In this document: one piece after another, positions 1-33,214 of the stretch
How the letters are laid out: the number at the start of each line of letters is the position of its first letter
How positions within the stretch are numbered: the first letter of the stretch is position 1
Virus record (IMG/VR): IMGVR_UViG_2537561930_000012
Origin: a virus
Lineage: Duplodnaviria; Heunggongvirae; Uroviricota; Caudoviricetes
DNA: 33,214 nt
Direction: 5' to 3' (one strand)
Notes under the pieces: generated by a model
What the model was told of the DNA's origin: nothing
The model's database searches: none
What the model saw: the letters and a program-made list of their open reading frames with translations, nothing else
Position numbers and translations under genes: made by a program

Positions 1-1047
1 GTGCGGGTATTACTTCGACCTGTTCTGGTACCGGAACTCGGGCTGGTGATCGTTAAGCCGGGCCGTGAATCCATGCCGGTATTCCACAATACCCGGGTAC
101 TGGTGGAGCCGGAACCGAAAAGCATGCGTAATCTGTCGTCCGGGGTCGTTCCTGCCGTTCGCCAGCCGCTGGCGGAGGATAAATCATTACTGCCATTTTT
201 CAGCGACGAACGAGTGATTCGTGCTGCTGGTGGCGCTGGCGCATTGTCTGACTGGTTACTGCGCCATGTTAAATCCTGCCAGTGGCCACACGGCGATTAT
301 CACCACAGTGAAACCGTCATTCACCGTTATGGTACCGGCGCAATGGTGTTGTGCTGGCACTGCGACAACCAGCTGCGCGACCAGACCTCCGAATCACTCG
401 GGCAACTTGCTCACCAAAACCTGTCTGCATGGATGATTGACGTCATACTCCATGCAATGATTGGCTCGCAGGAACGGGAATTATCGCTGGCTGAATTATC
501 CTGGTGGGCGGTCCGCAATCAGGTGGCGGACGCGCTACCGGAAGCGGTATTACGTCGTTCGCTGGGGTTGCGTGCGGAAAAAATCCGCTCAATGTACCGT
601 GAAAGCGACATCGTACCGGGAGAGCAGACCGCCACCAGCATACTGAAGCAGCGCACAAAAAATCTTGCGCCGCTGCCTCACGCCCACCAGCAAAACCCGC
701 CACAGGAAGAGACGGTGGTCAGCATTGCCGTTGATCCTGAGTCTCCGGAATCTTTCATGAAACGACCTAAACGTCGCCGCTGGGTTAACGAGAAATACAC
801 ACGCTGGGTGAAGACACAGCCGTGTGCGTGTTGTGGTAAGCCAGCCGACGATCCCCATCACCTGATTGGTCATGGTCAGGGCGGAATGGGGACAAAATCT
901 CACGATATTTTCACGCTACCGCTGTGTCGGGAGCATCACAACGAGCTTCATGCGGATCCTCTGGCGTTCGAAGAAAAGCATGGTTCTCAGGTTGATTTAA
1001 TTTTTCGTTTTCTTGATCACGCCTTTGCAACTGGCGTGCTTGGGTAA
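1..1047 (+). CDS. DUF968-family prophage protein (YdfU-like) with C-terminal HNH/zinc-finger-like motif; starts with GTG at window position 1, may be complete or 5'-truncated
   Basis: 348-aa ORF; C-terminus has CACCGKPADDPHHLIGHG...CREHHNELH, a Cys/His HNH-like motif; sits where nin-region genes lie upstream of rusA and Q. Confidence 0.7.
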   Translation: MRVLLRPVLVPELGLVIVKPGRESMPVFHNTRVLVEPEPKSMRNLSSGVVPAVRQPLAEDKSLLPFFSDERVIRAAGGAGALSDWLLRHVKSCQWPHGDYHHSETVIHRYGTGAMVLCWHCDNQLRDQTSESLGQLAHQNLSAWMIDVILHAMIGSQERELSLAELSWWAVRNQVADALPEAVLRRSLGLRAEKIRSMYRESDIVPGEQTATSILKQRTKNLAPLPHAHQQNPPQEETVVSIAVDPESPESFMKRPKRRRWVNEKYTRWVKTQPCACCGKPADDPHHLIGHGQGGMGTKSHDIFTLPLCREHHNELHADPLAFEEKHGSQVDLIFRFLDHAFATGVLG

Positions 1048-1059
1048 AGAAGGTGACTG

Positions 1060-1434
1060 ATGCTCATAGATTTGGTTTTACCTTACCCGCCGACGGTGAA
1101 CACTTACTGGCGACGCCGTGGCAGCACATATTTTATCTCGGAGGAGGGAAAGCGTTATCGCCGGGCTGTGGCGCTTATTGTTCGCCAGCAGCGGCTGAAA
1201 TTAAGCCTGTCCGGAAGGCTGGCGATAAAGGTGATTGCAGAGCCACCGGATAAGCGTCGTCGCGACCTGGACAATATCCTGAAAGCACCGCTGGATGCGC
1301 TGACGCATGCGGGAGTGTTAATGGACGATGAGCAGTTTGATGAAATCAATATCGTTCGTGGTCAGCCAGTATCTGGTGGACGTATGGGGGTGAAGATTTA
1401 CCCCATAATGCATGAAGAGCAGGTCAAAAAATGA
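1060..1434 (+). CDS. rusA: Holliday junction resolvase RusA (crossover junction endodeoxyribonuclease)
   Basis: 124-aa ORF with RusA hallmarks (PPTVNTYWRRRG..., DKRRRDLDNILKAPLDALTHAGV...DDEQ); stop overlaps Q start (ATGA). Confidence 0.85.
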   Translation: MLIDLVLPYPPTVNTYWRRRGSTYFISEEGKRYRRAVALIVRQQRLKLSLSGRLAIKVIAEPPDKRRRDLDNILKAPLDALTHAGVLMDDEQFDEINIVRGQPVSGGRMGVKIYPIMHEEQVKK

Positions 1435-2252
1435 AACTGGAAGATTTACCGAAATACTACTCCCCAAAATCCCCTGGCCTGACCGATGCATCGGCCTCAA
1501 CGTCAAAAGATGCGCTGAGTATCACTGATGTGATGGCCGCGCAGGGCATGACACAGAATCGGGCTGAGATGGGGTTTTCTGCGTTCCTGGGGAAAATGGG
1601 CATCAGTATGAATGACAGGGCGCGGGCAACAGAATTACTGGCAGATTATGCACTCAGTCGGTGCGATCGTGTGGCGGCGTTGAGAAAACTTCCGGCAGAA
1701 ATAAAACCGTTAGTGATGCGCATTATGGCTTCGTACGCTTTTGAGGATTATGCCCGCAGCGCAGCGAGTAAAAAGCAGTGCCCTTGTTGCTATGGGGAAA
1801 AATTTATTGAAAGCGTAGTTTTTACAAACAAGGTCCAGTATCCGGATGGTAAGCCGCCGGTATGGGCAAAGTGTACGAAAGGTGTGTATCCGTCTTACTG
1901 GGAAGAATGGAAAAAAGTCAGGGAGGTGGTAAAAGTTGCCTGTCCGGAGTGTGGCGGAAAGGGTGAGGTTTCCACCGCCTGTAAGGATTGCCGTGGGCGT
2001 GGTGTCGCCATTCATCGTGAAGAGTCGGTAAAACGTGGTATGCCTGTTATCAGAGACTGCCAGCGTTGTGGTGGTCGTGGCTATGAAAGACTACCATCAA
2101 CGGAGGCATTTAATGCTATATGCGAGGTGACAAACCAGATAACACGCGCGTCATGGGAAAAAACAGTTAAGAAATTCTATGATGCGCTGGTGACCCGGTT
2201 TGATATTGAAGAAGCATGGGCTGAGCGGCAGTTAAAAAAGGTAACTAGGTAA
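1431..2252 (+). CDS. Late-gene antitermination protein Q (phage 21/82-type)
   Basis: 273-aa ORF with several CxxC zinc-binding motifs (CPCC, CPEC, CKDC, CQRC); immediately upstream of a promoter/terminator pair and the lysis cassette. Confidence 0.7.
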   Translation: MKLEDLPKYYSPKSPGLTDASASTSKDALSITDVMAAQGMTQNRAEMGFSAFLGKMGISMNDRARATELLADYALSRCDRVAALRKLPAEIKPLVMRIMASYAFEDYARSAASKKQCPCCYGEKFIESVVFTNKVQYPDGKPPVWAKCTKGVYPSYWEEWKKVREVVKVACPECGGKGEVSTACKDCRGRGVAIHREESVKRGMPVIRDCQRCGGRGYERLPSTEAFNAICEVTNQITRASWEKTVKKFYDALVTRFDIEEAWAERQLKKVTR

Positions 2253-2257
2253 CAAGG

Positions 2258-2285
2258 TTGATTTTTCCGGAATCTGTGGTAAATT
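2258..2285 (+). promoter_or_regulatory. Candidate late promoter pR' (sigma70; -35 TTGATT, 16-bp spacer, extended -10 TGgTAAATT)
   Basis: TTGATT at 2258-2263 and TAAATT at 2280-2285 preceded by TG; located just after the Q stop as in lambdoid phages. Confidence 0.45.
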
Positions 2286-2332
2286 CGTCATAACGATGGG
2301 CGTTTTATGCCTGACGTTAGAAGAGTTTCTAC

Positions 2333-2358
2333 AACCCGCCGCCGAGCGGGTTTTTTAT
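2333..2358 (+). terminator. Intrinsic terminator (tR'-like) downstream of pR'
   Basis: GC stem cccgc/gcggg (2335-2339 / 2346-2350), extendable to 7 bp, followed by TTTTTTATT. Confidence 0.5.
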
Positions 2359-2395
2359 TGCGGAATTAATTATGGACCGTTATTATTCTGCTCCC

Positions 2396-2471
2396 GGCCC
2401 TTTAGCTCAGTGGTGAGAGCGAGCGACTCATAATCGACAGGTCGCTGGGTCAAATCCAGCAAGGGCCACCA
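2396..2471 (+). tRNA. tRNA-Ile(CAU)-like (ileX/ileZ-type), with non-canonical features
   Basis: 76 nt; 7-bp acceptor stem GGCCCTT/AAGGGCC plus ACCA; anticodon loop CTCATAA; two anticodon-stem mismatches and a T-loop GTCAAAT (G at position 54). Confidence 0.6.
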
Positions 2472-2472
2472 A

Positions 2473-2549
2473 CCGTCACCAGTTCATCAGGAAAGAGCGT
2501 CAACCCTTTAAGTTGAGTGTGCGAGGTTCGAGTCCCCGGTGGCGGTCCA
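2473..2549 (+). tRNA. Divergent tRNA-like gene, anticodon loop CCUUUAA (UUU, Lys-type) with unusual C33; possibly a pseudo-tRNA
   Basis: 77 nt; acceptor CCGTCAC/GTGGCGG (one G-U) plus T-CCA; D-stem GTTC/GAGC; perfect 5-bp anticodon stem TCAAC/GTTGA; T-loop TTCGAGT. Confidence 0.35.
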
Positions 2550-2551
2550 GT

Positions 2552-2627
<76 letters not shown>

Positions 2628-2630
2628 TAT

Positions 2631-2705
<75 letters not shown>

Positions 2706-2912
2706 GTTAGAGTCTTTCAGTCTGCGATGATGGGAAATCCCGGAGTGACTGAAAGACGTTTAAGTTATGAATGATCGCTTTTTTTTGCAAAATTGCTGTG
2801 CAGAAATACTAACCTTCGGGCAGGCGATCATTCATAAGCACTCTGCTTTTATTCCGATTAACTGTGGGTGGTTTGTTGGATAGAGTGCTTTCCTTACTGT
2901 ATATATTGTTTC

Positions 2913-2938
2913 GCCCGCTTTTGCGGGCTTTTCTTTTC
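2913..2938 (+). terminator. Intrinsic terminator-like hairpin upstream of the holin gene
   Basis: gcccgc-tttt-gcgggc hairpin followed by TTTTCTTTTC. Confidence 0.45.
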
Positions 2939-2997
2939 AAATCCCTTTCATTTCTCAGTGTAAAACTACGCCATCCGTTATTTGCGGAGGTGAGGCT

Positions 2998-3213
2998 ATG
3001 AAATCCATGGACAAAATTTCAACGGGCATTGCCTATGGCACCTCCGCAGGCAGTGCTGGCTACTGGTTTTTACAGTGGCTTGATCAGGTCAGTCCGTCAC
3101 AGTGGGCTGCGATTGGTGTACTGGGGAGTCTGGTTCTGGGCTTCCTGACTTATCTGACAAATCTGTACTTCAAAATCAGAGAAGACAAGCGTAAGGCTGC
3201 ACGGGGAGAGTAA
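2998..3213 (+). CDS. Class II holin, phage 21 S21-type pinholin, with dual-start motif (Met1/Met4)
   Basis: 71-aa [56 protein letters not shown]...; two TM segments; strong SD GGAGGTGAGG upstream. Confidence 0.85.
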
Positions 3214-3217
3214 TTCA

Positions 3218-3568
3218 ATGACTCAAAACTATGAACTGATTGTGAAAGGGATCCGCAATTTTGAGAATAAAGTTACGGTAACTTTAGCGTTACGGGACAA
3301 AAAACGCTTTGACGGTGAAATTTTTGACCTGGACATCTCGCTGGACCGTGTTGAAGGTGCCGCGCTGGAGTTTTATGAGGCAGCAGCCAGAATGAGCATC
3401 AGACAGGTCTTCCTGGATGTTGCTGCCGGGTTATGTGAAGGGGATGAGCAGTCGCCGGAAAAGCGCCCCGTAATTTTAGAGGCGCAGAATGTATGGATAA
3501 CCTACAAAGGAAAGCTACCGGGAAGAATTACTGGTTCTCTGAAGACTCCTCCGGAATCACAACCTTAA
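3218..3568 (+). CDS. DUF1327-family protein (YdfR-like) between holin and endolysin
   Basis: 116-aa ORF in the same position as ydfR in E. coli cryptic lambdoid prophages. Confidence 0.65.
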   Translation: MTQNYELIVKGIRNFENKVTVTLALRDKKRFDGEIFDLDISLDRVEGAALEFYEAAARMSIRQVFLDVAAGLCEGDEQSPEKRPVILEAQNVWITYKGKLPGRITGSLKTPPESQP

Positions 3569-3631
3569 GTCACTGACCGGAACAGATAAACCTGTCCGTG
3601 GGCAGAAACCGATAAATCCTGATAAATATCC

Positions 3632-4165
3632 ATGAACGCAAAAATCAGATACGGCCTGTCGGCTGCCGTTTTGGCACTGATTGCCGTCGGTGCGCCCGCG
3701 CCTGATATTCTCGACCAGTTTCTGGATGAAAAAGAAGGTAACCACACAACGGCATACCGCGATGGGTCCGGCATCTGGACCATCTGTCGGGGTGCCACGA
3801 TGGTGGATGGAAAACCCGTTTTTCCCGGTATGAAACTGTCGAAGGAAAAATGCGACCAGGTCAACGCCATTGAGCGTGATAAGGCGCTGGCATGGGTGGA
3901 GCGCAATATTAAAGTACCACTGACCGAACCACAAAAAGCGGGTATAGCGTCATTTTGTCCCTATAACATTGGCCCCGGTAAGTGTTTCCCGTCGACGTTT
4001 TATAAGCGGCTGAATGCCGGTGATCGTAAGGGTGCATGCGAGGCGATTCGCTGGTGGATAAAAGATGGTGGGCGCGATTGCCGCATACGTTCAAATAACT
4101 GCTATGGACAGGTTATTCGCCGTGACCAGGAAGCGGCACTGGTGTGCTGGGGTATCGACAGCTAG
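3632..4165 (+). CDS. SAR endolysin (phage lysozyme, GH24, RrrD/R21-like)
   Basis: 177-aa ORF; N-terminal Ala/Gly-rich signal-anchor-release segment (LSAAVLALIAVGAPAP); catalytic E-x8-D-x5-T motif (EGNHTTAYRDGSGIWT). Confidence 0.85.
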   Translation: MNAKIRYGLSAAVLALIAVGAPAPDILDQFLDEKEGNHTTAYRDGSGIWTICRGATMVDGKPVFPGMKLSKEKCDQVNAIERDKALAWVERNIKVPLTEPQKAGIASFCPYNIGPGKCFPSTFYKRLNAGDRKGACEAIRWWIKDGGRDCRIRSNNCYGQVIRRDQEAALVCWGIDS

Positions 4166-4364
4166 CAGAATATTTTGCTGAAAAATGGCGTGTGCTCCCG
4201 CGAGCGGATAACACGAAATCCTGCAAACTGGCAAAAGGTAAGTGAATAAAAGTAAAACCCCGGCTGGGGGAACAGTCCGGGGTTGCATTTTGACAAATCA
4301 GACATGGATATAATTCATGCACGTAAAGGATAACAATAAAACCTTTCTGAGTATAGGGTGCAGT

Positions 4365-4469
4365 ATGACACCTAAAGCAGCAAATATTGCCGGAATTATT
4401 CTTGCATTATCGGCAATGATCGGGGCAATTGGTTTTGCGGTTGCAGCGATAGCATATGTTTGTAGATAA
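4365..4469 (+). CDS. Hypothetical small hydrophobic peptide (34 aa, single predicted TM helix)
   Basis: ATG ORF MTPKAANIAGIILALSAMIGAIGFAVAAIAYVCR in the 700-bp endolysin-Rz gap; not in the ORF track (below its length cutoff). Confidence 0.3.
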   Translation: MTPKAANIAGIILALSAMIGAIGFAVAAIAYVCR

Positions 4470-4599
4470 GACAGAAAATACGGCGAATCTCTGCCTTATC
4501 CGGGCGGTGGCTTTTGCCATTAAGTGGGTGGCGGTTGGCATCGCCGTGTCTCCGATGCTGTATGGGCTGGCAAAATTGATTGTTGCTCTGAAATCGTGA
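4456..4599 (+). CDS. Hypothetical small hydrophobic peptide (47 aa from ATG, 30 aa from internal GTG at 4507), paralogous to the 4780-4866 ORF
   Basis: MFVDKTENTANLCLIRAVAFAIKWVAVGIAVSPMLYGLAKLIVALKS; shares the motif R-A-x-A-F-A-I-(K/R)-x-V-A-V with the next small ORF at DNA and protein level. Confidence 0.3.
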   Translation: MFVDKTENTANLCLIRAVAFAIKWVAVGIAVSPMLYGLAKLIVALKS

Positions 4600-4779
4600 G
4601 TGGTGATGGGGGTCATGAGGGACATGGCAACTGATGATAAAAGCAGAAACAACTTCGCAGGGTGCTGACGATGCCGCAAAAATCATCGCGGTATGCCGGG
4701 GCATCAGACATATACTGACGCCAGTTGCATGGATTATTTGTACTGCACTGGTTGCATACACAACAATTTATTTAAACAG

Positions 4780-4866
4780 ATGAGTGCTGATTTTATTCGG
4801 GCAACGGCCTTTGCAATTCGCCTTGTGGCGGTCGCTGTTCTGGTCTGGGCAATCCGTTGGTGGTGA
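4780..4866 (+). CDS. Hypothetical small hydrophobic peptide (28 aa), paralogous to the 4456-4599 ORF; stop abuts the Rz start
   Basis: MSADFIRATAFAIRLVAVAVLVWAIRWW; stop TGA at 4864-4866 lies one base before the Rz ATG at 4868. Confidence 0.3.
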   Translation: MSADFIRATAFAIRLVAVAVLVWAIRWW

Positions 4867-4867
4867 T

Positions 4868-5335
4868 ATGAACCGTGTTCTGTATGTAGTGATTGCTATG
4901 CTGCTGGTGGCCTGTGTTGTGCTTAGTCTGGGGCTGAATCATTACCGTGATAACGCCATCGCCGACAAAGAACAGCGTGATAAAAAAGTCAGTGAGCTGA
5001 AGCAGGCGACCGCCACCATCGCTGACATGCAGCAGCGTCAGCGTGATGTTGCTGCGATCGATGCAAAATACACGAAGGAGTTAGCCGATGCGAAAACTGA
5101 AAATGAAACTCTGCGCGCTGATGTTGCCGCTGGTCGTAAGCGCCTGCGGGTCAATGCCAGTTGCTCCGCAGCCGTGCGTGAAGCCACCGGACCCACCAGC
5201 ATGGATAATGCAACCAGCCCCCGACTGGCAGACACCGCTGAACGGGATTATTTCACCCTCAGAGAACGGTTGATGACGATGCAGAAGCAACTGGAAGGGG
5301 CGCAGGAATATATCCGCACCCAGCGCATTAAGTAG
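4868..5335 (+). CDS. Rz: Spanin inner-membrane subunit Rz (i-spanin)
   Basis: 155-aa ORF from ATG 4868 (track ORF 4784-5335 is the same frame); N-terminal TM helix then coiled-coil-like charged region; Rz1 embedded in another frame. Confidence 0.8.
   Translation: MNRVLYVVIAMLLVACVVLSLGLNHYRDNAIADKEQRDKKVSELKQATATIADMQQRQRDVAAIDAKYTKELADAKTENETLRADVAAGRKRLRVNASCSAAVREATGPTSMDNATSPRLADTAERDYFTLRERLMTMQKQLEGAQEYIRTQRIK
5088..5273 (+). CDS. Rz1: Spanin outer-membrane lipoprotein Rz1 (o-spanin), embedded within Rz
   Basis: 61-aa ORF with lipobox LVVSAC and Pro-rich mature region (CVKPPDPPAWIMQPAPDWQTPLNGII). Confidence 0.8.
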   Translation: MRKLKMKLCALMLPLVVSACGSMPVAPQPCVKPPDPPAWIMQPAPDWQTPLNGIISPSENG

Positions 5336-5356
5336 CTGGAGAAAAAACACGAATCT

Positions 5357-5719
5357 GTGGTTTTTACTGAGCGCGGTGTACACGGTGGAACATATGGCGG
5401 GAAGTTTGTTGCTTATGATTATGCAGCATGGCTAAACCCCGGATTTAAATATGCAGCCTATAAAGTCCTGGATGACTACTTCACCGGAGAACTTCAGCAT
5501 CGCAACAGCTTAAGTGCGCAGCTCAATATGAAGTGTCATGAGTTTGATCAGAAAAAAGATATGGCGAGCTTCTGTGGACAAGGGCTGGCGGCATGGCGCT
5601 ATACGAAGCCAGTGTTGGTCGCTGAGATTAACTCCCTGGCTAACCAGCTGCAGATAACGATCCCCGGGCTGTCCGGTATTTGCCGGTATGAAATTACCGG
5701 AAGGCGCGGTCGTTACTGA
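5357..5719 (+). CDS. Hypothetical protein with KilA-N-like motif; probably an N-terminally truncated remnant
   Basis: 120-aa ORF (GTG start) with GTYGGKFVAYDYAAWLNPGF resembling the KilA-N core; frame is closed just upstream by the Rz stop. Confidence 0.3.
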   Translation: MVFTERGVHGGTYGGKFVAYDYAAWLNPGFKYAAYKVLDDYFTGELQHRNSLSAQLNMKCHEFDQKKDMASFCGQGLAAWRYTKPVLVAEINSLANQLQITIPGLSGICRYEITGRRGRY

Positions 5720-6182
5720 GTAACAGCAGGCATTACAGCAGCCCTTCACTGAGGGGCTGCGATAATGTGAGGAATAAAAAACCGGCAGGGGAAATCCATT
5801 GAAGATTTGCCGGTGGCAAAAGATGGCCATGCTTTTAACCTTAGTAGCAGAGTTACGGAGTTCAACAACGACCGTCGCCGTTATCTTGCTGAAAGGCGTT
5901 TCAATGATTTTCATCAATTTATTCATCAGCAATGGTGATAATCACTCTCATTTTGGCGGGTCCTTCCGGTGGGGTGGCCTGCCACGGGGCGGGAGCGTCG
6001 CGGAAAAAGGCTAGTTTTTGCATTTCCATGGTGGCGGCAGCATGTTTGGTAATTTATTGATAATTAAAAGTTATTTCTCTTTTCAGCTGTACAATATTTT
6101 TTTCTCCCTGTCATTAGACTCGTTTGCAATTAATTGAAATATATAAATAAACCTGATTTTCACCTGCCAGATGGAGTTGCTT

Positions 6183-6710
6183 ATGTCAAATGTGAGCGGG
6201 ATCGGTGATGCTTATTACTGGAGTGTTTTTAAAATCGCCGAGGCCTTTGGGCTTCACCGGGACACAGTAAAAAAACGGCTCCTCGCGGCCAACACTCCTG
6301 TGGCTGCGACTGTCAGGGGGAACCCCGTTTACGCCCTGCAGCATGTCGGGCCTGCCCTGTTTAGTGTGAAGCATGAGGCAGCAGACTCTGTTCATGATCC
6401 ATCCCGTATGGAGCCGAAAGAGAGAAAGGACTGGTACCAGTCGGAAAATGAAAGGATCAAGTTGGAAAAGGAGCAGCGAAAACTCATCCCCGTTGATGAA
6501 GTAGTCATCGTCTATTCGTCCATGAGAAAGGCTGTCGTCCAGGTTCTGGAGACAATTCCGGATGTTCTTGAACGCGATTGCGCCCTGACTCCTCAGGCCG
6601 TTGGCGTTGTACAGCAGGCCATTGATGACCTGCGATACACTCTTCAGGAAAAATCCTACGAGGCTTGTGCTGCTGAATTAATTCCTGATGAGGAAGGAGA
6701 GAGTCTCTAG
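6183..6710 (+). CDS. Terminase small subunit (Nu1-like, N-terminal HTH)
   Basis: ORF 6171-6710; ATG 6183 has better SD spacing (GGAG at 6173-6176); immediately upstream of the large terminase. Confidence 0.65.
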   Translation: MSNVSGIGDAYYWSVFKIAEAFGLHRDTVKKRLLAANTPVAATVRGNPVYALQHVGPALFSVKHEAADSVHDPSRMEPKERKDWYQSENERIKLEKEQRKLIPVDEVVIVYSSMRKAVVQVLETIPDVLERDCALTPQAVGVVQQAIDDLRYTLQEKSYEACAAELIPDEEGESL

Positions 6711-6718
6711 GAGGAATA

Positions 6719-8818
6719 ATGGGTTTTTCATCAGCCCGAAATTTGGGAAGGGACATATCGGCAGGATTTTCCCCACCACGTCGCATGCCGATTTCGGAGG
6801 CTGTTAAAAAATTCATGCGTGTTCCCAAGGGGGCTGGTAACTCGGTGCCATGGGATCCTGAACTGACACCCTACATCATTGAGCCCATGAACTGCCTGGC
6901 ATCGCGTGAATACGATGCGGTGATTTTTGTTGGTCCTGCGCGAACAGGGAAGACCATTGGTCTGATCGATGGATGGATTGTCTATACCATCGTTTGCGAT
7001 CCTTCGGACATGCTCGTTGTGCAGATGACCGAAGATAAGGCCCGCGAGCATTCAAAAAAGCGCCTCGACAGAACGTTCAGAAGCAGTGCGGCGGTAAAGA
7101 AAAGAATGAGTCCACGTCGTAATGACAATAATGTCCATGATAAGACGTTCAGGGATGGCTCGTTCCTTAAAATTGGTTGGCCCTCGGTCAACATTATGTC
7201 GTCGTCGGATTACCGGTTTGTCGCCTTAACCGATTACGACCGTTTTCCGGAGAATATCGACAGCGAGGGTGATGGTTTCTCCCTGGCCTCAAAACGTACC
7301 ACCACATTTATGTCCGCCGGGATGACTCTGGTGGAGAGCTCGCCGGGACGTGACATCTGCGACAGCAAATGGCGACGTAAGTCGCCTCATGAAGCGCCAC
7401 CGACGACTGGTATTCTTTCCCTTTACAATCGTGGTGACCGCCGCCGCTGGTACTGGCCATGTCCGCACTGCGGTGAATATTTTCAGCCAGCCATGGATGC
7501 CATGACCGGCTACCGTAATGAACCGGATCCCTTTAAAGCCAGTGAGGCGGCGTATCTACTTTGCCCGCACTGCAGCGGCATTATCACTGCGGAGAAAAAG
7601 CGTGAGCTCAATAGTGCAGGAGTCTGGTTGCGTGAAGGTCAGGTCATTGATTGTAACGGCAACGTTTCCGGTGAACCGCGCCGCTCCCGTATCGCCAGTT
7701 TCTGGATGGAAGGGCCAGCTGCTGCGTATCAGACCTGGGCGCAACTGGTTTACAAATTACTGACTGCAGAACAGGAGTATGAAGCGACAGGAAGTGAAGA
7801 AACACTCAGGGCGGTTATCAACACCGACTGGGGATTACCTTATCTTCCCCGCGCCAGCATGGAGCAACGAAAAAGTGAACTGCTTGAGCAGCGGGCAGAG
7901 CCAGTTCCTTCCCGCAGTGTGCCAGATGGCGTTAATTTTCTTGTGGCGACAGTGGATGTGCAGGCGGGACGTCATCGCCGTTTTGTGGTTCAGGTAACGG
8001 GCTATGGCAGCCGTGGCGAACGCTGGATTATTGATCGTTACAACATCACGCAGTCATTGCGCGGTGACAGCGACGGGGAGAGCCAGCGAATTGATCCGGC
8101 CAGCTATCCGGAAGACTGGGATGTCCTGCTGACGGATGTTTTTCATAAAAGCTGGCCGCTGGCCTCCGATCCTTCTCAACAAATGCGACTTATGGCAATG
8201 GCGGTGGACTCCGGCGGTGAAGACGGGGTCACTGATAATGCCTATAAATTCTGGCGTCGTTGCCGTCGTGATGGCCTTGGTAAACGTATTTACCTGTTTA
8301 AGGGCGACAGCATCCGGCGCGCAAAACTGATCAGCCGTACATTCCCTGATAACACCGGACGAACGGGCCGACGGGCGCAGGCCGCAGGTGATGTGCCGCT
8401 CTGGCTTCTTCAGACGGATGCCCTGAAAGACCGGGTGAATAACGCGTTATGGCGTGACTCGCCAGGTCCCGGCTATGTGCATTTCCCTGACTGGCTGGGG
8501 AGCTGGTTTTACGACGAACTGACGTATGAAGAGCGGAGCAGTGACGGGAAATGGAGTAAGCCGGGTCGCGGTGCCAACGAAGCTTTTGACCTGATGGTGT
8601 ATGCCGAGGCTCTGGTCATTCTGCATGGATACGAAAAGATCCGCTGGCCGGATGCACCGGAGTGGGCGAGCCGGGAAACCTGGCTGGAGTGTGTCCCGGA
8701 CAGTACCGAACCGTCACCCTCACCGGAACCGGTATCCACGCCTGTTAAAAAACAAAAACGGAAGAAAACAGTAACTGACGATGTTAACCCCTGGCTGACT
8801 TCCGGAGGATGGTTATGA
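6719..8818 (+). CDS. A: Terminase large subunit (lambda gpA family)
   Basis: 699-aa ORF; Walker A-like GPARTGKT, CPHCGEYF and CPHCSG zinc-ribbon-like motifs; SD AGGAGG upstream. Confidence 0.9.
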   Translation: MGFSSARNLGRDISAGFSPPRRMPISEAVKKFMRVPKGAGNSVPWDPELTPYIIEPMNCLASREYDAVIFVGPARTGKTIGLIDGWIVYTIVCDPSDMLVVQMTEDKAREHSKKRLDRTFRSSAAVKKRMSPRRNDNNVHDKTFRDGSFLKIGWPSVNIMSSSDYRFVALTDYDRFPENIDSEGDGFSLASKRTTTFMSAGMTLVESSPGRDICDSKWRRKSPHEAPPTTGILSLYNRGDRRRWYWPCPHCGEYFQPAMDAMTGYRNEPDPFKASEAAYLLCPHCSGIITAEKKRELNSAGVWLREGQVIDCNGNVSGEPRRSRIASFWMEGPAAAYQTWAQLVYKLLTAEQEYEATGSEETLRAVINTDWGLPYLPRASMEQRKSELLEQRAEPVPSRSVPDGVNFLVATVDVQAGRHRRFVVQVTGYGSRGERWIIDRYNITQSLRGDSDGESQRIDPASYPEDWDVLLTDVFHKSWPLASDPSQQMRLMAMAVDSGGEDGVTDNAYKFWRRCRRDGLGKRIYLFKGDSIRRAKLISRTFPDNTGRTGRRAQAAGDVPLWLLQTDALKDRVNNALWRDSPGPGYVHFPDWLGSWFYDELTYEERSSDGKWSKPGRGANEAFDLMVYAEALVILHGYEKIRWPDAPEWASRETWLECVPDSTEPSPSPEPVSTPVKKQKRKKTVTDDVNPWLTSGGWL

Positions 8819-9027
8819 ATCAGAATGATATTGAAGCCATGATTCAGCGTTATACGGAAGCTGAAATGGCGGTGCTGGACGGAAAATCCGTCACTTTTAA
8901 TGGTCAGCAGATGACCATGGAAAACTTATCTGAGATCCGGCAGGGGCGGCAGGAGTGGGAGCGCCGCCTTGCGGCTCTGATTACACGACGACGTGGGCAT
9001 CCCGGGTACCGGCTGGCGAGGTTCTGA
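8815..9027 (+). CDS. W: Head-tail connector / head completion protein gpW-like
   Basis: About 70-aa ORF ending RRRGHPGYRLARF; start overlaps terminase stop (ATGA) and its stop overlaps the portal start. Confidence 0.7.
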   Translation: MNQNDIEAMIQRYTEAEMAVLDGKSVTFNGQQMTMENLSEIRQGRQEWERRLAALITRRRGHPGYRLARF

Positions 9028-10502
9028 TGGCAATTCTTGATGATGTGATTGGCGTTTTTTCACCAGGATGGAAAGCGGCAAGGCTGCGTTCCCGTGCGGT
9101 GATCCAGGCTTATGAGGCCGTAAAAACGACGCGGACACACAAAGCCCGACGGGAGAACCGAACTGCCGACCAGTTAAGCCAGTACGGGGCCGTGTCGTTA
9201 CGTGAGCAGGCCCGTTACCTTGATAACAACCACGATCTGGTCATTGGTGTATTTGACAAGCTGGAAGAACGGGTGGTGGGGAAAAACGGGATTATTGTCG
9301 AGCCACATCCGGTATTACGCAATGGGGCCATTGCCCGTGACCTGGCTGCGGAGATACGTACCCGATGGAGTGAATGGTCTGTCAGTCCGGAGGTCACCGG
9401 GCAGTTTACCCGTCCGATGCTGGAACGTCTGATGCTGCGTACCTGGCTGCGCGATGGTGAGGTGTTTGCCCAGATGGTTTCCGGGCGCATAAACAGCCTG
9501 ACGCCTTCTGCCGGTGTTCATTTCTGGCTGGAGGCGCTCGAGCCGGACTTTATTCCCATGACCAGTGATGAGAGCAACAGGCTGAATCAGGGCGTGTTTG
9601 TTGATGACTGGGGGCGTCCCGAAAAATATCTGGTGTATAAAAGTCGTCCTGTATCCGGACGGCAGATGGAAACCAAAGAAGTGGATGCAGAGCGAATGCT
9701 GCATCTTAAATTTGTTCGCCGTCTGCACCAGATGCGCGGGACGTCTTTATTGTCCGGTGTGCTGATCCGCCTCAGCGCCCTGAAAGAGTATGAAGATTCT
9801 GAGCTGACTGCAGCAAGGGTCGCCGCTGCTCTGGGGATGTACATCCGGAAAGGCGACGGACAGAGCTATGAAACGGATGGTAATGACAGCAAGGAGAATG
9901 AACGCGAGCTTACCATTCAGCCAGGCATTATTTACGACGATCTGAAACCCGGCGAAGAAATCGGAATGGTGAAGTCGGATCGCCCAAATCCTAACCTTGA
10001 AACTTTTCGTAATGCTCAGTTGCGTGCCGTGGCGGCGGGCAGTCGTCTGAGTTTTTCCAGTACAGCGCGCAACTATAACGGCACTTACAGCGCCCAGCGT
10101 CAGGAGCTGGTTGAATCCACTGATGGCTACCTGATCCTGCAGGACTGGTTTATTGGTGCCGTCACCCGCCCGATGTATCGTGCCTGGCTGAAACAGGCTG
10201 TGGCATCCGGTGTTATCAGGCTACCCCGCGATCTTGACCGTTCTTCACTGTATACCGCGGTGTATTCCGGACCGGTGATGCCGTGGATTGACCCTGTTAA
10301 GGAGGCTGAGGCCTGGAAAATCCAGATTCGTGGTGGAGCGGCGACAGAATCAGACTGGGTACGTGCAGGTGGTCGTAATCCGGATGATGTCAAACGTCGG
10401 CGCAAGGCCGAAATTGATGAAAACCGCAAGCTGGACCTGGTATTTGATACCGATCCGGCCAGTGATAAAGGAGGCAGCAGTGCCGCAACGAAACGACAGT
10501 AG
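9027..10502 (+). CDS. B: Portal protein (lambda gpB family)
   Basis: ATG at 9027 overlapping gpW stop; about 491 aa; position between W and head protease/capsid. Confidence 0.85.
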   Translation: MAILDDVIGVFSPGWKAARLRSRAVIQAYEAVKTTRTHKARRENRTADQLSQYGAVSLREQARYLDNNHDLVIGVFDKLEERVVGKNGIIVEPHPVLRNGAIARDLAAEIRTRWSEWSVSPEVTGQFTRPMLERLMLRTWLRDGEVFAQMVSGRINSLTPSAGVHFWLEALEPDFIPMTSDESNRLNQGVFVDDWGRPEKYLVYKSRPVSGRQMETKEVDAERMLHLKFVRRLHQMRGTSLLSGVLIRLSALKEYEDSELTAARVAAALGMYIRKGDGQSYETDGNDSKENERELTIQPGIIYDDLKPGEEIGMVKSDRPNPNLETFRNAQLRAVAAGSRLSFSSTARNYNGTYSAQRQELVESTDGYLILQDWFIGAVTRPMYRAWLKQAVASGVIRLPRDLDRSSLYTAVYSGPVMPWIDPVKEAEAWKIQIRGGAATESDWVRAGGRNPDDVKRRRKAEIDENRKLDLVFDTDPASDKGGSSAATKRQ

Positions 10503-12507
10503 CCGCAGTACACCGACGACCAGTCCGAAGAATAATTCCTGGTTCAGGATGCAGGCAGGTCACCAGAGTGACGCGGATATTTATATTTATGACGAGATTG
10601 GTTTCTGGGGTGTTACAGCGAAGCAGTTTATCAGTGATCTGAATGCACTGGGCGATATCACCCACATTAATCTCCATATTAATTCACCGGGTGGCGATGT
10701 CTTTGAAGGCATCGCCATTTTTAATGCACTGAAAACACATGGTGCGTCCATTACCGTTTATGTCGACGGTGTGGCGGCGTCAATGGCGTCGGTCATTGCG
10801 ATGGTGGGAAACCCGGTCATTATGCCGGAAAACTCCTTCATGATGATTCATAAACCATTTGGCTTTACGGGCGGTGATGCGGAGGACATGCGCACCTATG
10901 CCGACCTGCTCGATAAAGTTGAGGCGGTTCTGTTACCCGCTTATGCACAGAAAACCGGGAAAACCACCGATGAAATTGCTGCCATGCTGGCGGATGAGAC
11001 CTGGATGTCCGGTGCCGAATGTCTGGCACATGGATTTGCTGATCAGGTGACGCCAGCCGTTAAGGCAATGGCATGTATTCAGTCAAAACGTACAGAGGAA
11101 TTTAAAAAGATGCCGGAATCCATTCGAAACATGATTACTCCGCCACGCAACAGTGCTCCACGCGTACAGGATGATGAACCTGCAGCCTCCCGGACGCCAG
11201 TGCAGGCAGCAGCACCCGTGGTGGATGAAAACAGTATCCGTGCGCAGGTACTGGCAGAGCAAAAAGCGCGTGTAAACGGTATTAATGATCTGTTTGCCAT
11301 GTTTGGCGGGCGTTATCAGACGCTGCAGGCTCAGTGTCTTGCCGATCCTGAATGTTCGCTGGAGCAGGCCCGCGAAAAGCTGTTGAACGAGATGGGGCGC
11401 GAGTCCACGCCATCCAATAAAAATACACCGGCTCATATTTATGCCGGTAACGGTAATTTTGTGGGGGACGGGATCCGCCAGGCGCTGATGGCGCGTGCCG
11501 GATTTGAAAAAACCGAACGTGATAATGTCTACAACGGGATGACCCTGCGTGAATATGCCCGTATGTCACTGACTGAACGGGGTATTGGGGTTTCCGGTTA
11601 TAACCCGATGCAGATGGTCGGTGCGGCGTTCACACACAGTACGTCTGACTTCGGTAATATTCTGCTGGATGTTGCGAACAAAGCCATTCTGCAGGGCTGG
11701 GAAGATGCTCCTGAAACCTATGAACAGTGGACGCGGAAAGGTCAGTTGTCTGATTTTAAAATTGCCCATCGTGTGGGTATGGGGGGCTTCAGTGCTCTGC
11801 GTCAGGTGCGTGAAGGGGCGGAATATAAATACGTCACCACCGGAGATAAACAGGCCACTATTGCACTGGCGACCTATGGCGAGCTGTTCAGTATCACCCG
11901 TCAGGCCATTATCAATGATGATCTGAATATGCTGACCGATGTCCCGATGAAACTGGGCCGTGCGGCGAAATCCACTATTGCCGATCTGGTTTATGCCATT
12001 CTGACGTCTAACCCGAAAATCTCCACAGATAATGTAAGTCTGTTCGATAAAGCGAAACATGCAAACGTACTGGAGAGCGCTGCAATGGACGTGGCATCGC
12101 TGGATAAAGCCCGCCAGTTGATGCGCGTTCAGAAAGAGGGGGAGCGTCATCTGAATATTCGTCCTGCGTTCGTACTGGTACCGACGGCGATGGAGTCTGT
12201 TGCTAACCAGGTCATTCGCTCCTCAAGTGTCAAGGGGGCTGACATTAACGCCGGTATTATTAACCCGGTGAAAGATTTTGCGACCGTTATTGCAGAGCCT
12301 CGTCTTGATGATAACAGCCAGACCACCTTCTACCTGGCTGCGTCAAAAGGCTCCGATACGATTGAAGTGGCTTATCTCAACGGTGTGGATACGCCATATA
12401 TTGATCAGATGGAGGGCTTCAGTGTGGATGGCGTGACAACGAAAGTGCGTATTGACGCCGGTGTCGCGCCAGTTGATCACCGCGGTCTGGTGAAATGTAC
12501 GGCGTAA
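10480..12507 (+). CDS. Prohead protease (ClpP/S49-like) fused to major capsid protein
   Basis: GTG start at 10480 with SD AAAGGAGG five nt upstream (alternative ATG 10549); N-terminal protease-like region (NSPGGDVFEGIAIFNAL...SMASVIAM), long C-terminal capsid-like domain; terminator follows. Confidence 0.7.
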   Translation: MPQRNDSSRSTPTTSPKNNSWFRMQAGHQSDADIYIYDEIGFWGVTAKQFISDLNALGDITHINLHINSPGGDVFEGIAIFNALKTHGASITVYVDGVAASMASVIAMVGNPVIMPENSFMMIHKPFGFTGGDAEDMRTYADLLDKVEAVLLPAYAQKTGKTTDEIAAMLADETWMSGAECLAHGFADQVTPAVKAMACIQSKRTEEFKKMPESIRNMITPPRNSAPRVQDDEPAASRTPVQAAAPVVDENSIRAQVLAEQKARVNGINDLFAMFGGRYQTLQAQCLADPECSLEQAREKLLNEMGRESTPSNKNTPAHIYAGNGNFVGDGIRQALMARAGFEKTERDNVYNGMTLREYARMSLTERGIGVSGYNPMQMVGAAFTHSTSDFGNILLDVANKAILQGWEDAPETYEQWTRKGQLSDFKIAHRVGMGGFSALRQVREGAEYKYVTTGDKQATIALATYGELFSITRQAIINDDLNMLTDVPMKLGRAAKSTIADLVYAILTSNPKISTDNVSLFDKAKHANVLESAAMDVASLDKARQLMRVQKEGERHLNIRPAFVLVPTAMESVANQVIRSSSVKGADINAGIINPVKDFATVIAEPRLDDNSQTTFYLAASKGSDTIEVAYLNGVDTPYIDQMEGFSVDGVTTKVRIDAGVAPVDHRGLVKCTA

Positions 12508-12530
12508 ACGTCGCAGACAACAACTCTGAT

Positions 12531-12550
12531 GGCCCGTAAGGGCTTTTTTT
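12531..12550 (+). terminator. Intrinsic terminator/attenuator after the capsid gene
   Basis: gccc-gtaa-gggc hairpin followed by T7. Confidence 0.4.
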
Positions 12551-12593
12551 GTACCTGAAATCAGCCCCTGAACGGGGCAGTGCGGAGACAGTT

Positions 12594-12917
12594 ATGGCAA
12601 AGAATTTTGTAGAAGAAGGAAAAACGGTGGCGATTGTTGCCAGTGCAGCCATCAGCAGCGGAGATCTGGTGCTGGTGGGGGATGTTTTTGCGGTGGCGCT
12701 GACCGATATTCCACAGGGTGAAACAGGCGACGGCATGACCGAAGGTGTGTTTATGCTGCCTAAGCTGAAAACGGATGACATGAAAACGGGTAAGAAGGTT
12801 TATCTGAAGTCCGGAAAAGTTCAGTTGACTAACAGCGGCTCTGATCCGCTGGTCGGGGTTGTCTGGGCAGATGCCGGAACCAGTGCAGAAGAAGTGCCGG
12901 TAAAACTCAATGTCTGA
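12594..12917 (+). CDS. Small head-associated protein (DUF2190-like; decoration or head-completion candidate)
   Basis: 107-aa ORF from ATG 12594 between capsid and FII-like genes. Confidence 0.45.
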   Translation: MAKNFVEEGKTVAIVASAAISSGDLVLVGDVFAVALTDIPQGETGDGMTEGVFMLPKLKTDDMKTGKKVYLKSGKVQLTNSGSDPLVGVVWADAGTSAEEVPVKLNV

Positions 12918-13185
12918 TCCCTTTTCCCGGCTGGCAGCGCGTATGGATGCGATCACGGTCAGAAAGATGGGAAAGACAGCCTCGATTAATGATGTCGATA
13001 TGACTGTGATCCCGGGAGAAACACTGGCAGAGCTGAATGCTCTGTCCGGACCTGCGGTCTCTCTGGTGGTGTTTTCTTCGGGATACCGCCCACGGCGCGG
13101 GGATCGCGTTGTTTATGACGGACAACAATGGACGGTCACACGGCATGAACGTTTTAACGGTAAGCCAATGATCTTTATTGAGTAA
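12910..13185 (+). CDS. Head-tail joining protein (lambda gpFII-like)
   Basis: 91-aa ORF; C-terminal RRGDRVVYDGQQWTV resembles the FII RRGD motif; directly upstream of gpZ. Confidence 0.55.
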   Translation: MSDPFSRLAARMDAITVRKMGKTASINDVDMTVIPGETLAELNALSGPAVSLVVFSSGYRPRRGDRVVYDGQQWTVTRHERFNGKPMIFIE

Positions 13186-13196
13186 AGAGGTGTGGG

Positions 13197-13775
13197 ATGA
13201 AGGGGCTTGAGAATGCCATCCGTAATCTGAACAGCCTTGATACCCGTATGGTGCCACAGGCCAGCGCATGGGCGATAAACCGTGTGGCACAGAAAGCGGT
13301 CTCGGTCGCCACCCGGCAGGTTGCCGGGAATACCGTTGCGGGAGATAACCAGGTGAAAGGGATCCCCCTGAAACTGGTACGTCAGCGTGTCCGGGTGTTT
13401 AAAGCCAGTCCGTCAGGAAAAATGACGGCCAGGATCCGCGTTAACCGGGGCAATCTGCCCGCTATTAAGCTGGGGACAGCCCGGGTCAGACTGGCCCGGC
13501 GTGGTGGAAAACTGCAGTACCGTGGCAGTGTGCTGAAGGTGGGTAAATATCTTTTCCGGGATGCGTTTATTCAGCAACTGGCGAATGGTCGCTGGCATGT
13601 GATGCGGCGTATTGATGGCAAAAATCGTTACCCCATTGATGTGGTGAAAGTCCCGCTGTCCGGACCGCTGACACAGGCATTTGAAGATGCCCGCGACCGC
13701 ATTATTGCTGCGGAAATGCCGAAACAGCTGGGGTATGCACTGAAACAACAACTGAGGTTATGGCTGACCCGATGA
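13197..13775 (+). CDS. Z: Tail completion protein gpZ
   Basis: 192 aa, colinear with lambda Z (NGRWHVM.R..GKNRYPIDVVK.P, ELGYAL..QLR). Confidence 0.85.
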   Translation: MKGLENAIRNLNSLDTRMVPQASAWAINRVAQKAVSVATRQVAGNTVAGDNQVKGIPLKLVRQRVRVFKASPSGKMTARIRVNRGNLPAIKLGTARVRLARRGGKLQYRGSVLKVGKYLFRDAFIQQLANGRWHVMRRIDGKNRYPIDVVKVPLSGPLTQAFEDARDRIIAAEMPKQLGYALKQQLRLWLTR

Positions 13776-14173
13776 ACCGACATACACAAATCCGCCAGGC
13801 CGTACTGGCACGCCTTCGGGAACAGTGTGGAGACAGCGCCACGTTTTTTGACGGGCTTCCGGCATTTATTGATGCGCAGGAACTGCCTGCCGTGGCGGTG
13901 TGGCTGAGTGATGCTCAGTACACCGGAAAAATGACGGATGAAGATGACTGGCAGGCTGTTCTGCATATTGCTGTCTTCATCCGGGCACAGGCACCGGATT
14001 CAGAGCTGGATATGTGGATGGAGAGCACCATTTTCCCGGCTCTGAATGATATACCGGCACTTTCCGGACTCATCGACACCCTGATCCCTCTCGGTTTTAA
14101 CTATCAACGTGATAATGAGATGGCCACCTGGGCGATGGCGGAAATCACGTACCAGATCACGTACACGAATTAA
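13772..14173 (+). CDS. U: Tail terminator protein gpU
   Basis: ATG 13772 overlapping Z stop; ATFFDG, PAVAVWLSDAQYTG, PDSELDMWMES motifs as in lambda U. Confidence 0.85.
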   Translation: MNRHTQIRQAVLARLREQCGDSATFFDGLPAFIDAQELPAVAVWLSDAQYTGKMTDEDDWQAVLHIAVFIRAQAPDSELDMWMESTIFPALNDIPALSGLIDTLIPLGFNYQRDNEMATWAMAEITYQITYTN

Positions 14174-14184
14174 AGGAGGTGGCA

Positions 14185-14928
14185 ATGACCACACCAAATC
14201 CACTGGCAAAAACGAAAGGTGCGGGAACGACGTTCTGGATGTACACCGGCAAGGGCGATGCGTTTGCGAACCCTTTATCGGACACTGACTGGCTGCGTCT
14301 TGCGATGGTGAAGGATCTGCAACCTGGCGAAATGACCGCTGATGCAGAAGATGACACTTATCTCGATGATGAAGATGCAGACTGGAAAACGACAACCCAG
14401 GGGCAGAAATCCGTCGGTGATACTTCGGCGACGCTGGCCTGGCGTCCGGGTGACAGCGGGCAGAAAAAACTGGTTCAGTTGTTCGACTCCGGTGAAGTCT
14501 GCGCGTTTCGTATCAAATATCCCAACGGCACTGTTGATGTTTTCCGTGGCTGGCTGAGCTCACTGGGTAAAACCATTGCCTCAAAAGACGTGATGACCCG
14601 CACAGTGAAAATCAGCGGTGTGGGGCGTCCGCATCTGGCAGAGGAAGGCACTGAAACAGTGAGCGTTACCGGGCTGACGGTGGCACCAGCATCTGCCAGT
14701 GTAAAAGTGGGAGCAACCACCACGCTGACCTTTACAGTAAAACCTGACGGAGCCAGTGACAAAGCGATCAGTGTACATTCGACAGATCCACAGACTGCCA
14801 CGGTGACCCTGAACGGGCTTGTGGCCACGGTGAAAGGCGTGAAGCAGGGCAGTGTCAGCATTGTGGGCATGACTTCTGACGGCGATTTTGTGGCCGTGGC
14901 TGCGGTGGCTGTCAGCGCCGCAGGTTAA
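14185..14928 (+). CDS. V: Major tail tube protein gpV (with C-terminal Ig-like Big_2 domain)
   Basis: SD AGGAGG then ATG 14185; near-lambda sequence (KGAGTT.W.Y.G.GD..ANPLSD.DW, FPNGTVDVFRGW). Confidence 0.9.
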   Translation: MTTPNPLAKTKGAGTTFWMYTGKGDAFANPLSDTDWLRLAMVKDLQPGEMTADAEDDTYLDDEDADWKTTTQGQKSVGDTSATLAWRPGDSGQKKLVQLFDSGEVCAFRIKYPNGTVDVFRGWLSSLGKTIASKDVMTRTVKISGVGRPHLAEEGTETVSVTGLTVAPASASVKVGATTTLTFTVKPDGASDKAISVHSTDPQTATVTLNGLVATVKGVKQGSVSIVGMTSDGDFVAVAAVAVSAAG

Positions 14929-14948
14929 CAGGACGATACTCATCATTT

Positions 14949-14972
14949 GCCCCGGTTATCCGGGGCTTTTTT
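14949..14972 (+). terminator. Intrinsic terminator/attenuator after gpV
   Basis: 7-bp GC stem gcccccgg.ttat.ccggggc followed by T6. Confidence 0.45.
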
Positions 14973-14985
14973 GCAGGTGGAGAAC

Positions 14986-15375
14986 ATGATGTTTCTGAAA
15001 CAGGGCACGTTTAATTATGAAAAACAGTCCGTGGTGCTCAGTGAGCTGTCCGGGCTGCAGAGAATTGAATATCTGGCGTTTGTTCAGCAGCGAACGGCAA
15101 AGTTTGATGCCGGGGAGGGAGAACTGCCGGAGGCTGAACGACAGATTGCTTTTCTGCGGATGGGGATGGATATCAATGCCTGGCTGGTTTCCCGCTCACT
15201 GTGGAATGCGGATCAGTCTAAGGATGTAGAGACGCTTTGCGCATCCGTTATTACAACATGGTCGTATGATGCCCTGGGTGCGGGGGCGGAGATGGTTCTG
15301 TCGCTGAGCGGTATGGGGGCCATTGATAATGCCGGGGATGATGAGCATGAGGCGCTGACGCCGGAAAAGTCCTGA
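14986..15375 (+). CDS. G: Tail assembly chaperone gpG
   Basis: Start MMFLK at 14986, after the V terminator (track ORF begins earlier at 14947); lambda G-like LSELSGLQRIEYLA. Confidence 0.8.
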   Translation: MMFLKQGTFNYEKQSVVLSELSGLQRIEYLAFVQQRTAKFDAGEGELPEAERQIAFLRMGMDINAWLVSRSLWNADQSKDVETLCASVITTWSYDALGAGAEMVLSLSGMGAIDNAGDDEHEALTPEKS

Positions 15376-15713
15376 CGCGGGAAATGCAGTTTGTCATGCG
15401 GCTTGCCCGGGAGTTCCGGCGGGCAGACTGGCGGCGGATGCTGTCGGAAATGTCGGCCACTGAGCTTGGTGAGTGGGGCGATTATTTCCGGATGCAGAGC
15501 TTCAGTGATGTGTGGATGGATGCGCAGTTTGCCTCGCTGAAGGCATTGATCGTGAGAATGGTGTCCGGCAGCAGTGATGCTGCGGTGGCTGATTTCAGCC
15601 TTTTACCGGAAGAGAACGGGATACCGGAGCGAACGGACGAAGAACTGATGCATCTTGGAGAAGGTATTTCCGGAGGTGTGCGTTATGGACCAGATAGCCA
15701 ACCTGGTCATTGA
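14986..15713 (+). CDS. T: Tail assembly chaperone gpGT, predicted product of programmed -1 ribosomal frameshift near the 3' end of G
   Basis: T-like ORF in the -1 frame is open from 15351 and overlaps the end of G; slippery-like GGAAAAG at 15363-15369. Confidence 0.55.
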
Positions 15714-18700
15714 TTTGGGGATTGATGCGGCAGAGTTTAAAAATGAAATTCCCCGTATCAAAAACCTTCTGAATGGTGCAGCCAGCGATGCAGAACGGTC
15801 TTCTGCCCGTATGCAGCGTTTTATGGAGCGTCAGACTCAGGCCGCCCGGCAGACAACGCAGGCGGCTTCTTCGGCTGCAACAGCCGCCTCCGTCCATGCG
15901 CAGACGGTGGAGAAGAACGCACAGGCTCATGAACGCATGGCCCGCGAGGTGGAGAAAACCCGCCAGCGCATGGAGGCGCTGAGCCAGAAAATGCGCGATG
16001 AACAGGCGCAGGCCATGGCTCTGGCGGAGGCTCAGGATAAAGCGGCTGCTGCGTTTTATCGTCAGATTGACAGTGTGAAACAGGCCAGTGCGGGGCTGCA
16101 GGAATTACAGCGTATTCAGCAGCAGATCCGACAGGCCAGAAACAGTGGCGGGATTGGTCAGCAGGATTATCTGGCGCTGATTTCTGAGGTTACGGCGAAA
16201 ACCCGTGTTCTTACACAGGCTGAGGAAGAGGCTACCCGACAGAAAGTGGCGTTTATCCGTCAGCTTAAAGAGCAGGCAACCCGCCAGAATCTTTCATCTT
16301 CTGAGTTGCTTCGTGCTAAGGCAGCCCAGCTGGGGGTAAGCAGTGCTGCAGAAGTGTATATCCGCAAAATGGAGCAGGCAGGAAAAGCCACGCATTCGCT
16401 GGGTCTGAAAAGTGCAGCAGCCCGCCAGGAGATAGGCGTTCTGATAGGTGAACTGGCCCGCGGCAATTTAGGGGCGCTGAGGGGATCCGGGATAACGCTG
16501 GCTAACCGTGCCGGATGGATAGACACACTGATGTCACCGAAAGGCATGATGCTTGGCGGGGTTATTGGCGGTATTGCCGCGGCCGTCTATGGTCTGGGTA
16601 AAGCCTGGTATGACGGTCAGAAGGAGGGGGAAGAATTTAACCGCCAGTTGTCGCTGACGGGGCATTATGCCGGAGTTACTGCCGGGCAGCTGTGGACGCT
16701 CAGTCGTGCTATTTCCGGGAATGGTATCACGCAACATGCTGCAGCCGGTGCGCTGGCTCAGGTGGTGGGGAGTGGTGCATTTCGTGGAAACGATATCGGT
16801 ATGGTGGCGAGAGCTGCCGCACAGATGGAGCGATCGGTTGGCCAGTCGGTCAGCGATACCATAAATCAGTTTAAGCGGCTGAAGGATGATCCTGTAAATG
16901 CCGCGAAGGCTCTGGACAATGAGCTGCATTTTCTTACTGCCACTCAGCTTGAGCAGATACGCGTCCTTGGGGAGCAGGGGCGGTCCAGTGATGCTGCACG
17001 GATAGCCATGTCTGCACTGGCAGAGGAAACCGGTCGGCGTACTGCGGATATTGATAATAACCTCAATGCGCTTGGCAGTACGCTGAAGTATCTGTCTGAT
17101 TTGTGGAGTCGTTTCTGGGATGCGGCCATGAATATTGGTCGTGAAGACTCGCTGGATGAACAGATTGCCGCTTTACAGGAGAAAGTGTCGCGGGCGAAAA
17201 GACTCCCCTGGACGGCATCATCTTCTCAGGTTGAATACGATCAGCAGCGTCTTAACGATCTTCAGGAGAAAAAACGCCAGAAGGATTTGCAGGATGCAAA
17301 AGAGCAGGCAGAGCGGAATTATCAGGAGCAACAGAAACGCCGTAATGCTGAAAATGCTGCACTGAACCGGATGAATGAAACGGAAGCAGCACGACATCAG
17401 CGTGAAATTGCGCGTATTAATGCCATGCAGTACGCCGATCAGGCTGTCAGGGATGCGGCGATACAACGTGAAAATGAACGTTACGAGAAAGCCCTGGCAT
17501 CCGGTAAGAAAAAAACACGCGAAACCCGTAATGATGAGGCCACCCGGTTATTGCTGCAGTACAGCCAGCAACAGGCACAGGTGGAAGGACAGATTGCTGC
17601 TGCAAGACAGTCAGCAGGCATTGCCACTGAAAAGATGACAGAAGCGCATAAACAGCTTCTGGCTCTGCAGCAGCGCATCAGCGATCTGGACGGGAAAAAA
17701 CTGACGGCAGATGAAAAGAGTGTGCTGGCCCGTAAAGATGAACTGATTCAGGCACTGACGCTGCTGGATGTAAAACAGCAGGAGCTTCAGAAACAGACGG
17801 CACTCAACGATCTGAAGAAAAAAACAATTCAGCTGACCAGTCAACTGGCTGAAGAAGAGCGCGCTCAGCGTCAGCAACATGACCTGGATATCGCCACGGT
17901 GGGTATGGGTGATCAGCAGCGGCAGCGATATCAGGTACAACTGAGCCTTCGCCAGAAATACCAGCAACAGCTGGAGCAGTTGAGGCGGGATAGTGAGCAG
18001 AAAGGGACATATAACACGGATGACTACAGAAAGGCCGAGCAGGCGCTGACGGAGAGCCTGAACAGGCAACTGAATGAGAATCGCCGTTACTGGCAACAGC
18101 TTGAAATTGCTCAGGGTAACTGGAAAAACGGTGCCATGCGGGCGTTTCAGAATTTCACGGCAGATGCGGATAATGCGGCAGGCACTGCGGAGCAGATGCT
18201 TACAGCGGCATTTAACAGTGCAGGTAATGCACTGGCTACATTCTGTACCACCGGAAAACTGAACTTCAAATCTTTTACCGCCTCGCTCCTTTCTGATCTG
18301 GCAAAAATCATGGCTCAGATGTCCATGATGCAGGCAGTTAAGGGGATTGGTTCGGCGTTTGGCTGGGGGAGTGCAGCAACTGCCAGTGTGACGCCCAATG
18401 CTGATGGTGGTGTTTATCAGTCTGCTGATTTGAGTCGCTACAGTGGCACGGTGGTTAACCGTCCGACGTTTTTTGCTTTTGCAAAAGGTGCAGGTGTGAT
18501 GGGGGAAGCTGGGCCTGAAGCCATTCTGCCTCTGCGTCGTGGTGCTGACGGTAAGCTGGGGGTTGTGGCGGATATTGGTGGTTCAGGTATGGCGATGTTT
18601 GCCCCGCAGTACAACATCGAGATCAATAACGATGGCACGAACGGGCAGATAGGTCCGGCTGCCCTGAAGGTGGTTTATGACCTCGGGAAAAAAGCAGCAG

Positions 18701-18759
18701 CGGACTTTATGCAACAGCAGGCCCGTGATGGTGGTCGGTTAAGTGGAGCATATCGGTAA
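15685..18759 (+). CDS. H: Tail tape measure protein gpH
   Basis: About 1024 aa from ATG 15685 (SD GGAGGTG); long coiled-coil Q/A/R-rich region; position between G/T and M. Confidence 0.9.
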   Translation: MDQIANLVIDLGIDAAEFKNEIPRIKNLLNGAASDAERSSARMQRFMERQTQAARQTTQAASSAATAASVHAQTVEKNAQAHERMAREVEKTRQRMEALSQKMRDEQAQAMALAEAQDKAAAAFYRQIDSVKQASAGLQELQRIQQQIRQARNSGGIGQQDYLALISEVTAKTRVLTQAEEEATRQKVAFIRQLKEQATRQNLSSSELLRAKAAQLGVSSAAEVYIRKMEQAGKATHSLGLKSAAARQEIGVLIGELARGNLGALRGSGITLANRAGWIDTLMSPKGMMLGGVIGGIAAAVYGLGKAWYDGQKEGEEFNRQLSLTGHYAGVTAGQLWTLSRAISGNGITQHAAAGALAQVVGSGAFRGNDIGMVARAAAQMERSVGQSVSDTINQFKRLKDDPVNAAKALDNELHFLTATQLEQIRVLGEQGRSSDAARIAMSALAEETGRRTADIDNNLNALGSTLKYLSDLWSRFWDAAMNIGREDSLDEQIAALQEKVSRAKRLPWTASSSQVEYDQQRLNDLQEKKRQKDLQDAKEQAERNYQEQQKRRNAENAALNRMNETEAARHQREIARINAMQYADQAVRDAAIQRENERYEKALASGKKKTRETRNDEATRLLLQYSQQQAQVEGQIAAARQSAGIATEKMTEAHKQLLALQQRISDLDGKKLTADEKSVLARKDELIQALTLLDVKQQELQKQTALNDLKKKTIQLTSQLAEEERAQRQQHDLDIATVGMGDQQRQRYQVQLSLRQKYQQQLEQLRRDSEQKGTYNTDDYRKAEQALTESLNRQLNENRRYWQQLEIAQGNWKNGAMRAFQNFTADADNAAGTAEQMLTAAFNSAGNALATFCTTGKLNFKSFTASLLSDLAKIMAQMSMMQAVKGIGSAFGWGSAATASVTPNADGGVYQSADLSRYSGTVVNRPTFFAFAKGAGVMGEAGPEAILPLRRGADGKLGVVADIGGSGMAMFAPQYNIEINNDGTNGQIGPAALKVVYDLGKKAAADFMQQQARDGGRLSGAYR

Positions 18760-19088
18760 TGGAGACGTTTCACTGGAAAGTGCGCCCGGATATGAATGTG
18801 GTATCAGAGCCGAAAGTGGTGACAGTGAAGCTGGGCGATGGTTATGAACAGCGTCGTGCGGCGGGACTGAATAACCAGTTGTCGACTTACAGCGTGACGA
18901 TACGTGTTCGTAAATGTGAACACCCATCTTTAAAAGCCTTTCTGGAACGGCACGGTGGCGTCCGCGCATTTCAGTGGACGCCACCTTATGACTGGAAACC
19001 GATTAGGGTGGTTTGTCGTAAATGGTCGGCAAGCGTGGGGGCGCTGTGGGTAACCATAACGGCAGATTTTGAACAGGTCGTGGCATAG
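18759..19088 (+). CDS. M: Minor tail protein gpM
   Basis: 109 aa, lambda M-like; start overlaps H stop (TAATG). Confidence 0.9.
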   Translation: METFHWKVRPDMNVVSEPKVVTVKLGDGYEQRRAAGLNNQLSTYSVTIRVRKCEHPSLKAFLERHGGVRAFQWTPPYDWKPIRVVCRKWSASVGALWVTITADFEQVVA

Positions 19089-19097
19089 GAGGCTCTG

Positions 19098-19796
19098 ATG
19101 CAGGATATTCCACAGGAAACACATCATGAGACGACACGCCTCACTCAGTCAGCCCAGGTGGTGCTCTGGGAAATCGATCTGACAGTGGTCGGTGGAGAAC
19201 GTTATTTTTTCTGTAATGAGCAGAACGAAAAAGGTGAGCCGGTCACCTGGCAGGGGCGACAGTATCAGGCGTATCCCATTCAGGGGACGGGATTTGAACT
19301 GAACGGCAAGGGCAGTGCTGCCCGTCCGACACTGACGGTTTCTAACCTGCACGGCATGGTCACCGGGATGGCGGAAGACCTGCAGAGTCTGGTCGGAGGA
19401 ACGGTGGTCCGGCGTAAGGTTTACGCCCGTTTTCTGGATGCGGTGAACTTCGTCAACGGAAACAGTGACGCCGATCCGGAGCAGGAGGTGATCAGCCGCT
19501 GGCGCATCGAGCAGTGCAGTGAACTGAGTGCGGTGAGTGCCTCTTTTGTACTGTCCACGCCGACGGAAACGGACGGTGCCGTTTTTCCGGGACGTATCAT
19601 GCTGGCCAACACCTGCACCTGGACCTATCGCGGTGATGAGTGCGGTTATCACGGTCTGGCGGTCGCGGATGAATATGACCAGCCAACGTCCGATATCACG
19701 AAGGATAAATGTAGCAAATGCCTGAGCGGTTGTAAGTTCCGCAATAACGTCGGCAACTTTGGCGGCTTCCTTTCCATTAACAAACTTTCGCAGTAA
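19098..19796 (+). CDS. L: Minor tail protein gpL
   Basis: 232 aa, lambda L-like, with C-terminal Cys cluster (CSKCLSGC). Confidence 0.9.
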   Translation: MQDIPQETHHETTRLTQSAQVVLWEIDLTVVGGERYFFCNEQNEKGEPVTWQGRQYQAYPIQGTGFELNGKGSAARPTLTVSNLHGMVTGMAEDLQSLVGGTVVRRKVYARFLDAVNFVNGNSDADPEQEVISRWRIEQCSELSAVSASFVLSTPTETDGAVFPGRIMLANTCTWTYRGDECGYHGLAVADEYDQPTSDITKDKCSKCLSGCKFRNNVGNFGGFLSINKLSQ

Positions 19797-19801
19797 ATCC
19801 C

Positions 19802-20545
19802 ATGACACAGACAGAATCAGCGATTCTGGCGCACGCCCGGCGATGTGCGCCAGCGGAATCGTGCGGCTTCGTGGTGAGAACGCCGGAGGGGGAAAGATAT
19901 TTTCCCTGCGTGAATATCTCCGGTGAGCCGGAGGCGTATTTCCGGATGTCGCCGGAGGACTGGCTGCGGGCAGAGATGCAGGGTGAGATTGTGGCGCTGG
20001 TCCACAGCCACCCCGGTGGTCTGCCCTGGCTGAGTGAGGCTGACAGGCGGCTGCAGGTGCAGAGCGATTTGCCTTGGTGGCTGGTCTGCCGGGGTGAGAT
20101 TCATAAATTCCGCAGTGTGCCGCATCTCACCGGGCGGCGCTTTGAGCACGGGGTGACGGACTGTTACACGCTGTTCCGGGATGCTTATCATCTGGCGGGG
20201 ATTGAGATGCCGGATTTTCATCGCGGGGATGACTGGTGGCGTCACGGTCAGAATCTCTATCTGGATAATCTGGAGGCCACAGGGCTGTATCAGGTGCCGT
20301 TGTCAGCGGCGCAGCCGGGCGATGTGCTGCTGTGCTGTTTTGGTTCATCGGTGCCGAATCATGCCGCCATTTACTGTGGTGACGGCGAGCTGCTGCACCA
20401 TATTCCTGAACAACTGAGCAAACGAGAGAGGTATACCGACAAATGGCAGCGACGCACACACTCCCTCTGGCGTCACCGGGCATGGCACGCATCTGCCTTT
20501 ACGGGGATTTGCAACGATTTGGCCGCCGCATCGACCTTCGTGTGA
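19802..20545 (+). CDS. K: Tail assembly protein gpK (MPN/JAMM plus NlpC/P60 domains)
   Basis: 247-aa ORF with HSHPGG (JAMM-like) and a Cys/His NlpC/P60-like C-terminal region (DCYTLF ... NHAAIY); overlaps start of I. Confidence 0.85.
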   Translation: MTQTESAILAHARRCAPAESCGFVVRTPEGERYFPCVNISGEPEAYFRMSPEDWLRAEMQGEIVALVHSHPGGLPWLSEADRRLQVQSDLPWWLVCRGEIHKFRSVPHLTGRRFEHGVTDCYTLFRDAYHLAGIEMPDFHRGDDWWRHGQNLYLDNLEATGLYQVPLSAAQPGDVLLCCFGSSVPNHAAIYCGDGELLHHIPEQLSKRERYTDKWQRRTHSLWRHRAWHASAFTGICNDLAAASTFV

Positions 20546-21091
20546 AAACGGGGGCCGAAGCCATCCGGGCGCTGGCCACACAGCTCCCGGCGTTTCGTCA
20601 GAAACTGAATGACGGCTGGTATCAGGTGCGCATTGCCGGGCGTGATGCAGGTGAAACCGAATTATCTGCCCGTCTTAATGAGCCGCTGGCAAATGGTGCC
20701 GTGATCCATATCGTGCCGCGTCTGGCGGGAGCTAAAAGTGGCGGTGTGTTTCAGGTGGTGCTGGGGGCGGCGTTGATTGCGGTGGCATGGTGGAACCCTG
20801 TGGGCTGGCTGGGTGCCGCGGCTGTATCGGGCATGTATGCGGCAGGGGCCAGTATGATCCTGGGCGGTGTGGCGCAGATGCTGGCACCGAAAGCCAGAAC
20901 GTCCCCGTACACAGACAACGGATAACGGCAAACAGAACACCTATTTCTCCTCACTGGATAACATGGTTGCCCAGGGCAATGTTCTGCCGGTTCTGTACGG
21001 TGAAATGCGCGTGGGGTCGCGGGTGGTCTCTCAGGAGATCAGCACGGCAGACGAAGGGGATGGTGGTCAGGTTGTGGTGATTGGTCGCTGA
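20443..21091 (+). pseudogene. I: Tail assembly protein gpI, interrupted by an apparent +1 frameshift near 20902 (N-terminal 160-aa ORF 20443-20925; C-terminal conserved segment continues in another frame to 21091)
   Basis: N-terminal frame ends ...LAPKARTSPYTDNG*; the conserved C-terminus ...TTDNGKQNTYFSSLDNMVAQGNVLPVLYGEMRVGSRVVSQEISTADEGDGGQVVVIGR is in the +1 frame; junction at a CCCC run. Confidence 0.6.
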
Positions 21092-21150
21092 TGAAAAACG
21101 TTTATGTGAAACCGCCTCCGGGCGGTTTTGTCGTTTATGGAGCGTGAGGA

Positions 21151-24548
<3,398 letters not shown>

Positions 24549-24566
24549 ATTTTATAACCCAGAACG

Positions 24567-24592
24567 GGCGTCAGAAATGACGCCTTTTTTAT
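24567..24592 (+). terminator. Intrinsic terminator after J
   Basis: 7-bp stem ggcgtca-gaaa-tgacgcc followed by TTTTTTATT. Confidence 0.5.
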
Positions 24593-24614
24593 TGCAGAAA
24601 AGCGAGAGGTAATT

Positions 24615-25214
24615 ATGCGTAAACTTTATGCCGCCATTTTGTCCGCAGCCATTTGTCTGGCCGTATCCGGTGCGCCTGCATGGGCGTCTGAACATCAGTC
24701 CACGCTGAGCGCGGGGTATCTTCATGCCCGGACGAACGTTCCCGGCAGTGATGATCTGAACGGGATTAACGTGAAATACCGTTATGAGTTTACGGACACA
24801 CTGGGGATGGTGACGTCGTTCAGCTATGCAGGAGACAAGAATCGCCAGCTGACCCGTTACAGCGATACCCGCTGGCATGAAGATTCCGTGCGTAACCGCT
24901 GGTTCAGCGTGATGGCGGGGCCGTCTGTGCGCGTGAATGAATGGTTCAGCGCGTATGCGATGGCGGGTGTGGCTTACAGCCGTGTGTCGACTTTCTCCGG
25001 GGATTATCTGCAGGTGACCGACAATACGGGGAAAACGCACGACGTGCTGACCGGAAGTGATGACGGTCGCCACAGCAACACGTCTCTGGCGTGGGGGGCT
25101 GGCGTGCAGTTTAACCCGACCGAATCCGTGGCCATTGATATTGCTTATGAAGGCTCCGGCAGTGGTGACTGGCGCACTGACGGTTTCATCGTGGGTGTCG
25201 GTTATAAATTCTGA
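24615..25214 (+). CDS. lom: Outer membrane beta-barrel protein Lom (Ail/Lom family)
   Basis: 199-aa ORF with signal peptide (AVSGAPAWA), alternating beta-strand pattern and C-terminal ...GVGYKF; flanked by terminators. Confidence 0.9.
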   Translation: MRKLYAAILSAAICLAVSGAPAWASEHQSTLSAGYLHARTNVPGSDDLNGINVKYRYEFTDTLGMVTSFSYAGDKNRQLTRYSDTRWHEDSVRNRWFSVMAGPSVRVNEWFSAYAMAGVAYSRVSTFSGDYLQVTDNTGKTHDVLTGSDDGRHSNTSLAWGAGVQFNPTESVAIDIAYEGSGSGDWRTDGFIVGVGYKF

Positions 25215-25240
25215 TTAGCCAGGTAACACAGTGTTATGAC

Positions 25241-25268
25241 AGCCCGCCGGTTCAGGCGGGCTTTTTTG
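25241..25268 (+). terminator. Intrinsic terminator after lom
   Basis: 8-bp stem agcccgcc / ggcgggct with 6-nt loop followed by T6. Confidence 0.5.
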
Positions 25269-25278
25269 TGGGGTGAAT

Positions 25279-28200
25279 ATGGCAGTAAAGATTTCAGGTG
25301 TACTGAAAGACGGCACAGGAAAACCGGTACAGAACTGCACAATCCAGCTGAAAGCAAAACGTAACAGCACCACGGTGGTGGTGAACACGCTGGCCTCAGA
25401 AAATCCGGATGAAGCCGGGCGTTACAGCATGGACGTTGAGTACGGTCAGTACAGCGTTATTCTGTTGGTGGAAGGCTTCCCGCCGTCACATGCCGGGACC
25501 ATTACCGTGTATGAAGATTCCCGACCCGGTACGCTGAATGATTTTCTCGGTGCCATGACTGAGGATGATGCCCGTCCGGAGGCACTGCGCCGTTTTGAGC
25601 TGATGGTGGAAGAGGTGGCGCGTAACGCGTCCGTGGTGGCACAGAACACGGCAGCCGCGAAGAAGTCAGCCAGTGATGCCAGCACATCAGCCCGTGAGGC
25701 GGCAACCCATGCGACTGATGCTGCAGGCTCAGCACGCGCAGCCAGCACGTCAGCCGGACAGGCCGCGTCGTCGGCTCAGTCAGCGACTTCCAGCGCAGGA
25801 ACGGCATCAACAAAGGCCACTGAAGCATCAAAAAGTGCTGCCGCTGCAGAGTCCTCAAAAAGCGCGGCAGCTACCAGTGCCAGTGCCGCGAAAACGTCAG
25901 AAACGAATGCGGCAGCGTCACAAAAATCTGCAGCCACTTCTGCATCCGCCGCGACCACAAAGGCGTCAGAAGCTGCCACCTCAGCCCGGGATGCGGCGGC
26001 CTCAAAAGAGGCAGCGAAATCATCAGAAACGAACGCATCATCAAGCGCCAGTAGTGCCGCTTCCTCGGCAACGGCGGCAGGAAATTCCGCGAAGGCGGCA
26101 AAGACGTCCGAGACGAACGCCAGGTCTTCTGAAACGGCAGCGGGACAGAGTGCCTCAGCTGCGGCAGGCTCAAAAACAGCGGCTGCGTCGTCTGCCAGTG
26201 CCGCGTCAACAAGTGCCGGGCAGGCCTCAGCCAGTGCCACCGCCGCCGGAAAATCGGCAGAAAGTGCTGCATCGTCCGCTTCAACAGCCACAACGAAGGC
26301 TGGCGAAGCCGCTGTACAGGCCAGTGCAGCAGCGAGGGCTGCTTCCGCAGCGAAGACATCCGAAACGAACGCGAAAGCGTCGGAAACCAGCGCAGAATCC
26401 TCAAAAACGGCTGCCGCATCGTCCGCCAGTTCGGCGGCGTCATCGGCATCATCTGCGTCTGCTTCAAAAGATGAGGCGACCAGACAGGCGTCAGCAGCGA
26501 GGGGCAGCGCCACGACGGCATCCACGAAGGCGACAGAGGCTGCTGGCAGTGCGGCAGCGGCAGCACAGAGCAAAAGTACGGCAGAATCCGCAGCAACGCG
26601 CGCTGAGACAGCGGCAAAACGTGCAGAGGATATTGCATCCGCCGTGGCGCTTGAGGATGCAAGTACGACGAAAAAGGGGATAGTACAGCTCAGCAGTGCG
26701 ACCAACAGTACGTCTGAAACGCTGGCGGCAACGCCAAAGGCAGTAAAATCAGCCTATGACAATGCAGAGAAACGTCTGCAGAAAGACCAGAACGGCGCTG
26801 ATATACCCGATAAGGGACGCTTCCTGAACAACATTAACGCGGTCAGTAAAACAGACTTTGCTGATAAGCGTGGTATGCGTTATGTGCGGGTTAACGCTCC
26901 TGCAGGTGCAACATCTGGAAAATATTACCCTGTTGTTGTTATGCGTTCTGCTGGCTCAGTAAGCGAACTGGCATCAAGGGTCATTATCACCACGGCAACG
27001 CGAACCGCAGGCGATCCGATGAATAACTGCGAGTTTAACGGATTTGTTATGCCTGGTGGCTGGACTGACAGGGGGCGTTATGCTTATGGCATGTTCTGGC
27101 AATATCAAAACAATGAACGAGCCATTCACTCAATAATGATGAGTAATAAGGGCGATGATTTGCGCTCTGTGTTCTATGTTGATGGCGCTGCTTTCCCTGT
27201 TTTTGCGTTTATCGAAGATGGCCTGTCAATATCCGCACCTGGTGCTGATCTCGTTGTTAATGATACGACCTATAAGTTTGGGGCAACAAATCCGGCGACT
27301 GAATGTATCGCGGCGGACGTTATCCTTGATTTTAAGAGTGGGCGTGGTTTTTATGAGTCTCATTCGTTAATCGTTAACGATAACTTGTCGTGCAAAAAAC
27401 TTTTTGCCACAGACGAAATTGTAGCGCGTGGTGGTAATCAGATTCGAATGATAGGTGGGGAGTATGGTGCATTATGGCGTAATGATGGCGCTAAAACTTA
27501 CCTGCTGCTTACCAATCAAGGTGATGTTTATGGTGGCTGGAATACATTAAGACCGTTTGCTATTGATAACGCAACCGGCGAACTGATTATTGGAACCAAA
27601 CTGTCCGCAAGTCTGAACGGTAATGCATTAACAGCAACAAAGCTGCAAACGCCAAGACTGGTTTCTGGTGTTGAGTTTGATGGTTCCAAAGATATTACTT
27701 TAACCGCTGCGCATGTGGCTGCTTTTGCCAGAAGGGCAACTGATACATATGCCGATGCGGATGGTGGCGTTCCCTGGAATGCCGAATCAGGCGCTTACAA
27801 TGTCACCCGCTCTGGCGACAGCTATATTCTGGTTAACTTCTATACCGGAGTCGGAAGTTGCCGGACCCTGCAGATGAAGGCGCATTACAGAAATGGAGGT
27901 CTGTTCTACCGTTCCTCAAGAGATGGCTATGGTTTTGAGGAAGACTGGGCAGAAGTTTATACCTCGAAAAATCTTCCACCAGAAAGCTACCCAGTCGGTG
28001 CACCAATCCCGTGGCCATCAGATACCGTTCCGTCTGGCTATGCCCTGATGCAGGGGCAGACTTTTGACAAATCTGCATACCCGAAACTTGCAGCGGCTTA
28101 TCCGTCAGGCGTTATTCCTGATATGCGTGGCTGGACGATTAAGGGCAAGCCCGCCAGTGGTCGTGCCGTATTGTCTCAGGAACAGGACGGCATTAAATCG

Positions 28201-28677
28201 CACACCCACAGCGCCAGCGCATCCAGTACGGATTTGGGGACGAAAACCACATCGTCGTTTGATTACGGCACTAAATCCACGAATAACACCGGGGCTCATA
28301 CGCATAGTCTGAGCGGCTCTACAAGCTCGGCTGGAGCACACTCGCACGTTGATGGGCGCAGGTTTAATACAAGCACTTTTAAAGACACCTATCAGTATGG
28401 TTCTACAGCTGTCGGAAGTAACTCATACCAGGTACAAGGGGCGGTTGGTCTGGGCGTTGGTACGATGGCGAATACGAACTCTGCTGGCGCGCACACCCAC
28501 TCACTGTCCGGCACTGCTGCAAGCGCAGGCGCACACGCACATACTGTCGGTATTGGTGCACACACGCACTCCGTTGCGATTGGTTCACATGGACACACCA
28601 TCACCGTTAACGCTGCTGGTAACGCGGAAAACACCGTCAAAAACATTGCATTTAACTATATTGTGAGGCTTGCATAA
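25279..28677 (+). CDS. stf: Side tail fibre protein Stf (mosaic; expanded Ala/Ser/Thr-rich repeat region and His-rich C-terminal fibre repeats)
   Basis: About 1132 aa from ATG 25279; lambda Stf-like N-terminus ([26 protein letters not shown]...); repeated SETNA motifs; C-terminal GAHTHS-type repeats; ends ...[11 protein letters not shown]. Confidence 0.85.
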
Positions 28678-29258
28678 TGGCATTCAGAATGAGTGAACAA
28701 GCACGGACCATAAAAATTTATAATCTGCTGGCCGGAACTAATGAATTTATTGGTGAAGGTGATGCATATATTCCGCCTCATACAGGTCTGCCAGCAAACA
28801 GTACCGACATTGCACCGCCAGATATTCCAGCTGGCTTCGTGGCTGTTTTCAACAGTGATGAGTTATCGTGGCATCTCGTTGAAGATCATCGGGGTAAAAC
28901 GGTTTATGACGTGGCTTCCGGCGACGCGTTATTTATTTCTGAACTCGGCTCATTACCGGAAAATGTCACCTGGTTATCCCCGGAAGGGGAGTTTCAGAAG
29001 TGGAACGGCACAGCCTGGGTGAAAGATGCAGAAGCAGAAAAACTATTCCGGATCCGGGAGGCGGAAGAAACAAAAAACAGCCTGATGCAGGCAGCGAATG
29101 AGCATATTGCGCCACTTCAGGATGCTGTAGATCTGGAAATCGCAATGGAGGAAGAAAACTCGTTGCTGGAAGCCTGGAAAAAGTATCGGGTGTTGCTGAA
29201 CCGTGTTAATACAACAACTGCACCGGATATTGAATGGCCAGTAGCACCTATAGGGTAA
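28677..29258 (+). CDS. tfa: Tail fibre assembly protein Tfa
   Basis: 193-aa ORF overlapping stf stop (TAATG); conserved C-terminus ...[31 protein letters not shown]. Confidence 0.85.
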
Positions 29259-29845
29259 ATTCGTAATGATTACCTAAATACGTTATTCTTTTGTTCAAAA
29301 AGTGATTTTGCTATAGGTAGAGAGTATGTTCTTGGATTAAGAATAAAAAATCGCCATGAAAGAGCTTCATGGCGAGTACATAAACGTACAAAATATGATG
29401 AAAGTAGAGCGGCGTAAGCCACTATATTAAGATATGACAATAGCGAAGAAAAGTGAATAACATTTTATGGGCGTTTAATTGTTAATTATAAAAACTAGAG
29501 TGCCCGATATTGTTTATCTTGCTTTAAAATAATGTACTCAAACCAAATTTTTGAGCTAAAAGCTCAAATAATATAAATGCAATGATAATGTTTAATAAGA
29601 CAATTAGCTTGCTTTGTATTTTCATTTCGGAATACTGTTAAGTAACTTTGATGACCCTAACAATAGATCGGAATTTTCTTAGAGTCAATGGTCACTGTAT
29701 TTGCTTGCAAAGCAAATGTTTTGGTGGTTATAAGTTTTCCTAATATAGTCACCTATGCAACTTGTTCCGTGTGGAGATTAAAGGTTAAAATTTAATGCGA
29801 AGATGGAATTATATTATATTTTTTATAATTAATTTAACCTTAACA

Positions 29846-29944
29846 TCGTTGCTGGCGGCATGGAAGAAATATCGGGTCTTGCTGATGTCGTGTTGGCACT
29901 TCCTTAGTGCCGGATATCAAATGGCCAGCTGTACCTGTGGGGTG
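29846..29944 (+). repeat. Decayed second copy of the tfa 3' end (frameshifted remnant)
   Basis: About 75% nucleotide identity to 29160-29258; encodes ...[12 protein letters not shown] then, after a frame change, PDIKWPAVPVG*. Confidence 0.55.
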
Positions 29945-30604
29945 AAAACTTTATATGGATGCTATTTTTATAATAGCTGGTAAAAACTGGCCGAACTGAA
30001 ATTCACTGTTGATAAAAAAGATGTGTTTGAGTGTATGTCATTGTTTTCTTAATGGAATCCACTAGAATGCAGCGAATTTAAGAAGGTGGGTTTTTATTGG
30101 AATATAAACTACAATAATGCTCAACTCGTTCGTAGAATTGTTTTTTCTTATTTCTTGGAATGCTAACCATTATATGCATTATGGGGGCGATGCTTCCTGA
30201 TAATTTACATGATGCATACATTGAAGCAATAAATTCAATATCATTGTCATCAAAGTTAAAGCTTTCTCCGTCCATTTCAATTCCTTATGTGTTTGGCACA
30301 ACTGATGCTGTATCCCATGAGAATTTATGCAAGTTGTTATGTTTGATTTGATATTGCAATGATAATTGTAGCTAATTGTTTTCAATTGAGTGAAAGTTTA
30401 TTTCGAGTGATTAAGTCGAAAAAAAAGATTTCTCACGGTTAGTAAGCATATTAGGTCAGTATTCAGATATGAATGGTATTAATGACTAAATTTTCAATCA
30501 TATATGGATTTTTATGCTGATGAAGATGTTTTATTTGGCGATTCGTCAAGCATCTTCACTTAAGTAATCGTATATTTTAAGAGTGCAAAAGAGAAAGGGA
30601 CAAC

Positions 30605-30703
30605 GTTGCTCGCACTCTGGATTAAATATAGGGTATTGTTAAACTTCGTTGATACATAATTGTACCGGATATTGAGTGGTCTGAAGTCCCAGTCATTAAG
30701 TAA
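30605..30703 (+). repeat. Decayed third copy of the tfa 3' end (more diverged remnant)
   Basis: Alignable to 29170-29258 (...ctggattaaatatagggtattgttaaac...taccggatattgagtgg...taa); encodes LWIKYRVLLNFVDT* and, in another frame, PDIEWSEVPVIK*. Confidence 0.45.
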
Positions 30704-31051
30704 TTGTTTCGTGATATGCTGCAGAAACGTTGTATGCAATAACGTTCTGCGGTTGGCTGGTGAAATTTCGATAGTGCGGGTATTGAATGATTTCCAGCCG
30801 TTACCGATTTTATATAACTGCAGTGGAATTATTCAACACACAGGCAAAACTGAATAAGCTGAGAAAAAAGCGTGCTTTCCCAATCTGGGGCAAATCACTT
30901 CTGAATGACACCTGAAAACAGGTGGTGGACTCAAGAAGGCTTGGAATATTCTTCTTTAATGTTATGTAATTCATTGATTTTTCGTGTACGATTTTAAGAC
31001 ATTTATTCCAAGAAAAATTTTTAACTCTTTGATTTTTCGACTCTGTATCAT

Positions 31052-31113
31052 CGGTCTCGAAAACCGGAGTAGGGGCAACTCTACCGGGGGTTCAAATCCC
31101 CCTCTCTCCGCCA
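31052..31113 (+). other. 3' fragment of tRNA-Ser (serU-type, anticodon arm through CCA end), likely prophage attachment-site (attR) scar
   Basis: 62 nt CGGTCTCGAAAACCGGAGTAGGGGCAACTCTACCGGGGGTTCAAATCCCCCTCTCTCCGCCA; upstream sequence does not continue into the tRNA 5' half. Confidence 0.6.
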
Positions 31114-31697
31114 CTTTATCAATGACTTATCTCCCGACTTCCCGCCTTGCTTTTCCTAAACAGAACAATCGTAGAATATTCTTGAAGGGTTAGATCGTCA
31201 CTGTTTTCTGTTCGATACTGTGACATTCAGCACTTGATTCGCTATGGATCTGACAGGAAGGTTTTGAGCGAAAATTTGCAGTTATTCAGTCGTTTTCTTA
31301 TCGGTCACCATTATTCTTTTAGACATTGATCCTACAAAGCTGCCGCAAAGTTGGTGGTGGGAACTGAAGTTGCGTAGAGAAGGGGTCAATACCCGGAGGC
31401 AAACATGGGCTGGCAAAAGTGTAGCGGTATTAGGCGCAGCTATTTAGCCTAGTTATGTTTTATGAAAACTTGATATCATATAAGTGTCTTACTTATTGGC
31501 TGTAAATAAGTTTTTCCTAAGGAATTGTTTCTTGAGTATCATTTGTAACTGTAACGGAATTTATAATCCTTTGCTTTATTGTTACGGTATTTTTTATCAC
31601 ACCCTATTTTTTATGTGGTTTTTTATACTGAAGTTTGGCAAAGTGAACTTTATATGCATATACTTCATCCTGGTTTCAGTTAAGTTGGGTGGATGAT

Positions 31698-32441
31698 ATG
31701 GCAACTACATGTTCAGTTATATTGATTTTGGAGTCCTTTGATGTTTATTTCGGAAAAGAGAGTGTGTTTCTAGAGAAAGGTTCATCTGTACTTGTCGACT
31801 CTAGCTCTAGAGATTTTTTCCTGACATATCCTGAAAGAGTGATAGTGGCGGATTTTGGCGCTGAGTTTATTAGTCGCTATTTGAAAGCTAATAACTTAAG
31901 GGATATTTCTGATTGTAGGGAATATCCATCTTATTTAAAAATAAACTTTGCTGACTTCAGTTTAATTAAAGGATTAATTAGTTGGGCTAATCACTGTGCT
32001 GAATACATAGAAATTTTTGATGAGTCTATTGCTTTTACATGTCTCTCTGCATTTTCTTCTGAAAAACAATTTGGAGTATTTCTGTTTGAATGTTTGAAAA
32101 GCACAGAGGCTAAAGTTAAAACGATTATTCATACGGATTTATCTGCACCATGGCGTCTTAAGGATATATCATCAAGATTATATCTCAGCGAAAGTTTACT
32201 AAAGAGGAAATTGAAAGAAGAGGGGGTATCATTCAGTAAGATCATACTTGATGAGAGGATGCAAATGGCTGAATATTTACTCAGCACTCGTTGTTATCCT
32301 ATTAGTAAAGTAGCTAAGGTCTGTGGTTATGCCAGTGTCTCATACTTTACTTATGTATTTAGACGTTATTTTGGTGTTTCTCCAAGTCAATACTCTCAGA
32401 GGAGTTCAGAAAGTAAAATTCTTACTCACCAGGGAATCTGA
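31698..32441 (+). CDS. AraC/XylS-family transcriptional regulator (AppY/YdeO/GadX-like)
   Basis: About 247 aa (ATG 31698; track ORF from GTG 31689); C-terminal dual-HTH AraC signature (WRLKDISSRLYLSESLLKRKLKEEGVSFSKIILDERMQMA...CGYASVSYFTYVFRRYFGVSPSQY); AT-rich gene. Confidence 0.75.
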   Translation: MATTCSVILILESFDVYFGKESVFLEKGSSVLVDSSSRDFFLTYPERVIVADFGAEFISRYLKANNLRDISDCREYPSYLKINFADFSLIKGLISWANHCAEYIEIFDESIAFTCLSAFSSEKQFGVFLFECLKSTEAKVKTIIHTDLSAPWRLKDISSRLYLSESLLKRKLKEEGVSFSKIILDERMQMAEYLLSTRCYPISKVAKVCGYASVSYFTYVFRRYFGVSPSQYSQRSSESKILTHQGI

Positions 32442-32482
32442 TCATTGTTCTTGCCCCCTTATTTCCAGACAGGGGGTGTATC

Positions 32483-32848
32483 TTAAGTTAACGTTACCCG
32501 CTGACGTCGATATTCTCGCGGAGAGCGATAACCCAACGCACTGTGCGGATGGTTTTCATTGTAATGATCGATCGCCACTGCAAGATTATGCAATGCCGTT
32601 CTTACATTCGGTTTCGGCATGAACGCGATGTAGTCTTCCTTCATCGTTTTCACGAACCTTTCTGCCATTCCATTACTCTGAGGACTGCTGATTGCCGTTG
32701 TGCAGGGCTCCAGATTCAACTCTCTGGCGAACTGCCATGTTTCATGCGCTCTATACGCTGAACCGTTATCTGTCAGCCACTGGATGGACTGTTCCGGTAC
32801 TTTATCGCCAAAGCGTTTTTCTATCGCTCCTAACATGACATCCTGCAC
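32483..32848 (-). mobile_element. Truncated IS3-family (IS2-like) transposase OrfB, C-terminal half of the DDE/rve catalytic domain
   Basis: 121-aa minus-strand ORF with DNGSAYRA...[11 protein letters not shown]...[14 protein letters not shown]; the N-terminal half and orfA of this copy are missing. Confidence 0.7.
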
Positions 32849-32992
32849 TGTCGCTTTATCGTAACCTCCCGTGCTTGCGGCCCAGTCTATGGCTTCACGA
32901 TCGCAACAGTCCAGGGCGAACGTAACACGCAGTTTTGAATCGCCACGGGTTTAACAGACACCTCAGAGTCATTTAAGATGGCTTAAAGAGAG

Positions 32993-33214
32993 GTGCCCAT
33001 GAGCGGTAAGCGTTATCCCGAAGAGTTTAAAACTGAAGCAGTCAAACAGGTTGTTGATCGCGGTTATTCTGTTGCCAGCGTTGCAACACGTCTCGATATC
33101 ACCACCCACAGCCTTTATGCCTGGATAAAGAAGTACGGTCCGGATTACTCCACTTTTTCATCAAGCCAATCCGCCCACCACTGCATCATTTCTCTGCGCT
33201 TATCGAGATACTGA
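32993..33214 (+). CDS. IS3-family transposase OrfA (HTH), opposite orientation to the adjacent OrfB fragment; C-terminal region looks aberrant
   Basis: 73-aa ORF MPMSGKRYPEEFKTEAVKQVVDRGYSVASVATRLDITTHSLYAWIKKYGPD... then non-conserved tail before stop at 33212-33214. Confidence 0.65.
   Translation: MPMSGKRYPEEFKTEAVKQVVDRGYSVASVATRLDITTHSLYAWIKKYGPDYSTFSSSQSAHHCIISLRLSRY

Follow-up and report, generated by a model that had tools for sequence, protein, structure and literature searches.

Tail-fibre gene relics and a small YncL-like gene downstream of tfa in a lambda-like prophage

Introduction

What occupies the AT-rich DNA behind the tail-fibre operon of a lambda-like prophage, and is any of it still at work? 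The question is raised by the right end of a prophage contained in the window, that is, the whole analysed stretch of 33,214 nucleotides (IMG/VR record IMGVR_UViG_2537561930_000012), in which the interval 29259-31051 consists of post-tfa DNA with few open reading frames (ORFs). The GC content lies between 0.285 and 0.41 in every 200-nt step fully inside 29300-30999, at 0.345-0.42 in the 200-nt steps overlapping the tfa end, and at 0.43-0.58 in stf and tfa. The longest ORFs of the interval encode 68, 65, 65, 63 and 62 amino acids, and the initial annotation was right that none exceeds about 70.

In the ORF list the final gene of the late operon is an intact tfa of 193 codons (28677-29258, plus strand), 94% identical to the tfa genes of lambda, YPE10 and DLP12. 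It is followed in order by segment S1, a tfa copy (c2), segment S2, another tfa copy (c3), segments S3 and S4, a 3' fragment of serU and 278 bp of chromosome. Further right lie an AraC regulator, IS fragments and the current lambda-type attR; the prophage now occupies the lambda site adjoining ybhB-bioA. The interval was compared with 5426 complete E. coli genomes, and in 571 of them 80% or more of the query 29100-31200 is present; in the listed records among these 571, the matched part is 29100-30812, from the tfa end to S3. With a probability of about 0.8, we read the interval, the gene in S1 included, as a cargo slot that the phage can do without (the 'b region'), put together by successive recombination events where the tail-fibre operon ends.

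Two relics of tfa

Downstream of the intact gene lie two extra copies of the tfa 3' end, both on the plus strand. When the last 113 nt of tfa were used as a blastn query over the whole window, c2 and c3 were the sole significant additional copies. The c2 match (29846-29946) reaches 72% identity over 101 nt, with E values of 2e-10 against the window and 8e-11 against the region; the c3 match (30604-30679) reaches 74% over 77 nt, with E values of 4e-8 and 1e-8, respectively. A repeat search and a MAFFT alignment returned the same registers. The two diverged, frameshifted copies in one orientation that had been proposed at the outset are confirmed. Judged against closer tfa alleles, the left edge of c2 falls at 29843-29846, and c2 (29843-29946, plus strand) preserves the terminal ~100 nt of a window/YPE10-type tfa, frameshifted by a 1-nt insertion. 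For c3 the location given earlier was correct and the bounds (30605-30703) were slightly short, as the alleles of lambda, Salmonella phage SPF_0923 and mEp460 extend it to 30584-30703 (plus strand), which makes it the terminal ~121 nt of a tfa of the lambda type.

The allele types can be told from the endings: c2 closes with '..PVG*' as in the window and YPE10, and c3 with '..E*' followed by TAATCGT as in lambda. In tblastn each copy matches Tfa residues ~156-193 split over two frames, so both are frameshifted; c3 additionally carries an in-frame TAA, and its decay is skewed from GC to AT (13:4). Both show homology to the conserved part of tfa that encodes the C terminus (Caudo_TAP, PF02413), PHROG tail-assembly families match c3, and PGAP annotates the c2 equivalent in strain FCI51 as a frameshifted partial tfa pseudogene. 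The surrounding DNA has 29-38% GC. Collectively, these alignments support the identification of c2 and c3 as genuine remnants of two distinct tfa alleles. Because tfa similarity 5' of either copy does not rise above the local-alignment scores of shuffled sequence, they are truncated 3' ends and not entire decayed genes, a possibility ruled out on this ground. Complete tfa genes of the Caudo_TAP family were likewise rejected, given the frame switches, the TAA in c3 and the missing N-terminal part. A fourth relic, suspected by eye at 30741-30815, was discarded after multiple alignment gave it no support; this sequence is part of the S3 element.

Segment S1 and its 33-amino-acid gene

S1 (29259-29842), delimited by comparative presence and absence, is the AT-rich DNA between tfa and c2, with a GC content of ~30% versus ~50% in the surrounding phage genes. 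It occurs in 831 of the 5426 genomes (~15%) and is carried by the phages ev099, mEp332 and PhiR70_1, as well as by IBS28 and BH100, while being cleanly missing from lambda, YPE10 and SPF_0923 despite the same tfa. The joint between S1 and c2 is common to two S1 lineages that are otherwise just 80% alike; ev099 and BH100 have S1 without c2.

The minus strand of S1 contains an unannotated 33-codon ORF (29524-29625) for a YncL-like membrane protein, MKIQSKLIVLLNIIIAFILFELLAQKFGLSTLF. Relative to the FCI51 allele it shows 19 nucleotide changes and five amino-acid changes, all conservative, with length and start kept; dN/dS is 0.075, and none of 20,000 random placements of the substitutions equalled the observed constraint. 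Among 73 copies there are six nucleotide alleles, all intact. The NCBIfam model for YncL (NF000537) matches the ORF with 25.0 bits (E 1.3e-5) and a second allele with 23.5 bits (E 3.7e-5), both below the curated cut-off of 35 bits. Further, a gapless alignment to residues 1-28 of K-12 YncL scores 60, compared with 20 +/- 4 for shuffled sequences (maximum 42 in 5000), and the protein has one hydrophobic helix and is collinear with YncL over its full length. On profile and alignment it is classed as a YncL homologue and not an equivalog. YncL inserts into the membrane, is induced by stress and depolarises the membrane when produced (PMC12542507), and has recently been shown also to silence metabolism. 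By analogy, we infer that a lysogen would make a small membrane-active peptide from S1.

The gene, which lacks a Shine-Dalgarno sequence, is annotated in none of the records listed. A collection of 15 billion protein sequences holds just two metagenome-derived copies of the protein (ENA, JGI/IMG) and none from NCBI or UniRef. Degenerate DNA patterns located the gene at 48 IMG/VR loci and, among GTDB species representatives, at none apart from one chance match containing a stop codon. A tblastn search of phages with the peptide came back empty though ev099 encodes it, probably through low-complexity masking. As regards a type I toxin or a defence function, the peptide is small and hydrophobic; type I toxin-antitoxin systems pair a small hydrophobic toxin with an antisense RNA, encoded in cis or in trans, that represses it. 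The plus strand of S1 shows no antisense promoter/terminator pair, no antitoxin RNA of Rfam matched, and PADLOC returned no match for the small ORFs.

On the minus strand the ORF is flanked by a sigma-70 promoter-like site (TTGACT-17-TATTGT, 29660-29688), ~30 nt 5' of it, and by a terminator with an 11-bp stem, both being consensus matches only; sites of either kind turn up at least as often in shuffled sequence. Conservation between S1 lineages is concentrated in these elements: the promoter-like site is 90% conserved, the ORF 81% and the 3' module 93%, with the flanks and spacers at 64-74%. S1 would be described as a moron, a predicted independent transcription unit on the opposite strand.

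The 3'-terminal module of the putative transcript (29345-29430, minus strand) contains a pair of small hairpins, a stretch rich in U and an intrinsic terminator, whose stem (29351-29375) is followed by UUUUUUAUUC. These 86 nt are 93% identical between lineages versus 70% in the adjacent 3'UTR, which makes the module a candidate 3'UTR-derived sRNA. The initial annotation had considered the region a plausible place for small RNAs, and this module would be the candidate for one. The two strands of S1 fold about equally (z -3.9 and -3.5), so the structure signal is not strand-specific. At E<=1, an Rfam scan found no known sRNA and returned only IS009 together with a sub-threshold match of Plastid-psbI-rps4 over the tRNA fragment and weak matches of tmRNA and sX4. 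A bolder proposal makes S1 a dual-function moron that yields both a depolarising YncL-like peptide and, for the regulation of host genes, a 3'UTR sRNA of the Hfq type; we think this unlikely. If it were true, the peptide would be a dormancy, abortive-infection or superinfection-exclusion factor made by the lysogen, and the sRNA would consist of the released 86-nt 3' end with its terminator.

Segment S2

S2 (29947-30583) is AT-rich, is found in 591 of the 5426 genomes and directly follows the intact tfa in YPE10. Identity to YPE10 is ~80% in the left part of the segment and ~93% in the right part, which begins near 30350. S2 has no match among the phages of INPHARED. A 65-codon ORF on its minus strand (30078-30275; RefSeq WP_001438255.1, hypothetical protein) is preceded by a conserved AAGGA ribosome-binding site and has remained intact, at equal length, in the YPE10 lineage that is just 80% identical, with a moderately low dN/dS of 0.31 (permutation P ~0.004). 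Its relatives are confined to E. coli variants, many of them truncated, plus low-complexity chance matches, and its AF2 model is a generic three-helix bundle of moderate confidence (pLDDT 69). It is probably an orphan protein gene.

Pfam and PHROGs matched no ORF of at least 33 aa in the AT-rich DNA, and a six-frame PHROGs scan of the same DNA recovered no fibre remnant, the only signal being tfa at c3. The segments between the relics are best described as normal post-tfa DNA of a cargo or moron slot, and do not look like decayed fibre genes.

S3, S4 and a fossil attachment site

S3 (30704-30812, plus strand) is a post-tfa element that stands directly 3' of tfa in SPF_0923 and is represented in lambda by its hairpin only; it also lies behind a tfa relic or some other gene in YPE10, BH100, mEp460, IBS28 and MS20675. 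The hairpin (30718-30752) has a conserved GTATGCAA loop with compensatory changes in the stem, and a second stem, GGCTGG...CCAGCC, comes after it. S4 (30813-31051) is right-end DNA of serU-integrating lambdoid prophages. Indeed, the block 30747-31391 is 97.7% identical to a prophage/chromosome junction in strain MS20675 and is the right end of a serU-integrating prophage that now lies inside a phage genome.

The core of this fossil attR, which is not the current attachment site, is the 3' 62 nt of tRNA-Ser (serU; 31052-31113, plus strand). ARAGORN makes no call on the fragment. Nonetheless, the tRNA-Ser fragment of the initial annotation is real: it matches a 62-nt stretch that phage SerU-LTIIb carries as an annotated tRNA-Ser pseudogene, as well as chromosomal serU in 5423 of the 5426 genomes. 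Next to it, within the phage b region, are 278 bp of core E. coli chromosome captured from downstream of serU (31114-31391), which have a ~97% match beside the tRNA-Ser in 5423 of the 5426 genomes. The viable phage ev099 has the serU block inside its genome, upstream of int, and thus still holds an old attachment-site junction with host DNA.

History of the interval

The comparison reveals a nested mosaic. Each relic, taken with the DNA downstream of it, has a collinear counterpart elsewhere, formed by an intact tfa and what follows it. For c2-S2-c3-S3 the counterpart is YPE10, in which the intact tfa is followed by S2-c3-S3 (82% identity over 980 nt); for c3-S3 it is the tfa end and post-tfa hairpin of lambda and SPF_0923, and mEp460 matches c3-S3 too. 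Other relatives combine the segments differently: BH100 reads tfa-S1-S3-sitABCD with no tfa relic, ev099 passes from tfa-S1 to the DNA from 30857 on, and IBS28 has 28600-30803 but at another attachment site, ydfJ. The same slot is filled by sitABCD in BH100 and SPF_0923, by dinI in YPE10 and mEp460 and by ea47 in lambda. The tfa 3' end had been named as a recombination joint, and experiments bear this out, tfa homology being a demonstrated crossover site of lambda with the Rac and Qin prophages (PMC3945230). A marker placed between tfa and ea47 is harmless to lambda, and the post-tfa position tolerates cargo (PMC3945230).

These arrangements suggest how the slot may have been built. Each incoming stf-tfa module with its trailing cargo could have recombined in such a way that its joint on the right lay within the resident tfa; or else a relic that already stood behind cargo may have recombined homologously with the intact tfa end of another phage. 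On either route the 3' end of the old tfa would be left behind and would then decay for want of selection. On this account the relics are presumed scars and not working parts, and not all of the segments between them are scars. Genomes of the YPE10 type may have arisen from the window type by deletion, through recombination between tfa and c2, in which case they would not be its ancestors. As BH100 joins S1 to S3 without a relic, relics are not an obligatory by-product.

The picture of a stack of ancestral, decayed fibre cassettes put forward in the initial annotation survives in part. Relics of two tfa alleles are present; S1 is not decayed, and its intact YncL-like gene, under strong purifying selection, is one that had been missed; an overlooked intact gene was among the things that the initial annotation had itself named as speaking against its reading. 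Of the two sources suggested for the low-GC DNA, moron genes fit S1, albeit as an intact moron and not a remnant, and fibre genes do not fit, since tfa at c3 was all that the six-frame scan detected.

A more austere reading would treat the whole interval as neutral, with relics and intervening DNA alike being a decaying non-coding hitch-hiker, much as the initial annotation had it. The low GC content, the want of any Pfam or PHROG family on the ORFs bar traces of tfa, the GC-to-AT bias of c3 decay and the shuffle-level frequency of promoter-like and terminator-like sites would all be expected of such DNA. It is distinctly unlikely all the same, as it leaves unexplained the constraint on the 33-aa ORF and its YncL match, the conserved islands formed by the S1 promoter-like site and 3' module, and the 65-aa ORF unbroken in an 80%-identical lineage. 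Selection might instead act on the tfa copies themselves, as maintained recombination sites, a portable homology by which phages would shuffle their cargo, or as alternative ends for programmed fibre switching. The edges of the variant units in the window, YPE10 and SPF_0923 do lie at tfa 3' sequences, the S1-c2 joint does recur in both S1 lineages, and experimental crossovers do make use of tfa homology (PMC3945230). The copies are nevertheless no better preserved than the DNA around them: between the window and YPE10 the identity of c3 is 88%, with flanks at 91-93%, and c2 is 71-73% identical to intact ends with the adjacent S2 at ~80%. The copies are also frameshifted, one has a stop, all are direct repeats, the ORF list from tfa to the window end shows no evident invertase, and S1 does without c2 in BH100 and ev099. 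We regard maintenance as very unlikely.

A reading of c2 and c3 as IS009-family (RF02111) genes for small RNAs is scarcely credible. The cmscan matches that prompt the idea score 39 bits at c3 (30470-30661) and 32 bits at c2 (29830-29905), far under the gathering score of 117, and neither copy has a plus-strand promoter-like or terminator-like site beside it. The model covers the final ~200 nt of tfa, the very sequence repeated here, and exceeds the gathering score in the window only at the intact tfa end (209 bits, 29020-29218); K-12 tfaD gives 228 bits. As the full-score matches are coding 3' ends of intact tfa genes, the family appears to represent tfa coding sequence and not a demonstrated sRNA. 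PasB, near which a preprint reported IS009, was considered and set aside: its probe sequence is missing from the window and is located between gpI and gpJ in E2348/69.

The preferred reading, a cargo slot assembled by recombination at tfa, makes the scars a useful if unsurprising example, a textbook-style record of tail-fibre and cargo module swapping in lambdoid phages. The practical gain is the 33-aa gene, a prophage-borne YncL relative carried by ~15% of complete E. coli genomes and also by phage isolates. Since YncL depolarises the membrane and silences metabolism, the phage copy is a testable candidate for lysogenic conversion or phage defence. 'ORF-poor' prophage ends deserve to be screened for very small genes.

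Comparison with known systems

Morons are independently transcribed, low-GC cargo in dispensable slots of phage genomes, a concept of Hendrix and Juhala. Exchangeable effector loci in the lambdoid prophages of EHEC were reportedly described by Tobe et al. in PNAS in 2006. Like the lambda b region, moron slots and the EHEC effector slots, the interval is dispensable and lies between the tail-fibre genes and attP/attR. Unlike the EHEC loci, it contains no effector or known virulence gene, its cargo consisting of the 33-aa membrane protein and the 65-aa orphan together with fossil host DNA and an AraC regulator. The inversion systems Gin, Cin, Pin and Min differ in that the three tfa ends of the window are all direct and not inverted repeats. 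The ORF list for 26000-33214 shows no evident invertase, and family-library scans between tfa and the window end took in only the small ORFs of 29259-31051 and the AraC ORF; in contrast, the O157 locus L012 has pinE beside its tfa pair.

K-12 YncL (b4598, stress-induced) has 31 residues, a length similar to that of the 33-aa S1 protein. The two align without gaps between Met1 and Gly28; S5, N12, L19-F20 and the [KR]-F-G end are among the 11 identities, and the S1 protein matches positions 1-28 of the 30 in the NCBIfam profile. The S1 gene is carried by a prophage, whereas yncL is part of the core chromosome; yncL has an AAGGTGG Shine-Dalgarno sequence, S1 has none, and the RNA flanking the two genes is unrelated.

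A close parallel to the interval is the right end of the cryptic K-12 prophage DLP12, tfaD-ybcY'-tfaX-appY, which is the same kind of stack: a more or less intact tfa, ~0.7 kb with the remnant of an opposite-strand gene, the tfa 3' fragment tfaX, cut short by an early stop codon, and finally AT-rich DNA with a regulator of the AraC family. The tfa 3' end of the window (29099-29238) is 86% identical to the tfaX region, and c3 with its hairpin is 72% identical to the tfaD end. The differences lie in the number of relics, one in DLP12 and two in the window, in the intervening DNA (ybcY' versus S1 and S2), which is unrelated, in the AraC proteins, which are 29% identical, and in the YncL-like gene, which DLP12 lacks at its post-tfa position. 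Given that DLP12 is a stack of the same kind, the tfa-scar part of the window is ordinary.

Setting of the post-tfa region

The window covers the late region of a lambda-like prophage, with lysis genes, terminase, head and tail genes, J, lom, stf (25273-28677) and tfa (28677-29258); in NZ_AP042598, a 99%-identical relative, its right end adjoins ybhB-bioA, the lambda attachment site. GC content ranges from 0.285 to 0.41 in 200-nt windows wholly inside 29300-30999 and from 0.345 to 0.42 in those overlapping the tfa end, while stf and tfa lie above the post-tfa DNA at ~0.5. By the ORF list, the longest ORF between tfa and the tRNA-Ser fragment has 68 aa, in agreement with the initial annotation of this interval as ORF-poor, and no invertase is evident at this window end. 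Elsewhere, a tandem array of four tRNA genes (Met-CAU, Lys-UUU, Thr-UGU, Gly-UCC; 2396-2705) precedes the lysis genes, within the late regulatory region. The tail-tip gene J (21151-24548) is present as two overlapping ORFs of 328 and 834 aa, with a single-base indel in the alignment to an intact 3399-nt gpJ; the prophage may be tail-defective through the split J, or J may contain a sequence error.

Two tfa relics of different origin

A blastn search of the whole window with the last 113 nt of tfa returned two extra significant matches on the plus strand, c2 (29846-29946; 72% identity, E 2e-10) and c3 (30604-30679; 74%, E 4e-8), bearing out the two additional same-orientation copies proposed earlier; there were no further copies, the remaining matches all having E values of at least 0.4. 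The registers are concordant between the repeat search and MAFFT. At the protein level each relic matches Tfa residues ~156-193 split over two frames, and c3 contains a TAA, so that both are indeed frameshifted. Aligned with closer alleles (lambda, SPF_0923, mEp460), c3 extends to 30584-30703. Because local-alignment scores to the tfa body upstream of either relic are no higher than for shuffled sequence, c2 and c3 are truncated tfa 3' ends, of ~100 and ~121 nt. The tfa 3' end also corresponds to Rfam IS009.

The c2 terminus resembles that of the resident and YPE10 tfa ('..PVG', stop), and the c3 terminus that of lambda tfa ('..E', stop, then TAATCGT). Judged by these termini, the relics derive from two different tfa alleles, which rules out local duplication of the resident gene as their source. 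Since they are no better conserved than their flanks and the decay of c3 is biased from GC to AT, we read them as scars rather than selected sites.

A conserved small-protein gene in S1

Segment S1 (29259-29842), between tfa and c2, carries on its minus strand a promoter-like site (TTGACT-17-TATTGT, 29688-29660), a 33-codon ORF (29625-29524) and a predicted intrinsic terminator with an 11-bp stem (29375-29351) followed by UUUUUUAUUC. In strain FCI51, where a Rac remnant holds an S1 lineage ~80% identical to that of the window, the start, stop and length of the ORF are unchanged, and 19 nucleotide changes (11 at third and 1 at second codon positions) result in only five residue changes, all conservative (dN/dS 0.075). 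When 19 substitutions were placed at random 20000 times, no placement matched this conservation and half created a stop. The ORF is intact in all 73 copies among the loci fetched, which comprise six nucleotide alleles. Between the two lineages, conservation reaches 90% in the promoter-like site, 81% in the ORF and 93% in the terminal 86 nt, terminator included, with 64-74% in between. As weaknesses of the case, no Shine-Dalgarno sequence was found at the ORF and the two S1 strands fold about equally well.

The peptide, MKIQSKLIVLLNIIIAFILFELLAQKFGLSTLF, matches the NCBIfam YncL model over profile positions 1-28 of 30 (E 1.3e-5), its 25 bits falling below the 35-bit cut-off, and aligns with K-12 YncL without gaps (11/28 identities; score 60 vs 20 ± 4 for shuffles). 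YncL itself is a small membrane protein induced by stress; when it is produced, the membrane depolarises, the nucleoid condenses and protein synthesis falls (PMC12542507). By analogy, we infer that the prophage peptide would be similarly membrane-active. None of the RefSeq records listed annotates the ORF; the annotation nearby in phage PhiR70_1 is another ORF. A collection of 15 billion sequences holds only two copies of the peptide, unnamed and from ENA and JGI/IMG, with none derived from NCBI or UniRef. Degenerate pattern scans across GTDB species representatives found it in no other species representative, the lone match being a chance one that contains a stop codon. The sequence evidence thus supports S1 well as a gene and not debris: an unannotated moron that encodes a YncL-like small protein and has a conserved 3' RNA end.

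A probable orphan gene in S2 and searches for known families

Segment S2 (29947-30583), between the relics, contains a minus-strand 65-aa ORF (30275-30078; RefSeq hypothetical WP_001438255.1) whose length is the same in YPE10 despite 40 nt differences (dN/dS 0.31, permutation P ~0.004) and whose AAGGA site is conserved. Relatives occur only in E. coli and are often truncated; a single-sequence AF2 model gives a three-helix bundle (pLDDT 69). It is probably an orphan gene. The AT-rich post-tfa DNA, earlier suggested to hold remnants of fibre genes, carries no trace of a fibre or other protein family, which speaks against that origin. No Rfam sRNA was found in the region and PADLOC gave no match; PasB was considered and rejected, as it lies elsewhere.

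Architectures in relatives

YPE10, whose prophage lies at prfC, has an intact tfa and, directly behind it, DNA aligning with window 29846-30812 (82% over 980 nt): the counterpart of c2 is the end of the intact gene, and S2, c3 and S3 (30704-30812) follow in window order. The tfa end of lambda with its following hairpin aligns at 81% with c3 and the beginning of S3. Salmonella phage SPF_0923 has intact tfa, the entire S3, then sitD; mEp460 has stf, directly a tfa 3' relic, S3 and dinI; BH100 has tfa-S1-S3-sitABCD without a relic. IBS28 keeps the window arrangement through 30803, at the ydfJ site instead, and phage ev099 has tfa-S1, 86 nt of its own and then window sequence from 30857 onward, with the tRNA fragment, AraC gene and IS fragments all upstream of integrase. 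Of 5426 complete E. coli genomes, 831 carry S1 and 591 carry S2, and at least 80% of query 29100-31200 is covered in 571, the covered stretch being 29100-30812 (tfa end to S3) in the records listed.

In BH100, SPF_0923 and K-15KW01, the iron/manganese transporter sitABCD lies immediately behind S3 in the post-tfa cargo slot, which it shares with the YncL-like gene in BH100 and K-15KW01. In FCI51, sitABCD follows an MFS efflux gene and lies within ~2.5 kb of the YncL-like gene, in a Rac remnant without intact tfa in which an S1-c2 pair is stranded. Further, mEp460 has no annotated tfa, its ~123-140-nt relic (within 2463-2650 of the mEp460 locus) lying directly behind stf, which suggests that its fibre is independent of Tfa or that the assembly gene is unannotated or defective.

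The S3 hairpin and the distal end

S3 is a conserved post-tfa element whose hairpin (30718-30752) has a fixed loop, GTATGCAA, and a stem that covaries between phages. This hairpin stands directly behind tfa in lambda and SPF_0923, and behind tfa relics in mEp460, YPE10 and the window; in MS20675 and an O157 element, other genes precede it. A second stem, GGCTGG...CCAGCC (30756-30799), is found in S3-bearing loci and is absent from lambda and the O157 element. The S3 hairpins match no Rfam family; the structure is possibly a late-operon 3' end or terminator.

Positions 31052-31391, in the phage b region, comprise the last 62 nt of serU tRNA-Ser and 278 bp of chromosome. In MS20675, the right-hand junction of a prophage integrated at serU shares 97.7% identity with window 30747-31391, and 31052-31391 adjoins tRNA-Ser in 5423/5426 genomes. 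The tRNA-Ser fragment is therefore a fossil attR core, joined to 278 bp of core chromosome; the phage captured this junction and now carries it, and its present attachment site is a different one. The junction is a relic of imprecise excision or inter-prophage recombination. The same block is present in the isolated phage ev099 and in an O157:H7 pinE-containing element, there joined to the same AraC gene. In the window this AT-rich gene (31689-32441, plus strand; PHROG 1450, E 1e-94; HTH_AraC) encodes a regulator that may be a member of the EHEC prophage-encoded AraC-like regulators (PatE/Psr). Between it and the prophage end lie fragments of an IS3-family element (32483-33214), a minus-strand integrase-core ORF and a plus-strand truncated transposase OrfA, annotated as pseudogenes in the 99%-identical record.

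Formation of the stack and comparison with known systems

The tfa repeats are real and are scars of tail-fibre/cargo module exchange. New stf-tfa modules would have entered from the left with their own trailing cargo, and a right-hand joint inside the resident tfa would have left the old 3' end behind the new cargo. Alternatively, homologous recombination between a relic behind a cargo segment and the intact tfa end of another phage would give the same outcome, and between tfa and c2 the events could have run in either direction, by insertion or deletion. Such recombination has a precedent in lambda, which has been shown to recombine with Rac and Qin within stf-tfa homology and to tolerate DNA inserted between tfa and ea47 (PMC3945230).

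The initial annotation had proposed here a stack of ancestral fibre cassettes that were replaced and have decayed. The origin of the relics from two alleles and the intermediate architectures in relatives favour the stack, but the interval is not uniformly decayed, as the intact and constrained S1 ORF demonstrates. Genes had therefore been missed, S1 and probably that in S2, although the tfa-like segments stand. Scars of tfa are an ordinary phenomenon with a K-12 precedent: the DLP12 prophage contains a stack of the same kind, tfaD, ybcY', tfaX and appY, in which AppY, 29% identical to the AraC-family regulator of the window, occupies the equivalent position after tfaX.

Follow-up and report, generated by a model that had tools for sequence, protein, structure and literature searches.

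The locus and its features

The DNA analysed here (hereafter the window) is a stretch of 33,214 nucleotides from the late region of a lambdoid prophage, in which terminase, portal, head and tail genes are followed by J, lom, stf and tfa. Beyond stf and tfa, its last structural genes, the window passes into the AT-rich accessory ('b') region, where GC content falls to 0.32-0.40 beyond position 29000. From stf to the end of the window the following features were recognised:

25279-28677 (+): stf, side tail fibre gene (open reading frame, homologues and Pfam)
28677-29258 (+): tfa, tail fibre assembly gene
30747-31051 (+): P arm of a serU-type phage attachment site (the phage DNA left of the core), collinear with the attR of the CUVET21-1780 prophage
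31052-31113 (+): 3' 62 nt of tRNA-Ser(CGA) serU, an attachment-site core in attR configuration, 62/62 against K-12 serU
31114-31391 (+): 278 bp of E. coli chromosomal DNA from directly downstream of serU (the B' arm and beyond)
31392-31445 (+): final ~54 bp, with the inverted repeat GCGCAGCTATTT at the terminus, of an IS630-family element, from a match to the right end of an annotated element
31698-32441 (+): gene for an AraC-family regulator of 247 aa, YdeO/GadX-like and patE-like
32483-32848 (-): IS3-family transposase remnant (rve_3 integrase core domain, Pfam)
32993-33214 (+): IS3-family orfA fragment (HTH_Tnp_1, Pfam), reaching the end of the window

At the centre of this array lies a truncated tRNA gene. 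In E. coli K-12, serU is a 90-nt gene between mtfA and yodB for a tRNA-Ser with anticodon CGA, and its last 62 nt are reproduced without a mismatch (62/62) at 31052-31113 (+; CGGTCTCGAAAACCGGAGTAGGGGCAACTCTACCGGGGGTTCAAATCCCCCTCTCTCCGCCA). The fragment begins at the second base of the anticodon stem, takes in the CGA anticodon, the variable arm and the T arm, and finishes with CCA. The original prediction, made from the letters of the window, had recognised a serU-type tRNA-Ser running from the anticodon arm to CCA, and its coordinates, length and assignment prove exact. The fragment occurs once in the window and matched nothing in 100 shuffles (0/100). At position 31051, immediately to its left, the window has a T where the tRNA has a C. 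The 5' half had been described as absent upstream, and its absence extends further than that: the 28 nt at the 5' end of serU (GGAGAGATGCCGGAGCGGCTGAACGGAC) have no match anywhere in the window with up to three mismatches permitted. Neither ARAGORN nor the Rfam tRNA model RF00005 calls a tRNA at 31052-31113, the only tRNAs found by either in the window being those of a phage cluster at 2396-2705. A functional tRNA gene has a complete cloverleaf; this fragment lacks the 5' 28 nt of one and is called by no detector. Today it is neither a tRNA nor the boundary of the resident prophage, and we assume that it most likely has no role.

A hybrid attachment site produced at serU

The site was compared with its counterparts in all four configurations (attP, attB, attL and attR), the unsplit attP being taken from two chromosomes:

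Unsplit attP: P arm (...actctgtatcat), core with a G..C variable-arm pair, P' arm (aaattcaatcactt...), then the integrase
CUVET21-1780 attL: tRNA 5' half, G..C, P' arm
CUVET21-1780 attR: P arm, host-type A..T, host B' arm (ctttatcaatgact...)
K-12 attB: A..T variable-arm pair, B' arm

With its P arm, A..T and B' arm, the window agrees exactly with attR and has a hybrid P-B' site with recombinant core markers, which places strand exchange in the anticodon stem-loop, no further than 19 nt into the core. Across 30747-31391 it is collinear with, and 98.1% identical to, the true serU attR (right junction) of the CUVET21-1780 lambdoid prophage, whose right junction runs on into zinT and msrQ, and at whose opposite end an intact serU is followed directly by a tyrosine integrase. 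The part of the P arm that was tested (30800-31051) was also found in unsplit attP, followed by core, P' arm and integrase, in nine genomes, and in GenBank record KU052038, for prophage SerU-LTIIb, the serU attR is annotated with this 62-nt pseudo-tRNA-Ser, after which comes yodB. On the strength of these alignments, the fragment in the window was generated by a real integration at serU, and the view that it is the footprint of site-specific integration into that gene is upheld by its collinearity with a genuine serU attR.

Matches to the 3' end of tRNA-Ser are also found further afield, with the Klebsiella phages KpF5, ST101-KPC2phi6.3 and P7641 and the Citrobacter phage Chris1 each carrying a match of about 80 nt at 93-94% identity. 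These matches suggest that the tRNA-Ser 3' end may be a common attachment core of enterobacterial temperate phages.

Captured host DNA and its joint with an IS630 remnant

Homology to the chromosomal attachment locus does not end with the core, but reaches past it into flanking host DNA. The 340 bp at 31052-31391 have a match at the native serU locus of nearly every one of 5426 complete E. coli genomes, with an identity of 97.4% to K-12 and 99.1% to the closest native locus, and the captured 278 bp to the right of the core are, by their sequence, E. coli serU DNA. Comparison with an unoccupied serU locus had been proposed as a check on the fragment; made against K-12, it gives the match across 31052-31391, but the homology ends 278 bp beyond the core. 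The break falls at 31391/31392 (...GGGGTCAATA|CCCGGAGG...), and neither yodB nor zinT is present to the right of 31391, either in the flank alignment or in the source contig. The identical joint between serU flank and IS630 is found in the copy carried by E. coli O157:H7.

The resident prophage ends at the lambda attachment site

Among complete E. coli genomes, 25 kb of the window had no identical counterpart, the best match reaching 97.6% identity at a coverage of 90%. The contig from which the window derives, AQFH01000008.1 (assembly GCA_000356745.2), was found through an exact match to the Stf protein and is identical to the window over 17,936 of 17,936 overlapping bases (15279-33214). Past the end of the window it continues through a lambda-type P arm to the lambda core CTTTTTTATACTAA at window-equivalent 33440-33453, placing the core of a lambda attR 226 bp past the window end; to the right of this core follow the lambda B' arm CTTGAGCGAAACGGGAAGG, ybhB, bioA and bioBFCD. 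Because the contig reaches a lambda attR and the ybhB-bio genes, the prophage has its real right end at the classical lambda attB, 2.33 kb beyond the fragment. The original prediction had placed that end at about 31113, which is where the tRNA fragment stops and not where the prophage does: the host homology beside the fragment extends for only 278 bp and comes from the serU locus, while the prophage sits at bio, so the fragment is not the right end.

The opposite end of the prophage points the same way. The source assembly breaks within the prophage and its left end is on another contig, but the full-length relative OkiPb01701, in which the last 4.7 kb match the window at 98.8% and the attR is the same, carries a lambda-type int and xis beside ybhC at its left end, without a tRNA-Ser. 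An intact tRNA-Ser and integrase had been anticipated at the other end, and the lack of a matching tRNA-Ser there had been named as the outcome that would refute the prediction; this relative shows that outcome. Judging from relatives, the left end of the source prophage would likewise have no serU-type integrase.

Everything downstream of the fragment had been taken for either host DNA or a second, tandemly integrated element. Host DNA does indeed make up the next 278 bp; beyond them come IS DNA, the AraC-family gene and the lambda attR. From 31114 to the lambda attR there is no integrase and no second pair of attachment sites, and the region is therefore not a second element in tandem. One further match to the lambda core within this region, at 31617-31631 (+; GGTTTTTTATACTGA), 67 bp upstream of the AraC-family gene, was considered and rejected. 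It agrees at 13 of 15 positions, a match expected 0.03 times per window; outside the core it resembles neither attP nor attR and is therefore probably a chance occurrence in AT-rich DNA.

Distribution of the block and its cargo

The fragment sits inside prophage and phage genomes, away from its native locus. The phage records ev099 and PhiR70_1 are 99.5-99.6% identical to the window across 30857-33214 (a 2.36-kb block), and that of mEp332 matches 30857-31700 at 98.7%. The block is bounded in ev099 by tfa on one side and by the lambda-type attP of that phage on the other; the attP core follows 224 bp after the position equivalent to the window end and is itself followed by int and xis. Among 5426 complete E. 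coli genomes, the 31391/31392 joint is spanned in 524 (about 10%), and the contexts seen were lambda attB and the thrW/paoD side (strain 602687 and O157:H7 SS17). A chimeric query that combined the native serU 5' side with the joint of the window found the joint at native serU in none of the 5426 genomes, and hence no living precursor; such a precursor would be a serU prophage with IS630 and patE on its downstream side. In all seven of the fossil copies compared, the 62-nt core is free of substitutions.

The copy in O157:H7 shares the right joint and has a different left arm, the divergence beginning exactly at the core. This alternative left arm, which is preceded by a GIY-YIG gene, is a second type of serU P arm, also present at a true serU attR in seven genomes; the prophage that carries it in O157:H7 is defective and lies at thrW. 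Further variation was observed to the left of the core. A segment of about 1 kb (29837-30856) is present in the window and in OkiPb01701, is replaced by about 86 bp in ev099 and strain 602687, and has an equivalent of about 100 bp in PhiR70_1 and ACN002. Since the sequence from 30747 rightward extends the serU-type P arm, the window retains the longer, and probably the older, left side of the scar.

To the right of the joint, the cargo is the gene for an AraC-family regulator of the patE-like kind, which is implicated in the acid resistance of enterohaemorrhagic E. coli (EHEC) and in control of the LEE. The encoded protein is identical at 244 of 247 residues to that of a gene in O157:H7 (SS17), where it stands at the right end of the cryptic prophage beside thrW. 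The gene patE (z0321) is reported to lie in OI-8, the cryptic prophage beside thrW of O157:H7 (PMC10877973). We accordingly call the gene in the window patE-like, its equation with patE resting on the location reported in that review and on gene position. Between this gene and the window end lie two IS3-family scraps; the counterparts of 32483-32848 in relatives are annotated as a partial 'integrase core domain' or as 'InsD of IS2'.

Origin of the scar

We consider it very probable that the fragment is the fossil attR of a serU-integrating lambdoid phage, lying within the 'b' region of a different lambdoid prophage that is itself inserted at lambda attB (ybhC-ybhB/bio). Read from left to right, the region consists of the P arm of the serU phage (at least 305 bp), the core, the 278-bp flank, the IS630 end, the AraC-family gene, the IS3 scraps and the lambda P arm and core. 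Old attachment scars of this sort, with a little host DNA captured alongside, are nothing unusual, but the present example is a clean one.

Such a scar would have arisen when an ancestral serU prophage excised aberrantly, through an illegitimate event to the right of its attR, so that the hybrid P-B' site and adjoining host DNA would have been retained. Lambda bio transducing phages arise by aberrant excision of the same type, and a lambda-bio-like excision is the capture mechanism that we infer here. Homologous recombination among lambdoid phages would then have moved the block beside a lambda-type attP-int and into prophages elsewhere. The novel joint at 31391/31392 has an IS630 remnant for its partner, and carrier phages possess a complete lambda-type int-xis module. 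As the joint falls within an IS630-family element, the right side must have been shaped by at least one event, whether deletion or illegitimate recombination; as its partner is an IS remnant, and not recognisable phage early-region DNA, one or more additional steps of deletion or recombination must be assumed. The complete int-xis module of the carriers implies that any original loss of phage genes at the opposite end has since been repaired by recombination. The two left arms found on the one right joint could reflect either a later exchange within the shared 340 bp or the capture of the same ancestral-chromosome DNA by two serU prophages.

There is a lesser chance, which we judge unlikely, that the capture was larger than this, with everything from 31114 up to the lambda P arm representing chromosomal DNA that once lay downstream of serU and was taken up in one aberrant excision, and with an attR that may still serve serU-type integrases. 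Were the whole block captured in this way, a virulence-relevant regulator would have joined the lambdoid gene pool by natural specialized transduction; were the attR still a secondary site for serU-type integrases, the two different left arms would be explained.

Alternative explanations

The reading with which this analysis began, in which the fragment is an active attR, the prophage ends at about 31113 and host chromosome or a tandem element lies beyond, draws on the exact serU attR structure of the site and on the 278 bp of genuine host serU flank that come next. Against it, host homology stops after those 278 bp and yodB and zinT never appear, the source contig contradicts it by continuing to a lambda-type attR and ybhB-bio, OkiPb01701, which shares this right end, carries lambda int beside ybhC at the other, and the downstream block, which has no integrase or attachment-site pair of its own, is found inside phage records between tfa and a lambda attP. 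We regard that reading as very improbable. At least as improbable is the retention of the fragment as a functional RNA or as regulatory DNA for the AraC-family gene, whether it were to act as a terminator or an insulator or to signal processing in the manner of a tRNA. The fragment does accompany that gene in every one of the 524 genomes, and its predicted fold keeps the T-arm and variable-arm hairpins, but the fold has no stability beyond that of shuffled sequence (z = -0.5), Rfam returns nothing above threshold for the fragment RNA, and there is no terminator-like site in 30700-31800. Moreover, the only good promoter-like site for the gene (31635-31664) lies to the right of the IS630 remnant, with the fragment 585 bp upstream of the gene and the IS scar in between, and the perfect conservation of the 62 nt fits the recency implied by the 97-99% identity of the neutral flank.

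A more substantial case can be made that the scar is still a recombination site, serving as a secondary target for serU-type integrases through integration of prophage into prophage or through Int-mediated exchange of left arms. Core and B' arm are both still complete, with the 62 nt unsubstituted in the seven fossil copies compared, and two genuine serU-type left arms (those of the window and of O157:H7) stand on an identical right joint, so that arms must have been exchanged at least once, in the core or next to it. In addition, chromosome-derived attB in lambdoid prophages are used by other phages (PMC8112680). Against this, ordinary homologous recombination across the shared 340 bp explains the arm exchange equally well, as do two independent captures from one ancestral chromosome, and among the genomes examined no serU-type prophage was bracketed by two copies of the fragment at the fossil site. 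We therefore think continued use of the scar improbable, and retain the fossil attR as the preferred explanation. Chromosomal P-O-P' junctions, found in nine genomes, were considered as candidates for integration into the fossil. The two that were inspected were rejected: both, one at potC/potB and the other near uspF, proved to be unsplit attP separating tandem prophages, and neither had the fragment again at its far end.

In NZ_CM142674.1 (~1.081-1.169 Mb), two tandem lambdoid prophages between potC and potB are parted by an unsplit serU-type attP and integrase, and in NZ_CP027355.1 (~1.213-1.285 Mb) two tandem lambdoid prophages next to uspF are parted by an unsplit serU-type attP and integrase. 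Cargo genes were observed directly before the attP of these arrays: one strain has cdtABC there, and the other has three genes with DUF1076 domains.

Comparison with known systems

In its succession of P arm, core, B' arm, contiguous host DNA and illegitimate novel joint, and in its occurrence within phage records, the scar resembles a transducing phage of the lambda bio type. It differs from one in that the attachment site is serU and not the gal-bio attB, that recognisable host DNA amounts to only 278 bp, and that the partner at the joint is an IS630 remnant. The carriers, furthermore, have a complete and different lambda-type int-attP module, which marks the scar as historical, rather than as a recent event of the laboratory kind.

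Lambdoid prophages are also known to contain attB sites of chromosomal origin ('attB-in-PP'; Nakamura et al. 2021); the published ones stem from yecE, ykgJ/ecpE and ompW, with identities of 81-87%, and have been shown to receive incoming phages (PMC8112680). In both cases chromosomal attachment-site DNA with its flanks lies in the right-end accessory region and is common to prophages at different loci. The scar described here, however, derives from serU, of which the main text of PMC8112680 makes no mention, has an identity of 97-99%, and is an attR (P-O-B') instead of a bare attB, with no use as a target seen. The gene serU is itself a recognised site of prophage integration (PMC8767318). With true serU attR sites (SerU-LTIIb in KU052038, and CUVET21-1780) the scar shares the same 62-nt pseudo-tRNA-Ser, the same or a related P arm and the same flank, but where those prophages continue into yodB and zinT and have an intact serU and an integrase at the other end, the scar has no flank beyond 278 bp and stands at bio. 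The patE locus of O157:H7 (OI-8, at thrW) has the same fragment, 278-bp flank and IS630 joint and an AraC-family protein identical at 244 of 247 positions, and differs in its left arm, with a GIY-YIG gene before it, and in the prophage there being defective and located at thrW.

Implications for annotation and for the spread of cargo

A perfect tRNA 3' fragment beside tail-fibre genes mimics a prophage boundary, and taking it for one would misplace the end of this prophage by 2.3 kb and assign it to the wrong site (serU). Boundary callers that use tRNA-fragment repeats would err in this way in roughly one in ten E. coli genomes. The scar is also a well-preserved natural trace of the capture of host DNA at an attachment site, for which all four attachment-site configurations can be compared. 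Its physical linkage to a patE-like gene offers a plausible route by which this cargo gene may have become phage-borne and spread to prophages at several chromosomal sites.

Additional observations on the prophage

Elsewhere in the window, comparison with intact homologues shows a frameshift in each of the tail genes I (20443-21090) and J (21151-24548). The one in J is due to a 1-bp deletion near 22070, outside any homopolymer run, and gene calls on the source contig split J likewise, into products of 328 aa and 821 aa. Probably, either the prophage is defective or the frameshifts are indels of the draft assembly. Inside the 3' end of the tfa open reading frame, at 29020-29218 (+), there is a full-length match to Rfam family IS009 (209 bits, against a gathering score of 117), which probably means that the family was defined on the tfa region of prophages. 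The first gene of the tRNA cluster at 2396-2705 is called tRNA-Met(CAT) by ARAGORN, and the cluster in related prophages is annotated as tRNA-Ile, tRNA-Lys, tRNA-Thr and tRNA-Gly; as the related clusters start with tRNA-Ile, this first gene is probably a tRNA-Ile2 read through lysidine.

Follow-up and report, generated by a model that had tools for sequence, protein, structure and literature searches.

The window, i.e. the complete stretch of 33,214 nucleotides that was analysed, carries in order a nin region (DUF968, RusA), the Q antiterminator, four tRNA genes, the lysis genes, the terminase, and the head and tail genes up to tfa. The tail fibre assembly gene tfa (28677-29258, plus strand; Pfam Caudo_TAP, E 2e-42), identically annotated in a near-identical locus (L001), is the final structural gene of this lambdoid prophage, and the cargo begins beyond it. 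It is followed by an AT-rich segment (29259-30812, 33% GC) that is 97% identical to the right-hand terminus of a Qin-like prophage ending at ydfJ (L015). This Qin-type segment contains two remnants of the 3' end of tfa (29846-29946 and 30604-30679), recovered by blastn with the tfa 3' end and overlapped by weak Rfam IS009 matches, and a 65-aa hypothetical ORF on the minus strand (30078-30275). Then comes a 305-bp P arm typical of serU-integrating lambdoid prophages (30747-31051, plus strand), 96.7% identical to that of HS13-1 (L014) and also matching SerU-LTIIb, which forms the left half of a fossil attR. The core of this attR is a 62-nt 3' fragment of the serU tRNA-Ser(CGA) gene (31052-31113, plus strand), extending from the anticodon stem to the CCA and 100% identical to nucleotides 29-90 of K-12 serU; ARAGORN makes no call on it because it is truncated. 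The fragment is succeeded by 278 bp of host serU-yodB intergenic DNA (31114-31391, plus strand; 97% identity to K-12, L016 2691-2968), an AT-rich leader of 34% GC (31392-31697, plus strand) and the gene for a 247-aa regulator (31698-32441, plus strand), which we call patE on grounds given below. A partial ISEc48 of the IS3 family (32444-32913, minus strand), placed by alignment transfer of a Sakai repeat_region and with Pfam rve_3/rve matches on its ORF 32483-32848, begins 3 nt after the patE stop, and the window closes with the N-terminal fragment of a different IS3-family orfA transposase (32993-33214, plus strand; Pfam HTH_Tnp_1, E 1e-14), annotated as a partial transposase in L001. The ISEc48 remnant is common to both contexts that were aligned in full (the window at lambda att and O157 Sp1 at thrW), whereas some other copies have it shortened or cut by an IS; the orfA fragment from 32993 is specific to the lambda-att context.

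Two further ORFs in this region were judged spurious: one of 70 aa (31484-31696) lies within the AT-rich patE leader and the other, on the minus strand (31282-31416), straddles the joint of host and foreign DNA. A promoter and terminator scan of the region gave nothing that exceeds shuffled expectation, and the promoter-like TTGGCA-18-TATACT at 31635-31664 in the leader is a motif not above chance when taken alone. There is no clear intrinsic terminator after patE, because the IS DNA starts 3 nt beyond its stop. Rfam searches of 28500-33214 returned no known regulatory RNA, the only matches being IS009, which corresponds to the 3' end of tfa, and a tRNA-like background signal over the serU fragment. 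The leader from 31454 onwards is conserved together with the coding sequence in an 84%-identical homologue that occupies the slot between Q and holin of another prophage (L019): window positions 31454-32435, comprising leader (31454-31697) and CDS, are 82% conserved. Since this conservation is seen in a different slot, leader and patE CDS evidently travel as one unit.

The regulator gene is an intact ORF of 247 codons from an ATG and encodes an AraC/XylS regulator of the YdeO/GadW/AppY branch. An alternative GTG start at 31689 would give 250 aa; the ATG is favoured by a Shine-Dalgarno-like GGGTGG motif 5 nt upstream and by the RefSeq start in near-identical loci. The 247-aa protein matches Pfam HTH_18 (residues 161-238, E 9e-16) and HTH_AraC (E 1e-16), both above their gathering scores, and thus possesses, at its C terminus, the domain of some 100 aa with a pair of helix-turn-helix motifs that defines the AraC/XylS family. 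An ORF of this length at 35% GC with so strong a domain match is far beyond chance. The top NCBIfam models are YdeO (NF007407, 149 bits vs a cut-off of 348) and GadX (NF007432, 112 bits vs 500), the latter match being confined to the C-terminal part of the protein. Both scores fall below the equivalog cut-offs and identity to K-12 YdeO is only 35%, so that assignment as YdeO or GadX proper was rejected in favour of a related member of the subfamily. Among K-12 proteins, BLASTP gives full-length alignments with YdeO (35% identity), GadW (33%) and AppY (29%) and alignments limited to the C-terminal part with GadX (35%) and EnvY (39%). The original prediction, made from the sequence without searches, had placed the gene in the AppY/YdeO/GadX branch, had called its GC content very low and had located it about 600 bp past a tRNA-Ser fragment and ahead of IS debris; each of these points agrees with what was found. 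The best models are those of YdeO and GadX, the CDS has 34.7% GC (27% GC3) vs 53.3% in the phage backbone of the window, the gap between serU fragment and ATG measures 584 bp, and the gene is followed by the partial ISEc48 and then by the second IS3-family fragment.

An AlphaFold model built from 14 family members (mean pLDDT 83, pTM 0.75) is predicted to consist of an N-terminal β-rich domain (strands at residues 3-54 and 79-83) with helices and of an all-helical C-terminal DNA-binding domain. In Foldseek searches of the PDB its top full-length matches are CsvR, Rns and ToxT (E 6e-11 to 1e-7, TM about 0.5), and in the model the N-terminal half has the β-sandwich of the Rns/ToxT-type fold. For the C-terminal half, superposition on 3mkl, the DNA-binding domain of GadX, gives a TM of 0.88 and 44% identity, and the helical HTH modules also superpose on the DNA-binding domains of AraC and MarA. 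Thus, Rns, CsvR and ToxT share with PatE the same two-domain layout as the best full-length structural matches of the predicted model; their identity to PatE is about 20%, and their own regulation is defined by fatty-acid binding.

The window protein agrees at 244 of 247 positions (98.8%) with ECs_0287 of E. coli O157:H7 Sakai; the three residues that differ between the window and Sakai alleles are K27R, E131G and E137G. Both proteins fall in one 90%-identity cluster of 1788 sequences, some listed members of which are truncated or partial. ECs_0287 is the sole AraC-type gene of the Sakai prophage Sp1 at thrW, which we take to be the counterpart of CP-933H/O-island 8 (OI-8) of EDL933. The equation of ECs_0287 with Z0321 is drawn because it is the only AraC gene in Sp1/OI-8 and is one of location, not of direct sequence comparison. 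In the explanation that we favour as a whole, and in which our confidence is high, the gene is an allele of the already known patE, first described in EHEC EDL933 (Z0321, O-island 8).

The gene patE (z0321), located in OI-8, encodes an AraC/XylS regulator that activates gadB, gadC, gadE and hdeAB through a PatE-responsive element mapped in the hdeA promoter (-132 to -45), has higher expression in stationary phase, and exerts a negative effect on six LEE genes; the O157 orthologue has both deletion and expression phenotypes (PMC10877973). The suggestion that the regulator could control host genes is therefore correct for the O157 orthologue. PatE, PsrB and AppY have been classed together as AraC regulators of prophage origin that are tied into the AR2 system of acid resistance (PMC10057817), and a preprint reports increased acid survival of E. 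coli Nissle upon overexpression of a gene that its authors named PatE. By transfer from the 98.8%-identical O157 protein, the window allele is predicted to have the same regulatory function. [quoted passage not shown] The N-terminal Rns/ToxT-type domain probably mediates dimerisation and possibly senses an effector. PatE would thereby tie prophage carriage to acid resistance and, in EHEC, to the control of type III secretion.

The cassette in which patE sits is shared with Sakai Sp1 over 1.87 kb: window positions 31051-32919 correspond to L004 12457-14323 with 99.2% DNA identity, and the left edge of the shared cassette is the first base of the serU fragment. On the other side of this core, homology to K-12, HS13-1, MB15 and SerU-LTIIb ends sharply at 31391/31392. 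Several genomes display the corresponding junctions in their native setting. In HS13-1 the same P arm and serU fragment lead into the intact spacer, then yodB-side DNA and zinT; the attR of SerU-LTIIb consists of an annotated 62-nt pseudo tRNA-Ser followed by yodB; and the Sp1-type arm is found in situ at serU in 13 genomes, such as MB15, where pinE, a GIY-YIG gene, the serU fragment and yodB succeed each other. Thus, the serU junction is a genuine attR, but of other, serU-integrating phages, preserved as a fossil inside prophages that themselves use lambda att or thrW. Every inspected copy of patE retains the serU scar unless it has been cut by an IS.

The live boundary of the prophage lies elsewhere. 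Near-identical chromosomal loci show the order J, lom, tail fibre, tfa, AT-rich DNA, AraC gene, IS remnants, ybhB and bioA, and the ybhB-bioA neighbourhood is the classical lambda attachment locus. Alignment with the attP of phage ev099 and with the K-12 ybhC-ybhB spacer reveals, beyond the window end, the lambda P arm, the core ACTTTTTTATACTAA, the right arm of the K-12 attB and then ybhB, which places the lambda attR about 225 bp past position 33214. As attR lies beyond patE, the gene is inside the prophage, not outside it. The view that the regulator lies outside the prophage must accordingly be abandoned. What holds is that an AT-rich, YdeO/AppY-like regulator acquired horizontally sits at the edge of a prophage, and that the tRNA-Ser att junction a short way before it is genuine. 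For annotation, this means that the tRNA-Ser fragment is not usable as a prophage boundary here. The sole match to the lambda att core within the window (31617-31631, two mismatches, in the patE leader) was dropped, given that the true attR lies beyond the window.

The same cassette is packaged by free phages: the isolated phages ev099, mEp332 and PhiR70_1 carry it from window position 30857 to at least 32500, where the query ended, with 99.1-99.6% identity, and in these phages it lies between the tail-fibre genes and attP/int. The ev099 order of tfa, cargo, attP and int corresponds to the position of the lambda b-region. Thus, patE is a moron, or cargo gene, in the b-region equivalent of a lambda-like prophage at the lambda att site. 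It has the location expected of a moron, between the late structural genes and the attachment site, both in the integrated state (tfa, cargo, attR in L001) and in the free phage (tfa, cargo, attP, int in ev099), as well as the deviant composition (34.7% vs 53.3% GC) and the presence/absence pattern: related prophage ends lack patE or have other cargo in the same place, such as a restriction-modification system. With viable lambda-like phages carrying patE, the rewiring of acid resistance would be transferable by lysogeny.

PatE is spread well beyond O157. The gene is present in 658 of 5426 complete E. coli genomes (about 12%), usually in one copy and almost always on the chromosome, with an intact ORF in about 645 genomes. 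The lambda-att junction accounts for about 176 genomes and the Sp1-type junction for about 429, mostly at thrW; the remaining copies are cut by IS1, IS3 or IS5. All the contexts inspected are the right end of a prophage. In K-12 the lambda att site is empty and the serU-yodB spacer uninterrupted, and patE is missing from both. When one genome per bacterial species was scanned for relatives of PatE, the only matches were two spurious ones of 23% in Paenibacillus; with no close relative in this set, neither a donor species nor an in-situ chromosomal copy was found. Likewise, further patE-positive genomes inspected for a copy in the serU-yodB interval contained none, their patE genes all lying in prophage ends near thrW/pao or at lambda att.

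Whereas the identity, anatomy, distribution and phage carriage of the cassette were observed directly, its history is inferred; most likely it is a specialised-transduction-like relic that was later spread by phage mosaicism. We propose that the patE leader and CDS, with the adjacent IS3-family element, were once positioned 278 bp beyond serU, or joined that flank; a serU prophage would then have taken the flank along by aberrant excision, as in the formation of lambda-bio. Subsequent recombination among lambdoid phages would have transferred the unit to phages whose integrases use other sites (lambda att, thrW), for which the repeated tfa 3' remnants (29846-29946 and 30604-30679) are candidate recombination points. 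The precedent is provided by the lambda bio/gal transducing phages and by SerU-LTIIb: as in these, an attR-type junction of phage arm and serU core is followed by the normal DNA flanking serU. Aberrant excision is known to produce such structures, and for the patE cassette the event itself is one that we infer. Unlike in the lambda bio/gal phages, the product has become established in viable phages from nature whose present integration sites are different ones. The strict form of the proposal, to which we give even chances, is that the 340 bp of serU fragment and spacer are a natural fossil of specialised transduction, captured together with patE across attR and now fixed in viable lambda-like phages and in O157 Sp1. 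The patE flank would then preserve a clear molecular record of one way in which phage cargo can arise from chromosomal DNA beside an attachment site.

That one and the same core is preceded on its left by either of two P arms may reflect either two captures from one flank or an integrase-mediated exchange at the core. In a bolder extension, the retained serU core may still recombine, with serU-specific integrases swapping cargo between phages; a core that is a working recombination site would explain why two unrelated arms join at exactly the same nucleotide. In an alternative reading, patE had been carried by phages from before, the captured host DNA being limited to the serU fragment and the 278-bp spacer, and position 31391/31392 would be an illegitimate excision joint rather than a former chromosomal insertion point. 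In excision of the lambda-bio type, the point where host DNA meets phage DNA is indeed arbitrary; no copy of patE in place on the chromosome was seen among the genomes examined; and all close relatives of patE (84% and about 52% identity) are carried by phages, in the Q-holin slot. Against this, an identical joint lies to the right of two unrelated arms, in the window and in Sp1, a situation simplest if both phages met a pre-formed chromosomal flank; yet Int-mediated exchange at the serU core explains the shared joint equally well. On balance we regard capture of the spacer without patE as possible, albeit somewhat doubtful.

A different kind of doubt concerns whether the gene does anything at all. 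As a silent relic, it would be AT-rich DNA silenced by H-NS and hitch-hiking with the prophage, for which its very low GC, typical of H-NS-silenced DNA, the failure to find a strong promoter and the replacement of its native 3' flank by an IS fragment 3 nt past the stop could be adduced. Such a relic is hard to reconcile with an ORF that is intact in about 645 genomes and belongs to a 90%-identity cluster of 1788 sequences (even with some members truncated or partial), with the retention of patE in viable phages with tight genomes, and with the deletion and expression phenotypes of the O157 orthologue (PMC10877973), and we deem it very unlikely.

The original prediction had further raised the prospect that the regulator, lying outside the prophage, belongs to a second, degraded element integrated site-specifically in the same tRNA-Ser gene. 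In its favour are a real serU att junction 584 bp upstream, the AT-rich DNA and the IS debris that follows the gene, but it is now largely refuted and we consider it very unlikely. The prophage is integrated at lambda att beside ybhB rather than at serU, with its attR beyond the gene, and free phages package the cassette. No second serU repeat was found, the window, L001 and L004 each having a single serU-derived segment, and there is no integrase ORF or remnant between the serU fragment and patE (31114-31697). Moreover, the two are separated by 278 bp of unaltered host spacer, which an element integrated in the tRNA gene would not leave. Together, the single repeat, the missing integrase and the intervening host spacer argue against a second tRNA-integrated island, whose expected hallmarks, namely tRNA 3' repeats on both flanks and island DNA abutting the repeat, are both lacking. 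Finally, that patE is a conserved core-genome regulator in syntenic position, the finding named at the outset as fatal to the original prediction, is a reading refuted to the point of negligible probability: no supporting point was found, and the gene occurs in only 12% of complete E. coli genomes, is missing from the lambda att site and serU-yodB spacer of K-12 and from all species-representative genomes scanned, and occupies two or more chromosomal sites, always within prophage ends.

Capture across attR thus remains the account that we prefer. The gene itself is known and its place among the cargo ordinary, the capture scar being of modest interest. Several comparisons place this gene among related systems. 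The closest is PatE of O157 itself (Z0321/ECs_0287), with 98.8% protein identity and the same cassette of serU fragment, spacer, leader, gene and ISEc48 remnant, likewise at a prophage right end. The two differ in that the phage here is lambda-like and sits at lambda att/ybhB, whereas in O157 thrW is occupied by the Sp1 remnant; outside the cassette, leftwards from the serU core and rightwards from 32919, the flanking DNA is not the same, and the proteins differ at three amino acids. With the chromosomal YdeO, GadW and GadX, PatE shares the subfamily, full-length alignment, a conserved N-terminal M..CSVI motif and 33-35% identity; in contrast to them, it is accessory and phage-borne, and it scores far below the YdeO and GadX equivalog cut-offs. 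AppY, in the K-12 prophage DLP12, offers a parallel in position, being a YdeO/GadW-like AraC regulator located behind tfa remnants where a lambdoid prophage has its right end, and it too activates gadE and the AR2 system (PMC10057817). It is, however, only 29% identical, and DLP12 lies at argU with neither the tRNA-Ser nor the host-spacer scar.

PsrA and PsrB (Z1789, Z2104) of O157 are similarly phage-borne AraC-like activators of gadE/hdeA that indirectly lower type III secretion, and the sites of PsrB and PatE share an interval of the hdeA promoter (PMC10877973), but they are different genes from patE. The 243-aa proteins of about 52% identity to PatE that occupy the Q-holin slot of lambdoid prophages may represent this Psr group.

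The AraC/XylS regulator gene patE (31698-32441, + strand) belongs to the cargo that follows the tail fibre assembly gene tfa (28677-29258, + strand), and the same layout, a tfa remnant and then an AraC regulator, is seen at the right end of the K-12 prophage DLP12, where appY is preceded by tfaD, ybcY and a tfaX remnant (L033 3535-6431). In the window, an Rfam match to IS009 (RF02111; 209 bits) falls within the tfa coding region at 29020-29218, while weaker, degraded copies downstream (29830-29905 and 30470-30661) overlap remnants of the tfa 3' end. The IS009 'RNA family' looks here like the conserved 3' end of tfa, and the repeats of this end look like the scar left by successive cargo insertions.

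The AT-rich Qin-type segment (29259-30812) codes for a 65-aa ORF (30078-30275, - strand), which has no Pfam match and corresponds to the hypothetical protein WP_001438255.1 in the near-identical lambda-att locus (L001). The right end of the segment stops at 30812, within a stretch of ~81-95 bp (30721-30815) with ~90% identity to a site present in almost all E. coli chromosomes, which in L013 (18503-18583) lies between ykgJ and ecpE. The same stretch also matches HK97, HK106, mEp460 and many Stx phages, directly past their tail genes.

Sp1, the thrW-integrated O157 Sakai prophage, has a patE orthologue; in prophages of its type that lack patE, the GIY-YIG gene is instead followed by a cytosine methyltransferase and a type II restriction enzyme (L031, L030). 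The cargo boundary in these consists of a 19-nt copy of the anticodon arm of serU, GGACCGGTCTCGAAAACCG (L031 7340-7380; same region of L030), which suggests that the serU core, the tRNA-Ser(CGA) 3' fragment found in the window at 31052-31113, is the place of cargo swapping in this phage lineage. The patE leader additionally contains a lambda att-core-like sequence, GGTTTTTTATACTGA, with two mismatches (31617-31631), probably a chance occurrence in AT-rich DNA.

Lambdoid prophages (e.g. L019 10001-10735, L006 8001-8732 and L010 1602-2315) and isolated lambda-like phages (Lambda_ev203, 1H12 and others) encode relatives of PatE in their Q-holin slot. These relatives show either 84% identity to PatE or belong to a group at 46-54%, whose members share 75-93% identity among themselves and may represent PsrA/PsrB. 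The loci of this group show a DUF1722 gene immediately upstream, joined in L006-L009 by a lipocalin-like gene.

In Stx phages, stx occupies the slot between the Q antiterminator and lysis genes. The window has four tRNA genes there (Met-CAT, Lys-TTT, Thr-TGT and Gly-TCC; 2396-2705), flanked by Q (1431-2252) and the lysis genes, comparable to the tRNA pairs in this slot of the SerU-LTIIb prophage (L036).
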